Of a stretch of DNA of 64,000 nucleotides, positions 1 through 64,000 are shown one piece after another. The stretch covers positions 144,286 through 208,285 of the forward strand of contig JBGQBE010000001.1 in the NCBI GenBank assembly GCA_041494685.1. Reading direction: 5' to 3'. The notes under the pieces were generated by a model, which did not search any database, had not been told where the DNA came from, and was given only the letters and a program-made list of their open reading frames with translations. This DNA is from Dehalococcoidia bacterium (GTDB lineage: Bacteria; Chloroflexota; Dehalococcoidia; DSTF01; JACRBR01). Both the position numbers and the translations under genes were made by a program. Positions within the stretch are counted from its first letter, which is position 1. The number at the start of each line of letters is the position of its first letter.

Positions 1-1967
1 ACGTCGGACCTGTTACCGCTGGGCAGTCCCAACTCCGAATCTTGAAGTGCGGCTCCAACGGCTTCCAAGGCAACGAGGCGTCGCTTTGCTGAACTCGATT
101 GGAGTGCTTCTTCGATGATTCGAAAACGCTCGAACGCGTCTACTTCGGTGGGAGCGAGGAAAGTGAGGAAGAGCGACTTGAACACACCCGTCGCATTGTT
201 TCCAAACTTCTCGTTCTCGGCTTCAGCAAGCCGCAACAATATCCGTGCTGCGTCCTCGAATGTCTCCCTACGTTCGACGAGACGTTCCAGCGCCCAAACA
301 AGATTCCTTCTTCCTGATGTGAAGCCGAGTAGGCGTTCATCTGAGGCAGGAAGCAAGAGTCGTGTAAGAGTCCCCATACCGGCATCCGGTGCACCACTCG
401 ACACCATGAGGAACAGCCGGGAAGTCCGCTCAGAGTCGAGGTCATCTATCGTGCGAAAAGGACCGCCCGGCCCGAGCAAGACCTCCAACGCGTCGCGAAC
501 ACCGGGAACATCTCCGAGTTCGGCCAGGCGCTCGAAGAGCGCAGTCTTGCTCGCCTCATTTGGAAGCTGATCGAGAAGTTCCTCTATTCGGTGTGATTGG
601 CCGCGCCAGACTTCCGCTGCCTGCCACGTGGCAAGCAGTTCAGGAGAGACGTATCGGTATCGTCCTTTGGCTATGACAATGCCCTGTTGTTGGAGCCGGG
701 CTACCAGCATCTGCATGCGGTTCCACTCGATTCCGACAAACCCGGCCACGGCCTGTCCTTCAACGGCAACATCCGCCTCCCACCCGATACGAGTCAGCAG
801 CGACACTCCTCGCAGAGCATCCATTTCGTCTTTGTCGGCGACGATCAGTTTCGAAACGACTTCCTGCACATCGCGGTCGGTCGGCATCGCATTGATTTCG
901 GTCATGCCCCTTGCCAGACAGAAGGCCACCGGCAAGGCGAGCTTTACGTAGCCACGAGTCTTCTCCGCTATCCAGCGAACTTGGCTGTCGTCCAGAAGCG
1001 GTGTCGCAGCCTTCAGCACTCGCTCCATCGCCTTCTCATCCAGAGGGTCGAGGGCATACACGTTCTGACCATGCGGAGCGCCATGTCCCAATGTGATGAG
1101 GCGGAGGCGACCGCCTGCCGCCTCGGCCCATTGCTCGTATTTCTTTGAGTCACCGTCGTCGCACTCATCGACGATGAGCGTAAGCTCGATGTGGGCGTTC
1201 GCTGCGACCCAGTTGAACAGTTCTATTGGTACTTCTTGTCCATACAGGCTCACGCCAGCCAACCCTTGGGCCTTAACTGTTTCAAGCACCAGGCGGGTCT
1301 TCCCCACTCCCGCTTTACCGGTGACTCGCGCATGAGACGTTGTCGGCGCTGCCGAGAACATGGTCCGACTCAGGGCATCGATGGTGGCCTCACGCTGTGG
1401 GTCCGGGTTGAATTGAGTGGCGTGTTCCTCACTTTCGAGAATAACGTCAGCACGCTGGTACCCAAAGATTGGTCTGCCGAGCATGAAGAGTGTTGCTGGA
1501 ACCTTCGTCGCCCATCGTGCTATCTGGTCTGCAAAGAACACACGGACTGGTCCCGTGCATCCCACCGCCATTGCCATCTCTGCAATGGTTTCTCCGCGTG
1601 CGAGTTGTCGATTCGCAGCCATGCTCTGGCCGACGACGAGCGTATAACCTGCACCCTTCTCGAACTGCTCTTGCGCTGCTCGCGCGCCTTCCAGATCCTT
1701 CTTGAACCGGTCGAGGTTTCTCGGCCACCGCTTCTTGAATTGCCAAACCGTAAGCCCATCGAGAACGAACCTTGCCACTGAACCCGGGTTGTCGGTGAAT
1801 GCATCGATGCCCCCGTCGGGGTCATGGATCTTGAGGGTAATCTTCACGCGCTCTGGGGGAATGTGCACCGACATGGCGTCTTCCCAGATGAGCAGGTTGC
1901 ACAGTTCTACTAGCTGCTCTTCGGCAAGCCCGGTGATGTCTTTAGCTACAACCTCGAATGCGGACGC
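1..1967 (-). CDS. Partial (C-terminus beyond the window start) Mrr-like PD-(D/E)xK nuclease fused to a P-loop STAND/AAA-type NTPase with a long helical C-terminal region; Avs/NLR-like antiviral defense candidate
   Basis: My own reverse-complement translation from ATG at 1965-1967 (MASAFEVVAKDITGLAEEQL...) gives an uninterrupted ORF to position 1 (>650 aa). Motifs read in the translation: IHDPDGGIDAF...DGLTVWQFKKRW (Mrr_cat-like DGGID...QxKRW), Walker A TGKAGVGKT, Walker B LTLIVDECDD. The region is ~55-58% GC versus ~70% in the rest of the window. The gene is absent from the ORF track, probably because it is open at the window edge. Confidence 0.6.
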
Positions 1968-2228
1968 CATAGGAGGATTCTACAATGGGAGGGCGTTCCC
2001 TGGATGGCCGCCACGGCGCGAGCGCGCCACGGGCCGTGGTTCGAGCGTACGGCCAACCGCGACGCATGGGGAACAGCGCCGTGCGCCCAGATTAGCGGCG
2101 GGACGAGGAGAGCGCCACCGGGCTGGCTGCCGACGCCGGCGACTCCGGCGCCGCGAGCGCGCGCCAGCGGCAGCCAGCACACGGCAACATGAAACCGGCG
2201 CGTCAGCTCGGCCGGCGCACTGCCCCGT

Positions 2229-3770
2229 TCAGTCGATGCGGTAAAGGATGTAGTACGGCTCGTCGGCGCGGAACGTCTCGGTCAGGTGGAAGCGGGCCGT
2301 CACGGCGTCGTAATAGGCGTCGAAGGCGGGTCCGCCGTTCCCCATGTTGTCCTTCTCGTGCTCAAAGTAGGTGTACAGGTAGTAGACCGGCACGCCGCGC
2401 GCACGCGCCTGGCCTATCCGGTCCACCATGGCTTGCACCCGCTCCGGCGTGTTGCCCGCCGGGAGCGAATAGTCGATCAGGTCCACGTACTGGATCCGGG
2501 GGCTGCTGCCGATGACGCCCCGCGTGCCCGCGCTCACCAGCATGCTCCCGTCTGGTAGGCCCGCGATCACGGGGCGGAGTTGGCGGTACGCGGCCTCGTT
2601 CGACTGGGCGGCGGCGGTGGGCCAGCGGTACAGCATGACGGCATCGACCGCAAACCAGACCAGCGCCAGCAGCGCCATCGCGCCAAGCGCGGCGCGCATC
2701 GCCGTCGCGCCGCGGCGCTCGCGCAAGCCGGGCGCCATGCGCGCGATCGACGCAGGCGCGTGCGCGGCGAGCAGCAGCGCCAGCGCGAGACCCGGCAGCA
2801 TGTATCGCCCGTTCGCAAAGGGCAGCGGCGCGTGTGCGACCGGCCAGACGGCCAGGATGTACGCCGCAGCCAGCAGCAGCGGGCGATTGCGGATCCACAG
2901 CTCGCGCGCGCCAAGCGCCGCGAGGGGCGCGATGATCACACCGCTCGTCATGCCAAGCTCCGCGGCCAGGTAGAAGGGGATGTGCGCGCCGACCGTCGCG
3001 AACGTGATCGGCGCGCCGGTGGCGGTGCCGGTCCAGCCGCCGATGTATGCGAAGATCGCCGAGACGGCCACGAGCACCGCGCCCGCCAGCACCAGCTCGC
3101 GTTGCAGGACGCGGCCGAGCAGCGCACGCGGCGTGAAGGGCGCGCCCCCGCTGGCGCACCAGTAGATCAGCAGCGCCGGAAGCATCGCCGCGTCGGTAGC
3201 GCGGACATTCACGGTTATGCCGAGCATCAGCCCATAGAGGGCGAACCACGCAAGCCCGCGGCCGCGCATCACCGGCACCAGCAAGATGGATGAGATGATC
3301 CAGGTCGTCCCGACGATGTCGAAGAGGCAGTCGCGCGAGAAGTAGACGAACTGCGGCATGATCGCCAGGGCCCCGGCGAACAGCGCGGCCGCGAAACGGT
3401 CGCCGGTCGCCTTCAGCACCAGTGCGTAGGAGAGGGCAATCAGCACGAGCGAAGACCCGATGATCACGACCTGCATCGTGGCCAGGCTTTGCGGCAGGAA
3501 CAGGAAGAACGGCGCCATCGTGGCGGCGACGCCCGGCGGGTACAGGCCCGAGAGCGGAAAGTCGGCCGCCACCAGGCGCCGCGAGGCGGCCAGCTGCTCG
3601 TACGTGTCCGGCGTCCACGTCTGGAGATCGAAGCGCCAGGTCCGCAGCAGCAGCGCCAGCGCGACGATGCCGAGCGGCACGGCCACCGCCCGCGCGATCG
3701 CGGGGACGCCCGCAAGCCAGCCGACCGAAAGGTCAGCCTTGCCAAATCGGCTGTAGGTGAGTTTCGTCAT
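2229..3770 (-). CDS. GT-C fold membrane glycosyltransferase (ArnT/PMT-like, uses a polyprenyl-phosphate-sugar donor) with a C-terminal soluble domain
   Basis: ORF 2229..4019 (-). At least 10 predicted TM helices followed by a soluble C-terminus. Start trimmed to the ATG for MTKLTYSRFGK because the upstream 80 aa are Arg/Pro-rich filler. Confidence 0.7.
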   Translation of the reverse strand: MTKLTYSRFGKADLSVGWLAGVPAIARAVAVPLGIVALALLLRTWRFDLQTWTPDTYEQLAASRRLVAADFPLSGLYPPGVAATMAPFFLFLPQSLATMQVVIIGSSLVLIALSYALVLKATGDRFAAALFAGALAIMPQFVYFSRDCLFDIVGTTWIISSILLVPVMRGRGLAWFALYGLMLGITVNVRATDAAMLPALLIYWCASGGAPFTPRALLGRVLQRELVLAGAVLVAVSAIFAYIGGWTGTATGAPITFATVGAHIPFYLAAELGMTSGVIIAPLAALGARELWIRNRPLLLAAAYILAVWPVAHAPLPFANGRYMLPGLALALLLAAHAPASIARMAPGLRERRGATAMRAALGAMALLALVWFAVDAVMLYRWPTAAAQSNEAAYRQLRPVIAGLPDGSMLVSAGTRGVIGSSPRIQYVDLIDYSLPAGNTPERVQAMVDRIGQARARGVPVYYLYTYFEHEKDNMGNGGPAFDAYYDAVTARFHLTETFRADEPYYILYRID

Positions 3771-3975
3771 CCAGGTGCCCGGAGTGCCGTCAACGCGCGT
3801 CGGTAGAAGTATCGGCAGCGGGCACCCCGCCTCAGAGGCCGCGGGGTCTCGGGAAGCCAAGATCCGGCGACCGTGAAGCTGTTCCGGCGCCGGGGTTAGT
3901 GCCGGCGCAACGGCCACGCAGCGTCGCGGGGCGCGATTCGACCCCACGATGGCCTCGTCGGGTACGCTTCTCCGG

Positions 3976-5124
3976 ATGAAGATCGCCATCGTGTACGACG
4001 CCCTGTTCCCGTACGTCAAAGGCGGCGGCGAACGCCGATACTACGAGCTTGCGCGCCGCCTCAGCGGCCGCCACGACGTGCACATGGTCTCCTGGCACTA
4101 CTGGCCGGGCCCGTCCCGCGCCGTCATCAACGGAATCACGCATCATGGCACCGGACGCCCCCCGGACTTCTACGGCGCGGACGGCCGCCGCCGCATCGCG
4201 GAGGCCGCCGCGTTTGCCGTGCGCGCGCTGCCGGTGCTGCTCCGCGAACGCTTCGACGTTATCGACTGCGCGTCGGTGCCGTTCCTGCCGCTCTTCAGCT
4301 CCGCGCTGGGCGTGCGCGTCCGTGGCGGCAAGCTGGTGGCGACCTGGTTCGAGTACTGGGACGACTACTGGCTGACCTACCGCGGCGGCGCGTCCGGACG
4401 CCTGGCGCGGCTGGCCGAGCGCACGTCCGCGCGGCTCGGCGCGGCGCAGATCGCCATCTCGCAGACGACGGCCGACCGCATGGCCGCGGGCCGGCCGACG
4501 CGCGCGCCGGTCAGCGTGATCGAGCCCGGCGTCGACCTCGACCGCATCCGCGCGGCGCACGCGCCGCCGAAGTCGAGCGACGTCGTCTTCGCCGGGCGCC
4601 TCAACGCGCAGAAGAACGTGTCGCTCTTGCTCGAAGCGGTCGCGCAGGCGGCACGCACGCCTGGCGCGTTCACCTGCACCATCATCGGCGACGGGCCGGA
4701 GCGCGCGCGCCTCGAGGCGCTGGCGCGGCGGCTCGGCGTGGCCGGCCGCGTGATCTTCCTCGGGCGCATCGAGGACGACGCAGCGTACTACTCGGCGATC
4801 AAGTCGGCGCGCGTGTTCGCATGGCCATCCGTCGCCGAAGGGTTCGGTCTCGCCCCGCTCGAGGCGATGGCGTGCGGCGTGCCCCCGGTGGTCGCCGCCT
4901 CCGACTTCAGCGCGACGGAGTCGCTCGTGCGCGACGGCGAGACCGGGCGCGTGGTCCCGGCGGATCCGGCGGCGTTCGCCGCGGCGATCCGCGGGCTGCT
5001 CGGTGACGCGAAGCTGATGCGTACGATGAGCGCGGCCGGGGGCGCCCGGGCGGAGCGATCCGGCTGGGACGCGATGGCGCGCGCCGTGGAGCGCGTCTAC
5101 GTCGAGACGGCCGGACGTGCGTAG
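3976..5124 (+). CDS. Glycosyltransferase family 4 (GT1/GT4 retaining GT)
   Basis: ORF 3949..5124. Start at MKIAIVYD. C-terminal EGFGLAPLEAMACGVPPV motif typical of GT4. Confidence 0.8.
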   Translation: MKIAIVYDALFPYVKGGGERRYYELARRLSGRHDVHMVSWHYWPGPSRAVINGITHHGTGRPPDFYGADGRRRIAEAAAFAVRALPVLLRERFDVIDCASVPFLPLFSSALGVRVRGGKLVATWFEYWDDYWLTYRGGASGRLARLAERTSARLGAAQIAISQTTADRMAAGRPTRAPVSVIEPGVDLDRIRAAHAPPKSSDVVFAGRLNAQKNVSLLLEAVAQAARTPGAFTCTIIGDGPERARLEALARRLGVAGRVIFLGRIEDDAAYYSAIKSARVFAWPSVAEGFGLAPLEAMACGVPPVVAASDFSATESLVRDGETGRVVPADPAAFAAAIRGLLGDAKLMRTMSAAGGARAERSGWDAMARAVERVYVETAGRA

Positions 5125-6146
5125 TCAGGCCGCCCGAGACAGCTCGGCCGCGCCGGGCTCGGCGCCGTGGACGGCGGAGCGCCGCGACAGGTAGACGTAC
5201 GCCGCCACGGCCATCAGCCCCAACGGCAGCATCACCGTCACCCGCACCAGCACCGCGACCGCCGTGCCACGCTCCAGGCCGACGCCGCACCAGCGCAGCA
5301 GCGCCGCCAGCGACCCGTCGCTGGAGCCGAGCCCCAGCGGCAACGGCCACCCGGCGAGCTGTGACACGCCGAACGCCAGCCACGCCTGTCCGAACGTGAT
5401 GCGGCCGCCGTGGACGGCGGCCACCAGCAGCCAGAACTGCAACGCCGCCGCGGCGAAGCTCAACACCGTCAGCAGCGACCATCCCGCGAGCAGACCGCGG
5501 TCCGTCAGCAGCCATCGCAGGCGACCCGCGGCGACCCGGAGCCTCGCCAGCGCGCGACGCACGATGCCGCCTCCAGCGTCTCCGTACGCGGCGGGCCGAT
5601 CCGGGATGAGCGCGCCGGCGATCGGCACCAGCGCGAGCGCTCCGATGGCGGTCGCAGCCACGGCCAGCGCCGCAACCAGCGGCAGCACCACGAATGCCGC
5701 GGCCGCGCACGTGCCCAGCGCCAGCAGCAACGCCGACAACCCGCGTTCGTAGAGGCCCAGCGCAAGGCCGTCCTCCACGGACGCGCCGGCGCGCGACAGC
5801 GCGGCCACGCGAAACAGCTCCCCCGACGACGCCGGAGAGAGCGAGCCCGCCACGCTTCCCAGGATCGCGCTCGCGAACACGAACCCCGCATCGGCGTCGA
5901 TGCCGAGCCGGCGCATCGCCAGCCGTGAGCGAAACGCGAAGAGCAGCGCGATCGCCACGTCGAGCGCGACGACCGCAGCCAGCAGGCGGAGGTTGGCGTG
6001 CGAGACGACGCCGCCCATCGCGGCGGCGTCCGACTTCCACAGCACAAGGGCGAAGAGCGCGACCGCGATGCCAAGCTGCAGCGCCCGGCCGGCGGCCAGG
6101 GCGCGGATGCGCCCGCCTCGCGCCGGTGTGAGCTGCGCGGCCACGC
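5125..6146 (-). CDS. Flippase-like / lysyl-PG-synthase-TM-like (UPF0104) polytopic membrane protein
   Basis: 3' part of ORF 5125..6561. The first 140 codons are an Arg-rich low-complexity artefact; the likely GTG start is ~6141-6147, immediately after the GT2 stop. 8-9 predicted TM helices. Confidence 0.55.
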
Positions 6147-7433
6147 CTACGCCGCCCGACGGTCGCGCGGCAGCGGCACCGGCTCTGCGCGGTCCGGCTC
6201 GGCGGCGCTCGCTGTGCCTTGCACCCCGCGGCGATCTTCCAGCAGGCTCGCGAGCGCGCCGACCAGTCCGACGTTCGCGCCGACGATGATCGACGCCTGG
6301 GCGATCGCCGCCAGGTCCAGCCGGCTGACGCCGGCGAACGCCACGAAGGCGATCGCCACGTTTAGCGCCAGCCCCGCGACGATGAGCACGCTGGCGATCA
6401 CGACGAAAGCCTCCAGACCGAGATAGCGGTGGTAGAAGCGCAGCACGGCGTCCTCGTTCGTGATGCCGCGCGCGGTCGTATAGAGCCGCGATGCGAATCC
6501 CAGCAGGAGCGCGTTCACACCCACGGTCAAGAAGATGCCGCCCGCGAAGACCGGCTGCCACGTCAGGTCTCCCGTCTGGATGCCGTGCGACGGGAGCGCC
6601 ATCGCAAGCGTGATGATGCCGAGCAGCGTCAGCGCAGCGCCCGGCAGCGTGAACAGGTAGTTGGGGCTGGCTAGCAGCAGGAATCGCAGGTGACGCCAGC
6701 CGTCGCGGACGGTGTTGAGCTTCGCCTCGCCGAGGCGCTCACCGTACGGCACCGGGATGTCCGCGACGCGCAGCCCGCGCCGCGCGGCCTTCAGCACCAT
6801 CTCGGACGCAAGCTCCATGCCGTCGGTGCCAAGCTCCAGGCGGTCGAGCGCCTCGCGCGTGAACGCGCGCAGTCCGCACTGGCTGTCGCCGACCTTCAAC
6901 CCCGTGAACACCTTCAGCAGCGCCGAGATCACGGGCGTGCCGATATAGCGGTGGCTCCACGTCATCGCACCCGGAGCGATGCCGCCGGAGAACCGGTTCC
7001 CGATCGACATGTCGTAGCCCTCAGCGAGCGGCGCCGTCAGCGGATCGAGATCGCTGAAGTCGTACGTGTCGTCACAGTCGCCCATGACGAGCCAGTCGCC
7101 GCGCGCCTCGTCGAAGCCGCGGCGCAGCGCCGAACCGTATCCCCGCCGCGACTCATGCACCACGCGCGCGCCCACCGCCGACGCGAGCTGCACCGAGCGG
7201 TCGGTTGAGCCGTTGTCCACGACGATCACCTCGCCCTCGTGGCCGCTGCGCGCGAGCCAGCCGAGCGCCTTCCGCACGCAGGCGACGACCGTCTGCTCCT
7301 CGTCCAGGCATGGCATGACGATCGAGATGTACGGGCGGCGCGCCGTAGCCGGATGCACCGGCGGTAGCCGCGGAATTTGTCGCGCTGAAGCCACTAGGCA
7401 TTGTCCTTCGCTGGCGTCGTGAGGTTCCCGCAT
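6147..7433 (-). CDS. GT2 polyprenyl-phosphate sugar synthase (DPM1/ArnC-like) with a C-terminal 4-TM domain
   Basis: ISIVMPCLDEE...VVDNGSTDRS...DCDDT motifs of GT-A family 2. C-terminal hydrophobic helices. The true start may lie downstream of 7433. Confidence 0.75.
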   Translation of the reverse strand: MREPHDASEGQCLVASARQIPRLPPVHPATARRPYISIVMPCLDEEQTVVACVRKALGWLARSGHEGEVIVVDNGSTDRSVQLASAVGARVVHESRRGYGSALRRGFDEARGDWLVMGDCDDTYDFSDLDPLTAPLAEGYDMSIGNRFSGGIAPGAMTWSHRYIGTPVISALLKVFTGLKVGDSQCGLRAFTREALDRLELGTDGMELASEMVLKAARRGLRVADIPVPYGERLGEAKLNTVRDGWRHLRFLLLASPNYLFTLPGAALTLLGIITLAMALPSHGIQTGDLTWQPVFAGGIFLTVGVNALLLGFASRLYTTARGITNEDAVLRFYHRYLGLEAFVVIASVLIVAGLALNVAIAFVAFAGVSRLDLAAIAQASIIVGANVGLVGALASLLEDRRGVQGTASAAEPDRAEPVPLPRDRRAA

Positions 7434-7686
7434 ATGTATCGACCCGAGTGCCCCGTCCGTGCACCATCAGCTTCGCCCCGCCGCGACAACCGTGCCAGAT
7501 CGTGACCGCGCCGGCACGGCCCGCGTAGCGATCCGGGTGTTAGCACCCGGAGCCAGTATCCGCCGCGCATGGATGATCGCCGGATTGATGCTAGAATCGG
7601 CGCAACGATCGCGCTCACGGATGAGCGCCGCGCGCACGTTGAGGTCAGTGGCCGGCGGCGCCCGCGTGCCAGGCCGGCGGCATGTG

Positions 7687-8415
7687 ATGGAACAACAGCC
7701 CGGCCCCGTCACCAGGCTCGTCGACGCGTGGAAGCGCCGTGGCGCCATCTATGTCGCCTCGTACCTCCTGATGGCGCTGACCTACCCGATCTGGACGCGC
7801 TATCCCGCCCTCGTCGGCCGCGAGCGCACGTTCCTCTTCCACGGCCGCACGATCCCGTACTTCTGGCACCGCTACAACGGCACCTGGGCGAACGAACGCT
7901 CCGTCGAGATCCCGATCGTCCGCCAGATGATCGCGCGCTTTGAGCACGAGACGATGCTCGAGGTGGGGAACGTGCTGTCGCACTACTTCAGCGACCGGCA
8001 CGACGTCGTCGACAAGTACGAGGTGGCGCCGGGCGTAACGAACGTCGACGTCGTCGACTTCGCGCCCGGCAGGTCCTACGACCTCATCGTCAGCATCTCC
8101 ACGCTGGAGCACGTCGGCTGGGACGAGTACCCCCGCGAGGACGGCAAAGCCGTGCGCGCGATCGAGCGTCTGCGCGACTGCCTCAGCGAAGGCGGCCGGT
8201 TGGTCGTCACCCTTCCCGTGGGCCACAACCACGACCTCGACCGCGCGCTGGCCGCGAGCAAGGTGGCGTTCTCCGAGTGCTACTACCTCAAGCGCGTCTC
8301 AGTCCACAACGACTGGGTCGAAGCCGATGCGGCCGCCGCCGAGGGCGCACGATACGACGTGCCCTTCCCCTCCGCCAACGTGCTGCTGGTCGGCGTGATC
8401 ACGCGCGGCGCGTAG
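7687..8415 (+). CDS. Class I SAM-dependent methyltransferase-like protein
   Basis: ORF 7459..8415 trimmed to ATG 7687 (MEQQPGP). LEVGNVLSHYF and DLIVSISTLEHV motifs. Divergent from the GT2 gene. Confidence 0.55.
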   Translation: MEQQPGPVTRLVDAWKRRGAIYVASYLLMALTYPIWTRYPALVGRERTFLFHGRTIPYFWHRYNGTWANERSVEIPIVRQMIARFEHETMLEVGNVLSHYFSDRHDVVDKYEVAPGVTNVDVVDFAPGRSYDLIVSISTLEHVGWDEYPREDGKAVRAIERLRDCLSEGGRLVVTLPVGHNHDLDRALAASKVAFSECYYLKRVSVHNDWVEADAAAAEGARYDVPFPSANVLLVGVITRGA

Positions 8416-8437
8416 GCCGCGCCGTCGGACTTGCCGC

Positions 8438-9115
8438 TCAGCGGCGGGACGACGAGAGCGCCACGGGGCTGGCGTCGGCGACGGGCAGATCCGGCGACAC
8501 CAACGCGCGCCAGCGGCATCCCCCCGGGCAGTACATCTGCACGAAGAAGCTGTCAGCGCCCGCTTGGGCCGCCGCCACGTGCACCACGCCGCCCGACGTC
8601 ACCGCGCCCGACGCCGGATCGCCCGGCCCGGCAGCGGCGCAGATGTGCTGTTCCGGCGGCAGGCCGCGGTCCGAGTCGAGGCACCAGAACCAAGCGCTCT
8701 TGCCCCGCGCCGCTGGCTCCACGTCCACCCGCAGGCGCAGGTCACCGGCCATCATTGGCACGGCGAGCCGGCCGCTGCCGGTCGCGCTGGCGGCGAACGC
8801 CGGCTCCGGCAGCGCGGGCGCGTGCGTGCTCGCGCCGCCCCCGCTGATGAAGTAGGCACTGGTCCCGCAGATCGCCAGGATGACGACCCAGAACGCGCCG
8901 CGTCCGTGGGATGCGGCCCACGCGAGGTGACGCCGCCACGGCGGGAGCGCTCCGGCGCGCTCGCGCGGGAACGGCAGCGGCCGCGTCGGAGGCTCGGCCG
9001 CTTCGGCGTCGGCGCGCAGCGTCAGCAGGCGCTCTTCGAGCGCGTCGAGCGCGGGCGCGAGGCGGCGCGGCTCGGTCGCCGTGCGCGTCTTCTTGGCCGG
9101 GCGAATGATGGCCAT
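8438..9115 (-). CDS. Hypothetical single-pass membrane protein with a Cys-containing extracytoplasmic domain
   Basis: Only the 3' 226 codons of ORF 8438..10111 are retained (MAIIRPAKK...). The upstream part overlaps a bona fide crotonase gene on the + strand. TM helix AFWVVILAICGTSAYFI. CPGGC motif. Confidence 0.45.
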   Translation of the reverse strand: MAIIRPAKKTRTATEPRRLAPALDALEERLLTLRADAEAAEPPTRPLPFPRERAGALPPWRRHLAWAASHGRGAFWVVILAICGTSAYFISGGGASTHAPALPEPAFAASATGSGRLAVPMMAGDLRLRVDVEPAARGKSAWFWCLDSDRGLPPEQHICAAAGPGDPASGAVTSGGVVHVAAAQAGADSFFVQMYCPGGCRWRALVSPDLPVADASPVALSSSRR

Positions 9116-9301
9116 CGCTTCTGCTCCATCCCTGGGTCCGCTTCGTCTTGTAGCGGCGATGCTAACAAAGATCGGCCCGCATCGGCGCCGGATCGCTTGA
9201 CATCCGCTTGACATCGCGACTCCCGGTGCCGGCGCGACCGGCGATTCCCTACGGTCGCCGCCGGTGCTACCGTGACCGCAGCCACGCAAAGGAGGAGCAG
9301 C

Positions 9302-10153
9302 ATGCAGACCGGCAGCTTCCGCGGGTTCGACGTCGCCCTGCACGACCCGGGCATCGCCCTGATCACGATGAACCAGCCGGACCGCCTCAACGGCATGACC
9401 CAGGGCATGAAGCGCGACCTCGTCGAGACGGTCACGCAGGCGCAGATGGACGACGGCGTCCGCGTCCTCGTCATCACCGGCAGCGGCCGCGCCTTCTCCG
9501 CTGGCGACGACATCAGCGGCCGCCGCCCGCCCGGCGCCGGCGACGCGCTCGTGCCGGAGATTCCGCCGGGTCACCACAACGCCATGGGCACGTACGACGG
9601 CCTGCGCTGGCTCTCGCAGCCGCTCAACACGACGCTGCGCAACTGCGACAAGCTCACCATCGCCGCCATCAACGGCGTCGCCATCCAGACCGGCTTTTCG
9701 ATGGCGCTCTCGTGCGACTTCCGCATCGCCGCCGCCGGCGCGCGCATGGGCAGCGGCACGCTGCGCTTCGCCCTGCTGCCCGACGAGGGCGGCCAGTACC
9801 TGCTCGTGCAACTGCTGGGCGTCGCGCGGGCGATGGACTTCCTGATCCGCAACCGCATCGTCACGGCGGAGGAGGCGCACGCGCTGGGACTGGTCCACGA
9901 GGTCGCGCCGCCGGAGGAGCTGCTGGACCGCGCGATGGCGCTGGCCCGCGAGCTGGCCAACGGCCCGCAGGTCGCCATGCGCCTGCTCAAGCGGACGATC
10001 TACAACGCCGCGGAACTCACCTTCGCGCAGGCGCTCGACGACATCGCCGCGAAGACCGCCATCACGGACCACCATCCCGACGCCGTCGAGGGTATCCGTG
10101 CCTTCCAGCAAAAGCAGGCGCCCAAATTCAACGTCTGGCTGGAGGGGAAGTAG
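9302..10153 (+). CDS. Enoyl-CoA hydratase/isomerase (crotonase superfamily)
   Basis: AGGAGG 8 nt upstream of ATG 9302. ITGSGRAFSAGDDI oxyanion-hole motif. Confidence 0.85.
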   Translation: MQTGSFRGFDVALHDPGIALITMNQPDRLNGMTQGMKRDLVETVTQAQMDDGVRVLVITGSGRAFSAGDDISGRRPPGAGDALVPEIPPGHHNAMGTYDGLRWLSQPLNTTLRNCDKLTIAAINGVAIQTGFSMALSCDFRIAAAGARMGSGTLRFALLPDEGGQYLLVQLLGVARAMDFLIRNRIVTAEEAHALGLVHEVAPPEELLDRAMALARELANGPQVAMRLLKRTIYNAAELTFAQALDDIAAKTAITDHHPDAVEGIRAFQQKQAPKFNVWLEGK

Positions 10154-10155
10154 CG

Positions 10156-10178
10156 CGAGCGGATCCGCGGTGCGGGCG
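10156..10178. terminator. Palindromic hairpin (GCGGATCCGC core) between convergent genes; putative bidirectional terminator
   Basis: Seen in sequence between the crotonase stop and the LEH-like stop. No strong U-tract. Confidence 0.3.
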
Positions 10179-10553
10179 CTACCCCGTCGTCTGGCGCGTC
10201 CAGCTCGCCAGGTCGAAGAAGTCGCGCCACGCGGCGATCTTGCCGTCGCGCACCTCGAACGTGCCCATCACGTCCAGCTTCACCGTCTTGTCGCCGATCT
10301 TGAACGTGTCCACGCGCTCCGCCAGCACGACGTTGCCGTCGGCGGCGATGTGCTTGATCTCGAACTTCACGTCCGACGCCGGCGCCAGGATCATCGCCAG
10401 CAGCGCCTTGATCGCGTCCTTGCCCTGCGCCGGCGCCATCGGCATGTTGTGGTACACCCCGTCGTCCGTGAACGAGTCGAGGATGCGCTGCTGGTCCAGC
10501 GCTTCCCATGCCTTGCAGAAGTCCAGTACGACCTGTTTCGCGTCTGCCATCAT
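10179..10553 (-). CDS. SnoaL/NTF2-like protein (limonene-1,2-epoxide hydrolase-like)
   Basis: 124 aa. DFCKAWEALD...VYHNMP pattern of the LEH/SnoaL_2 fold. Confidence 0.6.
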   Translation of the reverse strand: MMADAKQVVLDFCKAWEALDQQRILDSFTDDGVYHNMPMAPAQGKDAIKALLAMILAPASDVKFEIKHIAADGNVVLAERVDTFKIGDKTVKLDVMGTFEVRDGKIAAWRDFFDLASWTRQTTG

Positions 10554-10604
10554 CGCCTCCTTGTAGCCGGGCGATCATACGCGCCGCGGCAGCCTGTGGC
10601 CAGT

Positions 10605-10961
10605 TCAGGGAGCGCCGCGGTCCTTGCCCGTGCTGTGGCGGTAGTACACCACCTCTACGTCCGACAACGTCACCAGGCCGTCGCCCGCCATCTCGTCGAT
10701 GATCGGCAGCACCCGCCCGATGCGCTCGGCGCGGTCCACCACCTCGATCACCAGCGGCAGGTCCTCCGACAGGCGCAGGATGTGCGCCGAGTGGATGCGG
10801 CTGTTCGCGCCGAAGCCCTCGACCGCGCGCAGCACCGTCGCGCCGGCGACGCCCTCCTGCCGCAGCCGCTCCACGAGCGCCGTCGCCAGCGGCTTGCCGT
10901 GCCACTTGTCCGCCTCGCCGATGTAGATCCGGAGCATCTTCGCGGGGCCCGTCAGGTCCAT
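10605..10961 (-). CDS. DUF190 domain protein (fluoride-associated, CrcB partner)
   Basis: MLRIYIGEADKW...GATVLRAVEGFG, characteristic of DUF190. Immediately downstream of crcB. Confidence 0.75.
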   Translation of the reverse strand: MDLTGPAKMLRIYIGEADKWHGKPLATALVERLRQEGVAGATVLRAVEGFGANSRIHSAHILRLSEDLPLVIEVVDRAERIGRVLPIIDEMAGDGLVTLSDVEVVYYRHSTGKDRGAP

Positions 10962-10983
10962 CGCACCACCTCCGCTGCCGTCG

Positions 10984-11352
10984 TCAGAGCGCGCGCGCCA
11001 GCGCCGTGCCGGCGTACACCGCCATCATCCCGCAGACGATGCTGCCGGCGATGTTGAGCGACGCGCCCAGCATGTTCCGCATCTCCATCATCTGCATCGT
11101 CTCCCACGTCCACGACGAGAACGTGGTGAAGCCGCCCAGGAAGCCCACGGCCACCAGCAGCCGCAGCTGGGGCGGCCACATGAAGCGCTCCTCGCTCAGC
11201 GTCAGGAAGAGGCCGATCAGGAACGAGCCCACGATGTTCACCGTGAACACGCCGAGGCCCGTCGGCCCGTCCCACTGTGTGACGCGCCCCGTCACGTAGT
11301 AGCGGGACACCGTGCCCACCGCGCCGCCGATCGCCAGATAGAGAACGTTCAT
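10984..11352 (-). CDS. crcB: Fluoride ion channel CrcB/Fluc
   Basis: ORF 10984..11472 trimmed to MNVLYLAIGGAVGTVSRYY. GGFTTFSS motif. Confidence 0.85.
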   Translation of the reverse strand: MNVLYLAIGGAVGTVSRYYVTGRVTQWDGPTGLGVFTVNIVGSFLIGLFLTLSEERFMWPPQLRLLVAVGFLGGFTTFSSWTWETMQMMEMRNMLGASLNIAGSIVCGMMAVYAGTALARAL

Positions 11353-11377
11353 AGCAAAGAAAAAGCCCCTACCGCCG

Positions 11378-11432
11378 TTGGTAGGAGCCATCAGCCCTCG
11401 CGGGCAGTCCGGGCGAGCCCCATCGCCCGTAG
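11378..11432 (-). promoter_or_regulatory. Fluoride riboswitch (crcB RNA motif) with terminator-type expression platform
   Basis: Minus-strand RNA GGGCGAUGGGGCUCGCCCGGACUGCCCGCGAGGGCUGAUGGCUCCUACC is near-identical in architecture to the Thermotoga petrophila fluoride aptamer. It is followed by hairpin CCUACCAACGGCGGUAGG plus GGCUUUUUCUUUG immediately 5' of the crcB ATG. Confidence 0.85.
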
Positions 11433-11484
11433 CCGATGCTCCAGTGTAGTGCGGAGCGCCGGCTACGGGCAACGGGTCGCGTCA

Positions 11485-12288
11485 TCACGCTACGGGCGGC
11501 GTTTCCTGCTTCGGCTGCCGCGGCATGAAGATGTAGTTCTGCACAACGGCCGCCGCCGATGCTCCGCCGATCGGACCAACCCAGTAAATCCAGGCGTCCT
11601 TCCACGTTCCGTCGACGAGCGCCACGCCGAAGTGGCGCGACGGGTTCATCGCGGCGCCCGTCAAAGGACCGCCCATGAGGATGTCCATCGTGATCGTCAG
11701 GCCGATGGCGAGCGGCGCAATGGCGCCTGCCCCGCGATTGTCGACCGCAACGCCATAGATCACGTACATCAGAAAGAATGACAGGATCATCTCGATGATC
11801 AGGGCGTTCGCCCGCCCCACGATGATGAAGTCGTTGTCCGGATTGCCTCCGTAATTTACCGAAGGAATCGCCTGCGTGAGCGTCGCGTTCGACTGATCGA
11901 AGAGCTTCTTGAGGATGAGTGCAGCGACGACGGCGCCGAACAACTGTGCCACGATGTAGGCGATGGACTTGATCGTGCCGATCCTGCCGCCCAGCCAGAG
12001 ACCTACCGTGACGGCGGGGTTGTAGTGCCCTCCCGAGATGTGGCCCGCCGCGGCGACCATCAGTCCTATGGCGAGGCCGTGCGCGAGCGCCACCATGACG
12101 AGTGTGCCGCCGTTGCCGTATCCCTGCGTCACCGCCAGCAAGATCGAGCCGGCGCCGAGGAATGTCAGCGCGAACGGCCCGATGAACTCCGCGATGAGCG
12201 GCCTGATCCACTGCTCCAGCAGGTCCGCCGGCAGGAAGTTCTCCGCGTTCAGTTCCCGCGCCGGAACCATCATGTCGTTGTCGGCCAT
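11485..12288 (-). CDS. MIP family channel (aquaporin/glycerol facilitator-like)
   Basis: HYNPAVT (first NPA box) and NPSRHFG (second box, NPS variant). 6 TM helices. Confidence 0.85.
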   Translation of the reverse strand: MADNDMMVPARELNAENFLPADLLEQWIRPLIAEFIGPFALTFLGAGSILLAVTQGYGNGGTLVMVALAHGLAIGLMVAAAGHISGGHYNPAVTVGLWLGGRIGTIKSIAYIVAQLFGAVVAALILKKLFDQSNATLTQAIPSVNYGGNPDNDFIIVGRANALIIEMILSFFLMYVIYGVAVDNRGAGAIAPLAIGLTITMDILMGGPLTGAAMNPSRHFGVALVDGTWKDAWIYWVGPIGGASAAAVVQNYIFMPRQPKQETPPVA

Positions 12289-12400
12289 GTTTCCTCCGCC
12301 GAATTGCTAAAGAGCGTAACCGGTTACAGGGATCATCGTAGATTTACGGGCGCTGGCTGTCAATAGCGCTGATCGGGGCAGGACGCGCGCCGAAGCAGCA

Positions 12401-12808
12401 CTACGGCTCGGGCACCAGAACGTCTAGGCCGGGCACGCGCACAAAGTGCCGCAGGTTCCGCGTTACCACCGTCATGCCGAACCGCAGTGCAGTTGACGCG
12501 ATGAGCAGGTCGTTGTCCGGGACGAGATTGCCGTTCGCCCGCAACGCGCCCCGCACCTCCGCCCAGATCTCCGCCACGGTGGCGGTTACGTCCAGTACGT
12601 CGATACCCGCAACGAAGTCCCACCAGCGGACAGCGTTGAGGGCGCGCTCTCGCGAGTAGAGCACGCCCTCAAGCACTTCGCCGAACGTGATAACGCTGAT
12701 CGCCAGCCCGTCAGCTCGAATATCCTGGACCATCCTTCTCAGCGATTCTTCTCGTCTTCGGATGGCTTTGATACAGATGTCGCTGTCCAGCAGGTACTTC
12801 GCCGCCAT
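12401..12808 (-). CDS. vapC: PIN-domain toxin VapC
   Basis: MAAKYLLDSDICI start with catalytic Asp. ORF 12401..13054 trimmed. Confidence 0.75.
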   Translation of the reverse strand: MAAKYLLDSDICIKAIRRREESLRRMVQDIRADGLAISVITFGEVLEGVLYSRERALNAVRWWDFVAGIDVLDVTATVAEIWAEVRGALRANGNLVPDNDLLIASTALRFGMTVVTRNLRHFVRVPGLDVLVPEP

Positions 12809-13175
12809 CGTCGCCGACCTCCGGTTCATCATCGTCCAGCGAGAGGCGGCGCGCGCTCGCGCCCTCCTCTCGCCAGCGATACACGTTCGCCGCCAGCTCC
12901 TCGGCCTCGATGCCCGCCCAGCCGGCCGCCATGGCGGCGTCCATGCGCTCGGCGCCCCCCGGCTCCGCGCGCCGGGAGAGCGCCCGCTCGTACTCCTCCT
13001 CGACAGCGGCACTCCCTGGCTCGTAGCGGGCGGGCTCCGGCTCGTACCGCACAAGCAAGGCCACGGGCACGCCGCCCTTGGCGATAACGATGTCCTCGCG
13101 CTCGAGGGCGCGCAGCACCTCGCCCAGGTGAACGCGAAGCTCAGTGGCGGCCATGATCCGGCGTTTCTTCTTCAT
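12711..13175 (-). CDS. vapB: Type II antitoxin (Phd/YefM- or VapB-like)
   Basis: MAATELRVHLGEVLRALEREDIVIAKGGVPVALLV N-terminus typical of Phd/YefM antitoxins. The frame overlaps the vapC 5' end by ~100 nt in a different frame (unusual). Alternative start at 13154. Confidence 0.6.
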   Translation of the reverse strand: MKKKRRIMAATELRVHLGEVLRALEREDIVIAKGGVPVALLVRYEPEPARYEPGSAAVEEEYERALSRRAEPGGAERMDAAMAAGWAGIEAEELAANVYRWREEGASARRLSLDDDEPEVGDDGGEVPAGQRHLYQSHPKTRRIAEKDGPGYSS

Positions 13176-13183
13176 AACTCATC

Positions 13184-13213
13184 GATTTTACTCGATATCC
13201 ATCGATCCTGTCA
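13184..13213 (-). promoter_or_regulatory. Sigma70-type promoter of vapBC (TTGACA-N18-TAAAAT) embedded in ATCGA repeats
   Basis: Minus-strand TTGACAGGATCGATGGATATCGAGTAAAATCGATGAG, in a locally low-GC stretch directly upstream of the antitoxin start. Confidence 0.5.
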
Positions 13214-13311
13214 AGGAGTACTGCCGCATTCCAGGCAACAAGAAAGGCGGCTCGTCTGGCCACCCCTCTCGATTCGAATCTTCTGTCTCGGATCGCCCCG
13301 ACCAGCCGCGG

Positions 13312-14760
13312 TCAGAGCAGCGGGCGCGCCGTCGGCTCGATCGGCGCTGCGAGTTGCGTCTCCCCCGCGAGGTGTCGGTCGACGCCGGCGGCGCACGAGC
13401 GCCCCTCCGCGATCGCCCACACGATGAGGCTCTGGCCTCGCCCCATGTCACCGCAGGCGAACACGCCCGGCACGCTGGTCATGAACGAGCCGTCGCGCGC
13501 GACGTTGCCGCGCGCGTCGAAGCCGACGCCAAGGCTCTCGAGCAATCCATCCCGTTCAGGGCCCACAAAGCCCATCGCCAACAGGACGAGCTCGCAGGGC
13601 AGCTCGAAGTCGGTGCCCTCGATCTTCTCGAAGCGGCCGTCCACCATCTCGACCTCGTAGGCGACCAGCGCACGCACGATCCCGTCTTCGTCGCCGACGA
13701 AGCGTTCCGTGTTCACGCTGAAGACGCGCTCGCCGCCTTCCTCATGGGCCGACGACACGCGGAAGACGTTCGACCACATCGGCCACGGGTTCGTGGGCGC
13801 GCGGCGCTCGGGCGGCCGCGGCAGGATCTCGAACTGGTGGACCGACAGGGCGCCCTGGCGGTGCGCGGTGCCGAGACAGTCGGCGCCGGTGTCGCCGCCA
13901 CCGATGATCACGACGCGCTTGCCGGCCGCCGTAATCGTGGGCTCCGGCAGGTCGCCCTCCTGCACCCGGTTGCCGATCGGTAGGTACTCCATGGCCTGGT
14001 GAATCCCGCGCAGCTCGCGTCCGGGGATCGGGAGGTCGCGCGCGGCGGTCGCGCCGCCGGCGAGGACCGTCGCGTCGAACCCGCGGAGTTCGGACACCGC
14101 GACGTCGACACCCACGTTGGCGTTCACGCGGAACTCGGTGCCCTCGGCGCGCATCTGGTCGAGCCGGCGGTCGAGGTGCCGCTTCTCCATCTTGAACTCG
14201 GGGATGCCGTACCTGAGCAGCCCACCGATGCGGTCGGCGCGCTCGAACACCACGACGTCGTGTCCGGCGCGCGTCAGCTGTTGGGCCGCGGCCAGGCCCG
14301 CCGGGCCCGATCCGACGACGGCTACACGCTTACCGGTCCGAACCGACGGCACGATCGGCTGGATCCAGCCTTCGGCCCACGCACGATCGACGATCTCGAC
14401 TTCCACCTGCTTGATTGTGACCGGGTCCTGGTTGATCCCGAGCACGCACGACGCCTCACACGGCGCGGGGCAAAGCCGCCCCGTGAACTCGGGGAAGTTG
14501 TTCGTGGCGTGCAGCCGCTCGATCGCCTCTCGCCAATGATCTCGGTATACGAGGTCGTTCCAGTCGGGGATCAGGTTGCCGAGCGGGCACCCGTTGTTGC
14601 AGAACGGGATCCCGCAATCCATGCAGCGGCCGGCCTGCTGCTTGAGCGTGTCGCGCTCGAACGGCTCGTACACCTCGCGCCAATCGTGGAGCCGCACCGA
14701 CACCGGGCGCCGCTTGGGTGTGATCCGTCCCCATCTCAGGAAGCCGTTCGTCTCACCCAT
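13312..14760 (-). CDS. gltD: Glutamate synthase small (beta) subunit
   Basis: [14 protein letters not shown] dinucleotide fold. Fe-S Cys clusters near the N-terminus. Start [11 protein letters not shown] overlaps the gltB stop by 8 nt. Confidence 0.9.
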
Positions 14761-17700
14761 GTGCCGCCGCCATGACCCGTTTGAGCGTCTCTTCCTCGGA
14801 CCAGCCCGACGCGGCCGCCTCGTGCATGACGGCGAGCACACGCTTGAAGTCCTGGGGCATCACCTTGCGGAACGACTCGACTTCGCTCTCCCACTGTGTG
14901 AGCAAGCGGTCGGCGACATCGGAGCCAGTGAGCTCGCGATGACGCTCGACCGTCGCGCGCAGCCACTCACGGTCGTCGAGCGTGAGCGGTTCGAGCTCCA
15001 CCATTTGGTAGTTGACCAGCGCGGGAAAGCGGTCGTCAGGGTCATAGACGTACGCGACCCCACCTGACATCCCGGCGGCGAAGTTCCGCCCGGTCGGTCC
15101 CAGCACGACCACCCGTCCGCCGGTCATGTACTCGCATCCGTGGTCGCCGATACCTTCGGCGACCGCCGTCGCGCCGGAGTTACGCACGCAGAACCGCTCG
15201 CCCACCATGCCGCGCAGGTACGCCTCACCCGACGTCGCGCCGTAGAGCACGACGTTGCCGGCGAGGACGTTGTCCTCGGCCGCGAAGAGCGCGTCCCGAT
15301 CGGGGTGCACGATCACAATACCGCCGGACAGGCCCTTCGCGGTGTAGTCGTTGGCGTCGCCTTCAAGTCGCAGCGTGATGCCGCGAGGTACGAACGCGCC
15401 GAAGCTCTGACCCGCCGATCCGCGCAGGTGAATGCGGATCGTGTTGTCAGGAAGTCCGGCGCCACCCCACCGCTTCGTCACCTCTGAGCCGAGCATCGTG
15501 CCCACGGAGCGGTTCGTATTGCGAACGGGAGCCTCGATCTCGACGCAGCTTCCGTCAGCGAGCGCGGCGGCGGCCTGCTCGATGAGTTGGCGATCGAGGG
15601 CCCGTTCGAGGCCATGATCCTGACCACGGCTGCAGAAGCGGGCGCTCTCGTACGGGTTGTCCGCCTCCGCGAGGATGGGCGCAAGATCGAGGCCGTGCGC
15701 CTTCCAGTGGTCGATTGCCGCTCTCACGTCGAGCACCTCGGTATGCCCGATCGCTTCGGCGATCGAGCGGAAGCCCAGTGCCGCGAGGTACTCGCGCACC
15801 TCTTCGGCGATGAACTCGAAGAAGTTGACGACGAACTCCGGCTTCCCGGAGAAGCGCTTGCGCAGCTCGGGATTCTGGGTCGCGATCCCGACCGGACAGG
15901 TGTCGAGGTGGCAGACGCGCATCATCACGCAACCGCTCACGACGAGTGGCGCGGTGCCGAAACCGAACTCCTCGCCCCCGAGCAGCGCGGCGATCAACAC
16001 GTCGCGCCCCGTCTTCAACTGTCCGTCGACCTGCACAACGATCCGGTCGCGCAGGCCGTTGCGCATGAGCGTCTGCTGCGTCTCGGCAAGGCCGAGTTCC
16101 CAGGGCGCGCCAGCGTGTTTGATCGACGTGAGCGGCGACGCGCCGGTGCCGCCGTCATGGCCCGAGATGAGCACGACATCGCTGTGCGCCTTCGCCACGC
16201 CGGCGGCAACCGTGCCAACGCCCACCTGGGCGACGAGCTTCACGTGCACGCGCGCGGCCGGGTTGGCGTTCTTCAGGTCGTGGATGAGCTGCTTGATGTC
16301 CTCGATCGAATAGATGTCGTGATGCGGCGGCGGGCTGATCAGGCCGACGCCCGGTGTGGAGTACCGGGTCCTGGCAATCCATGGGTACACCTTGTGGCCG
16401 GGGAGCTGACCGCCTTCGCCAGGCTTCGCGCCCTGGGCCATCTTGATCTGGAGATCGTCCGCGTTGACGAGGTACTCAGACGTCACACCGAAGCGGCCCG
16501 ACGCAACCTGGTGCACGGCCGAACGACGGAGATCGCCGTTCGCATCGCGCACGTAGCGGTCGGCGTCTTCGCCGCCCTCGCCGGTGTTGGACTTGGCACC
16601 GATCCGGTTCATCGCAATGGCGAGAGTCTCGTGCACTTCCTTCGAGATCGAACCGTACGACATCGCCCCGGTCGCGAAGCGCTTGGTGATCTCGCTCGCG
16701 GGTTCCACCTCGTCGATCGGGACGGGCGGGCGCACACCCTCGCGGAGCGTGAACAAGCCGCGCAGCGTGGCCAGGCGCTTCGACTGGTCGTCCACAAGGC
16801 GCGTGTACTCCTTGTAGACGTCGTATCGCTTGGCTCGCGTCGCGTGCTGGAGCTTGAACACGGTTTCGGGGTTGAAGAGGTGGTACTCGCCCTCGCGGCG
16901 CCACTGGTACTCGCCGCCCAGCTCGAGATCGCGATGAGCGAGCTCGGCGGGTCGGGGGGCGTAGGCGCGCCGGTGGCGACACGCGACCTCTTCCGCGATT
17001 TCGTCGAGGCCGATGCCACCGAGTCGCGATACCGTGCCGGTGAAGTACTCGTCCACAAGTTCGTGGCCCAGCCCGATGGCCTCGAAGACCTGCGCCGCCC
17101 GGTACGAAGCCACGGCGGAGATGCCCATCTTCGACATCACCTTCAGCACACCCTTGCCGGCTGCCTTCACGTAGTTCTTGATGGCCTGGTGCGGGGCCAT
17201 CTCACCCAGCCCGTAGAGCCCTTGCGCGACGAGGTCCTCTATCGACTCGAAGGCGAGGTACGGGTTGATCGCGCCCGCGCCGTACCCGATGAGCAAGGCC
17301 ATGTGGTGCACCTCACGCGCGTCACCGGTCTCCAGCACCAGACCCACCTGGGTGCGCTTGAGCTCACGGATGAGGTGGTGATGCACCGCGGACACGAGCA
17401 GTAACGAAGGGATCGGGGCAAGGTCCGGCCCGGAGTCGCGATCCGAGAGCACGATGATCCGCACGCCCTGTGCGATCGCCGCCGACGCTTCGGCCCGCAC
17501 GCGGTCGAGTGCTTCGCGCAACGCCGCCCCGCCACCCGCGACCCGGTAGAAGCCCGAGATCACGCGTGCCGCGAACTCCGGCCGGTCGCCGTCGTCGTTG
17601 ATGTGGATGAGCTTGGCCAGCTCGTCGTTGTCGAGGATCGGGAAGGGCAGAGCGATCTGGTGACACGCGTCGGGCTGGGCGTCAAGCAGGTTGCCCTCGG

Positions 17701-19348
17701 CGCCGATCGTCGACGCGAGCGAGGTGACGAGCTCTTCACGGATCGCGTCGAGCGGCGGATTCGTGACCTGCGCGAAGAGCTGCTGAAAGTAGTCGAACAG
17801 CAGCCGGGAACGCACCGACAACACCGCCACCGGCGTGTCGGAGCCCATCGAGCCGATCGCCTCGGTCCCTGTTTTGGCCATCGGCGCCACGAGGAGCTTC
17901 AGCTCCTCGTGCGTGTACCCGAACGTCATCTGGCGTCGGACCACCGACTGGTGCGAATAGACCATGTGCGCCCGGTCAGGCAGATCACTCAGGTGCACGA
18001 GACCCTGTTCGCACCATTGCTCGTACGGATGCGCCGTAGCGAGCGTGGACTTGATCTCTTCGTCCTCGACGACGCGGCCCAGGGAGGTGTCGACAAGGAA
18101 CATCTTCCCCGGCTGCAGCCGGCCCTTCTTGACCACGCGCGCCGGGTCGATGTCGACCACGCCGGTCTCGCTCGCCATGATCACCCGGTTGTCGTCGGTG
18201 ACCCAGTAGCGGCTCGGCCGCAAGCCGTTGCGGTCGAGCACCGCGCCGATCACGGTGCCGTCTGTGAACGCGATCGATGCGGGCCCGTCCCACGGCTCGA
18301 TGAGCGACGCGTGGTAGCGATAGAACGCGCGCTTGGCCGCCGACATCGTGGCGTGGTTCTCCCACGCCTCCGGGATCATCATCAGCACCGCGTGCGCGAG
18401 CGAGCGGCCGCCGAGATGCAAGAGCTCGAGGCACTCGTCGAAGCTCGCGGTGTCGGACGATTCGTCCGTGATGATCGGGAAGGCGCGCTCCAGGTCGGGA
18501 ATCAATGGTGTTGAGATCTGCGCGGAGCGCGCGCGCATCCAGTTGCGATTGCCCTGCACCGTGTTGATCTCGCCGTTGTGGGCGAGGTAGCGGTACGGGT
18601 GCGCGAGCGGCCACGATGGGAACGTATTGGTCGAGAACCTGCTGTGCACCAGCGCGAGCGCCGACTCGATGCGCGGGTCGCGCAACTCGACGAAGAACTC
18701 ACCGAGCTGCGGCGTCGTCAACATACCCTTGTAGACCAGCGTACGGCTCGATAGCGAGGGGAAGTAGATCGACAGGTCGGCGGGGATCTCGTGCTCGATC
18801 CGGTTGCGCAGCACGAACAGCTTGCGGTCAAGGTCGATGCCCGCCGACCCCGCCGGGTCGGTGACGAAGCAGTGCCAGAAGCCGGGCATCACCGCGCGCG
18901 CGGTCGGCCCGATCATCGAGTCGTCGACGGGAACGCTTCGCCAGCCGATGACCCGCAGACCCTGTTCCTCGGCGAGGTCCTCCACCACGCTGCGCGCCTT
19001 CATGGCCGCGTTCGCCTCCGATGGGAGGAACGCGAGCCCGACGCCATAGGCGCCGGCGGGCGGGAGCGAGAACCGGGTGACGCCGCGGAGGAACGCATCC
19101 GGTACCTGGATGAGAATCCCCGCGCCGTCACCGGTGTTGACCTCGGCGCCCGATGCGCCGCGATGGTCGAGATTGCAGAGCGCGCCGAGAGCTGTGGCGA
19201 CGATGTCGTGGCTCTTGGCCCCCGTGACGTCGACGACGAAGCCAACGCCACACGCGTCGTGCTCGAAGCGGGGGTCATAGAGACCGCTCGCTTCGGGCAA
19301 CGCGCTGAACGGCAGAGGTCGCCTTGTCAGCTCCTCGGGAGTGGGCAC
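14753..19348 (-). CDS. gltB: Glutamate synthase large (alpha) subunit
   Basis: Amidotransferase N-terminus DACGVGF after a ~31-aa propeptide. Start set at GTG (VPTPEEL) with GAGGA 5 nt upstream. 1531 aa. Confidence 0.85.
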
Positions 19349-19521
19349 GTTTCCTCGCTTCTGGTGATCATGGTCCCGTCGCCGGTCCTGGCGTCTGCGT
19401 CCGGCGCACCCCGGTGCGACGGGCACCCGGCGATATCGGAAGCAAATCCGGTACCGCAGGCACCCCGCTCTGGATCGGGCCTGTACAGCGGATATTCCAC
19501 GTCTAACCCTGCTTGCGCGAT

Positions 19522-19551
19522 GTGAAGTGGGGCAATTGTAACACACTTCAC
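19522..19551. promoter_or_regulatory. Inverted repeat GTGAAGTG-N14-CACTTCAC containing TGTAACACACTTCACA, ~175 nt upstream of gltB; candidate nitrogen-regulator operator
   Basis: Palindrome read directly. Its gltB-sense strand contains TGAAGTGTGTTAC, which recurs upstream of glnA. Confidence 0.45.
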
Positions 19552-19848
19552 AATCGATGCCAGTCCGCCCGCGCCAGCTTCGGCCCGGACTCGCCGGAGA
19601 ATTGAATAAGGGTCGCCACAGCGACCCCCCTCAGCCCCGGGACGGCAGTGCCGCTCCGACGAGAAGACCTTTGAATTGCACGATACTACCCTAGCCCTCC
19701 AGCTTTGACAAGACCACCGGCTCCGATTCCGTCTCGCTCAGGCGCGGAGCGCCTGCTCGGCCGGCCACCAGCGCTTGACGTGAGCCGCCGACCTGTCGCA
19801 CACTCGCTTCACATTTCGCAGCCACAAGTTCGGAAAGGAGCTCCACCC

Positions 19849-20202
19849 ATGGCCGGTCGCAAGTACGGCGTGATCCTCTACGCGCGCACCCCGTCCAACT
19901 ACGCGGCGATGTCCGCCGCCGAGCGCGCGAAGCCCGGCAAGGCGTTCGAGCAGACGCTGAAGCAGTACGCCGGCAAGGTGGACCTGCTGCGGCGCTACTG
20001 GACCAGCACGTTCACCACCGAGTCGTCCGACGTGTTCGTGATGGAGTGCGACGACCCGGCACAGATGCACGCATTCCAGGAGGACCTCGACAGGGCGATG
20101 GCGCGCGGCGGCGGCGACCCCGGCCGCTTCGGCACCACCGTGCACGTCACCTTCGGCATCAACCCCGACGCCGACGCGCCAAAGGCGAAGGCGCGCAAGT
20201 AG
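19849..20202 (+). CDS. Hypothetical small protein (possible dimeric alpha+beta barrel fold)
   Basis: GGAAAGGAG RBS, ATG 19849, 117 aa. ORF 19705..20202 trimmed. Confidence 0.5.
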   Translation: MAGRKYGVILYARTPSNYAAMSAAERAKPGKAFEQTLKQYAGKVDLLRRYWTSTFTTESSDVFVMECDDPAQMHAFQEDLDRAMARGGGDPGRFGTTVHVTFGINPDADAPKAKARK

Positions 20203-20226
20203 CCGCACATCGCACGAGAACAGAGA

Positions 20227-20270
20227 CGGCGGCCGATTTCGCGGCCGCCGCCTCTCTTGAGTTCTGTTGT
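20227..20270 (+). terminator. Rho-independent terminator (CGGCGGCCG-AUUUCG-CGGCCGCCG stem-loop followed by U-rich tract)
   Basis: Perfect 9-bp GC stem followed by CCTCTCTTGAGTTCTGTTGTCTG. Confidence 0.5.
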
Positions 20271-20303
20271 CTGTTGTCTGTCTAGTAGCCGCCACAGGCG
20301 GCG

Positions 20304-20624
20304 CTACCAGATCCCCAGCTGCATCTTCACGTCGTCGCTCGCCATCGTCTTCGGATCCCACGGCGGCGAGAACGTCAGCTTGTTGATCACCTGCTTCACG
20401 CCCGGCAGGTCGATCAGCACGTCCTGGATCTGACCGTCGATCACGGCGCCCAGCGGGCAACCCGGGCTCGTCAGCGTGTACGTCACCGTCACGACGCCGT
20501 CGTCCGTGATCTCGACGCCGTACACCAGGCCCAGTTCCACGATGCTCATGTGGATCTCCGGGTCGAAAACGTCCTTCACCCGCTCCATCACCAGCTCTTC
20601 TGACAGCAGGCCCTTCACCGACAT
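20304..20624 (-). CDS. sufT: Fe-S assembly protein SufT (DUF59/MIP18 family)
   Basis: TSPGCPLG motif. Last gene of the suf operon. Confidence 0.75.
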   Translation of the reverse strand: MSVKGLLSEELVMERVKDVFDPEIHMSIVELGLVYGVEITDDGVVTVTYTLTSPGCPLGAVIDGQIQDVLIDLPGVKQVINKLTFSPPWDPKTMASDDVKMQLGIW

Positions 20625-20686
20625 GCCCCGTCCCTCCACTCATCTCTGACTTCGAACTACGAACTACCCACGTCAGACGTCAAACG

Positions 20687-21157
20687 TCAGCTTTCGTCGC
20701 GCCGCACCACGCCGTCGCCCTTTTCGTGCTGCTCGATGCCGTCCGCCAGCGTGTGCCACGCCAGCGTCGCGCACTTCACGCGCACCGCGAACTTCGCGAC
20801 GCCCTGCAGCGCCTCGAGGTCGCCCAGGTCCTCCGGCACCACCGCGTCCGGCTCCATCATCATCTGCTTGAACTCGTCGCTCAGGCGCCGGATCTGGGCG
20901 ATGTCCTTGCCCTGCACCAGCTCCGACATCATCGAACTCGACGCCTGGCTGATCGAACAGCCGCGCCCCTTGATGCCGATCCCGCTCAGGCGCTCGCCGT
21001 CGAACGCCAGCTGCATCTCGATCTCGTCGCCGCATACGGGGTTGTACCCCTCGGCGATCACGTCGGCGTGATCGAGCGGTTCATGGTGGCGCGGGTGCTT
21101 ATAGTGGTCGAGGATCAGCTCACGGTAGAGCTCATCCAGCTCCAACTCTTGCGACAT
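20687..21157 (-). CDS. sufU: SUF-system NifU/IscU-like scaffold SufU
   Basis: NPVCGDEI...GRGCSISQAS Cys ligands. Confidence 0.85.
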   Translation of the reverse strand: MSQELELDELYRELILDHYKHPRHHEPLDHADVIAEGYNPVCGDEIEMQLAFDGERLSGIGIKGRGCSISQASSSMMSELVQGKDIAQIRRLSDEFKQMMMEPDAVVPEDLGDLEALQGVAKFAVRVKCATLAWHTLADGIEQHEKGDGVVRRDES

Positions 21158-22391
21158 TGCCGAATATCCGGTCCGTCGCGCGGATGCCCTCGATCAGCGC
21201 GTCGACCTCGTCCTTCCTGTTGTACACGTAGAAGCTCGCGCGCGCCGTTGCCACCGCGCCCAGGCGGCGCATCAGCGGCTGCGCGCAGTGGTGCCCCGCG
21301 CGGATCGCGATCGCGTGCTGGTCCAGCACCTGGCTCAGGTCGTGCGGGTGCAGATCGCCGTAGTTGAAAGCGACCGCGCCGCCCTTCTCCTCCGCGTCCA
21401 GCGGCCCGTACAGGGTCACACCATCGACGCCGCGCAGCCGCTCGATCGCGTAGCGGGTGATCTCGATCTCGTGCGCCCGCACCGCGTCCATGCCGAGCCC
21501 TTCGAGGTAGTCGATCGCCGCGCCGAAGGCGATCACGTCGGCGATGTTCGGAGTACCGGCCTCGAACTTGTTCGGCAGGTCGGCGTAGGTGCTCGTCTCG
21601 TACGTGACGCGCTTGATCATCTCGCCGCCGCCCAGGTACGGGTCCATCGCTTCGAGGATCTCGCGCCGGCCCCACAGCACGCCGACGCCCGTGGGCCCCA
21701 GCATCTTGTGCGACGAGAACGCCAGGAAGTCGCAGCCCAGCTCCTGCACGTCCACGCGCATGTGCGGCACGCTCTGCGCGCCGTCCACCACGACGACCGC
21801 GCCGAAGCGGTGCGCCACCTCCGCGATCTTGCGGATCGGGTTGATCGTGCCCAGCACGTTCGACATCTGCGAGATCGCCACGATCTTCGTGCGCTCGCCA
21901 ATCTTCGCCAGCACGTCGTCCCAGTCCAGCTTGCCCGCGTCGTCGATGTCGATCACGCGCAGCGTGGCGCCCGTCGCCTGCGCGATGAGTTGCCACGGGA
22001 TCAGGTTGCTGTGGTGCTCCATCGCCGAGAAGACGATCTCGTCGCCCGGCCGCAGGTACTTGCGCCCCCAGGCGTTCGAGACCAGGTTCAGCGACTCGGT
22101 CGCGTTGCGCGTGAAGATGACTTCTTCCGCCGGATGCGGCGCGTTGATGAAGCGGCCCGCCTTCAGGCGCGCGCCCTCGTACGCCGCCGTGGCCTCCTCC
22201 GCCAGCGTGTGCAGCCCTCGATGGATGTTCGCGTTGTAGTGCTCGTAGTAGTGCACCAGCGCGTCGATCACCTGGCGCGGCTTCTGCGTCGTCGCGGCGT
22301 TGTCCAGGTACACCAGCGTCTTGCCGTGTACCTGCCGCTCCAGGATGGGGAAGTCTTTGCGGATCTCGTCTACGTTGTACGTGTCACTCAC
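21132..22391 (-). CDS. sufS: Cysteine desulfurase SufS
   Basis: 419 aa class V aminotransferase. HHSNLIPWQ and SSHKMLGPTG motifs. RAGHHCAQP active-site region. Confidence 0.9.
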   Translation of the reverse strand: MSDTYNVDEIRKDFPILERQVHGKTLVYLDNAATTQKPRQVIDALVHYYEHYNANIHRGLHTLAEEATAAYEGARLKAGRFINAPHPAEEVIFTRNATESLNLVSNAWGRKYLRPGDEIVFSAMEHHSNLIPWQLIAQATGATLRVIDIDDAGKLDWDDVLAKIGERTKIVAISQMSNVLGTINPIRKIAEVAHRFGAVVVVDGAQSVPHMRVDVQELGCDFLAFSSHKMLGPTGVGVLWGRREILEAMDPYLGGGEMIKRVTYETSTYADLPNKFEAGTPNIADVIAFGAAIDYLEGLGMDAVRAHEIEITRYAIERLRGVDGVTLYGPLDAEEKGGAVAFNYGDLHPHDLSQVLDQHAIAIRAGHHCAQPLMRRLGAVATARASFYVYNRKDEVDALIEGIRATDRIFGNVARVGAG

Positions 22392-22400
22392 CGAAGCTCT

Positions 22401-22724
22401 CTAGCCCGCATCCACCTGCACGTCGTCGCCTTCGACGCGTACGGGGTACGTCCGCACCGGGCGCACCGCGGGCAGCACGGCCGGGCGTCCCGTCGTCACG
22501 TCGAACTTCGCGCCATGGCGCGGGCACTCGACGAGATTGCCCTGCAACTCGCCCTGGTCCAGTGGGCCGCCGTCGTGCGTGCACACGTCATCGATCGCGT
22601 AGAAGCGCCCGTTCACGTTGCACAGCGCGATGCGCGCGCCAGCCACGTCGTGCACGCTGATCGTGCCCGGCGGCGTGTCCGTTACCCTTGCGACCGTTAC
22701 GAAACTCATCCCTGTTGCCTTCAC
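22401..22724 (-). CDS. Rieske [2Fe-2S] ferredoxin-like protein in the suf operon
   Basis: CTHDGGPL...CPRHGAKF Rieske boxes. Confidence 0.8.
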   Translation of the reverse strand: MKATGMSFVTVARVTDTPPGTISVHDVAGARIALCNVNGRFYAIDDVCTHDGGPLDQGELQGNLVECPRHGAKFDVTTGRPAVLPAVRPVRTYPVRVEGDDVQVDAG

Positions 22725-22749
22725 TTGCCGCCGAAACCGGGCGGGATGT

Positions 22750-24123
22750 CTACGCGCTCAGCATCTCGTCGAACGTCAGCTCGCCGGCGCGGCCGCCCGC
22801 CTTCACCAGCACCGCGTCCAGCACGCGCTGCCGCAGCGCCACGTCCGGGATGCGGTTGATGACGCTGGCGAAGAAGCCCTCGATCAGCATCTGCTCCGCC
22901 ACCTTGCGCGGGATCGCTCGCGCTTCGAGATAGAACAACTCGTTCTCGTCTACCGGGCCCGCCGTCGCGCCGTGGCTGCACTTCGACACGTCGTGCGCCT
23001 TGATCTCCAGGATCGGGATCGGCGCGGCCTTCGCGTGCTCGCTCAGCAGCAGGTTGCGCGACGTCTGGTTCGCCTCGCTGCCGCCGGCGGTCTCGTTGAT
23101 CCGCGTGATCCCGTACCACACGAACGACGCGCTGTCCGTCATCGCCGACTTGAACTGCAGGTCGCTCACCGTGTGCTTGCCATCGTGGTTCTGCAGCGTG
23201 TTGTAGTCGAAGTGCTGCTTGCCGTCGCCGAACGTCACACCCAGCAGATCGACGCGCGATCCCGGCTGCCCCATCTCCGTGTCGATGCGCATCTTCGTGA
23301 CCTTGCCGCCGATGCCGGCCGCGAGCGCCAGGAAGTGCGCGTCCCGCCCGACGATCGCCCGGACGGTGTTGAAGTTGCTGACGTTCTGGCCCCAGCGGTT
23401 CACCGCGTAGTACTCGACGCGCGCGCCGTCGCCGACGAAGATCTCGACCGCGCCGCTGACGAACGCCGGTTCCGCGCCTTCCGCCGACAGCACCTCGTCG
23501 ACGAACGTCACCTTCGCGCCGCGCTCCGCCACGATCAGCGTGCGCGGGAAGAGCGCCAGCCGCTCGCTCGATATCCCCGTCGCCAGCTGCACCGGCAGGT
23601 CGATCTCCACGTCCTTCGGCACGTACAGGAAGCAGCCGCCGCTCCACAACGCCGCGTTCAGCGCGATGTACTTCCACTCGTCTTGCTTCACGGCCGTGCT
23701 GAGATACTTCTGCAGCAGGTCGCCGTGCTCGCGCGCGGCCGCGTGCAGGTCCATCAGGATCACGCCCTTCGCGCGCAGGTCGTCCCGGAGCTGCGTGAAC
23801 ACGACGTCGGAGTCCTGCTGGAAGATCCGCCCCGCCGACGGGCCGCCGTCCCACGCGCTGCGCAGCGCCTCCGGGAGCGCGTCCGGCGAAGTCACCGGCA
23901 CCGACGCGCTGAGCGCGCGCATGCCGTCGAACGTCATCGCGCGCACGTCCGTGCGGCGCCACTCTTCATCGCTGGGGTCGGGGAAGTCCATCGTCTCGAA
24001 CGCGCGCCACGCGCCGTTGCGCCGCTCGCGCAGCCACGCCGGCTCGTCGCGCCGCGCCGACACGGAGTCCACGTCGGCCTGCGTCAGCCCCGTGATTCCG
24101 GGAGTCAGGGTTGTTTCCGTCAT
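22750..24123 (-). CDS. sufD: Fe-S cluster assembly protein SufD
   Basis: ORF 22750..24186 trimmed to MTETTLTPG. SufBD family C-terminal beta-helix region. Confidence 0.8.
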   Translation of the reverse strand: MTETTLTPGITGLTQADVDSVSARRDEPAWLRERRNGAWRAFETMDFPDPSDEEWRRTDVRAMTFDGMRALSASVPVTSPDALPEALRSAWDGGPSAGRIFQQDSDVVFTQLRDDLRAKGVILMDLHAAAREHGDLLQKYLSTAVKQDEWKYIALNAALWSGGCFLYVPKDVEIDLPVQLATGISSERLALFPRTLIVAERGAKVTFVDEVLSAEGAEPAFVSGAVEIFVGDGARVEYYAVNRWGQNVSNFNTVRAIVGRDAHFLALAAGIGGKVTKMRIDTEMGQPGSRVDLLGVTFGDGKQHFDYNTLQNHDGKHTVSDLQFKSAMTDSASFVWYGITRINETAGGSEANQTSRNLLLSEHAKAAPIPILEIKAHDVSKCSHGATAGPVDENELFYLEARAIPRKVAEQMLIEGFFASVINRIPDVALRQRVLDAVLVKAGGRAGELTFDEMLSA

Positions 24124-24205
24124 AATCTCACCATCCGGCCGGGGCGTACCGCCCGGCCCTGTGCTCTTCATCGCGCGCGTGTCCAAGCGCTGGCCCTCGA
24201 GGCCG

Positions 24206-25636
24206 CTACCCGACAGCGCCTTCCATCTGCAGCTCGATGAGGCGGTTCAGCTCCACCGCGTACTCCATCGGCAGCTCCTTCACGATCGGCTCCACGAAGC
24301 CGTTGACGATCATCTTCGTCGCGTCGACCTCGCTGAGGCCGCGGCTCTGCAGGTAGAAGAGCTGGTCCTCGCCGACCTTCGAGACCGAGGCCTCGTGGCC
24401 GATGTTCACCTGCTCCTCCTCGATCTCCATCAGCGGATACGTGTCCGAGCGCGACTCCTCGTCCAGCAGCAGCGCGTCGCAGCGCACCGTCGCCTTCGAG
24501 CGGAACGCGCCCGGGTACACCTTCAGCGCGCCGCGGTAGCTCGTGCGGCCGCTGCCCTTCGACACCGACTTCGAGATGATCGTCGAGGTCGTGTCCGGCG
24601 CCACGTGCACGATCTTCGCGCCCGCGTCCTGGTGCTGGCCGGGGCCCGCCATCGCCAGCGAGAGGATCTCGCCGTGCGCATGCGGCTCCATCAGGTACAC
24701 GCTGGGGTACTTCATCGTCAGGCGCGAGCCCAGGTTGCCGTCCACCCACTCCATCACCGCGCCCTCGTACGCCGCGGCGCGCTTGGTCACGAGGTTGTAG
24801 ACGTTCGTCGACCAGTTCTGGATCGTCGTGTAGCGCACGCGCGCGTTCTTCTTCACGATGATCTCGACGACGGCGCTGTGTAGCGCGTCGGTCGAGTACG
24901 TCGGTGCCGTGCAGCCTTCGACGTAGTGGACGTAGCTGCCTTCCTCGGCGATGATCAGCGTCCGCTCGAACTGGCCCATGTTCTCTTTGTTGATGCGGAA
25001 GTAGGCCTGGAGCGGGATGTCCACCTTCACGCCGGCCGGCACATACACGAAGCTGCCGCCCGACCACACCGCGCTGTTCAGCGCCGCGAACTTGTTGTCC
25101 GCCGGCGGCACGATCGTCCCGAAGTACTGCTGCATCAGCTCCGGGTAGTCGCGTACCGCGCTGTCCGTGTCCGTGAAGATCACGCCCAGCTTCTCCAGGT
25201 CCGCGCGGATGCTGTGATACACCACCTCGGAGTCGTACTGCGCGCCCACGCCGGCGATCAGCGACTTCTTCTCCGCCTCCGGGATGCCCAGCTTGTCGAA
25301 CGTGTCCTTGATGTACTCCGGCACGTCCGACCAGTCGGCCTCCGGGCGGTCCGACGCCCGCGCGTAGTAGTAGATGTCGTTGAAGTCCAGGTCGTAGTTC
25401 TGGATGCTGCCGCCCCAGAAGCCCGTCGGCATCGGCTTCTCGAGGAAGTGGTGGTACGACTTCAGGCGGAAGTCCGTCATCCACTGCGGCTCGTTCTTCA
25501 CCTTCGAGATCTCGCGCACCACGTCCTCGCTCAACCCCTTCTCGGTGCGATACGTGTACGTGGCGTTGTCGTTGTCGTTGAAGCCGAACTTGTAGCCATC
25601 GGCCGCCGGCAGGTTCGGTGTGATCTTGGCAACCAT
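24206..25636 (-). CDS. sufB: Fe-S cluster assembly protein SufB
   Basis: 3' 477 codons of ORF 24206..26446. ATG shares 1 nt with the sufC TGA (TGATG). Confidence 0.9.
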
Positions 25637-26415
25637 CAGGCCTTCTCCCCGGTCGCCGCCAGCGCGGGACCGTACTTCGCGATCACGGGGTCGTACCCCT
25701 CCGCCTCCAGCTGCAACGCCAGGTCCGCCCCGCCCGACTGGATGATCCGCCCGGCGAACAGGATATGCACGAACTGCGGCTTGATGTAGTTCAGCAGGCG
25801 CTGGTAGTGCGTGATCAGCACGATGCCCAGCTTCGGGCTCGTCAGCGCGTTCACGCCCTCCGCCACCGTCCGCAGCGCGTCGATGTCGAGGCCCGAGTCC
25901 GTCTCGTCCATCACCGCCAGGTCGGGGTCCAGGATGCCCATCTGCAGGATCTCGGCGCGCTTCTTCTCGCCGCCGGAGAACCCCTCGTTCACGTAGCGCC
26001 GCGCAAACTGCTCGTCCATCTTCAGCATCTTCATCGTGGAGAGCAGCTTCTCGCGGAACTCGCGCACCGGCACGTCCTCGCCGCGCACGGCCTTCATCGC
26101 CTGGCGCAGGAAGTTCACCATCGTCACGCCCGGGATGCTCGTCGGATACTGGAACGCCAGGAAGATGCCGCGCCGTGCGCGCTCGTCCGGCGACAGCCCG
26201 GCGAGGTCCTCGCCTTTGAAGATCATCGAGCCGCCGGTGATCTGATAGCGCGGGTGCCCCATCAGGGCGTTCGCCAGCGTGCTCTTGCCGGAGCCGTTCG
26301 GCCCCATGATCGCGTGCACCTCGCCGCGGTTGACCGTCAGGTCGACGCCGTTGAGGATCTGCTTCCCCTCCACGGCGACCGTCAGGCCGCTGATCTGCAA
26401 CAGTTGGTCTGCCAT
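25636..26415 (-). CDS. sufC: Fe-S cluster assembly ATPase SufC
   Basis: [10 protein letters not shown] Walker A. LSGGEKKR signature. ORF 25636..26448 trimmed to MADQLLQ. Confidence 0.9.
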
Positions 26416-26471
26416 CCGTCCTCGTCTCTCTACCCTTCGCGGGCACATGCGTTGCCTGTTGCGCGCCGGCT

Positions 26472-27113
26472 CTACGCCTTCGGCGGCGCCGATTCCGCGT
26501 GCTCGCGGACTACGTACTCACACATCGCGTGGCCGTCCACCACGCGGCTTCTCTGCTCCACCGGCATACCCACCAGCAGCTCGATCACCATGTGGTCGGC
26601 GTGGCACGGCGCGCCCGACGCCTCGGCCGCCTTGCGGTACGGGCACGACGTGTTCATCAGGTGGAAGCCGTCGTCGTCCTTCCGCCAGTGATCGACGATG
26701 CCCTCGTCCTTCAGCGCCGCGCTGGTCTCCGCAACGCGCTCGCTCAGCGTCGTCCCGGTCACCGCGGTGCGATACGACCCGGCGATGTCTTCCGCCACGC
26801 CCGCGAACACCTGCTGCATCACGGTCGACTTCTGGTCGTCCGGCAGCGCCTCGATGCTGCGGAACATCCGGTTGATCAGGCGCGGGTACTGCGCGTTCAT
26901 CTCGTGGGCGCGTTCTGTCAAGTAATACAGATACGACGGCCGCCCGATCTCGTGCCTTCGCATGCGGAAATCGACCATCCCCTCCGCGCGCAGGACATCG
27001 AGGTGGCGGCGGATGTTCGCCTGGTTCAGCCCCAGTTCGAGCGCAATATCGGCCACCGTAGCTTCGCCACGGGCCGCCAGCACGTCTCTCATCAGGTCGC
27101 GGGTAGATTTCAT
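26472..27113 (-). CDS. sufR: SufR-like HTH transcriptional regulator (Cys-containing C-terminus)
   Basis: N-terminal winged-HTH ([18 protein letters not shown]). C-terminal Cys residues. Heads the suf operon. Confidence 0.7.
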
Positions 27114-27159
27114 AGCAGTTCATCCTAGCGCCCGCTCAGGTGCATATCAAGACTTAACA

Positions 27160-27171
27160 TGCAAATTTGCA
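27160..27171. promoter_or_regulatory. Perfect 12-bp palindrome TGCAAATTTGCA in the divergent sufR/ZIP promoter region (candidate SufR or Zur-type operator)
   Basis: Read directly. Sits in an AT-rich 200-nt intergenic region with further inverted repeats (GGAAATG...CATTTCC). Confidence 0.4.
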
Positions 27172-27316
27172 GGGAAATGCGCGCAGCGCGATTCCGGAGA
27201 ATCATTTCCGTGTCCATTCGGCCCGTCACGGGGGGCCATGTTACCCTCGACTAATACGCGATCTTAGTCTATGCTAATACTCAAGTCAGCCTGGCGGGTG
27301 CGGGAGTGGTCTGGCC

Positions 27317-28168
27317 ATGAGTGAATCAAGAACCCTCATCCTCGGCTTCATCGCCGGCGTCACGATCCTGCTGGGCCTCCCGCTCGGACGGATGCGCAGC
27401 CCGCGTCCCGGTCTCCGTCAGTTCCTCAACGCCCTCGCCATCGGCATCCTCGTCTTCCTGCTCTGGGACATCCTCGAGCACGGCTGGGAGCCCATCGACG
27501 GCGCCCTCGCGAGCTTCCACGACAACGCCGGCGGCCTCGCGCCCGTGTTCGGCTACGGCACACTGCTGCTCGGCGGCCTCGCCGTCGCCCTCATGGGCCT
27601 CGTCTACTACGAGCGCTGGCTGGATCGCGCCGGCCGGCCGAAGCGCTTCGGCCCCGGCGCCATGGCCGCAGGCGAGCTGGCGGCCGAGCGCACAGGCATC
27701 GCGGCGTGGTCCGCGGCCCGCAGGCTGGCGCTGCTGATCGCCGTCGGCATCGGCCTGCACAACTTCGGCGAGGGACTCGCGATCGGCGGCAGCGCCGCCA
27801 GCGGCGAGATCAGCCTCGCGACCGTGCTCGTGATCGGCTTCGCGCTGCACAACGCCACCGAAGGCTTCGGCATCGTCGCGCCGCTCGCGGCGGACGGCGA
27901 CCGCCCGGGCTGGGGTTTCCTGGCGGCGATGGGTGCCATCGGCGGCGCGCCGACGTTCTTCGGCACGGTCGTCGGCCGCCAGTTCACCAGCGAGGCGATG
28001 AGCGTCACGTTCCTCGCGCTCGCCGGCGGGTCGATCCTCTACGTGATCATCCAGCTGCTCGGCGTGGCGCACCGTGCGGGACAGAAGGAGCTGCTCTACT
28101 GGGGCGTGCTCGCCGGCCTGGCCGCGGGCTTCATCACCGACATGGTCGTCACCGCCGGCGGCGCGTAA
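27317..28168 (+). CDS. ZIP family metal (Zn/Fe) transporter, ZupT-like
   Basis: HNFGEGLAIG and HNATEGFGIV motifs. 8 TM helices. Confidence 0.85.
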   Translation: MSESRTLILGFIAGVTILLGLPLGRMRSPRPGLRQFLNALAIGILVFLLWDILEHGWEPIDGALASFHDNAGGLAPVFGYGTLLLGGLAVALMGLVYYERWLDRAGRPKRFGPGAMAAGELAAERTGIAAWSAARRLALLIAVGIGLHNFGEGLAIGGSAASGEISLATVLVIGFALHNATEGFGIVAPLAADGDRPGWGFLAAMGAIGGAPTFFGTVVGRQFTSEAMSVTFLALAGGSILYVIIQLLGVAHRAGQKELLYWGVLAGLAAGFITDMVVTAGGA

Positions 28169-28180
28169 GCAAGCTCTTCC

Positions 28181-28262
28181 CGTCCGCGCGGACGATCACC
28201 CTCCGCATCCAGCACACTCGATCGCCCTTCCCGCGCCGGGAAGGGTAAGGGGTCAGGTTCGC
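28181..28262 (+). repeat. Copy 1 of a ~75-nt dispersed intergenic repeat element with hairpin CCCTTCCCG-CGC-CGGGAAGGG
   Basis: ~80% identical to 44034..44120 (shared ...cctccgc...gcacactcgatcgcccttcc...gggtaaggggtcaggt). Confidence 0.6.
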
Positions 28263-29263
28263 TACAACTTCACCAGCTGGTCGAGCGCCGACGTCAGCTC
28301 TTCGTCCGAGAAGATCGACTCCAGCTTCCCCTTCACCTTGCCGTCGCTGCCCACGAAGAACGTCCACGGCTCCGTCGAAAGGTTCCACTCCCGCATCGCG
28401 GGGCGGTACTGCTGAAGCTGGAAGTCCTGCCACACCTCGATGTGCACGAAGTCGATGCGGTCCTGGTACTTCGGCACCTCGTTCAACAGCACCTCCAGCA
28501 CCGGGCCGCAGAAGCGCGTCTGGCAGAACGCCGGCGTGCTGAACTGCACCACCAGCGGCCGTCCCTTCCCCACCAGGTCCCCGATCACCTTGTCGTGCAG
28601 CGGGCATGCGGGCGCGCGCGAGCAGAGGCTGGCGGCGTTCGTGTTCGTCGCCGTCGTATCGTTGCGGCTCGCCGGCGCGACGCTGCCGAGCGCGGGCGTC
28701 CGCGCCTGCGCCAGCACCTCGAACGGCGCGTCGATCGTCGTCCCGCGGCTGCCGTCGTTCGGCGCGACGCTGATCTCGACCGCCCACTTGCCCGCCACGT
28801 CGAACGGCGTGTTGGCGACGTAGAAGGCGACGCTGTCGTCCGGCACGTCGTTCTGCGGGCTGGTGTCGTGCGTGTGCGCGCCCGCGACGTTCAGCTCGAC
28901 GAACGTTCCGTCGCCCTCGCCGCGCAGCGTGCCGGTCGCGCCGTCCGCGCCGACCGTGAAGAACTTCATGTGGACCTTCGCGTCCTTCACCAGCTTGCGC
29001 TGCGCGTTCAGAAGGCCGACCGCGAAGCGGTTGTCCTGCCCCGCCACGAACTCCGACGTCAGCAGCGCCGGTGTGATGCCGCCCGGCGCGGGCGTGCCCG
29101 CCGGCACCGGCGTCGCGGTCGCCGCCTTCGACGACCCGCCGCCGCCGCAGCCGAGCGCGTAGAACGCCGCGCCGCCGGCGGTGGCCGCCAGCGCCCCGCG
29201 CAGGAACGCCCGCCGGTCGATCGGCCGCCACAGGTCGGAGCGCGGGCGCGGAGACTCGCTCAT
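28262..29263 (-). CDS. Tat-signal lipoprotein with C-terminal thioredoxin-like (SCO/TlpA-like) domain
   Basis: RRAFLRG twin-arginine motif followed by lipobox ALGC. C-terminal FSTPAFCQTRFCGP (Cys pair in a thioredoxin-fold context). Confidence 0.6.
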   Translation of the reverse strand: MSESPRPRSDLWRPIDRRAFLRGALAATAGGAAFYALGCGGGGSSKAATATPVPAGTPAPGGITPALLTSEFVAGQDNRFAVGLLNAQRKLVKDAKVHMKFFTVGADGATGTLRGEGDGTFVELNVAGAHTHDTSPQNDVPDDSVAFYVANTPFDVAGKWAVEISVAPNDGSRGTTIDAPFEVLAQARTPALGSVAPASRNDTTATNTNAASLCSRAPACPLHDKVIGDLVGKGRPLVVQFSTPAFCQTRFCGPVLEVLLNEVPKYQDRIDFVHIEVWQDFQLQQYRPAMREWNLSTEPWTFFVGSDGKVKGKLESIFSDEELTSALDQLVKL

Positions 29264-29362
29264 CTTTGACACCGTACGGCACCCCGCCCGCACCGGCAAC
29301 TGCGGGTCAGCTTGTCAGCGTTCGGCGGTCAGGCCCGTCCACCAGCGGCCGTTGCCCTGGCA

Positions 29363-29977
29363 TCATTCGCCGCGCAGCCCCTCGACGCCCTCTCGCACGA
29401 TCCACGGCACCATCGCCAGCGCCGCGGCGACGTCCGCCCACCACCAGCCGAACGCGGCGTTGGCCGCCAGGCCGGCCAGCAACGTCACCGCGAGGTACGC
29501 GCAGATCAGCGTCTCGGTCGACTCGGCGACGAGCGCAGCCGAATCGAGCCGCCGTGCGTTGCGCCGCTTGGCGATCCCGAGCGCCGGGTTCACGGCGACG
29601 GACACCACGGACAGTCCGAGGCCGTACGCCGACGTCGCCGGCTCGTTGCCCGGCACGGCCGCATAGGCGGATTGCGCCACGACGTACGCCGCCAGCGCGA
29701 TGAACGTCGCGCCGATGACGCGCTGCGCCGTGCGTTCGGCGCGCCGCGCTGCTCCGCCCGCGGCCGGTACCCCGAGCCGCCACAGCAGCACGCCCGCCGC
29801 CCCGATCTCGATCACGCTGTCCAGCCCGAAGCCCACCAGCGCGACGCTCCCGGCAAGCACACCCAGGGCGACCGCAACGCCGCCCTCGGCCAAGTTCCAC
29901 GCCACCGTCAGCCACAGCAGCACCACTGCTCGCCGCTCGCGATACGCATCACCGTCGTGCTCGGTCACGTGGCTCAC
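29363..29977 (-). CDS. Small CDF-like (COG3965-type) divalent cation transporter membrane protein
   Basis: 3' 204 codons of ORF 29363..32302. GTG start overlaps the ligD TGA (GTGA). WNLAEGG...GSVALVGFGLDSVIE resembles the CDF TM1-2 signature. Confidence 0.5.
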   Translation of the reverse strand: MSHVTEHDGDAYRERRAVVLLWLTVAWNLAEGGVAVALGVLAGSVALVGFGLDSVIEIGAAGVLLWRLGVPAAGGAARRAERTAQRVIGATFIALAAYVVAQSAYAAVPGNEPATSAYGLGLSVVSVAVNPALGIAKRRNARRLDSAALVAESTETLICAYLAVTLLAGLAANAAFGWWWADVAAALAMVPWIVREGVEGLRGE

Positions 29978-32772
29978 GACGACTCGATCACCGCACGCAG
30001 ATCCTGCTTCGCGTCCAGGATGCCCGTCCACAGGTCGCCGATCTTCGCCAGCCGCTCCGGCTCCGTGTCGATGTCGAAGTCGGTCGGGTACACGCGCGGC
30101 AGCTCCTCCCACGTCACCGGCGCCGACACCGCCGCCTCCGCCGACGGCCGCAGCGAATACTCCGCCGCCAGCGTCTTGCCGCGCGTGTTCTGATTGTGGT
30201 CGAAGAAGACCTTGCCCCTCCGCTTCACCGTTTGCCACTCCATCGTCAGGTCGTTCGGGTGCTGCTGCACCATGAACTGCCCCACCACCGCGCTCGCCGC
30301 GCGGATCTCGTCGTACGTGTGCTGCCGCAGCACCGGCACGTAGATGTGCAGCCCCGTCTTCCCCGTTGTCTTCACGAACGACGACAGCCGCATCTGCTCC
30401 AGCAGCTCCTTCAGCGCGAACGCCATCTCCCGCGTCTTCTCGAACGCCCGGCGGTTCAGCGCCGGCTCCTCGCCCTTCCCCTCGTGCCCCGCGTAGATGT
30501 ACGGGTCCAGGTCGAACACCATGAAGTCCGGATAGTTCAGCACGCTCCGGTCCATCGTCTCTTCCGACCCGGCGAACAGCGTCGGCAGCCCGCGCGCGTC
30601 CGGTTCCGTGCTCACGCGCGCCATCCACGCGTGGATCTCCAGGTCCGCCAGCTGCGCGAGCCAGATCAGCGTCGGCAGGTTGTTCACGAGGATGTAGTCG
30701 CCGTCCGCGTCGTTGTGCGCCGAATACAGCGACACCCGCTCGACGTGGAACTCGGCCGGGAACGGCGACGGCCAGTGCTTCTGGTAGAACGACGCGCCGG
30801 CGATGCCGTTCGGGTAGCGCGTCAGCGTCAGCGGCCGGTCGCGCAGGTGCGGCAGCAAGTACGGCGCGACGCGCGCGTAGTAGCGCACCAGCTCGCGCTT
30901 CGTCCGCGCCGGGCGGTCCTTCGTCGCCGGCCAGAACTCCTTGTCCAGGTTCGTCAGCTTCAGTGTCACGCCGTCGATGTCCAGCACGAACGCGGCGCGC
31001 CGCTCCGCGTCGAGCTGCGCCACCACCGACGCCGCCGCCCGCGCCACCGCGTCCAACGCCGCCGCCGGCTCGTCCGCCGACACGACGTCCACCGCGGCCG
31101 CCGCCGGCGCTTCGCGGCGCACGCTGCGCGGGTCGATGTCCGCCCGCAGGCCGCGGAACACCGGCGCGCGCAGGCCGCCGTCCCGCGTCCACGACGTGAA
31201 CCGCACCTGCGCCACCAACTCCGGCCGCACCCAGCAACAGCGCGCCGCCTTGCCGCCCGACCAGCGCCCGCCCACGACCGTCGGCGGGTTCACGAACGGC
31301 GGCGTCTCCGTCTCGATGCGCTTGAGTTGCTGCTTGATCCGCGCCAGCGCCGTGTCCGTCAGCCCGGAGCCGACGCTCGACGCGTACACCAGGTCGTCGC
31401 CGTCGTAATAGCCGACGAGCAGCCCGCCGAACGTCGTGCGCCGCCCGCCCTCGCCTTCCGTGTAGCCGCCGACGACGAACTCCTGCTCGCTGACGTTCTT
31501 CACCTTCAGCCACGCGCCGCTGCGCGCGTCGCTCTCGTACGTGCCGCTCGCGCGTTTCGCCACGATGCCCTCGAATCCCAGCCGCGACGCCGCGTCGTAC
31601 ATCGTTTCGCCGTCGTCCTTCACGTGCTCGACGTACTTCAGGTGGTCGCCCTGCGTCAGCGCGCCCCAGAGCAGTGCCTTCCGGTCGATCAGCGGCACGC
31701 CGCGCACGTCGTAGCCGTCCAGGTACAGCACGTCGAAGGCGTAGTACGACACCGGCGTGTCCGCCGCCGCGCGCTCGGCCTCCGCCGGCCTCGAGAGGTT
31801 GATCCGCGCCTGTAGCTCCTGGAAGTCCGGCGCGCCGGCCTCGTTCACCGCCACGATCTCGCCGTCGAGCACCGCCGACCGCACGCCCTGCGCTTCCAGC
31901 GCGCGCACGACCTCCGGGTACTGCACCGTGATCGCGTTGCCGCGGCGGCTGCGCAGCTCCACCTTGCCGTCGCGCACGAACGCCAGCGCGCGCACGCCGT
32001 CCAGCTTCGGCTCGAAGATCCAGCCCGCGCGCGAGAACGGCCGCTCCACCAGCGTCGCCAGCATCGGCCGCAGCGTGCGCGCGTCCGGGAACGCCGCTTC
32101 GCGCGCGGCCATGTGCGGCGCCGAGCCGTCGCGCGGCGTCGCCTGCATCGCCGGCATGCGGCCTTCCTTCAGGTCCTTGATCGTGACGCCGCTCAGCACG
32201 GAGCGGTCTTCCTGCAGGACGTCGCGCGTCGCCGCGTACTCGTCGCGATGCTTGATCAGCAGCCAGCTCTTCGGGTCCGCCGCGATGCGCACCAGCGTCC
32301 ACGATCCGCGCAGCTTGCGGCCCCGCAGCGTGAACGAGAGCTTGCCAGCGGCGAGCCCCTCGTGCATGCGCGCGCCGCCGCCCGCCTTATCGCCCCACGA
32401 GAACACGCCGCCCTCGTCGGGCGTGTACGTGCCGGCGTCCCAGACGATCACCTGGCCCGCGCCGTAGTTCCCCTTCGGGATCACGCCCTCGAAGCCGCCG
32501 TAGTCGTACGGGTGGTCCTCGACGTGCGCCGCGACGCGCTTCTCCTTCGGGTCCAGCGACGGCCCGCGCGGCACCGCCCACGAGACCAGCACGCCGTCGA
32601 CCTCCAGCCGGAAGTCCCAGTGCATGCGCGTCGCCGCGTGCTGCTGCACCACGAACGTCAGGTCGCCGCGCGGCGGCGGCGCGCCGGCGTCGGGCTCGGG
32701 CGTGCGGGCGAAGTCCCGCTTCTGGCGGTAGCGCAGCAGCGCGTCGAGATCGGGCGCGGGCTTCTCTGGCAT
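29974..32772 (-). CDS. ligD: Multidomain ATP-dependent DNA ligase D (phosphoesterase - ligase - polymerase/primase) for NHEJ
   Basis: N-terminal PE domain (HWDFRLE). Adenylation and OB domains. C-terminal LigD polymerase domain. ORF 29974..32847 trimmed to MPEKPAPD. Confidence 0.85.
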   Translation of the reverse strand: MPEKPAPDLDALLRYRQKRDFARTPEPDAGAPPPRGDLTFVVQQHAATRMHWDFRLEVDGVLVSWAVPRGPSLDPKEKRVAAHVEDHPYDYGGFEGVIPKGNYGAGQVIVWDAGTYTPDEGGVFSWGDKAGGGARMHEGLAAGKLSFTLRGRKLRGSWTLVRIAADPKSWLLIKHRDEYAATRDVLQEDRSVLSGVTIKDLKEGRMPAMQATPRDGSAPHMAAREAAFPDARTLRPMLATLVERPFSRAGWIFEPKLDGVRALAFVRDGKVELRSRRGNAITVQYPEVVRALEAQGVRSAVLDGEIVAVNEAGAPDFQELQARINLSRPAEAERAAADTPVSYYAFDVLYLDGYDVRGVPLIDRKALLWGALTQGDHLKYVEHVKDDGETMYDAASRLGFEGIVAKRASGTYESDARSGAWLKVKNVSEQEFVVGGYTEGEGGRRTTFGGLLVGYYDGDDLVYASSVGSGLTDTALARIKQQLKRIETETPPFVNPPTVVGGRWSGGKAARCCWVRPELVAQVRFTSWTRDGGLRAPVFRGLRADIDPRSVRREAPAAAAVDVVSADEPAAALDAVARAAASVVAQLDAERRAAFVLDIDGVTLKLTNLDKEFWPATKDRPARTKRELVRYYARVAPYLLPHLRDRPLTLTRYPNGIAGASFYQKHWPSPFPAEFHVERVSLYSAHNDADGDYILVNNLPTLIWLAQLADLEIHAWMARVSTEPDARGLPTLFAGSEETMDRSVLNYPDFMVFDLDPYIYAGHEGKGEEPALNRRAFEKTREMAFALKELLEQMRLSSFVKTTGKTGLHIYVPVLRQHTYDEIRAASAVVGQFMVQQHPNDLTMEWQTVKRRGKVFFDHNQNTRGKTLAAEYSLRPSAEAAVSAPVTWEELPRVYPTDFDIDTEPERLAKIGDLWTGILDAKQDLRAVIESS

Positions 32773-32855
32773 GCGATGATTGTAGTAGGTAGCGGGTAGT
32801 GGGTAGTGGGTAGTCAGCAGTCGGCAGTCAGTGGTCGGTAGTAACAACTCCCCAA

Positions 32856-33257
32856 CTACGAACTACCCACTCCCAACTCGATCTCCCACCGTCCCGCGAA
32901 CCCGCTCCGCGACAGCGTGCCCTCCGCCGTCGCCGCGCCCGCCGCCGACTCGTAGCGGCCGCTGCCGCCGTCGATCTCGTAGCGCAGGCGCATCGTGTGG
33001 TCGGCGTCGCCGACCACGCCCTCCATCTCGGCCACGTCCCCCGCGACCAGCGTCCCGAACAGCTCGTCGCCGTCGCTCGCCGTCAGCGTGAGGTCGCCTT
33101 CGCCGGTGTTCTCCCGCAGCCCGATGTTCCACGTCACGCCGCCGACCAGCGTCCACGCCGCGTCCGCGCTCGCCCCCTCGATCGTCGCCGTGCGCGTGCC
33201 GTTGAGCAGCTCCTGCCACTCCACCACGTCGCCAGCGACTTCGATCTCGATCCGCAT
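32856..33257 (-). CDS. Hypothetical protein
   Basis: ORF 32856..33311, likely start MRIEIEV. No recognisable motif. Confidence 0.4.
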   Translation of the reverse strand: MRIEIEVAGDVVEWQELLNGTRTATIEGASADAAWTLVGGVTWNIGLRENTGEGDLTLTASDGDELFGTLVAGDVAEMEGVVGDADHTMRLRYEIDGGSGRYESAAGAATAEGTLSRSGFAGRWEIELGVGSS

Positions 33258-33328
33258 GTGCGCTGCTCCGGAAACGCGACGAGGCGGGCTCGCGCCCGCC
33301 TCAGTCGTCATTCGCTGCGTGCGGGCGG

Positions 33329-34291
33329 TTAGCCCTCGGCCTTGACCTTCTTCACCGCCGCGATGAACGCCGGCAGCACCGTCTTGTAGTCGCCCACGAT
33401 GCCGAACCGCGACGCCTTGAAGATGTTCGCATCGGCATCCTTGTTGATCGCCACGATGTTCTTCGATCCCGAGCAGCCCGCCATGTGCTGGCTCGCGCCC
33501 GAGATCGCCACCGCGATGTACAGCGTCGGGCTCACGACCTTGCCGGTCAGGCCCACCTGCTCGGACACGGGCCGCCAGCCCAGGTCCGCCACCGCGCGGC
33601 TCGCGCCGACGGCGCCGCCCAGCAGGTGCGCCAGTTCGGTGATACCCTCGAAGCCCTCCGGCCCGCCCAGTCCGCGGCCGCCGCTCACCACGACTTCCGC
33701 GTCTTCCAGCCGCACGCCTTCCGACGTCGCGACCTTGCGATCGATCACTTTGGTGCGGATGCCCGACAGGTCCACGTCCACCTTCTCGACCGCGCCGGCG
33801 CTGCCGCCCGCGGCCGCGTCCTGCGACTTCGGCCGCACCGTCGCCACCGCCGGCGTCCCGGCGAAGCTGTTGACCGCGCGCGCGGCGCCGCCGTACGCGG
33901 GGCGCGTCGTGTGCAGCTTGCCGCCCTGCATCTCCAGCGCGATCGTGTCCATCGCGACGGCGGTGCCCAGCTTGTACGCCAGCGCCGGCCCCAGGTCGCG
34001 CCCGATGTTCGTCTGGCCGAGCAGCACGACCGCCGGATCTGCCTTCCGCGCCACGGCCGCCGTCGCCAGCGAGAAGCCGTCGGTCGTGTACTGCGCCAGC
34101 GCCGCGTTGTCCACCACGTACGTCTTCTCGACGCCCGTGATCTTCGCCGCCGCAGCCTCCACGCCGGACCCGATCAGCATCGCCGACACCGGGCCGGCGT
34201 TCAGGCGCTGCGCCGCGCCGATGAGTTCGTTCGTGATCGCCACCACCTCGCCATCAGCGACCTCGGCGAGGATGAGTACTCCGTTTGCCAT
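33329..34291 (-). CDS. etfA: Electron transfer flavoprotein alpha subunit
   Basis: C-terminal FAD-binding region PELYIAVAISGASQHMAG. Confidence 0.9.
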   Translation of the reverse strand: MANGVLILAEVADGEVVAITNELIGAAQRLNAGPVSAMLIGSGVEAAAAKITGVEKTYVVDNAALAQYTTDGFSLATAAVARKADPAVVLLGQTNIGRDLGPALAYKLGTAVAMDTIALEMQGGKLHTTRPAYGGAARAVNSFAGTPAVATVRPKSQDAAAGGSAGAVEKVDVDLSGIRTKVIDRKVATSEGVRLEDAEVVVSGGRGLGGPEGFEGITELAHLLGGAVGASRAVADLGWRPVSEQVGLTGKVVSPTLYIAVAISGASQHMAGCSGSKNIVAINKDADANIFKASRFGIVGDYKTVLPAFIAAVKKVKAEG

Positions 34292-34349
34292 GTCGTTCGT
34301 TCTCCGTTCGTGCGCCGCGCGGCCCGAAAGCCGCGGCGCGGCTCCCCTG

Positions 34350-35144
34350 CTAGATCAGCTTGGCTTCCTGCAGGCGCCGCGCCAGCGCCATCGCCTGGTC
34401 TTCGGGCGTGTCGCCCTCCATGATCTCGACCTTCGTGTCCACCAGCGGCACGAAGAGCTTCTCCAGCGTCAGCCGCGGCGCCAGCGCGCCGGCGTCGACA
34501 CCCACGTCGCCCGCGCCCCAGATGTTCACCTGCTTCTTCGCCGCCGCCATGATCTGCTGCAGCTTCGGGTAGCGCGGCTCGCCCAGCTCGTTGCTCACCG
34601 TCACCACCGCCGGCAGCGACGATTCCACCGTCTCGTACGAGTCCGGCAGCACGCGCTCCACCGTGACGCTCGCGCCCGCGACCGTCACCGACTTCGCGAA
34701 GGTGACGACGGGTGTGCCGAGCATCTCCGCGATCAGCGTGCCGGTCACGCCCAGGTCCCAGTCCACCGCCTGCCGGCCCGTGAGCACCAGATCCACGTCG
34801 CCGAGCTTCTTGATAGCGGCGGAAAGCACCGTCGCAGTGCCCGTGCTGTCGAGGTCGTTGAACGCGTCATCGACCAGCAGCACGCCTTCGTCGCCGCCCA
34901 TCGCCAGGCCGTGCTTGATCACGTCGCGCGCGGTGGCCGCGCCGAGGCTCATGATCGTGACCTTGGTCTCGCCGCCGGCGTCCTTGATCCGCATCGCCGC
35001 TTCGACGGCGATCGCGTCGAACTGGCTGGGTACCGGCGCCACGCCGGGCGGCGGTACCACCTTCTTGGCCCCCTCATCGACCTTGAAGCTGGCCGGGGGA
35101 ATGTCCCAGTCGGGCACCTGTTTCACGCAGACAACAATATGCAA
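34350..35144 (-). CDS. etfB: Electron transfer flavoprotein beta subunit
   Basis: MHIVVCVKQVPD N-terminus. Confidence 0.9.
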   Translation of the reverse strand: MHIVVCVKQVPDWDIPPASFKVDEGAKKVVPPPGVAPVPSQFDAIAVEAAMRIKDAGGETKVTIMSLGAATARDVIKHGLAMGGDEGVLLVDDAFNDLDSTGTATVLSAAIKKLGDVDLVLTGRQAVDWDLGVTGTLIAEMLGTPVVTFAKSVTVAGASVTVERVLPDSYETVESSLPAVVTVSNELGEPRYPKLQQIMAAAKKQVNIWGAGDVGVDAGALAPRLTLEKLFVPLVDTKVEIMEGDTPEDQAMALARRLQEAKLI

Positions 35145-35397
35145 CGTCGTCCCTCCCTTTGGGCAGAATTGATTCTGAAGTTCATGGGTCAGGGGGCTGC
35201 CAGCAGCGGAGGCGCGATAGGCCCCTGAGGCCAGTCCAAGTTACAGGACGACCCCCCTTAGGTCTAGCAAATTTGCGCTTCGTCAAGCTGCCCCGCGGGC
35301 GCCCGGGGCGGAACTATGACGATTTCACCGTTACCCCCGCCGCCTTCCGGCCGATGTTCTAAGCAGGGGAACAGGTAGCAGGCCGCGACGACAGGGG

Positions 35398-36387
35398 GTG
35401 GATTCGTTGCGAAGTACGGAAACTACCGCCCTGCCCGGCAACGGCTGGCAGGGATTGATCTCGCGGCGCAGCTTCCGCGCGATGAACACGGACGTGCTCA
35501 TCGTGGCGGGCGGAGCACCACGCCCCGCGCTGCTCGACGCCGCCGAGCGCTTGTTCCGCGCCTACGAGGCGCGTTTCAGCCGCTTTCTCGCCGACAGCGA
35601 ACTCTCGGCGCTGAACCGCGCCGCCGGCGCCGGCGTGCCCGTCTCGCCGGAGATGCTCCGCATCCTTGACCGCGCTGTCGCGCTGCACCGGCGCACCGAC
35701 GGCGTGTTCGACCCGGCCATCCTGCCCGCCCTCGAGGCCGCGGGCTACGACCGCTCGTTCGAGCGCGTCGACCGCGACTGCGCCGCGATCCCGCGTGCGC
35801 CCGCGCGGAGCGGCTCGGTCGCGGACTTGCGGATCGACTACGCGCGGTCAGTCGTGAACGCGCCGGCACGCGTGCGTATCGATCTCGGCGGCATCGGCAA
35901 AGGCTTCACCGTCGATGCCGCGGCGGCCGTGCTCCGGCCGTGCGGCAACGCGCTGGTCGATGCCGGCGGCGACATCCACGCCTTCGGCGATGGCCCGGAC
36001 GGCGACGGCTGGCTGATCGGCGTCGGCGACCCGCTGGAGCCGTCGCGCCTGCTCGACCAGGTCTGGCTGCACGACGCGGCGCTCGCCACCTCCACCACCG
36101 CGGCGCGGCGCTGGCTGCGCGGCGGCGTCCTCCAGCATCACATCATCGATCCACGCACCGGGACGCCGGCCGAAACCAACGTCGTCTCCGTCACCGTACT
36201 CGCCGCGAGCGCGGTGGAGGCGGAGGTCCTCGCGAAATCGGCGCTCGTGCTGGGCTACGGCGAGGGGCGCGCACTGCTGGAGGCGCAGCACGCAGCGGGG
36301 CTGTTCGTGCTGGCCGGCGGCGGCGTACGCACCACCGACGACTGGCCCGGCGATGCGCATCACGCAGAAATGGAGCATCAGCTATGA
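35398..36387 (+). CDS. apbE: FAD:protein FMN transferase (flavin transferase ApbE)
   Basis: FRAMNTDVLI near the N-terminus. GGIGKGF motif. GTG start. Confidence 0.8.
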   Translation: MDSLRSTETTALPGNGWQGLISRRSFRAMNTDVLIVAGGAPRPALLDAAERLFRAYEARFSRFLADSELSALNRAAGAGVPVSPEMLRILDRAVALHRRTDGVFDPAILPALEAAGYDRSFERVDRDCAAIPRAPARSGSVADLRIDYARSVVNAPARVRIDLGGIGKGFTVDAAAAVLRPCGNALVDAGGDIHAFGDGPDGDGWLIGVGDPLEPSRLLDQVWLHDAALATSTTAARRWLRGGVLQHHIIDPRTGTPAETNVVSVTVLAASAVEAEVLAKSALVLGYGEGRALLEAQHAAGLFVLAGGGVRTTDDWPGDAHHAEMEHQL

Positions 36388-36560
36388 CACGCAGGATGGC
36401 GCTTGCCGTGGCCCTGGCGTTCACCACGATCGTCACGTTCAGCGTGGTGGTGTTCGGCGCACAGCACGGCGTATTCAACGATCCGAAGGCACCCGCGCAG
36501 CAGGCCGTCGCCGGCACGCCGGAGCCCGAAGCCACCGCTACGGAGGTCCCGCCGCCGACG
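36360..36560 (+). repeat. Tandem duplication unit 1 (5' end of a small membrane protein gene plus its RBS region)
   Basis: ~85% nucleotide identity to 36836..37040. Confidence 0.7.
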
Positions 36561-36779
36561 CCGCTCCCGCCGGTCGTGATCACGCGATACGTGTACATCG
36601 ACGACCCGGCGCCCGTATTGGCGGCCGCGGCGCGACCCTCCACCGCGGCCCCGCCGCCCGTTGCTTCGCCGACGACGACTCTACCGCCAGCAACGCCGCC
36701 GACGACGACTCCACCGACCGTGGCGCCGCGACCCGCGCCGGAGAGTTCGGAGCCCCACGAGGAAGAGGGGGACGACTGA
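36384..36779 (+). CDS. Small signal-anchored Pro/Thr-rich protein (paralog A)
   Basis: ATGA overlap with the apbE stop. MTRRMALAVALAFTTIVTFSVVVFGAQHGVF... N-terminal TM followed by a Pro-rich tail. Confidence 0.6.
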   Translation: MTRRMALAVALAFTTIVTFSVVVFGAQHGVFNDPKAPAQQAVAGTPEPEATATEVPPPTPLPPVVITRYVYIDDPAPVLAAAARPSTAAPPPVASPTTTLPPATPPTTTPPTVAPRPAPESSEPHEEEGDD

Positions 36780-36859
36780 CCTGCGATTCCTGACGAAGCG
36801 CTGGTCTTGGCGCTGGACGCGTCCGGACGCTTCGTCGCCACCGAAAGAGAGCATCGGCT

Positions 36860-37456
36860 ATGACACGCAGGATGGCGCTTGCCGCAGCGCTGGCGTTCAC
36901 GACCATCGTCACGTTCAGCGTGGTGGTGTTCGGCGCACAGCACGGCGTATTCAGCGATAAGAAGGCATCCAGGCAGGCCGTCGCCGAACCGCCGGCCGAT
37001 ACACCCGAGCCCGAAGCTACGGCCACGCGGGTCCCGCCGCCGGCGCCGCTCGCACCGGTCGTGCTGACACGATACGTCTACGTGGACGACCCGGCGCCCG
37101 AGGCCGCGGCTCCGCCGGCTGCTGCCGCCGCCGCAAGCCCGCCCACGGCGGCGCCCGCCGCGTCGCCGACGCGCGCCGCGTCGCCCACGGCGCAGCCTTC
37201 AGCAACGCCGACGACGCTGCCGCCGACGGCCACTCCCGCGGCGTCGGCTCCGGCACAGTCGCAGTCCACGGAGCTGGAGTTCGTCGGCACCGTCACGGCG
37301 ATCGACGGCAACGTGGTCACGTTCTCGCACGAAGGACAACTGACCGCCGTCCAGGTCGGCAACCCGTCGTCGCTCACTGTCGGCACCACGGCGCACGTGC
37401 ATGCGATCCTCAAGTCCGGCGCCTACGTCGCTACCGAGATCGAGGCAGGAGGCTAG
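36860..37456 (+). CDS. Signal-anchored Pro/Ala-rich protein with C-terminal beta-rich domain (paralog B)
   Basis: N-terminal 60 aa nearly identical to paralog A. C-terminal ELEFVGTVTAIDGNVVTF...AYVATEIE small beta domain. Confidence 0.65.
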   Translation: MTRRMALAAALAFTTIVTFSVVVFGAQHGVFSDKKASRQAVAEPPADTPEPEATATRVPPPAPLAPVVLTRYVYVDDPAPEAAAPPAAAAAASPPTAAPAASPTRAASPTAQPSATPTTLPPTATPAASAPAQSQSTELEFVGTVTAIDGNVVTFSHEGQLTAVQVGNPSSLTVGTTAHVHAILKSGAYVATEIEAGG

Positions 37457-37457
37457 G

Positions 37458-37970
37458 ATGCAATTCTTCACCAAGTTCCCGCGCACCAAGATCGTCACCA
37501 CCGGCGCGACGCTGTTCTCGCTGCTCGGCATCTGGGGCGTGCTGGCGTGGCCGGCGTGGATGGCGCCCGACAAATCGCACCCCGCAGACCCGCAGATCGC
37601 CGCGCTCCAGGCGCTGGCGAAGCTGCCTCCCGACCAGCTCGCCGCGCTGATGAAGCCCGCGCCCAAAGCGCCCGCTCCAGCCGCCGTCGCGCCGGCGCCG
37701 CAGGTGGTCGTGCAGCGCGTCATCGAGCAGGTCATCGTCGTACACCGCCAGGCCGCGTCGCCTGCGGGTGCGCCGCTGCCTGCCGGGGCGCCTCCGCCTG
37801 AAGCGCCGGTCGCCGCGCCGCCACCCGAAGCGCCCGCCGCGGCTCCGCCGCCACCCGCGCCCGCCCCTGCGCCTTCGGCGCCGCCGCCGGCCGCCGCGCC
37901 GCCGGCGCCCGCCCTCGCGCCCGCGCCCAAGCCGGCGCCCGCGCCGGCCACGATCACGAAGGCGTCGTGA
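37458..37970 (+). CDS. Signal-anchored Pro/Ala-rich repetitive protein
   Basis: GGAGG RBS. MQFFTKFPRTKIV N-terminus. PEAPxAAPPP repeats. Confidence 0.6.
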   Translation: MQFFTKFPRTKIVTTGATLFSLLGIWGVLAWPAWMAPDKSHPADPQIAALQALAKLPPDQLAALMKPAPKAPAPAAVAPAPQVVVQRVIEQVIVVHRQAASPAGAPLPAGAPPPEAPVAAPPPEAPAAAPPPPAPAPAPSAPPPAAAPPAPALAPAPKPAPAPATITKAS

Positions 37971-38581
37971 CGATCGTGGGGACGTTGGCGGCGATGCCCG
38001 ATATCTCGGCGCACATGTACTGGTACCTGGGCCGGTCCAGCGGCTTCGTCGCGTACTGGCTGCTCTTCTCGTCGGTCGCGATGGGCCTGGCCGTCAGCTC
38101 ACGCGTCTTCGATGGCGCCCTGGCGCGGCCCTGGGTGTTCGAGGTGCACAAGTTCCTGTCGGTCTTCGTAATGGTCGTGATGGTCTTCCACGCGCTCATC
38201 ATGCTGCCCGACCCGTACGCGAAGTTCACCATCGCCCAGCTGCTGGTACCGATGAAGTCGCACTACAAGAGCCTGGCGATGGCCGTCGGCATCGTCACGC
38301 TCTACACGTCGCTGCTGGTGACGCTGAGCTTCTACGCGAAGGGGCTGATCGGACAGAACGGCTGGCGCAGGCTGCACTACGTCACGTTCGCAGTCTTCAT
38401 CGGCGCGATGACGCACGGCGTCTTCGCCGGCACCGACGCCGCGAAGCCGTTCGTGCAGTACAGCTACCTCGCGTCCGGCGCGGCCGTGCTGTTCCTGACG
38501 TTCTTCCGCATCCTCGCGTCGCGCTCCGCCGCGCGCCCCGCCCGCGTGCGCGCCGTGCCGCCGCGCGCCGAGGCCGCATAG
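37967..38581 (+). CDS. Ferric-reductase-like transmembrane heme-b protein (MsrQ/YedZ-like FRD domain)
   Basis: GTG start in GTGA overlap with the preceding gene. 6 TM helices with conserved His pairs (HKF...H, HYVTF...H). Confidence 0.65.
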   Translation: MTIVGTLAAMPDISAHMYWYLGRSSGFVAYWLLFSSVAMGLAVSSRVFDGALARPWVFEVHKFLSVFVMVVMVFHALIMLPDPYAKFTIAQLLVPMKSHYKSLAMAVGIVTLYTSLLVTLSFYAKGLIGQNGWRRLHYVTFAVFIGAMTHGVFAGTDAAKPFVQYSYLASGAAVLFLTFFRILASRSAARPARVRAVPPRAEAA

Positions 38582-38597
38582 CGGCGGCTCGCCCACC

Positions 38598-39716
38598 TTA
38601 CAGCGCGTTCAGCGCATCGATCAGCTGTCGGATCCGCCCGAAGTTGTGCTTCGCCAGGAAGGCGATGCGCTCCAGGTCCGGCGCGTCGCCGTCCTTCGCC
38701 TCCGCCGGCGTGATGCCGATCCGCTCGATGCGGCCCTTCGCCACGAGATCGCGGAAGTCGCGGTTCAGCCGCGCCAGATTTTCCGTGTCCGGCGCGTGGC
38801 GCATTCGCATCACCAGCCGCTCGCCCACGTACCGCGCCGAGTGATAGTTCGCGTAGAACCGCTCGATGATCGCCACCGCGCCCTCGATCGAGTTCGCCGC
38901 CTCGAATAGCGACAGGTCCTCCGGCGACGCCAGCCCCCGCGCCACCAGATGCTGCCGCACGAACGTCTCCCACTCGCGCCAGTAGCCCGTGCCCGGCGGG
39001 TCCAGCAGCACGACCGGGCGGATCGCCGTCTTCCCCGTCTGCATCAGCGTCAGCAGCTCGAACCCCTCGTCCATCGTGCCGTAGCCGCCCGGCAACAGCA
39101 CGAAGGCATCCGACTCCTTCATGAACGTGATCTTGCGCGTGAAGAAGTACTTGAAGTCGATCAGCTTCGGGTCGCCCGCGATCACCCAGTTGGCGCGCTG
39201 CTCCCACGGCAGCTTGATGCCGACGCCGAAGCTCGCCTTCGCCCCCGCGCCCTCGTGCCCCGCCGCCATGATGCCCGGCCCCGCGCCCGTGATCACCATC
39301 CAGCCGCGCTCCGCGATCGCGCGCGAAAAGTCGCGCGCCGCCGCGTATTCCGCGTGCCCCTCCTCCGTGCGCGCCGAGCCGAAGATGCTCACCTTCCGCA
39401 CGCCGCGGTACGGCTCGAAGATCCGGAACGCCCGCCCCAGCTCCCGCAGCGATCGCGCCACCAACTTCATCTCGCCGCGGTTCGCCGTGCGCGCCATCCG
39501 GAATGCCGTCTCGACCATGTCCTCCAGCAGCTCCGCGTCGGCCGCGTCGACGCCCGCCACCAACTCGCGGATCTGCTCGTCGAGTGCGCGGTCGCCGGAG
39601 CCCGTGCGCCGCCGCAGCCGCTGCCGCGACGGGCTGGTGCGCACCGATCGCGGCTCCAGCGGCTCGACGCCCGGCGCCAACTGCGGGCTCTCCTGCCGGT
39701 CGTTTATGGGGTCCAT
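38598..39716 (-). CDS. LOG family protein (Rossmann-fold nucleotide-binding, TIGR00730-like) with C-terminal extension
   Basis: PGGYGTMDE motif. Confidence 0.7.
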   Translation of the reverse strand: MDPINDRQESPQLAPGVEPLEPRSVRTSPSRQRLRRRTGSGDRALDEQIRELVAGVDAADAELLEDMVETAFRMARTANRGEMKLVARSLRELGRAFRIFEPYRGVRKVSIFGSARTEEGHAEYAAARDFSRAIAERGWMVITGAGPGIMAAGHEGAGAKASFGVGIKLPWEQRANWVIAGDPKLIDFKYFFTRKITFMKESDAFVLLPGGYGTMDEGFELLTLMQTGKTAIRPVVLLDPPGTGYWREWETFVRQHLVARGLASPEDLSLFEAANSIEGAVAIIERFYANYHSARYVGERLVMRMRHAPDTENLARLNRDFRDLVAKGRIERIGITPAEAKDGDAPDLERIAFLAKHNFGRIRQLIDALNAL

Positions 39717-39737
39717 GATGTGGGTCTCCGTGCGCCG

Positions 39738-40166
39738 CTACGGCCGCGTCGTCAGCCCCAGCTGCCGCATGAACGTCAGCGAGTCGTAGTACGCCGTCTC
39801 GCGTGTGATGCGCCCCTCCGCGTCGAACGCGAAGTGCGCGCGGATCCGCAGCTCCAGCTTGCGCCCGGTCGCCGGGATGCCGCGGTACGGGCCGTCGTGC
39901 GTGCCCGTCAGCGTCAGCTCGATCACGCACGAGTCATCCCCGAAGGTCCAGCGATCGATGCGGCGCACGAGCCCCGGAAACCCGTCCCAGAGGTTGCGGT
40001 AGTTGTCGATGATCTCGTCGCCGCCCCGGAAGCGCCGTCCCGTCGGCACGTCGTCGAACTCCGGGCCGTCAGCGCAGTACGTCGCCAGCACGCGCTCCCG
40101 ATCGTGGACGTTCTCCGCTTCCACGTGCTCTTCCAGGACCCGCCGCATCGTCTCAGGCGTCAGCAT
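39738..40166 (-). CDS. SnoaL-like / ester cyclase (NTF2 superfamily) protein
   Basis: 3' 143 codons of ORF 39738..41054. YCADGPEFDDVPTG pattern of the SnoaL family. Confidence 0.6.
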   Translation of the reverse strand: MLTPETMRRVLEEHVEAENVHDRERVLATYCADGPEFDDVPTGRRFRGGDEIIDNYRNLWDGFPGLVRRIDRWTFGDDSCVIELTLTGTHDGPYRGIPATGRKLELRIRAHFAFDAEGRITRETAYYDSLTFMRQLGLTTRP

Positions 40167-40219
40167 GCACGCAGTATGCGCCCGCCGCCCGCGAGAATCT
40201 AGCGGCGACGCGAAGCGCG

Positions 40220-40242
40220 CGGCACAGCCGTCCCCGGCTGTG
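40220..40242. repeat. Short GC hairpin repeat GGCACAGCCGTCCCCGGCTGTGC (copy 1)
   Basis: Identical 23-mer recurs at 60051..60073. Confidence 0.5.
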
Positions 40243-40388
40243 CGTCCGGCGAAGCCGGAACCGGCCGGCGCCCTGTGCCCCCTGCCATCATGCATCGGCG
40301 CGTGCGCCCCGCCGATCACCCTGACGCGGGTGACAAGCACTACAATGGAGCAGTCCGGCCCGACCCCGGCCCAGCGCAAGGAGGCCCC

Positions 40389-40988
40389 ATGTTCATCATC
40401 CGCCTGTTCACCGGCTCCATCATCGGGATGATCACCGGCTTTTTCTTCAGCCTGCTGCTGCTCTTCGTCCTCTTCGCCGTCGTCGTCGGCGCGCTCGCCG
40501 CCACCGGCGGCCCGTCGCCCTGCACACCCGGCGGCGCATCCATCACCGTCGACCAGGCGAACTCCGACGCCTTCAAGTCCAAATGGGACGCCTTCTCCAG
40601 GGTGCTCGACGGCGGCGCGGCCGCATCCGTCACGCTGAACGAGAGCGAGATCTCCTCGCGCGCCGACACCTGGCTGAGCGATCACAGCGTGCCGTTCAGC
40701 GATCCGCGCGTCTGCATCCACAACGGCTCGGGCGAAGCGTCGTCGACGTTCTCCTTCGCCGGCCTGCACGTGAAGATCAAGCTCAAGGGCACCATGACCC
40801 TCACCGGCGCCCACCCGCAGGCCCACATCGACAGCATGGAGATCGGGAATATCCCCGGTTGGGCGTCCGCGCCCGTCGAGTCGCTGGTGAACCGCGCACT
40901 CGATAGCGCACTCAACGACGTGAACCTCGACCACAGGTACACGCCGACGCTCACGCCCGGACAGGCGGCCATCGGCGGCCAGCCGTAG
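40389..40988 (+). CDS. Membrane-anchored hypothetical protein
   Basis: AGGAGG RBS before ATG 40389. N-terminal TM helix, then a soluble domain. Confidence 0.55.
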   Translation: MFIIRLFTGSIIGMITGFFFSLLLLFVLFAVVVGALAATGGPSPCTPGGASITVDQANSDAFKSKWDAFSRVLDGGAAASVTLNESEISSRADTWLSDHSVPFSDPRVCIHNGSGEASSTFSFAGLHVKIKLKGTMTLTGAHPQAHIDSMEIGNIPGWASAPVESLVNRALDSALNDVNLDHRYTPTLTPGQAAIGGQP

Positions 40989-41073
40989 GCGCAGCCCGCG
41001 GCAAGCATCGTCACCGCGCGGCAGCGCGACAGAGGCCGGGCGTGCGTCATGCACGCCCGGCCTCTGACTCAGC

Positions 41074-41811
41074 TCACAGCTCCGACCGCAGGAACCGCCC
41101 CCACAGCGAACGCGCCAGCCGGTGCGCGTCCGCCGCGACGCCGAAGCGCGCGAAGAAGTCCGCCAGGCGCTCGATGTCCCGCTCCAGCAGCGCCAGCGCG
41201 TTGCTGTTGAAGCGCGCGTCCACCGCCTGCGGGAAGTCGATCACGCGCACGTCGCCCGCGTGGTACAGCACGTTGTACGCCGATAGGTCGCCGTGGACGC
41301 GGTCGCACGCGAGCCACAGCTCCACGTTGCGCATCAGCCGCGCGAACGCCTCCGCCGCCTCGTGATACTCCAGCCGCACCGACGCCAGCATCGGCGCAGG
41401 GCCCTCCTCGTCGCCAATGTACTCCATCAGGATGATGCTGTCGGACTGCGCCAGCGGCCGCGGCACGTCCGCGCCCGCCCCGTGCAGCAGCGTCAGCGTC
41501 TCGAACTCGTCACGCACCCACTTGCTGAACGCCATCTCCCGGCCCGCGCGGCTGCCGGACAGGATCGCGCGCTGCTGGCGCCGCTCCATGTTCCGCAGCC
41601 TCCCCTCGAAGTAGGCCGCGTCGTTCGAGAAGTTCCGCACGTTCCGCGAACGGTATACCTTCGCCGCGATGAGCCCGCCGCCGGGCGCGCGGCACGCGTA
41701 CACCGTCGCCTCCTTGCCGCTCTTCACCACGCCCAGCACGTCATCGATCGTCCCCTGGTCGATGAACGCGCCCAGCGCCTCCATCTGTTCGTGTTCCCGA
41801 TTCTGTCCCAA
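41074..41811 (-). CDS. RIO1-type atypical serine protein kinase
   Basis: KSGKEATVY (ATP-binding Lys) and VHGDLSAYNVL (catalytic loop) motifs. TTG start with GGAGGA RBS. Confidence 0.75.
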   Translation of the reverse strand: MGQNREHEQMEALGAFIDQGTIDDVLGVVKSGKEATVYACRAPGGGLIAAKVYRSRNVRNFSNDAAYFEGRLRNMERRQQRAILSGSRAGREMAFSKWVRDEFETLTLLHGAGADVPRPLAQSDSIILMEYIGDEEGPAPMLASVRLEYHEAAEAFARLMRNVELWLACDRVHGDLSAYNVLYHAGDVRVIDFPQAVDARFNSNALALLERDIERLADFFARFGVAADAHRLARSLWGRFLRSEL

Positions 41812-42207
41812 GCCGTCCTCCCGGACATCGCTGTTCGCTCGCCGAAGGCCTGTACGTCGTGTCGTCGTTGTTCCGCATCGGACATCCCTCCTCGCTGAAC
41901 TCCATCGGATGTGTGGATCGATGCCGCGCCGCCGCGCAGGCGTGCCGGATGCAAGAAGACCGCCCGAAGGCGGCCATGCGCGAGCGTCAGTGGTGACGGC
42001 GTATCAGGCGGCGAGCCCTCGGAGGCGCGGCGGCACGGTGCGGACGTTGCGTGCGTTCATCTGCGTCGCCTCCTTCCGTGAGCGTGGCCGCGGGCGCGGC
42101 CTATGCCGCCAGAGTAGGCCCGGCGCCCGCGGCCTGTCAAGCGACCGGCAAGCCCAGGCGAACCGATATAGTGTCCCCGTGAAGCGAATCACTCGACGCG
42201 AACGCTC

Positions 42208-43500
42208 ATGACGAAGATCGTCGCCATCGGCATCGGCAGCATCGTCTTCGGCGTCGAGTTGCTGCGCGACGTCTTCCAGACGCCCGAGCTGCGCGGCGCC
42301 GAGCTCTGGCTCGTCGATCTCGACCCGGACGCGCTGCGCCGCATGCGCGGCCTCGCCGCCGCCCTGGACCGCGCCTCCGGCTGGGACGTCACCGTCCGCA
42401 CCACCACTGATCGCATCGAGGCGCTACCCGGCGCCGATTTCGTCGTCACCGCCATCGCCCGCGCGCGCGACACGTCGTGGCAGACCGACCACCGGCTCGC
42501 GCTCAAGCACGGCTTTCCCAGCGTGCTCAGCGAGAACGGCGGCCCCGGCGGCCTCTCTCACACCCTGCGCGCCGTGCCGCCCATGCTCGCCGTGGCGCAG
42601 GACGTCGGGCGTCTGGCGCCGGACGCCCTGCTGCTCAACTACACCAACCCGGAAAACCGCATCTGCCTGGCGATCCAGCGCTACACCAGCGTCCGCAGCA
42701 TCGGCCTCTGCCACGGCGTCGCCGAGACAGTCGAGTTCGTCGCCGACCTGCTGGAGATGCCGCGCGACAGCATCGATCTGCGCGCCGCCGGCACCAACCA
42801 CTTCACCTGGACCGCCTCGCTGACCGAGCGCCCCTCCGGCCGCGACCTGCTGCCGGCCCTGCGCGGCGCGCTCGGCGACGACCCGCCGGAGAAGTGGCGT
42901 CTTTGCACGCTCCTCTACGACCGCTTCGGCGTCTTCCCGACGACCGGCGACAACCACGTCGGCGAGTACATCGGCTGGGCCGCCGAGTATCTCGGCACCG
43001 AGGGCTACGACTTCGCGGGCTACGCGCGCAACAAGCTGCTGGCGAACCGCAACCTCGACGCCTACGCCGACGGATCGAAGCCGGTCGCGTCGCTGCTGCG
43101 CCAGCCCTCGCGCGAGGCGCGCCTCGGCCACTCCGTCACCGAGATCATCGCCGCGCTCGCCACGGGCCGGACCGTGCGCCGGCCGTCGTTCATCATCCCC
43201 AACGCCGGCTACATCGAGAACATCGAGCGCGACGCAATGGTGGAGGTGCCGGGCGTGATCGAGGACGGCACGTTCCGCGGCCTGCCCGTCGGCCGCCTCT
43301 CCGGCCCCGTCGCGTCGATGGTGCAGCGCGAGATCGAGATCCAGAAGCTCGCCGTCGAGGCCGCCGTCACCGGCTCGCGCGACCTCGCCCTGCAGGCGCT
43401 GCTGATCGACCCCTGCGTCCACAGCGCCCGCGCCGCCGAGTCTTTCCTCGACGACATCCTCCGCGAGCAGCGCGAATACTTGCCTGCGTTCTGGAGTTAG
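42208..43500 (+). CDS. Glycoside hydrolase family 4 (NAD+/Mn2+-dependent alpha-glucosidase / 6-phospho-glycosidase)
   Basis: MTKIVAIGIGS Rossmann N-terminus. NYTNPE and GLCHG motifs. Confidence 0.85.
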   Translation: MTKIVAIGIGSIVFGVELLRDVFQTPELRGAELWLVDLDPDALRRMRGLAAALDRASGWDVTVRTTTDRIEALPGADFVVTAIARARDTSWQTDHRLALKHGFPSVLSENGGPGGLSHTLRAVPPMLAVAQDVGRLAPDALLLNYTNPENRICLAIQRYTSVRSIGLCHGVAETVEFVADLLEMPRDSIDLRAAGTNHFTWTASLTERPSGRDLLPALRGALGDDPPEKWRLCTLLYDRFGVFPTTGDNHVGEYIGWAAEYLGTEGYDFAGYARNKLLANRNLDAYADGSKPVASLLRQPSREARLGHSVTEIIAALATGRTVRRPSFIIPNAGYIENIERDAMVEVPGVIEDGTFRGLPVGRLSGPVASMVQREIEIQKLAVEAAVTGSRDLALQALLIDPCVHSARAAESFLDDILREQREYLPAFWS

Positions 43501-43539
43501 TTAGCGGTACGTCCGATGGGGTCTGCGCGGCGGCCCGGG

Positions 43540-44016
43540 CTACGCTTCGTCCGGGCGCGGCCGCCGCCGCATCAGCAGCCACACGATCGCGATCGCCGCC
43601 CACGCGATCACCGCGATACGCAGCGCCGACCGGTCGCGCCGGTCCGAGACCGGATCGAGATCGTATCGCCCGCCCGCCTCGTGCCCTTCGACCGCTGCCG
43701 CCGTGCGCGCCCACTCGCGCGTCACGTACGGCGTCGGTTCCGGCACCTCAACGGACGCCACCACAGCCTCCCGCTGACGCGCCGGCGGCGCGTCGGGCGC
43801 GGGCGCCACTGCCGGCTCCGCAAGCGCGGCGGGCTCCGCCGGCGCCGCATCATGCATGGTCCCGTTCGACGACGGCACAGGCGACTCGGCTGCGAGGCGC
43901 GCGAACGCGGCAGCTTCCGCCGCTGCTTCCACGCGCAGCCTGTCGTTGCAGCGCTGCCGCATCGTGTGGCTCTGGTCGCAAAACGGTTCGTGTTCGGAGA
44001 ACATCGTGCCCATTGT
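43540..44016 (-). CDS. Hypothetical small C-terminally membrane-anchored protein
   Basis: ORF 43540..44070, possible start MGTMFSEHEPFC. C-terminal TM IAVIAWAAIAIVWLL. Low confidence; could be a high-GC artefact. Confidence 0.3.
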   Translation of the reverse strand, partial: TMGTMFSEHEPFCDQSHTMRQRCNDRLRVEAAAEAAAFARLAAESPVPSSNGTMHDAAPAEPAALAEPAVAPAPDAPPARQREAVVASVEVPEPTPYVTREWARTAAAVEGHEAGGRYDLDPVSDRRDRSALRIAVIAWAAIAIVWLLMRRRPRPDEA

Positions 44017-44033
44017 ACCGCCGCCCGGCCCCC

Positions 44034-44120
44034 GCGGCGCGCATGGAAGATCATCCTCCGCCGAGCACACTCGATCGCCCTTCCTCCGTGGGGACGGGTA
44101 AGGGGTCAGGTCGCGTCGGG
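44034..44120 (+). repeat. Copy 2 of the ~75-nt dispersed intergenic repeat element
   Basis: See 28181..28262. Confidence 0.6.
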
Positions 44121-44153
44121 AAGGGAGCGGAACGGGGGGCAGGGTTCGTCAAT

Positions 44154-44169
44154 GAAGTTTGTGTTACCA
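44154..44169. promoter_or_regulatory. TGAAGTTTGTGTTACC motif ~65 nt upstream of glnA, shared with the gltB upstream region; candidate nitrogen-regulator operator
   Basis: The same GAAGT-(0-2)-GTGTTAC core occurs on the gltB-sense strand at 19522..19553. Confidence 0.4.
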
Positions 44170-44231
44170 GCGCCCGCACCCACGCCGCCTCACCGCCTAC
44201 CTCGATACAATGCCGCCGAGGAGACACCACC

Positions 44232-45560
44232 ATGCGCGACGACCAGAAAGACTACGTCCTCAGCACCTGCCGCGATAAGGACATCAAGTTCATCCGGCTC
44301 TGGTTCACCGATATCCTCGGCTCGCTCAAGAGCTTCGCCATCACGGTCGAAGAGCTCGAGGAGGCGCTGGACGAGGGCCAGGGCTTCGACGGCAGCAGCA
44401 TCGAGGGCTTCGCCCGCGTCGACGAGTCCGACATGATCGCCATGCCCGACCCCGCCACCTTCGCGGTGCTGCCCTGGCGCCCCCGCGAGCGCGGCGTCGC
44501 CCGCATGTTCTGCGACATCCAGATGCCCGACGGCTCGCCCTTCGAAGGCGACCCCCGCTTCGTGCTCAAGCGCCAGCTCAAGCGCGCCGCCGACCTCGGC
44601 TACACCTTCTACGTCGGCCCGGAGCTGGAGTTCTTCTACTTCAAGTCGTCCGACGCCCCCGTCGGCCTCGACAAGGGCGGCTACTTCGACCTCACCCCGC
44701 TCGACGTGGCGAGCGACCTGCGCCGCCAGACCGTGCTCACGCTCGAAGAGATGGGCATCGGCGTCGAGTTCAGCCACCACGAGGTCGCGCCCAGCCAGCA
44801 CGAAATCGACTTGCGCTACACGGACGCGCTGACCATGGCCGACAACGCGATGACCTACCGCCTCGTCGTGAAGGAGGTCGCGCTGGACAACGGCGTCTAC
44901 GCCACGTTCATGCCCAAGCCCCTCGCCAACGAGAACGGCAGCGGTATGCACACCCACCAGTCGCTCTTCAAGGGCGACCGCAACGCCTTCTCCGATCCGG
45001 AGGACGCCTACCACCTCTCGCCGATCGCGAAGTCCTACATCGCCGGCCTGCTCAAGCACGCGCCGGAGATCACGCTCGTCACGAACCAGTGGGTGAACAG
45101 CTACAAGCGCCTGGTCCCCGGCTACGAGGCGCCCGTCTACCTGACCTGGGCGCGGCGCAACCGCTCCGACTTGATCCGCCTGCCGCAGTACAAGCCCGGC
45201 AAGGAGGTCTCGACCCGCATCGAGTACCGTGCGCCGGACGCCGCCTGCAACCCCTACCTCGCGTTCGCCGTCATGCTGGCCGCCGGGCTCGAGGGCATCG
45301 AGAAGGAGTACCCGCTGCAGCCGCCGACCGAGGAGAACGTCTTCGAGATCGGGCCGGAGGAGCGCAAGCGACGCGGCATCAAGACCTTGCCCGGCAGCCT
45401 GAAAGAAGCGATCGAGGCGTTCGCCGACAGCGAGTTCACCCGCCGCGCCCTCGGCGACCACGTCTTCGAGAGCCTGCTCCGCAACAAGACTATCGAGTAC
45501 GACGCCTACCGCCGCCACGTCACCGACTACGAGCTCGACCGCTACCTGGCCGTGCTGTAG
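44232..45560 (+). CDS. glnA: Glutamine synthetase type I
   Basis: 3' part of ORF 42477..45560. GGAGGAGA RBS. KPLANENGSGMHTHQS and NPYLAFA motifs. Confidence 0.9.
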   Translation: MRDDQKDYVLSTCRDKDIKFIRLWFTDILGSLKSFAITVEELEEALDEGQGFDGSSIEGFARVDESDMIAMPDPATFAVLPWRPRERGVARMFCDIQMPDGSPFEGDPRFVLKRQLKRAADLGYTFYVGPELEFFYFKSSDAPVGLDKGGYFDLTPLDVASDLRRQTVLTLEEMGIGVEFSHHEVAPSQHEIDLRYTDALTMADNAMTYRLVVKEVALDNGVYATFMPKPLANENGSGMHTHQSLFKGDRNAFSDPEDAYHLSPIAKSYIAGLLKHAPEITLVTNQWVNSYKRLVPGYEAPVYLTWARRNRSDLIRLPQYKPGKEVSTRIEYRAPDAACNPYLAFAVMLAAGLEGIEKEYPLQPPTEENVFEIGPEERKRRGIKTLPGSLKEAIEAFADSEFTRRALGDHVFESLLRNKTIEYDAYRRHVTDYELDRYLAVL

Positions 45561-45665
45561 CCCTCGGGCGCAGGACGGCGCGCACGACGCTTGCCCGACC
45601 TTCGGCCCGCGCCGACCGGCCGTTTGCCACTGGTCATGCATCGGCGCAGATGACAGGCTTCAGCT

Positions 45666-46775
45666 ATGGTCCCCGTCGCCCGACGCAACCTGCTGGCCGA
45701 GAAGGGCCGCCTCGCGATGTCCGTGTTCGGCGTCGCGTTCGCCGTGCTGCTCGTCCTGATCGTCCTCAGCCTCTACCGCGGCTGGAGCGGCGTCGGAAAG
45801 ATCATCACGCGCCTGCCGGGCGACGTCTGGGTGACGCAGACCGGCACCAACAACCTCTTCCGCTCGAGTTCGTTCCTGCCCGCTGACCGGGCCGGCGACC
45901 TCCAGGCGATCCCCGGCGTCCAGCTCGCCACGCCCGTCTACTCTCGCGAGATGGGCTACGAGCGCGACGGCGCGGCCTACAACGTGCTCTTCATGGCGTT
46001 CGACGCGCCACCCGCCGCGACGGCGCTCCTGCCGCAGGCGACGCGCGACCGCTACTTCCCGGAACCGGGCCAGATCGACATCGACTCCGTGTTCGCGGAC
46101 AAGGCCGGGCTCCACGCCGGCGACACGATGGATATCCTCGGCCAGACGTTGCGCGTGGCGCACGTGACGAAGGGAGGGAGCGCGGTGCTGGCCCAGTCCG
46201 CGTTCATCAACGGCGCGGACGCACGCACGATCTACGGTACCGCCGACATGGTCAACTTCTACCTGATCACCACGCAGCCCGGCGCCGACGCCGCCGCCGT
46301 CCAGCGCCAGCTCACGGGCATCATCCCCAACAGCGAGGTGCACGCCAGCGAGGCGTTCTCGCGGGCGCTCTCGCGCGATGTGAGCGAAGGGTTCCTGCCA
46401 GTCGTGAGCGTGCTCGTCGGCATCGGCATCGTCGTGGGCGGCGCGGTCGTCGCGCTCACGACGTACACCGCGACCATCGAGAAGGCGCGCGACTTCGGCG
46501 TGCTCAAGGCGCTCGGCGCGTCGAGCGCGTACCTCTACCGCATCGTCATCACGCAGAGCGTGATCGTGGGCGTGCTCGGGTCGCTGCTCGGGGTCGCGGC
46601 CTCCGCCGTCTCCACCGCCGTCATCGCGCGCCGAATCCCGGAGTTCATCACCGACCTGCGCGCGACCGATGTCGCGATCATCTTCGTCGCCGCCCTCGCC
46701 ATGGCGATCGCGGCCTCGTACGTGCCGGTCCGCCGCATCAACAGCATCGATCCCGCCATGGTGTTCCGGGCATGA
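45666..46775 (+). CDS. ABC transporter permease, FtsX/MacB/DevC-like
   Basis: N-terminal TM, large periplasmic domain, C-terminal 3-TM FtsX region. Confidence 0.8.
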   Translation: MVPVARRNLLAEKGRLAMSVFGVAFAVLLVLIVLSLYRGWSGVGKIITRLPGDVWVTQTGTNNLFRSSSFLPADRAGDLQAIPGVQLATPVYSREMGYERDGAAYNVLFMAFDAPPAATALLPQATRDRYFPEPGQIDIDSVFADKAGLHAGDTMDILGQTLRVAHVTKGGSAVLAQSAFINGADARTIYGTADMVNFYLITTQPGADAAAVQRQLTGIIPNSEVHASEAFSRALSRDVSEGFLPVVSVLVGIGIVVGGAVVALTTYTATIEKARDFGVLKALGASSAYLYRIVITQSVIVGVLGSLLGVAASAVSTAVIARRIPEFITDLRATDVAIIFVAALAMAIAASYVPVRRINSIDPAMVFRA

Positions 46776-47494
46776 ACGCGACACGTCCCGTGCTGACGGT
46801 CGAGAGCGTCACGAAGGTGTTCGGCACAGCGCGCACGCAGGTGCGCGCGGTCGACGGCGTGAGCTTCGCGGTCGGCAGCGGCGAGATCGTGCTGATCATG
46901 GGCCCGTCCGGCTCCGGGAAGACGACGCTGCTCACCATCCTCGGCGGCCTGCTGCGCCCCACCAGCGGGCGCGTCGTCATCGACGGGCTGGATCTCACGG
47001 CCATGCGCCCGGCCGAGCTGCCCAGGGTGCGCCGCGAGCACGTGGGATTCGTCTTCCAGTCGTTCAACCTGCTCGATTCGCTGAGCGCGCAGGAGAACGT
47101 AGAGGTCGCGCTCAACGTGGCGGGTGTCGGCGGCGCCGCGGCCCGCTCCCGGGCGCGCGACCTGCTGATCACGGCGGGACTGGAAGGCCGCCTCGACTTC
47201 CGCGCGCGCGACCTCTCCGGCGGCGAAAAGCAGCGCGTGTCGATCGCCCGTGCGCTCGCCAACCGCCCGCAGCTCCTCCTCGCGGACGAGCCCACCGCGA
47301 ACCTCGACTCGCGCAACGGCCACGAAGTGATGCAACTGCTGCACGATCTCGCAAAGCGGGAGGGGCACACCGTGGTCGTCGTGTCGCACGACACGCGCCT
47401 GCAGGACATCGCCGACCGCGTCCTCTGGCTCGAAGACGGCCGCCTCCGCGATCACGCGTCCGGCGCGGCACAGGAGCGAGGGCTCACGGTCTGA
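46772..47494 (+). CDS. ABC transporter ATP-binding protein (MacB/LolD/DevA-like)
   Basis: GPSGSGKTTL and LSGGEKQRVSIARAL motifs. ATGA overlap with the permease. Confidence 0.9.
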   Translation: MNATRPVLTVESVTKVFGTARTQVRAVDGVSFAVGSGEIVLIMGPSGSGKTTLLTILGGLLRPTSGRVVIDGLDLTAMRPAELPRVRREHVGFVFQSFNLLDSLSAQENVEVALNVAGVGGAAARSRARDLLITAGLEGRLDFRARDLSGGEKQRVSIARALANRPQLLLADEPTANLDSRNGHEVMQLLHDLAKREGHTVVVVSHDTRLQDIADRVLWLEDGRLRDHASGAAQERGLTV

Positions 47495-47504
47495 GCCGCC
47501 CCCG

Positions 47505-48470
47505 TCAGCCGAGCGGCTCCTCAGCCAGCGCACGGAGCGCGTCGCCCGCCAGCCGGAACACCGTCCACTCGTCCATCGCCACCGCGCCCAGCGCGCGGTA
47601 GAACGCGATCGACGGCTCGTTCCGGTCCACCACCCGCCACTCCATCCGCCCGCACCCCCGTTCGACGGCCAGTCTTGCCAGGTGCGCCAGCAGCGCCTTC
47701 CCGTGCCCCGCGCCACGGTGCTCGGGCAGCACGAACAGGTCCTCCAGGTAGATGCCAGGCTTCCCCAGGAACGTCGAGTAGTTGTGGAAGAACAGCGCCA
47801 TCCCCACGACAGCGCCGCCATCGACGGCGACCACCGACTCCGCATACCGCCCCCGGCCGACCGCGTGCGCGCGAAGCGTCGCCTCGTCCGGCTCGAACTC
47901 TGACGCCGGCCCATCATGATGCTCCGCCAAACCCCGCAGCAGTTCACCGATCGCGTGCGCATCGCTCGATGTGGCCTCGCGGATCGCCGAAGGAGATCGT
48001 TGCGTCCGGCTCAGCATCGTCAGCGCATCCCCCGCGAGGCGGTACATCGTCCGGTCATCCAGTCCGACCGCGCCCAGCGACCGGTAGAACGCGATCGACG
48101 GCTCGTTCCAGTCCAGCACGCTCCACTCCAGCCGCCCGCACCCCCGCTCCGCCGCGAGCTGCGCCAGCCGTGCCAGCAGCGCCTTGCCGTGCCCCGCGCC
48201 ACGGTGCTCCGGCAGCACGAACAGGTCCTCCAGGTAGATGCCCGGCTTCCTGAGCAACGTCGAGTAGTTGTGGAAGAACAGCGCGAACCCCACGACCGCG
48301 CCGTCCGCCTCCGCCAGCACCACCTCGGCATAGCGGCGCTCGCCGAAGAGGTGCGCGCGCAGCTCCGCCTCGTCCAGCACGACCTCGTGCGCCAGGCGCT
48401 CGTACTCCGCGAGCCCGCGGATCAGCCCGGCGATGGCGTGGGTGTCGGCGGGCGTGGAGTCGCGGATCAT
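47505..48470 (-). CDS. Tandem double-GNAT N-acetyltransferase (internal duplication)
   Basis: Two ~160-aa halves with ~75% identity, each containing FFHNYST..KPGIYLEDLFVLPEHRGAGHGKALLA. Confidence 0.75.
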   Translation of the reverse strand: MIRDSTPADTHAIAGLIRGLAEYERLAHEVVLDEAELRAHLFGERRYAEVVLAEADGAVVGFALFFHNYSTLLRKPGIYLEDLFVLPEHRGAGHGKALLARLAQLAAERGCGRLEWSVLDWNEPSIAFYRSLGAVGLDDRTMYRLAGDALTMLSRTQRSPSAIREATSSDAHAIGELLRGLAEHHDGPASEFEPDEATLRAHAVGRGRYAESVVAVDGGAVVGMALFFHNYSTFLGKPGIYLEDLFVLPEHRGAGHGKALLAHLARLAVERGCGRMEWRVVDRNEPSIAFYRALGAVAMDEWTVFRLAGDALRALAEEPLG

Positions 48471-48533
48471 GTGGCGATGGTAACAGCGGCACGGGGTTGC
48501 GGACACCCGGGCGGGGCGATCGGCGCAGGGCGC

Positions 48534-49979
48534 CTAGACGAAGATGAACGAGGTCGCGTTGTCGATCGCGTCGAAGAGCTGCTGCGGGTAGAGGCCGATG
48601 TAGAACACGCCGAGCATCAGCACGAAGGCGAGCCCGTTCATCAGTACCGGCACGCTCAGCGCGCCCTCGCCCTCGGACGGCTTCTCCACGAACGCCTGCC
48701 GCATCACCTGCAAGTAGTAGTACAGCGAGACCACGCTCGTCACGGTCGCGATCACGGCGAGCCAGTAGTAGCCGGCATCGACCACCGACTGGAAGAGGAT
48801 GAACTTCGTCACGAAGCCCGCGAACAGCGGCAGCCCCGCCAGCGAGAACAGCGCCCCGGCAAGCACGCCCGCCAGCAGCGGCGCGCGCTCGCGCATGCCG
48901 CGGAAGTCGGCGATCTCATCCGTGCCCGTCATGTTGTGCCAGGCGATGATCACGACGAAGATCGCCATGTTCGAGACCATGTAGCCCGTCAGGTGCAGGA
49001 CCAGCGCCGACGCCGTGTCGTGCGACAGGCCCGCGACGCCCATGAGCATGTAACCCACCTGGCCGATCGACGAATACGCCATCAGCCGCTTGATGTTGTG
49101 CTGTTGCAGCGCCACCAGGTTGCCCAGGATCATCGTCGCCGCCGCGATGCCCGCGATCATCCAGCTCCAGTCGTCGTGCACGCCCTGGAACGCGCCGCCG
49201 AACAGCCGCAGCAGCAGCGCGAAGCCCGCCGCCTTCGACGTCGTCGAGAGGTACGCCGTGATCGCCACGGGCGCGCCTTCGTAGGCGTCGGGCGTCCACA
49301 TGTGGAACGGCACCGCCGCGACCTTGAAGCCCAGCCCCGTCAGGATCAGCACCAGGCCCATCAGCAGCGCGAACGTGTAGTCGCTCGTGCCGGCCTTCAG
49401 GCTCTCGGCGATCTGGCTGTAGTACGTGGTGCCGGTGACGCCGTAGATCAGGCTCAGCCCGTACAGGAACATCGCCGAGGCGAACGCGCCCAGCAGCAGG
49501 TACTTGATGCCCGCCTCGTTCGACTTCTTGTCGAACTTCTGGAAGCCCACCAGGATGTACAGGCTGAAGCTCAGCAGCTCCAGCGACAGGTACGCCGTCA
49601 TCAGCTCGCGCGACGCCGCCATGCCGATAGCGCCGATCGTGCTCAGGATGATCAGCGCGTAGTACTCGCCCGGGTGCCGCAGCTTGTCCTCGACGAGCTT
49701 CGCCGAGGAGAGGCACACGACTGCCGCCGTCACGGTGAAGAACACGCGGAAGTACGTCGTGTAGTTGTCGATCGCGACGATGTGCGCGAAGTTCGTCTCC
49801 TTGTTGATCCAGACCAGCGAGACGCCGGCGATCGCCAGCAGCCCCACGCCCGCGATGTACGAGAGCCACGCCTTGCGCACCTGCGGCACGTACAGGTCCA
49901 GCGCCACCACCAGCACGGCCAGGCCTGCCAGCAGGTACTCCGGGATGAAGAGCGTGTAGTCGTAGTTCAGCTGGCTCAT
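48534..49979 (-). CDS. nuoN: NADH-quinone oxidoreductase (complex I) subunit N
   Basis: 3' 481 codons of ORF 48534..50747. ATGA overlap with nuoM. Confidence 0.85.
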   Translation of the reverse strand: MSQLNYDYTLFIPEYLLAGLAVLVVALDLYVPQVRKAWLSYIAGVGLLAIAGVSLVWINKETNFAHIVAIDNYTTYFRVFFTVTAAVVCLSSAKLVEDKLRHPGEYYALIILSTIGAIGMAASRELMTAYLSLELLSFSLYILVGFQKFDKKSNEAGIKYLLLGAFASAMFLYGLSLIYGVTGTTYYSQIAESLKAGTSDYTFALLMGLVLILTGLGFKVAAVPFHMWTPDAYEGAPVAITAYLSTTSKAAGFALLLRLFGGAFQGVHDDWSWMIAGIAAATMILGNLVALQQHNIKRLMAYSSIGQVGYMLMGVAGLSHDTASALVLHLTGYMVSNMAIFVVIIAWHNMTGTDEIADFRGMRERAPLLAGVLAGALFSLAGLPLFAGFVTKFILFQSVVDAGYYWLAVIATVTSVVSLYYYLQVMRQAFVEKPSEGEGALSVPVLMNGLAFVLMLGVFYIGLYPQQLFDAIDNATSFIFV

Positions 49980-51481
49980 GAGACTCCCGGCAGCAGCCGC
50001 ACGCTCTCCTGGATTCGGTCGATGAACGGCGCGGGGTACAGGCCCATGAAGAGCATGCTCCCCAGCAGCAGCACCGCGGTGCCGCGCTCCAGGTACGTCA
50101 TCTCCTTCACGTCCGCCCACTTCTCGTTGAACGGCCCGAAGAACGACATCGCCATCATCCGCAGAATGTACACCGCCGTCATCGCCGCGGCGAAGATGCC
50201 CAGCGCGCCCGCCCACGGGTACGTGCGGAACGTGCCGACGAAGATGTTGAACTCGGCGATGAACCCCGCCAGCCCCGGCAACCCCAGCGAGGCGAGCCCC
50301 GCGACGCCCATGAAGAACACGAACAGCGGCATCTTGTTCACCATGCCGCTGTAGAGCCGCATGTCGCGCGTGTGCGTCTGGTCGTACACCGACCCGACCA
50401 TGGCGAAGAAGGTAGCCGTCATCACGCCGTGCGCGAACATCTGCAGCACCGCGCCGTCCACGCCGTTCACGTTCATCGTCGCCAGCCCCATCAGCACGAG
50501 CCCCATGTGGCTGACGGACGAGTAGCCGATCATGTACTTCCAGTCGCGCTGCGCCGTCGCCGCGAACGCGCCGTAGACCACGTTGCACGTCGCCAGGATC
50601 ATCAGCCCCGGCATCCAGAACGTCGCGCCCGCCGGCAGTAGCTGGATGCCCAGGCGGATGATGCCGAACGCGCCGAGCTTCATCAGCACGCCGGCGTGCA
50701 GCATCGACACCGCCGTCGGCGCCGAGACGTGGCCGTCGGGCGACCACGTGTGGAACGGCCAGAGGCCGGCCAGCACGCCGCAGCCGATGACGAACAGCGG
50801 GAACACGATCTTCTGGAAGCGGTCGTCGAACTGGTACGCGTACAGCGTCTGCAGGTCGAACGTGCCCTTACCGGCCTCGTGGAACACCGCGAAGATGCCC
50901 AGGAAGATCAGGATCGACGCCGCGACCAGCATCACCGTCAGCTTCATCGCGCTGTATTCCTTGGTGCGCGAGAACGTCTCGAAGACGCTGCTGGATCCCC
51001 AGACCGCGATCAGCAGGTACATCGGCAGCACGGCGACTTCGTAGAAGAAGAAGAAGAAGAACAGGTCCAACGACGTGAACGTGCCGAACACACCGGCCAC
51101 CAGCACCCAGAACAGGATGAAGAAGTCCTTGTTGTGGTGCTCGATCTTCCACGAGATCAGCGCGCCGCCGAACGCCACTACGCCGGTCAGCAGCACCATC
51201 GGCGCGGCGATGCCGTCGATGCCGAACGTCAGCGCGATGCCGTGCGGGCCGAGGAACGCGACGTTCTGCAGCCAGTCCGTCCGGTGGTAGAACTGGTAGC
51301 CGCCGCCCCGGTCGGTCTCGTACGCGAAGAAGACGTAGACCGAGATGGCGAAGAGCACGGCGCCCACGATCGCGCTGAGCCAGCGCGTCACGTCCTTCTT
51401 GTCGTCGGGGACGCCCACCAGCACCGCCGCGGCGATGAGCGGTATGACGATGGTGCTGATCAGCCAGTAGCCGGAGTGCAT
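49976..51481 (-). CDS. nuoM: Complex I subunit M
   Basis: 501 aa antiporter-like subunit. Confidence 0.9.
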   Translation of the reverse strand: MHSGYWLISTIVIPLIAAAVLVGVPDDKKDVTRWLSAIVGAVLFAISVYVFFAYETDRGGGYQFYHRTDWLQNVAFLGPHGIALTFGIDGIAAPMVLLTGVVAFGGALISWKIEHHNKDFFILFWVLVAGVFGTFTSLDLFFFFFFYEVAVLPMYLLIAVWGSSSVFETFSRTKEYSAMKLTVMLVAASILIFLGIFAVFHEAGKGTFDLQTLYAYQFDDRFQKIVFPLFVIGCGVLAGLWPFHTWSPDGHVSAPTAVSMLHAGVLMKLGAFGIIRLGIQLLPAGATFWMPGLMILATCNVVYGAFAATAQRDWKYMIGYSSVSHMGLVLMGLATMNVNGVDGAVLQMFAHGVMTATFFAMVGSVYDQTHTRDMRLYSGMVNKMPLFVFFMGVAGLASLGLPGLAGFIAEFNIFVGTFRTYPWAGALGIFAAAMTAVYILRMMAMSFFGPFNEKWADVKEMTYLERGTAVLLLGSMLFMGLYPAPFIDRIQESVRLLPGVS

Positions 51482-51488
51482 CTCGCCC

Positions 51489-53390
51489 CTATCCCCTGTA
51501 CCCGAACGCGACGGCCGCGATGACGACGACGCCGACGACGATCGCCAGCGCGTAGTTCGGAATCTTGCCGGTCTGCTGGTGCTTGCCGATCCAGCCGAGG
51601 AAGTCGGTCGCCTCGCCGGTGCCGTTGACGCCGGTGTCGTTCACGACGGCGCGGTCGAACACCGCCACCACCTGGCCCGCCGCCAGCACCACGTGGTCGA
51701 TGACGAGCTGGTACACCTCGTCGATGTAGAAGCGGTTGAGGAAGAGCTTGTAGGTGAGCGGCGAGAACGCGGCCGCGCGCTCCGCCGGCTTCGCTTCGCC
51801 GCTCCAGAACCACCACCCCGCGCCCAGCCCGGCCACCACCAGCACGATCGACGAGATCGACATCGCCCAGTCGGCGCTGTAGGTCTCCGGACCCTCGCCC
51901 AGGTTGTAGACGAAGCCCAGCCAGCCGGAGTGGAACCCCAGCGCCTTGCCCACGCCCTCGAACACCACGAAGCCGCTGACCAGCGCCAGCACCGCCAGGA
52001 TGATCAGCGGCAGCGTCATCGCCGGCGCGGACTCGTGCGCGTGCTCGTACACGTGGTGGTCCTTCGGCCTGCCGAAGAACGTCAGCAGCGTCACGCGCAT
52101 CATGTACATCGCCGTGATCGGCAGCGAGATCAACAGCGCGACGAGCACCAGCTGGCTCATCTCGCCGTTCTTCACGCCGACCAGGATCTCGTCCTTCGCC
52201 CAGAAGCCGCTGATCGGCGCCAGGCCCGCCATCGCCAGCGCGCCCACCGTGAACACGGGCGCCGTGATCGGCAGCTTGCCCCACAGCCCGCCCAGCTTGT
52301 CGACCTCCTGCTCCTCCGTCGCGTGGATCACCGAGCCGCAGCTGAGGAACAGCAGCGCCTTGAAGAAGGCGTGCGCGAACAGGTACAGCATGGCCGCGCC
52401 GACGGCGCCCGAACCGAGCGCCACGAACATCAGCCCCAGGCTGTTCAGCGTCGAGTACGCCACCACGCGCTTGATATCGCGCTGCGCCAGGCCCATCAGC
52501 GCCGCCATGATCGTCGTGATCAGGCCGATGGTGGTGATCAGCTCCGGCATCCCGTCTACGACCTGGAACAGCGGCAGCATGCGCGCCACCAGGTACACGC
52601 CCGCGACCACCATCGTCGCCGCGTGGATCAGCGCGGACACGGGCGTCGGGCCTTCCATCGCGTCCGGCAACCAGACGTGCAGCGGGAACTGCGCCGACTT
52701 GCCGCAGGCGCCCGCGAACATGCAGATCGCTGCGCCGGTCAGCCAGCGTTCGTTGATCTGGCCGGCCTGGGCCATGTCCAGGATGTGGTGAATGTTGAAC
52801 GTGTGCGTCTGCGTGAACAGGATCAGGATGCCGATCAGGAGCCCCACGTCGCCGACGCGCGTGGTGATGAACGCCTTCTTCGAGGCTTCGGCCGCCGACT
52901 GCTTGTCGTTGTAGTAGCCGATGAGCAGCATTGAGCAGAGGCCCACCAGCTCCCAGGCGAAGTAGAGCAGCAGCAGGTTGTCGGCCAGCACCAGCGTCAG
53001 CATCGACGCCACGAACAGCGACACGATCGCGTAGAACCAGCCGTAGCGGCGGTCGCCGTGCATGTAGCCGGTCGAGTAGATCATCACCAACAGGGCGACG
53101 AACGTCACGCAGAACAGCATCACCAGCGTGATCTGGTCCACGAACGTGCCCATCCGGATCTCCATGTAGCCCGGCACGTAGAACCACTGCCAACTCCGCG
53201 CCGTGCCGTGGAAGTTCCCTTGCCCGATCGCGTCCGCCACGTCCTTGCCCAGCGCGAGCACCAGCACGAACGCCGTTGCCATCAGCGCGATCGCGATCCA
53301 GTCGCCCTTGCGGGGCAGCCAGGGGCTCAAGAGAAGGAGGATGACGAATCCCGCGACCGGCAGCGCCGGCAGGATCCACGCATCGCCCAT
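51489..53390 (-). CDS. nuoL: Complex I subunit L
   Basis: 633 aa. WLPDAMEGPTPVSALIHAATMV motif. Confidence 0.9.
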   Translation of the reverse strand: MGDAWILPALPVAGFVILLLLSPWLPRKGDWIAIALMATAFVLVLALGKDVADAIGQGNFHGTARSWQWFYVPGYMEIRMGTFVDQITLVMLFCVTFVALLVMIYSTGYMHGDRRYGWFYAIVSLFVASMLTLVLADNLLLLYFAWELVGLCSMLLIGYYNDKQSAAEASKKAFITTRVGDVGLLIGILILFTQTHTFNIHHILDMAQAGQINERWLTGAAICMFAGACGKSAQFPLHVWLPDAMEGPTPVSALIHAATMVVAGVYLVARMLPLFQVVDGMPELITTIGLITTIMAALMGLAQRDIKRVVAYSTLNSLGLMFVALGSGAVGAAMLYLFAHAFFKALLFLSCGSVIHATEEQEVDKLGGLWGKLPITAPVFTVGALAMAGLAPISGFWAKDEILVGVKNGEMSQLVLVALLISLPITAMYMMRVTLLTFFGRPKDHHVYEHAHESAPAMTLPLIILAVLALVSGFVVFEGVGKALGFHSGWLGFVYNLGEGPETYSADWAMSISSIVLVVAGLGAGWWFWSGEAKPAERAAAFSPLTYKLFLNRFYIDEVYQLVIDHVVLAAGQVVAVFDRAVVNDTGVNGTGEATDFLGWIGKHQQTGKIPNYALAIVVGVVVIAAVAFGYRG

Positions 53391-53433
53391 ACCGAATCCG
53401 AAGATGGCTAACTCCCCCTGCTAACGGCCGCGC

Positions 53434-53760
53434 TCACCACTTGAGCGAGTCCACTTCGTCCACGTTCGCCGTCCCGCGGTTCCGGAAGATCCGCAGGATG
53501 ACGCCCAGCGCCAGCCCCACTTCCGCCGCCGCGATGGCGATGATGAAGATGGCGAAGATGATGCCCTGGAACAGCGACGGCGCCGTGTACACCGCGAACG
53601 CCACCATGTTGATGCTCACGGCGTTCAGCATCAGCTCCACCGACATCAGGATCAGCACGGCGTTGCGGCGCGCCAGCACCCCGTACACGCCGATCGAGAA
53701 CAGGATCATGCTCAGCACGACGTAGTGCTGCAGCGACACGCCGGCGGCGACGTTCTCCAC
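53434..53760 (-). CDS. nuoK: Complex I subunit K
   Basis: 108 aa, 3 TM, GTG start. Confidence 0.85.
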   Translation of the reverse strand: MENVAAGVSLQHYVVLSMILFSIGVYGVLARRNAVLILMSVELMLNAVSINMVAFAVYTAPSLFQGIIFAIFIIAIAAAEVGLALGVILRIFRNRGTANVDEVDSLKW

Positions 53761-54255
53761 CTAGCGCTCCCCTTCTTCCTGCATCGAGATCACGACCGCG
53801 CCCACCAGCGCCACCAGCAGCACGCCGGATGCGATCTCGAACGGGACCGCCCAGCGGTTGAACAGCGCGTCGCTGATCGAGGTGAACGGCACGACCGTCA
53901 GTTCGTCCACGTTGCGCGGCCACGTCGTCTGGCTCGCCACCGTGATGAACGCGCCCAGCAGGGCCAGCGCGGCGACGGCGGCCAGTGGCCGCTGGTCGCC
54001 GTCGAGATTCTGCTTCAGGTCTTCGACCCGCGTCAGCATCAGGACGAAGATGATCAGCACCATCACGGCGCCGCTGTAGATCAGCACCTGCACCAGCGCC
54101 AGGAACTCGACGCTCAGCAGCAGGTAGACGCCGGCGACGCCGAGCAGCGACATCACCAGGAACAGCGCCGCGTAGACGACGCTGCGCACCAGCACCACGC
54201 CGAGCGCGCCGCTGATCACCGTCGCCGCCATGATGTAGAAGAAGACCTGCGTCAT
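53761..54255 (-). CDS. nuoJ: Complex I subunit J
   Basis: 3' 165 codons of ORF 53761..54864. ATGA overlap with nuoI. Confidence 0.8.
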   Translation of the reverse strand: MTQVFFYIMAATVISGALGVVLVRSVVYAALFLVMSLLGVAGVYLLLSVEFLALVQVLIYSGAVMVLIIFVLMLTRVEDLKQNLDGDQRPLAAVAALALLGAFITVASQTTWPRNVDELTVVPFTSISDALFNRWAVPFEIASGVLLVALVGAVVISMQEEGER

Positions 54256-54716
54256 GCGCGGAGCCCCGGGTCCACTTTGCCGGCCTTCGACTGCGCCATC
54301 AGCTGGTCCAGATCCATCACGAGCTCCTTGCGGTCGAACCGCGACAGCTCGTGACCGGCCCACGTGTTGTTCATGCCGATCGCCTCGAAGTTGCACACCT
54401 CGACGCAGATGTTGCAGCGCATGCAGCGCCCGTAGTCGATCCAGAACTCGTCGATGATCTTGCGGCGCTTGCTCTCGCCCGTCGCGTGCTTCGGGTTGTC
54501 CTTCATCACGACGGTCATGCACTCGACGGGGCAGGCGCGCTCGCACGCGTGACAGCCCGTGCAGAACGGCTCGTCGTGCTCTTCGTCCCAGATCAGGACG
54601 GGGAACGCGCGGTCGCGGTTCGGGATCTCCCGGTGGACTTCCGGGTACTGCACCGTCGCCGGCTTCCGGAAGACGACGCGCGCGGTCTGGGCCATGCTCT
54701 TGAGAATGCCGATCAT
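54252..54716 (-). CDS. nuoI: Complex I subunit I (2x[4Fe-4S] ferredoxin)
   Basis: CTGCHACERACP and CMRCNICVEVC motifs. Confidence 0.9.
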   Translation of the reverse strand: MIGILKSMAQTARVVFRKPATVQYPEVHREIPNRDRAFPVLIWDEEHDEPFCTGCHACERACPVECMTVVMKDNPKHATGESKRRKIIDEFWIDYGRCMRCNICVEVCNFEAIGMNNTWAGHELSRFDRKELVMDLDQLMAQSKAGKVDPGLRA

Positions 54717-55849
54717 CAGGCACTGCTCCTTGCGCGCACCGGCACCATCTGCAGCGGCTTGCGCGGCGCCCCGCGCCGCACGAGCTTGTGCGCCGTGTAC
54801 GCCAGGCCCAGCGCGCCCGCGCCCGATGTGAGCAGCAGCGCGATGTCCGGCGCATCATAGACAATGACCAGACCGTTGAGGAAGATCTGCAGCAGCGCGA
54901 ACGGGATCAGCACCTTCCAGGCGTACGACATCAACTGGTCGACCCGCATGCGGGGCAGCGACGCGCGCACCCACAGGTAGAAGACGATGAACAGGCTCAT
55001 CTTCGCCACGGTGAGCAGCAGCTGCCAGCCCCAGCCCCAGTCCGTGCCGAACGGGAACTGCCAGCCGCCCAGGAACACGAACGCCCCCAGCAGCGCGAAC
55101 ACGTACATGTTCACGTACGAGGTCAGCTGGAACATCGACCAGCGGATGCCGCTATATTCGATGAACACGCCGCCCGCTACCTCCGACTCACCCGTCGGGA
55201 TGTCGAACGGCGGCCGTTCCACTTCGGCGATCGACGCCGTCAGGAAGATCATGAAGCCCAGCGGCTGCCAGACCACCAGCGGCACGTGGTCCTGGTAGAG
55301 GATGATCTGGTAGACGTCCGCCGACGACGTAATCATCACCACGCCCAGCAGCGCCAGCAGCAGCGGGATCTCGTACGAGATGAGCTGCGCCGCGGCGCGC
55401 ATACCGCCCAGCAGCGCGTACTTGCTGTCGGAGCCCCAACCGGCCAGCAGGAAGCCGATGAACGACAGCCCCGACACGGCCACCAGGTAGAGCAGGCTCA
55501 GCGGCAGCGGGCTGATCAGCCAGTCGGCCGTGAACGGCACCGCGACGAACGCCAGGAACGCCGGGATGAAGATCGCGAAGACCGACAGCTCCCACGCGAC
55601 GGGGTCCGCCGTCGCGGGGCGCAGGTCTTCCTTCACCAGCAGCTTCAGCATGTCGGCGATCGGCTGCAGCAGCCCGAAGGGGCCGTTGCGCGTCGGCCCC
55701 AGCCGGTACTGCATGCGCGCGACGATCTTGCGCTCGTACCACGTCGCGTACGCCACGCCCACCGTCATCAGCAGCGTGATCACGATCAGCCCCGCCAGCT
55801 CGCGCAGCGCCGGGTGGTCGATGTTGATGTGGGGTGCGGCAAGCAGCAT
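54716..55849 (-). CDS. nuoH: Complex I subunit H
   Basis: ORF 54716..56026 trimmed to MLLAAPHINI. RMQYRLGPTRNGPFGLLQPIADM motif. Confidence 0.85.
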   Translation of the reverse strand: MLLAAPHINIDHPALRELAGLIVITLLMTVGVAYATWYERKIVARMQYRLGPTRNGPFGLLQPIADMLKLLVKEDLRPATADPVAWELSVFAIFIPAFLAFVAVPFTADWLISPLPLSLLYLVAVSGLSFIGFLLAGWGSDSKYALLGGMRAAAQLISYEIPLLLALLGVVMITSSADVYQIILYQDHVPLVVWQPLGFMIFLTASIAEVERPPFDIPTGESEVAGGVFIEYSGIRWSMFQLTSYVNMYVFALLGAFVFLGGWQFPFGTDWGWGWQLLLTVAKMSLFIVFYLWVRASLPRMRVDQLMSYAWKVLIPFALLQIFLNGLVIVYDAPDIALLLTSGAGALGLAYTAHKLVRRGAPRKPLQMVPVRARSSA

Positions 55850-55851
55850 AA

Positions 55852-56979
55852 CTATCGGTCCACGCAGCAGAGCACGATATCCATCGAGCCCAGGATCATC
55901 ACGGCGTCCGCCAGGTACTGTCCGATCGTCATCTCCCGCAGCGCGGAGAGGTTGCAGAATGACGGCGAGCGCATCTTCAGCCGGTACGGCTTGTCGCCGC
56001 CCTTCGACACCAGGTACACGCCCCACTCGCCGCGCGGTGACTCCACCTTCGAGTACACCTCGCCCGGCGGCGTCCGCAAACGGCGCGGCATCTTCTCCGG
56101 CACGATCGGACCCTCGGGCGGCAGCTGCTCCAGCGCCTGCTCGATGATCTTGATCGACTGCTTCATCTCTTCCAGCCGCACCAGGTAGCGGTCGTACACG
56201 TCGCCGTAGTTGCCGACGGGAACCTCGAAGTTGAAGCGGTCATACACGGAGTACGGCTCGTCCTTGCGCAGGTCCCACGGCACGCCGGACGCGCGCAGCA
56301 GCGGTCCGCTCATGCCGTACGAGATCGCCTGCTTCGCCGAGAACGCGCCGACGTTCTGGCACCGCCCCATGAAGATCTCGTTCTTCGTCATCAGGTCGTC
56401 CAGGTCGCGGATGCCCTGCTGCGCCTGCTTCAGCACCTCGTGGACGCGCTGGACGAAGTTGTCCGTCACCTCCCACGCCAGGCCGCCGACGCGGAAGTAC
56501 GCGTACATCAGCCGGTCGCCGGACACCTCCTCAAAGAGGTCCAGCAGGTTCTCCCGCTGCACGAACGCGAAGGTGAAGCTCGTGCCGAACAGCCCGGCGT
56601 CGATGCCGAACGCGCCCATGAACATGAAGTGACTGCTGAGCCGGTTCAGCTCGCTCAGGATCACGCGGATGTACTCCGCGCGGTCGGGCACCTTCAGGTC
56701 CATCAGCCGCTCGACCGCCATCACGTAGCCCAACTCGGCGTGGAACTGCGCCAGGTACTCCGTGCGGTCCGCGTAGCCGATGCCCTGGCGGAAGTCCATC
56801 GCCTCCATCAGCTTCTCGCCGCCGCGGTGCATGTAGCCGATGTGCGGCGTGACGTTCACGACCTGTTCGCCGTTCACCGCCAGCACCATGCGGAACACGC
56901 CGTGCGTGCTCGGGTGCTGCGGCCCCATGTTGATGGGCATGTCGACGATCTCGACCGCGTGGCCCTGCTCGAGCACCAT
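55852..56979 (-). CDS. nuoD: Complex I subunit D (49 kDa)
   Basis: ORF 55852..57030 trimmed to MVLEQGHAVEI. Confidence 0.9.
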   Translation of the reverse strand: MVLEQGHAVEIVDMPINMGPQHPSTHGVFRMVLAVNGEQVVNVTPHIGYMHRGGEKLMEAMDFRQGIGYADRTEYLAQFHAELGYVMAVERLMDLKVPDRAEYIRVILSELNRLSSHFMFMGAFGIDAGLFGTSFTFAFVQRENLLDLFEEVSGDRLMYAYFRVGGLAWEVTDNFVQRVHEVLKQAQQGIRDLDDLMTKNEIFMGRCQNVGAFSAKQAISYGMSGPLLRASGVPWDLRKDEPYSVYDRFNFEVPVGNYGDVYDRYLVRLEEMKQSIKIIEQALEQLPPEGPIVPEKMPRRLRTPPGEVYSKVESPRGEWGVYLVSKGGDKPYRLKMRSPSFCNLSALREMTIGQYLADAVMILGSMDIVLCCVDR

Positions 56980-56981
56980 CG

Positions 56982-57674
56982 TTACTCGTCCCCTTCGGCC
57001 GCGCCTTCGCGGAGGTTCTCGCCCTGCCACTCCTCGATCTCCTGCAGCGGGTTGTCCTTGCGCAGCGGGAAGTGGTCGGTCATGTCGTCGGGCAGCAGCA
57101 GCGGCACCAGGTTCGGGTGCCCCTCGAACTGGATGCCGAACATGTCGCGGGTTTCGCGCTCATGCCACTCCGCGCCCGGGTAGATCGCGGCGATGCTCGG
57201 CACGCTCGGATCGGCATACGTCACGCGCGTCTTCACGGTCAGGTGGTGGCGCTTCGTGAACGACCAGAGGTGATACACCACCTCCAGCCCGTCCTCCTGC
57301 CAGTCGATGCCGGAGAGGCAGCGCAGGTAGTCCATGTCCAGGCGCGCGTCGTCGCGGGCGGCGGTCATCACGGCCGTCAGGTCGTCGCGCCCCACTTCGA
57401 CGGCGACCGTCTCGCCCGGCACGGACGGCACCATATACGCCTTGAATTCGATGCCCGGCACCGCCGCCGCGAGGATCTCGTTGATGCTGCCGGCCGGCGG
57501 TGCGACGCGCGGCGCCTCTTTCGGCTCGGCTTCCTTCGCGGGACGCGCCGCCGCGGGCTTGGCCGCGGGCTTCTCCGCGGGAGCGGCGGCCGCCTCGCCC
57601 GATGGGGGCACGGCGTCGGCCGGCTGTGCGGCCTGGTCCTGCGCTTCCTGCTCCTGCCCGTCGGGAAGCGTCAT
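56982..57674 (-). CDS. nuoC: Complex I subunit C (30 kDa) with low-complexity N-terminal extension
   Basis: Separate from nuoD (not fused). Confidence 0.85.
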   Translation of the reverse strand: MTLPDGQEQEAQDQAAQPADAVPPSGEAAAAPAEKPAAKPAAARPAKEAEPKEAPRVAPPAGSINEILAAAVPGIEFKAYMVPSVPGETVAVEVGRDDLTAVMTAARDDARLDMDYLRCLSGIDWQEDGLEVVYHLWSFTKRHHLTVKTRVTYADPSVPSIAAIYPGAEWHERETRDMFGIQFEGHPNLVPLLLPDDMTDHFPLRKDNPLQEIEEWQGENLREGAAEGDE

Positions 57675-57675
57675 C

Positions 57676-58293
57676 TTATTTGCTTCGCTCTTCCATGATC
57701 TTGTGCTGCAGCGCCAGCAGCCCGTCCATCAGCGCCTCCGGGCGCGGCGGGCACCCCGGAACGTAGACATCCACCGGGATGATCTTGTCCACGCCCTGCA
57801 TCACGCGGTCGTAGCGCGTGTACGGTCCGCCGTTCGTCGCGCAGGCGCCCATCGCGATCACCCACTTCGGGTTCGGCATCTGCTCGTACAGCAGCTTCAC
57901 CGCCGGCGCCATCTTCTTCGTCACCGTGCCCGACACGATCATCACGTCGGACTGTCGCGGCGACGGCCACGGCACGATGCCGAAGCGGTCCAGGTCGTGC
58001 TTCGGCATGAACGTCGCGATCATCTCGATGGCGCAGCACGCGAGGCCGAACGTCATCGGCCAGAGCGACGCCTTGCGCGACACCGCCAGCAGCGCGTCGG
58101 CCGGCACCTGCACGATGCCCGGCAGGATCTGCCGGTACAGCGCCGTGCCCGGCTCGAACGGTGCCGGCGTCAGCCGCTCGGCTTCACGCTCGATCCCGGT
58201 CTTCTCCCGCTCGGGGACGACGACCGGCGCGCCTTCGACCTGCTTCTCTGGGGTCGTCGCCGGCGCGGCCTTCTGCGCGGTTACTTGTTCCAT
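57676..58293 (-). CDS. nuoB: Complex I subunit B (PSST, N2 cluster)
   Basis: ORF 57676..58404 trimmed to [16 protein letters not shown]...CPP Cys ligands. Confidence 0.85.
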
Positions 58294-58655
58294 TGCAGGA
58301 CCCCCTTCTTCCACGCGTACGCCAGCCCCGCGCCCAGGATGCCGATGAACAGCACCATGTCCCAGAACGCCGTGTAGCTGGCGTGAGCGAGGTTGACGGC
58401 CCACGGGAAGAGGAACACCGCCTCCACGTCAAAGATGACGAAGAGGATCGCGAAGATGTAGTAGCGGACGTGGAACTGCGACCGCGTCTGCCCGATCGGC
58501 AGCATGCCGCACTCGTACGAGATCGACTTCCCCTTCTCCTTCGAGAACGGAGCGAAAATGCGGGCCGCGATCAGGGCGGTGGCGACGAGGAAGAACCCGA
58601 TAATGACCGCCAGGAAGACGGCTAGATAGTTGTCGAGCAGAGTGTGGAACGGCAA
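58281..58655 (-). CDS. nuoA: Complex I subunit A
   Basis: 124 aa, 3 TM. Confidence 0.85.
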
Positions 58656-58990
58656 GCGATCCTCTTCGGCCCGGACGGCATGTAGCGTGCGCGCAGCATC
58701 AGGAATCCGCTCTCCGCACCCGTGCCCAGGTTCGACGCTATGCTAACAGCGAGTCACCTGTACGTCAATTCACAAACGCCGCCCGGCAGCCCCGATCCGA
58801 ACCCAGGATGCGGGCCTCAGACACCCTCGACCAGCAGCATCTGCGTCCGCCCCGCGCGCTGCCGCATCGCCTTCGGTCCGGCGTAGTCCTCCGGGCCGTT
58901 ATGTCGTACAGCGCCGCTGCCACCGGCCCGATCCATCACCGCCGATATACTCCACCGCACAACCGGCGGCCGCAACCCGGGACCTGGATC

Positions 58991-59971
58991 ATGGATGAGA
59001 TCCTCCGCATCGAAGACCTGCGCGTCGCGTACCACGACCGCGACCGGACGGTGCGCGCCGTGGACGGCGTCAGCCTGTCGCTGCACGGCGGCGAGACCCT
59101 GGCCATCGTCGGCGAGAGCGGCTGCGGCAAGACCACCGCCGCCCTGTCAATCCTCGGCCTCATCAGCGAACCCGGCCGCATCGAGAGCGGCCGCGTCATC
59201 TTCGAGGGTCGCGACCTCCTCACGCTGCCCCGCGCCGAGTTGCGCGCCGTGCGCGGCCGCAGCATCTCGATGATCTTCCAGGATCCGGTATCGGGACTGA
59301 ACCCCGTTATGTCGATCGGCGCGCAGGTCGCGGAGATCCTGCACGCCCACTTGGACATCTCGGGGAAGGAGGCGAAGCTGGCCGCGTTGGACGCGCTGCG
59401 CCGGCAGGGGCTCGCCCAGCCCGAGCGCGTCGCCGCATCGTTGCCGTACCAGCTGTCCGGCGGCATGTGCCAGCGCGTGATGATCGCCATCGCGACGCTG
59501 ATGCGGCCCAGCATCATCATCGCCGACGAGCCGACGTCGGCGTTGGACGTGACCGTGCAGGCCGCCGTCTTGCGCGAGCTGGACGACCTTAAGTCGGCGC
59601 TGGGCGCGTCGATCATCCTCATCACCCACGACCTGGGCGTGGTGGCGCAGATGGCGGACCAGGTGGCGGTGATGTATGCGGGGCGCATCGTGGAGCGGGG
59701 TGCGACGGCGGAGATCTACGCGCGGCCGCGCCACCCGTACACCGCGGCGCTGCTGGCCGCGCGCCCGCGCCTCGACGATCCGGGCCGGTCGCTCGAGCAG
59801 ATACCCGGCGTGCCGCCGGACCTCTCCGATCTCTCCGGCGAGTGCACGTTCGTGCCCCGCTGCCGGAAGGCGCTCAGCGTCTGCCGCAACGAGCCCGCGC
59901 CAGCCCTGGCCGAGATCGAGCCTGCGCACGACGCCGCCTGCTACAACCCCGTGTACCAGCCGGAGCGTTAG
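58991..59971 (+). CDS. Oligopeptide/dipeptide-type ABC transporter ATP-binding protein (OppD/DppD-like), orphan
   Basis: ORF 58808..59971 trimmed to MDEILRIEDL. GESGCGKTT and LSGGMCQRV motifs. C-terminal oligopeptide-ABC extension (PRHPYT...CRF-like). Confidence 0.8.
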   Translation: MDEILRIEDLRVAYHDRDRTVRAVDGVSLSLHGGETLAIVGESGCGKTTAALSILGLISEPGRIESGRVIFEGRDLLTLPRAELRAVRGRSISMIFQDPVSGLNPVMSIGAQVAEILHAHLDISGKEAKLAALDALRRQGLAQPERVAASLPYQLSGGMCQRVMIAIATLMRPSIIIADEPTSALDVTVQAAVLRELDDLKSALGASIILITHDLGVVAQMADQVAVMYAGRIVERGATAEIYARPRHPYTAALLAARPRLDDPGRSLEQIPGVPPDLSDLSGECTFVPRCRKALSVCRNEPAPALAEIEPAHDAACYNPVYQPER

Positions 59972-60050
59972 CAGCGGCGCGGAAGCTCTCCGTGACGCGG
60001 GCTTTCAACCGGCTTGCTCCGTCCGTGCCAGCCGCCATGTGGCACAGCCG

Positions 60051-60073
60051 TCCCCGGCTGTGCAGTGTCGAGG
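60051..60073. repeat. Short GC hairpin repeat GGCACAGCCGTCCCCGGCTGTGC (copy 2)
   Basis: Between the convergent OppD-like and holA genes. Confidence 0.5.
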
Positions 60074-60131
60074 CACCATGTCTGCGACCGGGCCGCGGAC
60101 ATCGTCGCCGGACTTCTGCAACACCCGGCTG

Positions 60132-61169
60132 TTAGCGCGCGTACGCCGGGCGCGACCCCGTTTTCGGCGCGAGCGCGCAGAGTTCGTGGATCAGCAACTG
60201 CAGCGACGACTCGTCGTCCTGGAGGCCGCGCTTCACCGACAGGTCCGCGTCGAGCAGGCGCGCGTAGGCGTCGCGCAGCACCGGCCAGCCGTAGCGTCCC
60301 GCGATAGCCGCGACGTTGGCGACGCGGAACGCCGGCACGCCCGCCGCGCGCGCGACCTCGTCCTGGGGGACGCGGCGGTCGCGCAGATCCTTCACGAGGA
60401 TCAGCTGCCGGTACTGGCGGACGATCATGAACAGCAGCAGCTGCGGCGCTTCGCCGTCGATCAGCAGCCGCCCGAGCGTGGTCAGCGCCTTGCGCTCGTT
60501 GCCCGCGACGATCGCGTCTGCCAGATCCCAGACCTTCGTCTCGCGCGCCGCGCTCACCATCTCGGCGACCAGCGCCTCGTCGATCTGCTCGCCGCCCGCG
60601 TACGTTCCCAGCTTCTCCAGTTCGTTGTGCAGCGCCCAGAGGTCGCCGCCGATCGCTTCCGCCAGCGCGGATACCGCGCCGTCGCTGATCTTCAGCTTCT
60701 TCTCTTTCGCCGACGTCCTGATCCAGCTGCCGACGTCGCCCTTGGCGAGCGGCGCGTACTCTACCGTGCGGGCGATCGGCGCGAAGATCGTGAACGCGGG
60801 ATTGCTCCTGTTCAACTCGCCTTCGACGAACACCAGCGTCGTCGTCTCCGGCATCGTCGCGGAATCGGACAGGATCGCGGCGGCGCGGCGCCACGGCTCC
60901 AGCGGGTCGTCCTCGCCCTTCTTCTTGCGTCCGCCACGCTTCCCCTCGCCCAACGCGCGCAGCAGTCCGTCGACGATCACCAGCCGGTTCGACGCGAGGA
61001 ACGGCACCGCCGTCGCGTGCGCCAGCAGCTCGTCCGCGCCCAGGTCGCGGCCGTCCAGCGACGTCGTGTTGCTGGCGAGCATGTCGTCGTCCGCGGCGAG
61101 GCGATCGCGGATCGCGTGCAGCGCCTTGCGGACCTGATAGTCGTCCTTGCCGTGGAGCAGGTGGATCAC
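60132..61169 (-). CDS. holA: DNA polymerase III delta subunit
   Basis: MIHLLHGKDDYQVRK N-terminus. 345 aa. Confidence 0.8.
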   Translation of the reverse strand: MIHLLHGKDDYQVRKALHAIRDRLAADDDMLASNTTSLDGRDLGADELLAHATAVPFLASNRLVIVDGLLRALGEGKRGGRKKKGEDDPLEPWRRAAAILSDSATMPETTTLVFVEGELNRSNPAFTIFAPIARTVEYAPLAKGDVGSWIRTSAKEKKLKISDGAVSALAEAIGGDLWALHNELEKLGTYAGGEQIDEALVAEMVSAARETKVWDLADAIVAGNERKALTTLGRLLIDGEAPQLLLFMIVRQYRQLILVKDLRDRRVPQDEVARAAGVPAFRVANVAAIAGRYGWPVLRDAYARLLDADLSVKRGLQDDESSLQLLIHELCALAPKTGSRPAYAR

Positions 61170-61276
61170 GCCGCCATTCTACGCCAGCCGGCGGTTACGC
61201 GGACGCGCCGCGCAGGCGGAGCTTGCGCGGCAGTTTCGAGGGGGGTGTTCGTGGGACGATGTCGTATGCAGGCGCG

Positions 61277-61618
61277 CTAGGCGAGCGGCTCCAGGCCGGA
61301 CAGCTCGCAGACGCGCTCGGCTGCCGCCATGAACGTGGTGCCGGTGATGCGGGCGCGGGCGCGGCGGCCGTCAGAAAGACTCAGGATGACCTCGCGGACG
61401 CGGTTCGAGAAGTAGGCCGTCGCGACCATGCCCGGCCGGTCCAGCTGCGTCAGCGTCGCCGTCCAGCCAGCGCCCTGGTCGCGCACGAGCGCAAGCCCGC
61501 CCGTGATCAGGCGTCCCTCGCAGGTCGAAATCGTGGCGGCGAAGGCAGGCGGCGGCGCCGCCGGGGTGCGCGCCGGTGCCGTTGCTTCGGTCTGCTCGAA
61601 CGTGCGAGCCGGGATCAT
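61277..61618 (-). CDS. Hypothetical protein
   Basis: ORF 61277..61654, possible start MIPARTFEQ. No motif. Confidence 0.3.
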   Translation of the reverse strand: MIPARTFEQTEATAPARTPAAPPPAFAATISTCEGRLITGGLALVRDQGAGWTATLTQLDRPGMVATAYFSNRVREVILSLSDGRRARARITGTTFMAAAERVCELSGLEPLA

Positions 61619-61921
61619 CGATCCTCCGCTGATCATGTGCGTGTGGGGGAGCATGCTCCCACCTGCACTCTATACAAGTATCGGTCGCTGATACGTGAAC
61701 CCTGATGAAGTCCGCGTTAATAGGCTGTAAATAGGGGCTGAGAGCGGCATGACCAGGGGAATGGCCGACCGGCAGCAAGGGATGCCCCGGGAGTGCTCCC
61801 ACCATAGCACGTATCGCGGATCCCCGTTCCCGCTTCGGCCAGCGGGCGCTGGACCAGCGGCAGCCTCAACACACCCCGCATGTGTCAGGGCCGCCGCGGG
61901 TCCACCGCCCGCCGGCCGCGA

Positions 61922-62815
61922 CTACATCGCGAGCTGCAGCTGCCCGGCCGACGGCTGGAGCCGCGCCGGTGGCAGCATGTTGTGCTTGCGGCGCAGCCCT
62001 TCGATCGTCCGGTGCACGTCCTGGGTATACGTGCGCGGCGCGAACGGCCCCCGGTAGTAGCGGGCGTAGCGCTCAGACAGGTGCGGGTAGGCCTCCCTCA
62101 GGAACGGCATGAACCACTCCCTCGTGCCCGGCTTCAGATACAGCACGTTGTCGTGGACGAAGTCCGCGCCGTGCTCCCTCGCCGCGACCATCACCCGCTC
62201 CAGGTCCTCCGGGTCGTCGGTAATGCCCGGCAGCACTGGCGCCAGCAGCACGCCGCAGCGAATCCCCCGCCCCGAGAGCAGCCGCATCGCCTCCAGCCGC
62301 TTCGACGGCTTCGCCGTCCCCGGCTCGATGCGCTTCCAGACCTCCTCGTCGAGCGTGGAGATGCTGAAGCAGACCGTCACATCCGCCTCGCGCGAGAGCG
62401 ACTCCAGCACGTCCGCGTCGCGCACGACGAACGGCGACTTCGTGACGATGCTGACCGGGTTCGCGAAGTCGCGCATGACCTTCAGGACGCGGTGCGTGAG
62501 CGAGTACTTCAGCTCCGCCGCCTGGTACGGGTCGCAGGCCGTGCCGATCGAGATCAGCTCCCGCCGCCAGCTTCCGCGGGACAGGTCATGGCGCAGCATC
62601 TCCGGCGCGTTCACCTTCACCACCACCCGCGTCTCGAAGTCACGGCCGGCGTCGTAGCCCAGGTGCTGGTGCGTGCTCCGCGCGAAGCAGTACGTGCAGG
62701 CGTGCTGGCAGCCGCGGTACGGGTTCAGCGACCAGCGGAACGGCAGCATGCCGTTGCCGGGCAGGCGGTGCACCGCGCTCTTGCACTCGATCTCTTCGAA
62801 CATGATGTCAGACAT
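61922..62815 (-). CDS. Radical SAM protein, SplB-like 'DNA repair photolyase' (COG1533 family)
   Basis: ORF 61922..62941 trimmed to MSDIMFEEIE. CQHACTYC (CxxxCxxC) cluster motif. Confidence 0.75.
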   Translation of the reverse strand: MSDIMFEEIECKSAVHRLPGNGMLPFRWSLNPYRGCQHACTYCFARSTHQHLGYDAGRDFETRVVVKVNAPEMLRHDLSRGSWRRELISIGTACDPYQAAELKYSLTHRVLKVMRDFANPVSIVTKSPFVVRDADVLESLSREADVTVCFSISTLDEEVWKRIEPGTAKPSKRLEAMRLLSGRGIRCGVLLAPVLPGITDDPEDLERVMVAAREHGADFVHDNVLYLKPGTREWFMPFLREAYPHLSERYARYYRGPFAPRTYTQDVHRTIEGLRRKHNMLPPARLQPSAGQLQLAM

Positions 62816-62866
62816 TGCGACCTCCAGCACATCCGTTCTAGATGCGGGAGCCTGAATATACGACCA

Positions 62867-62879
62867 GAACATATGTTTG
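62867..62879. promoter_or_regulatory. LexA (Cheo-type) SOS box GAACATATGTTTG
   Basis: One mismatch from the CGAACATATGTTCG / GAAC-N4-GTTC consensus. In the AT-richer divergent promoter between the SplB-like gene and the crotonase gene. Confidence 0.6.
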
Positions 62880-62958
62880 TCAAGGGCGTCCGGCACTGGT
62901 ACGCGCCCCCCGCATCGCCTACGATCGCCCCGCACGTCCATATATACAGGAGGCCCGC

Positions 62959-63873
62959 ATGCAATTCGAGACGATCCAGTACGAGACCGGGGGCGGCGTC
63001 GCCCGCATCACGCTCAACCGCCCGGAGAAGCTGAACGCGCTCTCCTTCAAGCTGCAGCGCGAGCTCAACACCGCGCTCTGGGAGGCGGACAACGACACCG
63101 CCGTCCACTGCATGATCCTGCGCGGCAACGGCCGCGCCTTCTCCGCCGGCTACGACCTGACGCCGCTGCAATCGCCGCCGCCGAAGCGCGAAGGCGACGA
63201 GCAGTACACGACCGCCTACCGCGGCGCGGCGTCGTTGGAGGACGACCTCTGGCAGCTGGAGCGCCAGCAGCGCGAGCGCCTTTCCGTCTGGGACGTCCAC
63301 AAGCCCGTGATCGCCCAGGTGCACGGCTACTGTCTCGCCGGCGGCACGGACCTCGCGCTGCTCTGCGACATCGTCATCGCCGCCGACGACGCCGTCTTCG
63401 GCTTCCCGCCCGTGCGCGCGATGGGCTCGCCGGTCGGCCACATGTGGACCTACCTCGTCGGCCCGCAGTGGGCCAAGTACTTCCTGCTCACCGGCGACAG
63501 CGTCAGCGGGGCGCAGGCCGCGGAGATCGGCCTCGTCTTCAAATCGGTGCCGCCGGACGCGCTGGAGGCCGAAGTCGAAGCCCTGGCCGCGAAGATGGCG
63601 AAGATCGACGTGGAGCTGCTCGCCCCCAACAAGCGCATCGTCAACATCGCGATGGAGATGATGGGCGCCCGCACCGTCCAGCGCATGGCGGCCGAGATTG
63701 ACGCACGCGCGCACCAGGCGCCGGCCGTGCGCGAGTTCGGCCGCCGCGCGATGACCGAGGGCCTGAAGGCGGCGCTCGAGTGGCGCGACAGCAAGTTCGG
63801 CGACGGACGCGCCGCCGACGACTACCAGCGCCGCCGCGCCGAACAGGAAGCGCGCCTCCGCCACGAGGAGTAG
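62959..63873 (+). CDS. Enoyl-CoA hydratase/isomerase family protein
   Basis: AGGAGG RBS. MQFETIQYETGGGVARITLNRPEKLNAL. ORF 62842..63873 trimmed. Confidence 0.85.
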   Translation: MQFETIQYETGGGVARITLNRPEKLNALSFKLQRELNTALWEADNDTAVHCMILRGNGRAFSAGYDLTPLQSPPPKREGDEQYTTAYRGAASLEDDLWQLERQQRERLSVWDVHKPVIAQVHGYCLAGGTDLALLCDIVIAADDAVFGFPPVRAMGSPVGHMWTYLVGPQWAKYFLLTGDSVSGAQAAEIGLVFKSVPPDALEAEVEALAAKMAKIDVELLAPNKRIVNIAMEMMGARTVQRMAAEIDARAHQAPAVREFGRRAMTEGLKAALEWRDSKFGDGRAADDYQRRRAEQEARLRHEE

Positions 63874-64000
63874 CGGCGGCAGGCGCACCCGCACACAACA
63901 AACGAGGCGGCCGCGCGATGCGGCCGCCGCGTAGCATCTCGCGGACCGGCGCTACGCCGCGGCCGCCAGCTCGGGCACGTCGCGGTCGAGCCAGAGGCAC

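Follow-up and report, generated by a model that had tools for sequence, protein, structure and literature searches.

What does the left edge of this stretch of DNA encode, and how did it come to be there? The window, by which we mean the whole 64,000-nucleotide stretch analysed here, lies on contig JBGQBE010000001.1 (assembly GCA_041494685.1, positions 144,286 to 208,285 of the forward strand) of a Dehalococcoidia bacterium. A sequence-only reading had proposed that its edge holds a truncated antiphage gene of Avs or NLR type, obtained by horizontal transfer. A system of the proposed build is known: PD-lambda-4, since renamed Avs8, has a main protein, Avs8A, made of an Mrr nuclease, a STAND NTPase and a repeat sensor (10.1101/2025.07.02.662641; 10.64898/2026.01.04.697583). 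The ligands of Avs8A are monomeric major capsid proteins of the HK97 fold; after binding them it degrades dsDNA, an activity that depends on ATP, and mutants of its nuclease active site lose defence (10.1101/2025.07.02.662641; 10.64898/2026.01.04.697583). The second gene of the system, Avs8B, is dispensable (10.1101/2025.07.02.662641).

We find that the gene at the window edge encodes a divergent, distant full-length relative of Avs8A, and that a high-GC Chloroflexota bacterium acquired it horizontally as a one-gene insertion. It is thus a new member of an already known immune family. That family was named and mechanistically studied in 2025-2026, which places the novelty of the gene below the estimate of the first reading, and it raises no new question of mechanism: how the protein is built and how it probably works have already been described for Avs proteins.

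Recovery of the whole gene

On the minus strand, a single open frame of 656 codons runs from an ATG at 1970-1968 to position 1, where the window edge cuts it. The sequence-only reading had described a continuous frame of more than 650 residues beginning at 1967; the reverse complement of 1-1967 does translate into 655 codons without a stop, but the actual start is at 1970, and counting from that ATG gives 656. An in-frame TAG at 1982-1980 precedes the ATG, so the gene is cut at its C-terminal end and residues 1-656 lie in the window. The gene is indeed missing from the list of open reading frames, as had been noticed: that mechanical list omits frames that leave the window.

Extension beyond the edge had been proposed as the first check, and it succeeded through a near-identical contig from another assembly (JBGOWU010000008.1 of GCA_041478795.1; L019 below), which is 99.93% identical to window positions 1-8894. 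The intact gene lies at L019:6925-10506 and encodes 1193 residues, so the window (1-1970, minus strand) covers its first 656 codons, or 55% of the gene. Database proteins agree with this extent. One protein from the exhaustive profile search (P0016) agrees with window residues 33-656 at 100% identity, and a cluster mate of it (P0163) is 1193 aa long and has the same N-terminus as the window frame. The nuclease motif described below is often lost in public gene calls: P0016 and a second protein, P0001, both begin downstream of it.

A three-part protein

The protein has three parts: an N-terminal domain of restriction-endonuclease fold, a central STAND P-loop NTPase and a long C-terminus of alpha-helical repeats. 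All coordinates in this section are on the minus strand. The N-terminal part (residues 1-165; 1476-1970) is the candidate effector, a putative restriction-endonuclease-like PD-(D/E)xK nuclease with an Mrr-type D...QxK arrangement. Its putative metal-binding acidic residues, located by translation and conservation, lie in the motif D52-G-G-I-D56 (1803-1817), and the QxK part of the putative active site, located by translation and in the structural model, is Q77-F-K79 on strand beta3 (1734-1742). Across 120 representatives of the clade to which the protein belongs, D56 is kept in every one (120/120), G54 in 119/120 and both D52 and Q77 in 118/120; K79 is kept in 111/120 and is replaced by Arg in 7 more.

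The P-loop nucleotide-binding domain of the STAND NTPase (residues 191-310; 1041-1400) was delimited by a sub-threshold AAA_16 match and by Foldseek. Translation and conservation place its Walker A motif, G218-KAGVG-K224-T225, at 1296-1319 and its Walker B motif, LIV-D268-E269-CDD, at 1155-1178. The Walker A motif is invariant across a 14-sequence alignment, and K224 and D268 are each kept in 118 of the 120 clade representatives, E269 in 107/120. The four motifs quoted in the sequence-only reading, DGGID, QFK, GKAGVGKT and LIVDECDD, are therefore all present at checked positions.

That reading had also assigned about 400 residues after the P-loop domain to helical repeats, and this holds for only part of the region. 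Model secondary structure and conservation in the family assign the first ~135 residues (311-445; 636-1040) to the helical and winged-helix modules of the NTPase, with the conserved motifs GYVKLA and GRYRYVSPxLLA. Sensor repeats make up the remaining ~210 residues (446-656; 3-635), which are all-helical in the model, collinear with Avs8A and marked by a conserved AEAENE..NNATG motif. These are the start of the sensor; its other 537 residues lie beyond the window edge, were read from P0163 and L019, and align with the Avs8A sensor as well.

An AlphaFold2 model of the 656-residue fragment (pLDDT 86.7, pTM 0.74) was compared with the PDB by Foldseek. The top matches were SAMD9, an Avs5 filament, Avs4 (717 columns), Cdc6, Avs3, CED-4 and plant NLR resistosomes, which confirms an NTPase of the STAND/NLR type. 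With Apaf-1/CED-4, plant NLRs and SAMD9 the protein shares the core fold of nucleotide-binding, helical and winged-helix domains; their effectors and sensors are unrelated to those found here, and the likeness, at 9-13% identity, is one of fold only. A PDB search with a sequence profile returned weak P-loop matches only, including a weak one to the P-loop of Apaf-1.

A model of the first 190 residues, built from 66 sequences, has a pLDDT of 91.9 and an alpha-beta-beta-beta-alpha-beta core; D56 is found where strand beta2 starts, and Q77-x-K79 is within beta3 (strand E72-79). Foldseek found no significant match for the isolated nuclease domain, and for this reason the fold assignment of this domain from the predicted structure alone is of moderate confidence. 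The Pfam family Mrr_cat (PF04471), to which the sequence-only reading had likened the motif, has no match at E<=1 in the fragment, in the N-terminal 197 residues, in the full-length protein, or in bona fide Avs8A. What the window protein has in common with Mrr_cat is the restriction-endonuclease fold and the putative catalytic arrangement D...QxK.

The Mrr-type residues could be taken to mean that the protein is a type IV, modification-dependent restriction enzyme fused to an NTPase motor, reading modified DNA rather than a phage protein. We consider this exceedingly improbable. The NTPase, as modelled, has the helical and winged-helix modules of the STAND/NLR type and is no translocase; domain searches detected no reader of DNA modification; and the C-terminus of ~750 residues of helical repeats is homologous to a protein-binding sensor. 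The protein is not a stand-alone restriction enzyme.

Relationship to Avs8A

Among defence families, the only match is PADLOC PD-Lambda-4_A (PDLC03991), which is Avs8A. The window fragment matches this profile with E 4.6e-26 and 88.8 bits (residues 4-646 against profile positions 3-686 of 1283), and the full-length protein with E 3.4e-28 and 95.9 bits (residues 4-965 against 3-1024 of 1283), the alignment ending before the last ~260 profile positions. The PADLOC AVAST models gave no match at E<=1 and NCBIfam gave none. In Pfam, NACHT and NB-ARC did not match the window protein, and AAA_16 alone did so below threshold (25.3 against 32.6 bits, residues 193-306); in relatives, NB-ARC and nSTAND_NTPase5 are likewise below threshold.

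Direct comparisons extend this match over the whole chain. BLASTP aligns the protein collinearly with Vibrio Avs8A (residues 5-646 against 4-683, 23% identity, E 2e-21), the sensor part 446-656 being collinear with Avs8A residues ~480-683. Profile-profile alignment by hhalign of 120 clade members with 7 plasmid-borne Avs8A proteins gave a probability of 100% and E 6e-97 over 1170 of 1193 columns, spanning query 2-1193 and template 1-1268, with a mean confidence of 5-9 per 50-residue block, sensor included. Avs8A proteins (e.g. E. coli ECOR07 WP_000963924.1) have the same order of Mrr-type nuclease, STAND NTPase and long alpha-helical sensor, and the signatures DGG[ILV]D...xQxK and GxxGxGKTR are common to the 7 plasmid proteins and the window protein. 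The window protein thus has the features of the Avs8 type: a nuclease with conserved putative catalytic residues, a STAND P-loop NTPase and a homologous helical sensor. The Avs architecture first recognized by eye, nuclease followed by NTPase and sensor, is borne out by the profile match, the full-length alignment and the resemblance of the NTPase model to Avs3, Avs4 and Avs5.

The distance from Avs8A is nevertheless considerable. Identity is ~19-23%, and the protein scores 89-96 bits on the PADLOC profile against 969 for a bona fide member, the Avs8A of a Vibrio anguillarum plasmid (p292), which matches along the entire model; a Thalassobaculum plasmid protein is intermediate at 370 bits. Members of the window protein's clade score 44-154 bits, and against the 969 bits of the Vibrio protein these scores mark the clade as a distant branch. 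At 1193 aa the protein is ~80-90 aa shorter than Avs8A (1274-1283 aa), its Walker B motif has D-E where Avs8A has D-N, and its host belongs to the Chloroflexota rather than to the Gammaproteobacteria known for Avs8A. The two-gene operon of Avs8 also differs from the present locus, where no Avs8B-like (PD-Lambda-4_B) partner was found downstream in L019. That the present gene would work singly fits the reported dispensability of Avs8B, and for that reason the missing partner is no argument against function.

With Avs4 and Avs3 (PDB 8dgf, 8dgc) there is no match at the level of sequence, and their sensors, with the portal and terminase as known triggers, differ. Could the window protein, then, belong to a separate Avs family that has kept the architecture and an abortive nuclease, while its sensor has diverged to recognize a portal, terminase or tail component and not the HK97 capsid? 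Avs families are defined by the structural cluster of the sensor, and many clades have distinct targets (Lee et al. 2026, 10.64898/2026.01.04.697583). Identity to Avs8A is only about 20%, the PADLOC alignments of clade members are often limited to profile positions ~1-750 (1-1024 for the full-length protein), and hhalign confidence is lowest at sensor residues 951-1100. The same alignment, however, leaves no large block unaligned and keeps the whole sensor collinear; sensor motifs such as AE(A/T)EN...NN are common to the clade and Avs8A; and no other Avs model in PADLOC matches. A separate family is on balance unlikely, though it deserves serious consideration. A similarly modest likelihood attaches to the broader proposal that the large Avs8-like environmental clade of ~1,200-aa proteins is a functionally distinct Avs family, sensing another core phage protein or the capsid folds of little-known phages that infect Chloroflexota and other uncultured phyla. 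If it were, the clade would represent a pattern-recognition specificity not yet assigned, and would give a first way into the study of antiphage STAND immunity in Chloroflexota.

Proposed mode of action

We regard the protein, with good confidence, as a single-chain antiphage receptor of the Avs type, with a nuclease as its effector and a place in the Avs8 (PD-lambda-4A) lineage. By analogy with Avs8A and with Avs3 and Avs4, its helical sensor would bind a conserved phage protein in monomeric form, most plausibly an HK97-fold major capsid protein, and binding would lift autoinhibition. ATP-dependent oligomerisation, probably into a tetramer, would then gather the nuclease domains, which may degrade dsDNA indiscriminately and so abort the infection. 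No partner protein would be required. The HK97-fold capsid protein is the leading candidate for the sensor target, if a tentative one: identity to Avs8A of only ~19-23% and a weak, incomplete PADLOC match mean that the ligand could differ.

Relatives and their surroundings

A word-indexed protein search had returned 14 relatives, as though the family were rare. An exhaustive HMM search overturned this: it found 6429 representatives, and 3163 reach E<=1e-30. At E <= 1e-189 the profile still matches more than 150 clusters made at 50% identity, and among the 150 best matches listed the majority are full-length, at ~1,200 aa. Relatives come from Chloroflexota, Rhodospirillales, Myxococcales, Sorangium, Bdellovibrionales, Nitrospira, Planctomycetes, Parcubacteria, Poribacteria and cyanobacteria, as well as from bacterial and haloarchaeal plasmids, and their GC is often lower than that of their surroundings. 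The capsid-sensing Avs8 lineage is thereby extended far outside the Gammaproteobacteria, into the Chloroflexota and into a large clade, known mostly from metagenomes, whose members neither Pfam nor NCBIfam assigns to a family. No relatives were found in IMG/VR, and hence there is no sign that the gene is phage-borne.

These surroundings bear on whether the protein is an immune protein at all. Many STAND clades are unrelated to defence (10.64898/2026.01.04.697583), Pfam assigns no nuclease domain, and the neighbours in this genome are glycosyltransferase and metabolic genes, all of which would suit a STAND ATPase of regulation or housekeeping signalling, with an N-terminal domain that is merely nuclease-like. 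Elsewhere the neighbourhoods are different. A 49%-identical relative directly follows a type I R-M operon, another adjoins a DISARM-like helicase/DUF1998/PLD cluster with transposases, and plasmid copies of Avs8A adjoin SIR2, toxin-antitoxin, DUF262, Fic and RES genes; further relatives are solitary. Residues of nuclease type are strongly conserved, experiments have proven the nearest characterised family to be an antiphage nuclease, relatives are scattered patchily over the phyla, and the gene is a recent foreign insertion missing from a close relative (below). Together these points make a non-immune STAND NTPase very improbable.

Insertion into a site that is empty in a related genome

The sequence-only reading had noted a fall in GC over exactly this gene, and the numbers agree: GC is 57.7% over 1-1970 and 68.7% in the rest of the window, the former being the lowest of all 1970-nt windows and 4.3 SD under the mean. 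The change falls within ~30 nt of the start codon, and in L019, where both ends can be seen, the low-GC tract coincides with the extent of the gene. GC3 is 0.62 in the gene and 0.85-0.93 in neighbouring genes of the window. In L019 the upstream PMT_2-like gene has a GC3 of 0.90 and the downstream DUF7064 gene 0.98, and both are therefore native.

Horizontal acquisition, proposed from composition, is shown directly by a closely related genome of the Chloroflexota (L026/L027), in which the site is empty: 110 nt separate the PMT_2-like gene from DUF7064, and no gene lies in them. The DUF7064 orthologue there is 94% identical and the flanks are 83-93% identical in DNA. By blastn, a 3,922-bp segment (L019 6723-10644; from window position ~2172 leftwards) stands in place of 36 bp in the related genome, and it carries this gene alone. 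The gene thus combines the two marks of a genomic island, atypical composition and a presence/absence polymorphism at a conserved site. The locus offers a clean natural case in which a single defence gene was acquired and the empty site can be identified.

The remainder of the inserted segment within the window is a non-coding stretch upstream of the gene (1971-2172), delimited by blastn of L019 against L026, by a repeat and by GC. Its GC is 0.69-0.83, the breakpoint of synteny with the related genome lies at ~2172, and an 83-nt copy of the sequence at 8440-8521 is found at 2094-2175. The integrase or tRNA that the sequence-only reading had suggested looking for was not found around the gene, nor were flanking direct repeats of note.

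Here the gene stands by itself, outside any defence island, and is surrounded by genes of envelope and housekeeping function such as those for glycosyltransferases and metabolism. Might it be what is left of a transferred defence gene, inactive or in decay? Its solitude and the want of an obvious promoter speak for this, although the failure to find a sigma-70-like promoter or an intrinsic terminator near the start is uninformative for this phylum; certain relatives are also truncated or IS-interrupted, for example P0002 beside IS21. The state of the gene itself speaks against it. The 1193-codon frame is intact throughout, full-length relatives align with it as far as the conserved acidic tail at the C-terminus, every catalytic motif is intact, and at least two independent assemblies encode the identical protein. 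We therefore consider a remnant very unlikely.

Other features lie near the gene in L019. An HNH gene (L019:13218-13751) was considered as part of the system and rejected: its PtuB-type match is limited to the HNH motif, its GC is native, and it is present at the empty-site locus. The next gene downstream, DUF7064, which is of native GC, also present at the empty site and without a PADLOC match, has its closest named relatives in Chloroflexi/Dehalococcoidia MAGs, which identifies the host as a high-GC member of the Chloroflexota. Beyond DUF7064, outside the window, is a second, separate low-GC insertion of one gene, which encodes a 224-aa membrane protein.

Composition and gene calls of Avs8-like relatives

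Homologues of the Avs8-like nuclease-STAND NTPase-sensor gene in unrelated genomes (loci L001, L005, L010, L011 and L017) repeatedly have a GC content 5-9 points lower than that of the DNA on either side, which is consistent with a family that often moves horizontally. Public calls for its members often take an internal Met as the start, clipping the nuclease domain. The NCBI call for the Avs8-like gene itself, P0016, starts at M33 and so lacks helix alpha1, along with the conserved acidic residue in that helix, and the call for a relative, P0001 / L001:8122-8349, starts inside the WQFK motif, so DGGVD is lost as well; the frame 5' of this called start is open and encodes NEPDGGVDA.

Surroundings of the insertion

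A direct repeat of 83 nt, with copies 82% identical, occurs at window 2094-2175 and 8440-8521. The copy at 2094-2175, which is 5' of the Avs8-like gene and at the synteny breakpoint, is similar to the 3' end of a native gene that lies at a distance of 6.3 kb. It may be the scar of a rearrangement that accompanied insertion. At the other end of the gene, a perfect palindrome of 12+12 nt (GGAGGAACTCAC/GTGAGTTCCTCC) spans the stop codon at L019:10491-10514, outside the window on the near-identical public contig L019, and may form a hairpin or act as a site of recombination.

The insertion adjoins an envelope cluster of glycosyltransferase, LPG-synthase-TM and PMT_2 genes, which is inverted between window 2229-8900 and positions 2476-8946 of L026, the closely related Chloroflexota genome with an empty site, and whose gene content is not the same in both. 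Such differences suggest a variable cell-surface locus.

Past the left edge of the window, L019 carries a second, independent low-GC insertion of one gene (L019:11785-12459, minus strand; GC 0.52, GC3 0.55), where L026 has 12 bp in place of an 876-bp segment. The product of this gene is a protein of 224 aa with a hydrophobic segment at its N-terminus, and its only match, a weak one, is to DUF2299. A small HNH endonuclease gene also outside the window (L019:13218-13751), with weak matches to PtuB/PDC-M01B-type HNH proteins, was considered as part of the insertion and ruled out, because its GC is native and the genome with the empty site has it conserved at the corresponding position.

Elsewhere in the window, a fluoride riboswitch lies on the minus strand at 11375-11436 (Rfam RF01734, 44.8 bits, E 3.7e-9). 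The region of related genomes syntenic with this locus holds crcB and DUF190 genes (L026 22-770).

Follow-up and report, generated by a model that had tools for sequence, protein, structure and literature searches.

A candidate Rex-type operator upstream of gltBD and a GlnR-type box upstream of glnA in an uncultured Chloroflexota lineage

The gltB and glnA promoter regions

The upstream regions of gltB and glnA carry short words that look alike, and the question raised by this locus is whether both genes are addressed by one regulator through a common operator or whether two different sites have been taken for one. The window, by which we mean the whole stretch of 64,000 nucleotides that was analysed, has a G+C content of 68% and comes from an uncultured lineage of Chloroflexota; the closest homologues of its GlnA, NuoA and GltB proteins were all from MAGs labelled as Chloroflexi or Dehalococcoidia. 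Gene gltB, encoding the large subunit of glutamate synthase, is placed on the minus strand (14753-19348), with translation from a GTG start at 19348 and the ribosome binding site GAGGAA, and is followed downstream by gltD (13312-14760). A suf operon lies 5' of gltB on the same strand and ends at 20304, and a divergent ORF on the plus strand (19849-20202) gave no Pfam match. Gene glnA is on the plus strand, from an ATG at 44232 to 45560, and encodes a protein of 442 aa.

An inverted repeat is indeed found upstream of gltB, as had been predicted. It reads TGTGAAGTG-N14-CACTTCACA (19521-19552), and its arms (19521-19529 and 19544-19552, 14 nt apart) are 9 nt long, one base more per arm than was claimed. 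The common split word was also confirmed at both genes, as TGAAGTGTGTTAC at gltB (19550-19538, minus strand, gene-sense) and as TGAAGTTTGTGTTAC at glnA (44153-44167, plus strand). The pattern TGAAGT-N0-4-GTGTTAC has exactly two matches in the window, upstream of gltB and of glnA, and GTGTTAC itself is confined to the same two places. The two elements had been said to lie about equally far from their start codons, which is not the case: the one at gltB ends 174 nt before the GTG and the one at glnA about 64 nt before the ATG.

Such features are common in simulated DNA. Some split 13-mer with a gap of 0-4 was shared by 65% of simulated region pairs of the same lengths and composition (the real gltB/glnA pair shares four, three of which are GC-rich), and 23% of simulated regions of 955 nt contained a perfect inverted repeat of at least 9 nt with a loop of at most 40 nt. 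By these generic tests neither the inverted repeat nor the common split word exceeds chance. Since the tests were unimpressive, the question was decided by comparison with relatives and, judged by their conservation in orthologous promoters, both elements are real, and they are different.

A conserved palindrome at the gltB promoter

A scan of genomes with the N-terminus of GltB as query returned matches mostly from Actinomycetota (61-72% identity among the matches listed) and at least two from Chloroflexota (88% and 87%); the exact motif of the original prediction was missing in all 80 loci among the matches listed. A scan of metagenomes added three further loci; its anchor, a conserved ORF in the leader, does not depend on the operator. 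In this way six gltB leaders could be compared, namely those of the window, of L001 and L002 from the genome scan, and of L087, L088 and L089 from the metagenome scan.

A block of 19 nt, TTGTGAAkTGyGkTACAAT, is invariant in all six leaders, and in the same sequences the DNA flanking the palindrome has diverged, with indels as well as substitutions. The right arm of the inverted repeat varies among the leaders (CACTTCACA, CACTTCACg, AACTTCAAg, GACTTCCGg and CACTCCGCA) and the left arm has no change that would compensate for this drift. The arms are 14 nt apart in the window and 13 in L001, and L002, L087 and L088 no longer have the repeat. Because the right arm drifts uncompensated and the spacing shifts, the conserved unit is TTGTGA-N6-TTACAA (19553-19536) and not the N14 repeat. 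We refer to this core of the originally predicted feature as a Rex-type operator, TTGTGAAGTGTGTTACAA, a site of 18 bp placed upstream of gltBD on the minus strand (19536-19553). The right arm itself corresponds to what looks like an additional Rex half-site, TTCACAT (19520-19526, minus strand), at about +3 to +9 of the predicted transcript, which is kept in the window, L089 and L001 and has decayed in L002, L087 and L088.

A reading of the inverted repeat as an RNA hairpin was tried and rejected, since its arms fail to covary, their spacing is not constant (14 or 13), and L002, L087 and L088 have a decayed right arm. In the whole window, the only Rfam match at gathering thresholds was a fluoride riboswitch, and a permissive Rfam scan of the gltB leader (19300-20350) gave nothing credible; as both scans were empty there, the leader matches no known riboswitch.

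The promoter scan predicted a gltB promoter, CTGGCA-17-TACAAT with a TG (19563-19535). Its predicted -10 element, TACAAT (19535-19540, minus strand), is invariant in the six leaders and falls within the right half-site of the Rex-type box, so that the box overlaps the predicted extended -10, TGtTACAAT; the start site is a prediction as well.

A second copy upstream of nuoA

The pattern TGTGA-N6-[GT]TACA has one other match in the window (58774-58759, minus strand), which is placed 104 nt before the TTG start of nuoA (58655). This second Rex-type box, TTGTGAATTGACGTACAG (58758-58775, minus strand), overlaps a -35-like hexamer, TTGACG (58768-58763), and is followed 17 nt further on by a -10-like hexamer, TAGCAT (58745-58740). 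The sequence TTGTGAATTGAC[CT]TACAA occurs at the same place upstream of nuoA in three relatives (L090, L091 and L093). The gltB boxes and the nuoA boxes, those of the window and of these three relatives, have the identical left half TTGTGAA and the right half nkTACAA.

This second copy bears on the suggestion that the gltB block might be core promoter only, that is, an extended -10 with its context kept for promoter strength and without a dedicated regulator. TACAAT with an upstream TG is certainly a good extended -10, and the relatives sampled are all close (GltB 87-88% identical). We consider this suggestion highly improbable, as TTGTGAA is invariant at about -25 to -19, a region in which promoters of the sigma-70 type lack any conserved element, the flanking leader of the same sequences has diverged to the point of containing indels, and at nuoA the same 18-bp palindrome lies over the -35, where TACAAG is no -10.

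Likeness to Rex operators

The published Rex operator is TTGTGAA-N4-TTCACAA (PMC5355995; PMC2883068), and the same consensus is given in PMC6391272, which cites Ravcheev 2012. The gltB site has two mismatches to TTGTGAANNNNTTCACAA (TTGTAACACACTTCACAA on the plus strand) and is the sole match in the window with three mismatches or fewer; the number of matches expected with at most two mismatches is 0.013 per random 64 kb. The closest known system for the gltB and nuoA boxes is that of the Rex operators of S. coelicolor and S. avermitilis (nuoA-N, cydABCD, rex-hemACD) and of S. aureus (TTGTGAAW4TTCACAA), with which they share the 18-bp palindrome, the left half TTGTGAA, the outer ACAA and the overlap with predicted core promoter elements. 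The nuoA-N operon is a direct target of Rex, whose footprint at nuoA1 of S. avermitilis extends from -42 to -16, over the -35 (PMC5355995), and the nuo box described here likewise lies over the predicted -35. The cydA1 and wblE promoters of the same species have a full Rex operator and an adjacent half-site (PMC5355995), as gltB has a full site and a nearby half-site, and since such arrangements are known the right arm of the inverted repeat would be explained. The left arm would then be the left half of the Rex operator, and the right arm an extra and poorly conserved half-site near +1.

There are also differences. In all ten sites (10/10) the right half reads (G/T)TACAA in place of TTCACAA, so that TACAA and not CACAA is found, and the canonical sequence is thereby broken at a G:C pair that Rex contacts. 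The host is an uncultured member of the Chloroflexota, a phylum in which Rex orthologues have been reported (PMC6682613), and unlike the known targets gltBD is undocumented in this role, no report of it as a Rex target having been found in the searchable literature. A search by tblastn with approximate query sequences found no rex gene in the window or in the retrieved loci of relatives, which is weak evidence. No Rex-like box was seen in the 65 actinobacterial gltB upstream regions among the matches listed, because of which a link between Rex and gltB would be specific to this clade.

The CRP consensus is TGTGA-N6-TCACA, with CRP sites reading AATGTGAT, and that of NtcA is TGTA-N8-TACA, with the core GTA-N8-TAC. 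The palindrome of gltB and nuoA could accordingly be a site for a regulator of the CRP/FNR family (Crp/GlxR-like or NtcA-like) and not for Rex, the glnA box being of the GlnR type in this case too. The inner 16 bp of the two boxes are like such sites, with an agreement that reaches 9/10 positions (TGTGA-N6-TTACA at gltB, one mismatch; the nuoA box of the window has two), TGTG-N8-TACA fits the NtcA core at 7/8, and the right half TACA is as in NtcA-type sites. That a CRP/FNR protein is the one that binds seems unlikely to us, however, when the surroundings are considered. The conserved flanks give TTGTGAA...ACAA, which is the signature of Rex, as opposed to the AATGTGAT of CRP, and the flanking T...A, the A after TGTGA, the position and the nuo target all fit Rex better. 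Moreover, the site lies over a predicted -10 or -35, not in the -41.5/-61.5 geometry of activation by CRP or NtcA, and the palindrome is absent from glnA, where an NtcA regulon would have one. The nuo genes are in addition a textbook target of Rex, with an operator over the -35 as here (PMC5355995).

A GlnR-type box upstream of glnA

The element upstream of glnA is of another kind. It reads ATGAA-gtttgt-GTTAC (44152-44167, plus strand), a degenerate form of GTTAA-n6-GTTAC in which the first repeat (ATGAA) is weak. A predicted -10 region, GATACAAT (44204-44211, plus strand), lies 38 nt downstream of the box with no -35-like hexamer, and the promoter scan found no complete promoter of the sigma-70 type at glnA. 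This -10 region is kept in the window, L081, L082, L085, L086 and L097, at 22-27 nt before the ATG.

Orthologous boxes were found at glnA in seven relatives (L081, L082, L084, L085, L086, L096 and L097/98), in both orientations. The sequence is GTTAA-n6-GTTAC in L081, L082 and L085, GTTAA-n6-ATTAC in L084 and ATTAA-n6-GTTAC in L097, and it is inverted in L086 (GTAAC-n6-TTAAT) and L096 (GTAAC-n6-GTAAC). The TGAAGT at glnA, which formed half of the common split word, is peculiar to the lineage of the window, the relatives having TTAAGT, TTAATT, TTAAAT or TTAAGA. Two of the relatives have unusual DNA at this place. In L083 (JADEYI010000119, 2486-2770) a fragment of an IS-type transposase (HTH_Tnp_1) stands directly upstream of GATACAAT, so that an IS remnant replaces the GlnR-type box in a glnA leader of about 235 nt, and in L081 short tandem repeats of the kind CCCTAA / CCCCTAA / CCCTAGT occur immediately upstream of the box (at about 2865-2918).

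Boxes of the GlnR type are present at several nitrogen genes, comprising glnA (8 genomes), amtB-glnK (L094) and a second GS gene (L096). In L094, where amtB-glnK is followed by glnA, the sequence upstream of amtB is GTAAC-n6-GTAAT-n6-GAAAC, and in L096 that upstream of the second GS gene is GAAAC-n6-GTAAC-n6-GTAAA. The retrieved stretches of both loci (1-3826 in each) contain a gene for a glnR-like regulator immediately upstream, the gene order being glnR-like regulator, amtB, glnK, glnA in L094 and glnR-like regulator, 473-aa GS, 441-aa GS in L096. The regulator is an OmpR-family protein of 221 aa with a Trans_reg_C domain and an N-terminal domain of the GlnR type; with Pfam GlnR_1st, for which the cut-off is 27 bits, family member P0259 scored 29.2 bits and P0241 scored 17. 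This family is widespread in MAGs of Dehalococcoidia/Chloroflexi, and no kinase gene adjoins the regulator gene in the retrieved L094 and L096 stretches. Its N-terminal domain (which starts MDELLLVG...) is without the usual acidic pocket, like that of atypical orphan response regulators.

No glnR-like gene was detected in the window by tblastn. The statement that the regulator is not encoded in the window was in fact borne out more generally, since a Pfam search of about 50 ORFs showed no protein of the OmpR, MerR, Crp or Rex type, with which tblastn agrees. An OmpR-family, GlnR-like activator, encoded beside amtB-glnK-glnA in relatives, is probably the protein that binds the glnA box.

To our knowledge, the actinobacterial type of GlnR has so far been described only in Actinomycetota, and the searchable literature yielded no account of GlnR-type regulators from Chloroflexota. 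Published GlnR boxes are gTnAc-n6-GaAAc in S. coelicolor, GTnAC-n6-GTnAC in S. venezuelae and t/gTAAC-n6-Gc/aAAC in M. smegmatis (PMC10704036). The boxes described here match them, being made of 5-nt repeats that recur every 11 bp and standing before glnA, before amtB-glnK and before a second GS gene, and the linked regulator resembles the orphan OmpR-family GlnR in its Trans_reg_C and GlnR-type N-terminal domains. They differ in the host, which belongs to the Chloroflexota, in the second repeat, which is usually TTAAC/TTAAT, in the single box pair at glnA, in an orientation that flips among lineages and in the distance to the -10, which is 21, 28, 35 or 38-39 nt; the copy of the window has, besides, a degenerate repeat (ATGAA). 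The comparison of orthologous promoters thus supports the reading of the glnA site as one for a nitrogen regulator like the actinobacterial GlnR of the OmpR family.

Comparison of the two sites

Two matrices, both trained on relatives only, separate the sites. The Rex-type matrix gave 32.8 bits at gltB, 29.3 at nuoA and 0.8 at glnA, those at gltB and nuoA being the only sites that it found in the window. The GlnR-type matrix gave 19.7 bits at glnA, which is its sole match above 11 bits in the window, and 7.4 bits at gltB, where the sequence matched is GTAAC-acactt-CACAA, the score falls between the 95th and 99th percentiles of the background (99th = 10.7) and the relatives score 3.7-7.4 bits. 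The gltB site does not have the two or more 5-nt repeats (GTnAC/GnAAC, 6-nt spacer) that make up a GlnR box. To judge from the matrix score, weak binding of GlnR at the gltB box may occur. The 11-bp register of GlnR was also tried at gltB and rejected, as it yields TTGTG-n6-GTTAC, which is no repeat.

We are inclined to suggest, with a probability of roughly 60%, that gltB has a Rex-type operator and glnA a GlnR-type box, and that two different regulators, both of known kinds, would act on them. The resemblance between the two regions would arise because each kind of site, the Rex half-site (TTGTGAA / TTGTAAC) as well as the GlnR repeat (GTTAA / GTTAC), is a short AT-rich word with GT-A. Two AT-rich operator half-words in a genome of 68% G+C can in this way be mistaken for one common motif, a trap of some general interest.

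According to the original prediction, one nitrogen regulator (GlnR, TnrA or NtcA-like) acts on GAAGT-N0-2-GTGTTAC at both genes. The split 13-mer is found at these two sites only in the window and is gene-sense at both, the two genes belong to the GS-GOGAT pathway, and the gltB box does contain one GTAAC pentamer. GlnR also governs gltBD in some actinomycetes (PMC10704036). A common operator is all the same very unlikely. The conserved units of the two sites differ, and the common half-words are spaced GT-N10-AC at gltB and GT-N12-AC at glnA, that is, 2 bp wider apart at glnA. The matrices fail to cross-score (7.4 vs 19.7 bits and 0.8 vs 32.8 bits), the TGAAGT of glnA is unconserved, and nuo, although no nitrogen gene, has a copy of the gltB box. 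A shared split 13-mer is, moreover, what 65% of random region pairs would give. The idea of a nitrogen-regulator site survives for glnA, where the GlnR-type box is found in seven relatives, and finds no support at gltB, where the conserved element is a Rex-type palindrome.

The consensus for TnrA and GlnR of the MerR type is a 17-bp palindrome, TGTNA-N7-TNACA, and this spacing is unmet at both genes (N6 at gltB, N8 at glnA). Neither gene has a MerR-type site, gltB having TGTGA-N6-TTACA (16 bp) and the glnA relatives GTTA-N8-TTAC, which is not palindromic. A loose likeness to TnrA/GlnR of Bacillus does exist, in that one nitrogen gene has a site in an activator-type position and the glutamate synthase promoter one in a repressor-type position; unlike the situation in Bacillus, the repeat at glnA is direct and not palindromic, and no MerR-type regulator is linked to it. 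A common site of the NtcA type or of the TnrA type (N7) was likewise rejected, given that its spacing fails to fit both gltB and glnA.

Proposed regulation of gltBD, nuo and glnA

With two regulators, of the Rex and GlnR types, the following scheme can be proposed. What we observed for it are the sequences, their conservation, the motif matches, the recurrence of the box at nuo and, in relatives, the linkage of the gene for the GlnR-like regulator; promoters, start sites, binding proteins and direction of regulation are inferred. The gltBD promoter would carry an operator for a Rex-type repressor that senses the NADH/NAD+ ratio. At a low ratio a Rex dimer on TTGTGAAGTGTGTTACAA would extend over the -10 TACAAT, from about -25 to -8, thereby blocking RNA polymerase, and Rex would also occupy the -35 of nuo. 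Rising NADH would free Rex from the DNA and turn on both glutamate synthase and the nuo operon (NADH dehydrogenase), so that complex I, which oxidises NADH, and GOGAT, an amination step that consumes reductant, would be induced. At glnA, a GlnR-type direct repeat (GTTAA-n6-GTTAC family, 11-bp period) precedes by about 38 nt a -10 that lacks a -35, and the gene would be activated from this upstream box by an OmpR-family GlnR-like protein.

It is conceivable, although we would put it at somewhat less than an even chance, that the halves of the GS-GOGAT pathway respond to different signals, GS, amtB-glnK and the second GS to an actinobacterial-type GlnR, and GOGAT together with complex I to a sensor of NADH/NAD+. 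If this is true, glutamate synthase has been removed from the nitrogen regulon and GOGAT is a redox-controlled electron sink, the link between Rex and gltBD being a clade-specific recruitment. If the scheme is correct, it provides a testable regulatory map of nitrogen assimilation for a widespread uncultured lineage of soil and sediment Chloroflexota, with ammonium uptake and GS under a GlnR-like regulator outside the Actinomycetota and GOGAT co-regulated with NADH dehydrogenase by redox state. It would also extend the Rex regulon to gltBD and GlnR-type regulation to a wider range.

Other features of the gltB leader and its surroundings

The conserved leader ORF of gltB (GTG at 19500, stop at 19327, minus strand) is a decayed copy of the N-terminus of GltB and retains its ...HRGA...TGDG... 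residues. It is in a frame different from that of gltB and runs across the gltB start codon. In all six leaders (window, L001, L002, L087, L088 and L089) it is open despite differing in-frame indels, and most of its substitutions affect third codon positions; L087 has it joined in frame to gltB as a single ORF of 1576 aa. It may be translated as an upstream ORF; alternatively, a partial duplication or 5' replacement may have left it behind.

Between the suf operon and the gltB promoter there is a conserved small transcription unit (19600-19711, minus strand), which is found at the same position in L001, L002, L087, L088 and L089. It consists of a promoter-like element, TTGTCA-17-TAGTAT (19711-19683), and, about 70-90 nt past it, a GC hairpin (19627-19610) with a T-rich run behind it. 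Compensatory changes occur in the stem across lineages (GGGGTCGC/GCGACC vs GGGCGCC/GGCGCTC), the body is unconserved, the fold z-score is -2.2 and no Rfam match was obtained for 19600-19711. The unit could be a small RNA or a leader that ends in a terminator. In L088 only, a sequence unconserved elsewhere, GTAAT-gctcgg-GTAAC (at about 4315-4330), scores 12.7 bits with the GlnR-type matrix and overlaps the promoter of this unit.

The suf operon is headed by a gene for an ArsR/SufR-like winged-helix regulator of 213 aa (26472-27113, minus strand) and contains sufC, sufB, sufD and genes for a Rieske protein, a cysteine desulfurase, a NifU-like protein and a FeS_assembly_P protein. The fluoride riboswitch (RF01734, 44.8 bits; 11375-11436, minus strand) is placed upstream of crcB; a DUF190 gene and a SnoaL-like gene follow, and a gene of the aquaporin family (MIP) lies just upstream.

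Follow-up and report, generated by a model that had tools for sequence, protein, structure and literature searches.

A conserved cassette of a divergent apbE, Pro-rich anchored proteins and a di-heme membrane protein in Chloroflexota

What is the role of an apbE gene that is translationally coupled to Pro-rich anchored proteins and followed by a ferric-reductase-like heme protein, when none of its neighbours has a canonical flavinylation site? This question is raised by a locus in contig JBGQBE010000001.1 of a Dehalococcoidia bacterium (assembly GCA_041494685.1), of which we analysed a stretch of 64,000 nucleotides (hereafter the window). An earlier note on this DNA had described these genes, and all of them were found where it placed them (Table 1). 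With confidence that is about evenly balanced, we favour the view that apbE-parA-parB-P3-FRD is a transmembrane electron-export module, in which ApbE would attach FMN in a non-canonical way and an acceptor outside the cell would be reduced.

Gene order, conservation and neighbours of the cassette

Table 1. Features of the locus, with their positions in the window.
Feature	Position	Strand	Description
etfA	33329-34291	-	Pfam ETF (E 4e-35) and ETF_alpha (E 2e-31)
etfB	34350-35144	-	etfBA divergent from apbE
etfB/apbE intergenic region	35145..35397		253 nt, divergent
apbE	35398-36387	+	Pfam ApbE, 202 bits, E 1.7e-59
parA	36384-36779	+	131 aa; Pro-rich anchored protein
parB	36860-37456	+	198 aa; Pro-rich anchored protein, parA paralogue
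P3	37458-37970	+	170 aa; third Pro-rich anchored protein
FRD	37967-38581	+	204 aa; di-heme, ferric-reductase superfamily

The apbE stop codon overlaps the ATG of parA (ATGA) and that of P3 overlaps the GTG of FRD (GTGA), while a single nucleotide separates the parB stop from the start of P3, with a GGAGG within the final parB codons. An upstream ATG (37401) was discarded as the P3 start in favour of 37458. The NCBI gene call for apbE starts at 35407, and the Pfam match begins at residue 29 (AMNTDV, 35479). The cassette promoter is presumably located in the 253-nt intergenic region, where we found neither a sigma-70-like consensus nor any match to Rfam (e.g., an FMN riboswitch). The three small proteins, which the earlier note took as genuine, are indeed the products of real genes, since they have a high GC3 and their ORFs are conserved across dozens of loci.

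The conserved unit is apbE-parA(/parB)-P3-FRD, found in about 50 loci of Chloroflexota/Dehalococcoidia, and its hosts are uncultured soil and sediment Chloroflexota. The divergent type of apbE described below (K-type) was present, co-directional and tightly linked, in 53 of the 62 loci with sufficient upstream DNA, frequently overlapping parA. P3 lies immediately 5' of nearly all the FRD homologues with readable upstream DNA, including copies that lack apbE. Such P3-FRD pairs with no apbE nearby were found at L019-L027, and for two of the MAGs (L026 and L027) no apbE-linked copy was found. The genes thus belong to a single conserved cassette, co-directional and in part coupled in translation, which fits a membrane electron-transfer module, as the earlier note had proposed. 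No gene for an electron donor was found within the cassette.

The divergent etfBA genes are neighbours and not a conserved part of it. They adjoin the cassette in about 10 of the 57 loci with a length of 5 kb or more (L002-L009, L011, L013 and L039, with only etfB, at the contig end, in L011), all of them close relatives that also share the synteny of LigD, a 151-aa ORF and LOG; the neighbours of more distant cassettes are unrelated. The route drawn in the earlier note, from cytoplasmic ETF through FRD to a flavinylated extracellular partner, is therefore not supported, and we consider it improbable. ETF is a cytoplasmic one-electron carrier, it is adjacent in the window and its relatives, and FRD has no encoded donor; but that adjacency goes with wider synteny, etfBA and the cassette are on opposite strands, and the closest solved relative (5OW0, from Geobacter metallireducens) is an ordinary ETF. 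It is very improbable, too, that ApbE flavinylates EtfA itself in the cytoplasm, at Ser267 of its FAD-binding signature SGASQH (33485-33502), with the membrane genes unrelated to the reaction. Among the real neighbouring genes only etfA has an exact [S/T]GA[S/T], this is found in 10 of 10 adjacent EtfA proteins, EtfA is cytoplasmic, and the motif lies in the flavin-contacting loop. However, it is also present in 5OW0, where the flavin occupies the ordinary ETF position, it has no Asp at -6, etf is missing from most cassette loci, and ETF binds FAD, not FMN.

The di-heme protein and its Pro-rich partners

FRD is a di-heme b-type membrane protein of the ferric-reductase/NOX/STEAP/MsrQ superfamily. 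Its heme ligands, His61/His75 and His137/His150 (codons at 38147, 38189, 38375 and 38414), are separated by 13 and 12 residues, a spacing that is typical of NOX-type bis-heme domains, and none of the four varies among 29 homologues. For the ferric reductase domain assigned to it earlier, the match to Pfam Ferric_reduct is below threshold (16 bits versus 28), a threshold that is passed by the relative P0164. Five transmembrane (TM) helices are predicted in the window in place of the six first counted; many relatives have an extra helix at the N-terminus. The AF2 model (pLDDT 84), in which the uninterrupted helix of residues 102-154 is doubtful, had its best PDB fold matches in Streptococcus pneumoniae NOX and STEAP2 (8QT6 and 7TAI), at a weak Foldseek E of 0.02. 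The family profile had SpNOX as its sole PDB match, at a marginal E of 0.66, and the four His were all aligned in it.

The N-terminus of FRD is predicted to be outside and its basic C-terminus inside, with a conserved H16-x-YWYLGR motif at the outer side. The wider family comprises 376 representatives at E<=1e-30. Among its relatives, P0166 has a C-terminal fusion to a Fer2 plus Pyr_redox_2 NAD(P)H reductase and P0145-P0181 have a secreted domain ahead of the first FRD helix, from which we infer an N-out/C-in topology and outward electron flow. The secreted domains of P0150 and P0181 contain DDEHEDDEHED-type inserts that resemble the tails of ParA, and this links FRD to acidic/His segments. 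There is only a slight chance that FRD is instead an MsrQ-type subunit feeding a periplasmic MsrP-like molybdoenzyme encoded elsewhere, a kinship that the earlier note had itself set against its reading. The superfamily is shared, one homologue in JGI bears the annotation YedZ, and the H-x-x-x-x-x-GR motif before TM1 resembles that of YedZ. Against this, FRD matched no NCBIfam model, those for MsrQ included, all four heme His are present, the constant partner is P3, and no molybdopterin msrP (Oxidored_molyb) gene was found within 8-10 kb on either side of four annotated loci, that of the window included.

ParA and ParB are paralogues, 79% identical over residues 1-78 and 90% identical in DNA over 134 nt, which include 17 nt 5' of the ATG. 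At the N-terminus of ParA is a twin-Arg anchor (MTRRMALA...), after which come a short beta motif (VVITRYVYIDD, 36573-36605) and a linker rich in Pro, Ala and Thr; the tail is acidic and contains His (...EPHEEEGDD, 36741-36776). ParA had no family match in Pfam or NCBIfam. Its family is conserved immediately 3' of apbE; RR was found in 47 of 50 distinct N-termini and a tail rich in Asp/Glu/His in 31 of 55 members. The tails are made of HE/HD repeats, and the proteins usually end in -DD. ParB has the same anchor and beta motif and is the one with the compact beta-rich C-terminal domain that the earlier note had remarked upon. Residues 138-197 (37271-37453, with an H-V-H strand at 37394-37405) were modelled by AF2 as a confident five-strand beta domain (pLDDT ~95) whose Foldseek matches were OB folds, among them CusF/SilF (TM 0.62-0.68), HypC and CcmE; the similarity to Pfam DUF5666 was sub-threshold (E 9e-4). 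Judging from composition and fold, ParA and ParB probably bind a metal ion or mineral.

P3 starts with a Lys/Arg-rich segment (MQFFTKFPRTK) and a TM helix ending in LAWPAW. The beta motif VVVQRVIEQVIVVHR (37704-37748) is followed by a long Pro/Ala tether, a Pro-rich stretch of 100-150 residues, and the protein ends in ...PAPATITKAS (37938-37967). The C-terminus conforms to [S/T]-[R/K]-[A/G]-Ser-COOH. Among 74 distinct sequences the last residue was always Ser and position -3 always Thr or Ser, with Ala/Gly at -1 in 70 and Arg/Lys at -2 in 58. The final Ser is encoded by four different codons across loci, and in many of them FRD starts 10-90 nt beyond the end of P3 with its own SD; therefore, the terminus is under selection at the protein level.

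The divergent ApbE and its possible target

The cassette ApbE is a divergent FAD:protein FMN transferase homologue that can be aligned with the ApbE structures of T. pallidum and T. maritima and retains K165, S240, R245 and H256. In the window T288 is replaced by Lys (EAEVLAK, 36217-36237), E244 by Ala and D284 by Glu. Every cassette ApbE has Lys in place of the Mg ligand T288 and lacks E244, two residues that are conserved otherwise. The position of N55/Y60 is occupied by an aromatic Phe, as in FAD-retaining forms. A hydrophobic N-terminus, either signal or anchor, was found neither in the window nor in about 45 relatives, which in terms of sequence runs counter to the reading of the earlier note. 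This carries less weight as a refutation because locus L030 contains a canonical ApbE (T288 and E244 kept) that is likewise signal-less and adjoins a TM-anchored FMN_bind protein with a canonical SGAT. The lack of a signal looks like a trait of the lineage and not like proof of a cytoplasmic target. L030 also has a K-type ApbE adjoining P3, so that enzyme and motif co-vary within one genome.

In T. pallidum ApbE, T288A is inactive as FAD pyrophosphatase and D284A abolishes both this activity and FMN transfer. With the Mg ligand gone, the cassette ApbE may be no transferase at all. It could then be a cytoplasmic FAD-holding protein docked on FRD, an electron-entry module replacing the fused FAD/NAD(P)H domain, which we regard as distinctly unlikely. 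The absence of a signal peptide at every locus, the substitutions and the Phe just described would suit such a role, as would the absence from the cassette of a canonical target and, in its FRD, of the fused reductase of P0166. But the conservation of the catalytic His (HHIIDPRTG), S240, K165 and R245 suggests that the chemistry is kept, the paralogous P3-FRD copies without apbE would have no entry module, and we know of no ApbE-family protein that acts as a redox carrier.

Of greatest interest here is the lack, throughout the cassette, of any conserved FMN_bind domain or canonical [S/T]GA[S/T] site, which as regards the motif agrees with the earlier note. The small proteins contain a single [S/T]GA[S/T], namely TTGAT (37497-37511), and this is not conserved. 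The nearest thing to a flavinylation site would be the P3 C-terminus, as a candidate only. It fits D-x-x-[S/T]-G-A-[S/T] at -3, -1 and 0, and three P3 sequences end in an exact [S/T]GAS, but it has Arg/Lys in place of Gly, no Asp at -6, and Ser in the acceptor position. Known ApbEs modify Ser less well than Thr, and ApbE also acts on tags of 7 residues whose last residue is the one that is modified, with the best results when the tag is at the end of a protein (PMC12052999). A point against P3 is that its tail is predicted to be outside the cell, while ApbE carries no signal for export; therefore, flavinylation would take place before export, or ApbE would exit by an unknown route.

Alternatively, FRD, P3 and ParA/B might be an envelope system of metal reduction or homeostasis, possibly under ECF sigma control, with apbE merely co-transcribed and its target elsewhere (e.g., FMN_bind/NqrB-like). 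We consider this unlikely. In 16 loci the cassette is flanked by an ECF sigma factor and by an anti-sigma-like DUF5666 protein whose acidic/His tail is of the same kind as in the cassette, L030 has an FMN_bind plus NqrB/RnfD-like module 2.5 kb away, and the P3-FRD pair exists without apbE. However, the L030 module has a canonical ApbE of its own, the K-type ApbE shows its tight co-directional linkage in 53/62 loci, and the changes in its active site speak for a dedicated substrate of another kind.

In the electron-export module that we favour, FRD would receive electrons on its cytoplasmic side, with menaquinol or a soluble reductase as the donor, and its two hemes would relay them to the outer side. 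P3 would be the obligatory small partner, with one TM helix, the Pro-rich tether and the terminal [S/T]-[R/K]-[A/G]-Ser. ParA and ParB, anchored by their twin-arginine N-termini, would display the Asp/Glu/His-rich tail or the CusF-like OB fold with its H-x-H strand at the surface. ApbE would most likely put FMN on a non-canonical site, the terminal Ser of P3 being the best candidate. The cassette is thus probably an extracytoplasmic reductase, possibly of metal, with Fe(III) or Cu(II) as the most likely acceptor.

Comparison with known systems

Among the closest known systems are the "MsrQ-like" clusters (Meheust et al., 2021; PMC8238504), in which apbE is likewise found with a PF01794-type two-heme protein of about six TM helices. 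They were proposed to carry out transmembrane electron transfer, partly for iron reduction, and their PF01794 proteins have already been put forward as iron reductases (PMC8238504). However, those clusters are mostly actinobacterial, and they had been chosen by the presence of a signal peptide or lipobox in ApbE or in its target. Our cassette lacks FMN_bind, NAD domain and ApbE signal, its FRD does not reach the PF01794 threshold, and in place of the FMN_bind subunit it has three novel Pro-rich proteins.

With NOX, SpNOX, STEAP and FRE, which pass electrons outward to O2 or metal ions, FRD has in common the His-x13-His plus His-x12-His bis-heme motif and the fold, but it has no fused FAD/NAD(P)H dehydrogenase domain, only five TM helices and a marginal sequence similarity. 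P3 resembles p22phox, the small protein with a Pro-rich tail that NOX2 requires, by analogy only.

The canonical ApbE/Ftp enzymes (Vibrio cholerae, T. pallidum and Listeria FmnB) share with the cassette ApbE the Pfam domain, the FAD-binding core and the catalytic His in HHIIDPxTG, and differ from it in their lipoprotein signal, in residues 288, 244 and, as regards the window, 284 (Thr to Lys, Glu lost and Asp to Glu in ours), and in having a canonical target motif nearby. The cytoplasmic ApbE of Klebsiella pneumoniae is also signal-less and acts on the product of a neighbouring gene, but this is a soluble fumarate reductase with a normal FMN_bind domain and motif, while the partners in our cassette are membrane proteins with domains predicted outside (PMC12052999). 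The likeness of ParB to the CusF/SilF metallochaperones is limited to its small terminal OB fold; there is no sequence homology, and ParB has H-V-H and not the Met/Trp ligands of CusF. ParA, ParB and P3 are built like TonB-type Pro-rich spacers, with an anchor at the N-terminus followed by a rigid stretch rich in Pro, again with no sequence homology.

To our knowledge there is no natural terminal flavinylation site, and the P3 terminus, if flavinylated, would be the natural counterpart of the engineered "Flavin-tag". In that system, a short terminal peptide ending in the modified Ser/Thr is sufficient for ApbE (Tong et al., 2021, cited in PMC12052999); the tag is DxxSGAT, whereas P3 ends in [S/T]-[R/K]-[A/G]-S and lacks the Asp.

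Gene order and conservation of the cassette

The genes that the earlier note had listed for 33329-38581 were all found there, in a window of about 70% G+C that is matched by the Chloroflexota MAG GCA_041478795.1 (contig JBGOWU010000023.1).

Features of the cassette and of its surroundings in the window
Feature	Position	Strand	Remarks
151-aa ORF	32856-33311	-	between LigD and etfA
EtfA motif SGASQH	33485-33502		
etfA, etfB	within 33329-38581	-	Pfam ETF and ETF_alpha
apbE	35398-36387	+	Pfam ApbE, 202 bits; 35398 is the upstream limit of the ORF
ApbE motif EAEVLAK	36217-36237		residues 274-280
Direct repeat, first copy	36367-36500		begins 17 nt before ATG
parA	36384-36779	+	ATGA overlap with apbE
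ParA N-terminal motif	36384-36400		
Direct repeat, second copy	36843-36976		begins 17 nt before ATG
parB	36860-37456	+	paralogue of parA
ParB N-terminal motif	36860-36876		
P3	37458-37970	+	1-nt gap after parB, internal GGAGG
TTGAT in P3	37497-37511		
FRD	37967-38581	+	GTGA overlap with P3
FRD C-terminus ...PRAEAA	38561-38578		

A search with FRD, the ferric-reductase-like membrane protein, as query gave 196 homologues in MAGs and metagenomes. Contig scans identified 31 loci in genomes and 80 in metagenomes, all of them from uncultured organisms and with near-duplicate metagenome contigs included in the counts. The loci that have a name are all assigned to Chloroflexota, Chloroflexia or Dehalococcoidia. 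Their architecture, derived from tblastn and ORF analysis, is a co-directional series of apbE, one to three anchored Pro-rich genes, P3 and FRD. We found apbE in 53 of the 62 loci with enough upstream DNA. Among FRD copies with readable DNA on their upstream side, nearly all have P3 as the gene immediately before them; the P3-FRD pairing holds also in paralogous copies with no apbE nearby (loci L019-L027). At least four MAGs have an apbE-less copy and an apbE-linked copy on separate contigs. The operon of apbE, Pro-rich genes and FRD that the earlier note had described is therefore retained as a unit in relatives. The same note had counted etfBA as part of the module, and this was not borne out, since etfBA adjoins the cassette in only about ten closely related loci. 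By their domains EtfA and EtfB are clear members of the ETF family, and the closest solved relative of the window ETF is 5OW0. In the window, a convergent LOG-family gene lies downstream of the cassette, and the far side of etfA is occupied by a conserved 151-aa ORF and LigD. LigD and LOG are common to the same close loci, and the flanking genes of more distant cassettes are unrelated. The 151-aa ORF has no match in Pfam or NCBIfam and is found immediately downstream of etfA in related loci (40-61% identity). The window ParB has a 100% identical counterpart on a 208-kb contig (P0128, NCBI and JGI) and differs by two residues from the copy on a 47.8-kb NCBI contig (L001), which means that very close strains are represented by two or more assemblies.

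The commonest neighbour outside the cassette was an ECF sigma factor (16 of the 57 loci that span 5 kb or more), followed in the loci examined by an anti-sigma-like membrane protein. In many distant cassettes this pair immediately follows FRD (L030, L099-L102, L106, L025, L028, L029, L078, L020, L012). In L030 the anti-sigma-like TM protein has a clear DUF5666 domain and an acidic/His tail like that of ParA. No ECF sigma factor of this kind was found in the window, and between 32.5 and 39.5 kb there was no match in Rfam (for example, no FMN riboswitch), no sigma-70-type promoter and no convincing terminator. A distant apbE-FRD pair that has no small genes, L032, was uninterpretable because its FRD ORF is disrupted.

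Metal site and location of the ApbE

The ApbE domain is unambiguous (PF02424, residues 29-298, 202 bits against 25.6), and the clade is divergent. We aligned it to T. pallidum Ftp, T. maritima TM1553 and a second, canonical ApbE found in L030. The catalytic His (H257 in Vc, H256 in Tp), within HHIIDPRTG, and the equivalents of K165 (GIGKG), S240 (ATS) and R245 (RR) are kept in the window and in its relatives. The metal site is altered. Lys takes the place of the Mg ligand T288 in 19 of the 19 cassette ApbEs with a readable motif, the outlier L032 having Val, and the canonical D-A-L-S-T becomes [E/D]-A-[D/E]-V-[F/Y/L]-A-K in these K-type enzymes. In addition, E244 is replaced by Ala, Lys or Ser, and D284 by Glu in the window and in L036. 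The canonical ApbE of L030 retains all three residues. In T. pallidum both D284A and T288A abolished FAD pyrophosphatase activity, and D284A abolished FMN transfer as well (PMC4436053). In an alternative reading, the cassette ApbE with such a site may only hold FAD, serving as the cytoplasmic entry module that FRD is missing.

The cassette ApbEs have no signal peptide, even when the reading frame is followed upstream as far as the previous stop. The maximal hydropathy over 15 residues before the domain was -0.16 in the window and did not exceed 1.63 in any of about 45 relatives. A lipoprotein signal or signal peptide is typical of ApbE proteins, if not universal. The earlier note had read these genes as an extracytoplasmic electron-transfer module and had named a cytoplasmic ApbE with neither signal nor anchor as the observation that would speak against it; in sequence terms this is what we found in the window and in those relatives.

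The membrane carrier and the tethered proteins

Five His residues of FRD (H16, H61, H75, H137 and H150) are invariant in 29 homologues. H61/H75 and H137/H150 are separated by 13 and 12 intervening residues and lie on two TM helices. NOX and FRE proteins have a bis-heme ferric-reductase domain that is defined by this 13/12 spacing. The assignment to the FRD domain made in the earlier note holds for the His pairs and the fold; as a Pfam match it fails, PF01794 giving 16.1 bits against a gathering value of 28. The 29 homologues gave 15 weak Ferric_reduct matches and 16 Ni_hydr_CYTB matches, and a remote relative (P0164) passed Ferric_reduct with 35.2 bits. When the family profile was compared with all PDB sequences, only the S. 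pneumoniae NADPH oxidase was found (E 0.66), with the four His aligned. The AF2 model (pLDDT 84) had as best PDB folds SpNOX 8QT6 (probability 1.0, TM 0.54) and STEAP2 (probability 0.98), both with weak E-values, and its long helix 102-154 is probably mis-modelled. We also considered that FRD could be the MsrQ of an MsrPQ system, the grouping that the earlier note had set against its own proposal. FRD has no match in NCBIfam, so it is not a recognisable MsrQ, and the flanks of four annotated loci contained no msrP (Oxidored_molyb) gene.

An exhaustive profile search extended the family to 376 representatives at E<=1e-30 and 2544 at E<=1e-10. The window FRD has five helices and many relatives have a sixth at the N-terminus; longer forms carry this extra TM helix, a Pro-rich tail at the C-terminus, a secreted domain at the N-terminus or a reductase at the C-terminus. 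In P0166 a 2Fe-2S domain and a pyridine-nucleotide-disulphide reductase are fused at the C-terminus. In P0145-P0181 a signal peptide and a secreted domain of 150-220 residues precede the first helix, with DDEHEDDEHED-type inserts in P0150 and P0181. These remote fusions support an N-out/C-in topology with outward electron flow, and link FRD functionally to acidic/His-rich extracytoplasmic segments. No P3-FRD fusion was found among the longer homologues. FRD proteins of the close clade end in -[K/E/N]-A-A, an ssrA-like -AA, and each membrane-protein family of the cassette has its own conserved end (-AA, -[A/G]S or -DD).

Neither ParA/B nor P3 has a model in Pfam or NCBIfam. Word-index searches gave only seven matches for P3 and nine for ParB because the sequences are of low complexity, and the families (55 ParA/B members examined and 74 distinct P3 sequences) were gathered instead from the DNA beside FRD homologues. 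ParA and ParB are 79% identical over their first 78 residues. Their genes share a 134-nt direct repeat of 90% identity, and DNA identity falls to about 70% further in, which suggests that recent duplication or gene conversion keeps the anchors alike. Proteins of this family begin with M-x-R-R-x-A-L-A. The twin Arg is present in 47 of 50 distinct N-termini, 41 of which fit RR.[FGAVML][LITMVF], and the h-region is long and quite hydrophobic, a pattern that may represent a Tat signal or an anchor. A hydrophobic anchor, a G-x-F-G boundary, a beta motif (VVIT-x-YVY-x-D) and a Pro/Ala/Thr linker follow one another in the family, which has two kinds of ending. One is an Asp/Glu/His-rich tail (for example HEHEHEHEYEYEY or HETEEPHETQEPHET), usually with -DD last; the other is a small beta domain, often then followed by -DD. 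The compact beta domain that the earlier note had seen in the window ParB was predicted with confidence as an OB fold (pLDDT about 95), whose PDB neighbours include RPA-type OB folds, the metallochaperones CusF/SilF (with the best target coverage), HypC and CcmE. Its H-V-H strand is kept in close relatives. The suggested assignment to DUF5666 (PF18914) fell short, at 19.9 bits against 27 (E 9e-4) with the whole model covered, and the matches to NCBIfam ExtJ (E 0.04) and GltJ were taken as compositional or marginal. In one sub-clade (L014, 4634-5359; L015, 4899-5645; L035, 6048-6770), apbE is separated from the ParA-type gene by a member of a fourth anchored Pro-rich family, beginning MGKRLSIAMA and ending ...PTPINSGGSQVVP.

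P3 has a Lys-rich N-terminus (M-x-x-x-T-K-F-x-R-T-K), with Lys where ParA/B keep the twin Arg. One TM helix ending in L-A-W-P-x-W follows, then a V-V-V-x-R-x-V-V-V-H-R motif and a tether of about 49% Pro and Ala. The C-terminal consensus is P-x-P-V-T-[T/K/R]-[T/S]-[R/K]-[A/G]-S. The last residue is Ser and position -3 is Thr or Ser in all 74 sequences; position -1 is Ala or Gly in 70 and position -2 Arg or Lys in 58. Such conservation could be a by-product of the overlap with the Shine-Dalgarno sequence and start of FRD, an explanation we rejected since many loci have a gap of 10-90 nt and a separate Shine-Dalgarno sequence. With the FRD start well downstream and provided with its own ribosome-binding site, and with the final Ser written in four codons (TCG, TCC, TCA and AGC), the terminus must be under selection at the protein level. 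A P3 subgroup (L054-L056, L058 and L076, with C-termini PCPKKISVACSRGS / NCPNKTPMACSRPS) has two Cys eight residues apart before the terminal motif, possibly a disulfide or a metal site; its partners are long ParB-like proteins that end in ...PTGADGSWVAVSVKE.

The flavinylation target and related systems

To our knowledge, all ApbE substrates known to date have [S/T]GA[S/T] within a folded flavin-binding domain. The known substrates carry D-x-x-[S/T]-G-A-[S/T] in FMN_bind, NqrB/RnfD, DUF2271 or DUF3570 domains (PMC8238504, PMC12052999). As the earlier note had observed for the window, no canonical motif is to be found: [S/T]GA[S/T] was conserved in 0 of 56 ParA/B and 0 of 115 FRD sequences, none of these domains occurs in the cassette, and FMN_bind (PF04205) is absent both in the window and in the cassettes of its relatives. 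A TTGAT in the window P3 was discarded, being at the cytoplasmic/TM boundary and not conserved. EtfA was the other protein considered. In 10 of 10 adjacent EtfAs the FAD signature departs from the usual G-I-S-G-A-I-Q-H and so contains an exact SGAS, within SGASQH. However, SGASQH is present also in the solved Geobacter ETF 5OW0, where the flavin is in its ordinary position, so we take it as a trait of the subfamily and have downgraded EtfA as a target. The target may also be encoded elsewhere in the genome.

The P3 terminus is the sole invariant motif with Ser or Thr in the cassette. Its [S/T]-[R/K]-[A/G]-S matches three of the four positions of the canonical core, and in three P3 sequences the end is exactly [S/T]GAS. 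ApbE needs no more than a 7-residue tag whose last residue is the one modified, and such a tag works best at a terminus; D-to-A is tolerated, and G-to-A and A-to-V each halve the yield (reviewed in PMC12052999). The single contig L030 contains a K-type ApbE with its cassette and, about 3 kb away, the canonical ApbE. The neighbours of the latter are a TM-anchored FMN_bind protein that contains HVSGAT, and a protein resembling NqrB/RnfD. A change of enzyme type is therefore matched by a change of motif type. In L030, positions 7617-11925 contain the ECF sigma factor, the anti-sigma-like protein and then the full second flavinylation module. On these grounds we rank the terminal Ser of P3 as the best single candidate for the flavinylation site. 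A conflict of topology stands, with ApbE predicted inside and the P3 tail outside. The canonical ApbE of L030 is also signal-less and has a target domain with a predicted outside location, so in this lineage a missing signal is no proof of a cytoplasmic target. Two ways out are speculative. A cytoplasmic ApbE would flavinylate the P3 tail before its export in unfolded form, and hence no FAD exporter would be needed; alternatively, ApbE might be exported together with ParA, a twin-arginine protein whose ATG overlaps the apbE stop.

The complete scheme, which we put forward tentatively and consider rather unlikely as a whole, is that the K-type ApbE flavinylates the C-terminal Ser of P3 and that the tethered flavin relays electrons from the outer heme to metals or minerals held by the ParA and ParB tails. 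The end of P3 would serve as a natural "flavin tag" at the tip of a Pro-rich leash of 100-150 residues, anchored beside a two-heme cytochrome. The flavin would collect electrons at the outer heme, perhaps docked at the conserved H-x-YWY-L-G-R face, and swing them to metal ions or minerals on the acidic/His tails.

Flavinylation by ApbE is a main bacterial route for wiring redox chemistry outside the cytoplasm. Genomes with "orphan" apbE are still unexplained (PMC8238504), and the cassette is a widespread and conserved orphan case in abundant, uncultured Chloroflexota of soil and sediment. Four features come together in it: its ApbE clade is signal-less and altered in the metal site, a flavin-binding domain is lacking, three families of tethered proteins are unannotated, and the di-heme carrier comes with no encoded electron donor. 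If the scheme is true, ApbE would have in P3 a substrate of a new class, namely a terminal peptide lacking a flavin-binding domain, and the K-type ApbE would itself form a new enzyme subclass, in which Lys replaces a Mg ligand and the substrate provides a basic residue. The cassette could reveal a new type of flavinylation substrate, the means by which electrons are exported or metals reduced in monoderm or atypical envelopes, and the way in which flavinylation is organised when ApbE is kept cytoplasmic. A functional terminal motif would moreover make a practical orthogonal flavin tag.

We found no description of this cassette in the literature searched. The closest kind described is the "MsrQ-like" flavinylation-associated cluster, defined by PF01794, in which apbE is accompanied by an FMN_bind protein and a PF01794 protein, often with a NAD domain, and which is mostly actinobacterial (PMC8238504). 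With the topology, heme binding, metal binding and flavinylation that we infer for its proteins, the cassette would, judging from sequence and predicted structure, work like the "MsrQ-like" systems and the NOX/STEAP reductases. It differs from the former in having no FMN_bind protein, no canonical motif and no predicted signal in its ApbE, in the altered metal site of that ApbE, and in an FRD that stays under the PF01794 threshold; three unannotated protein families are also added.
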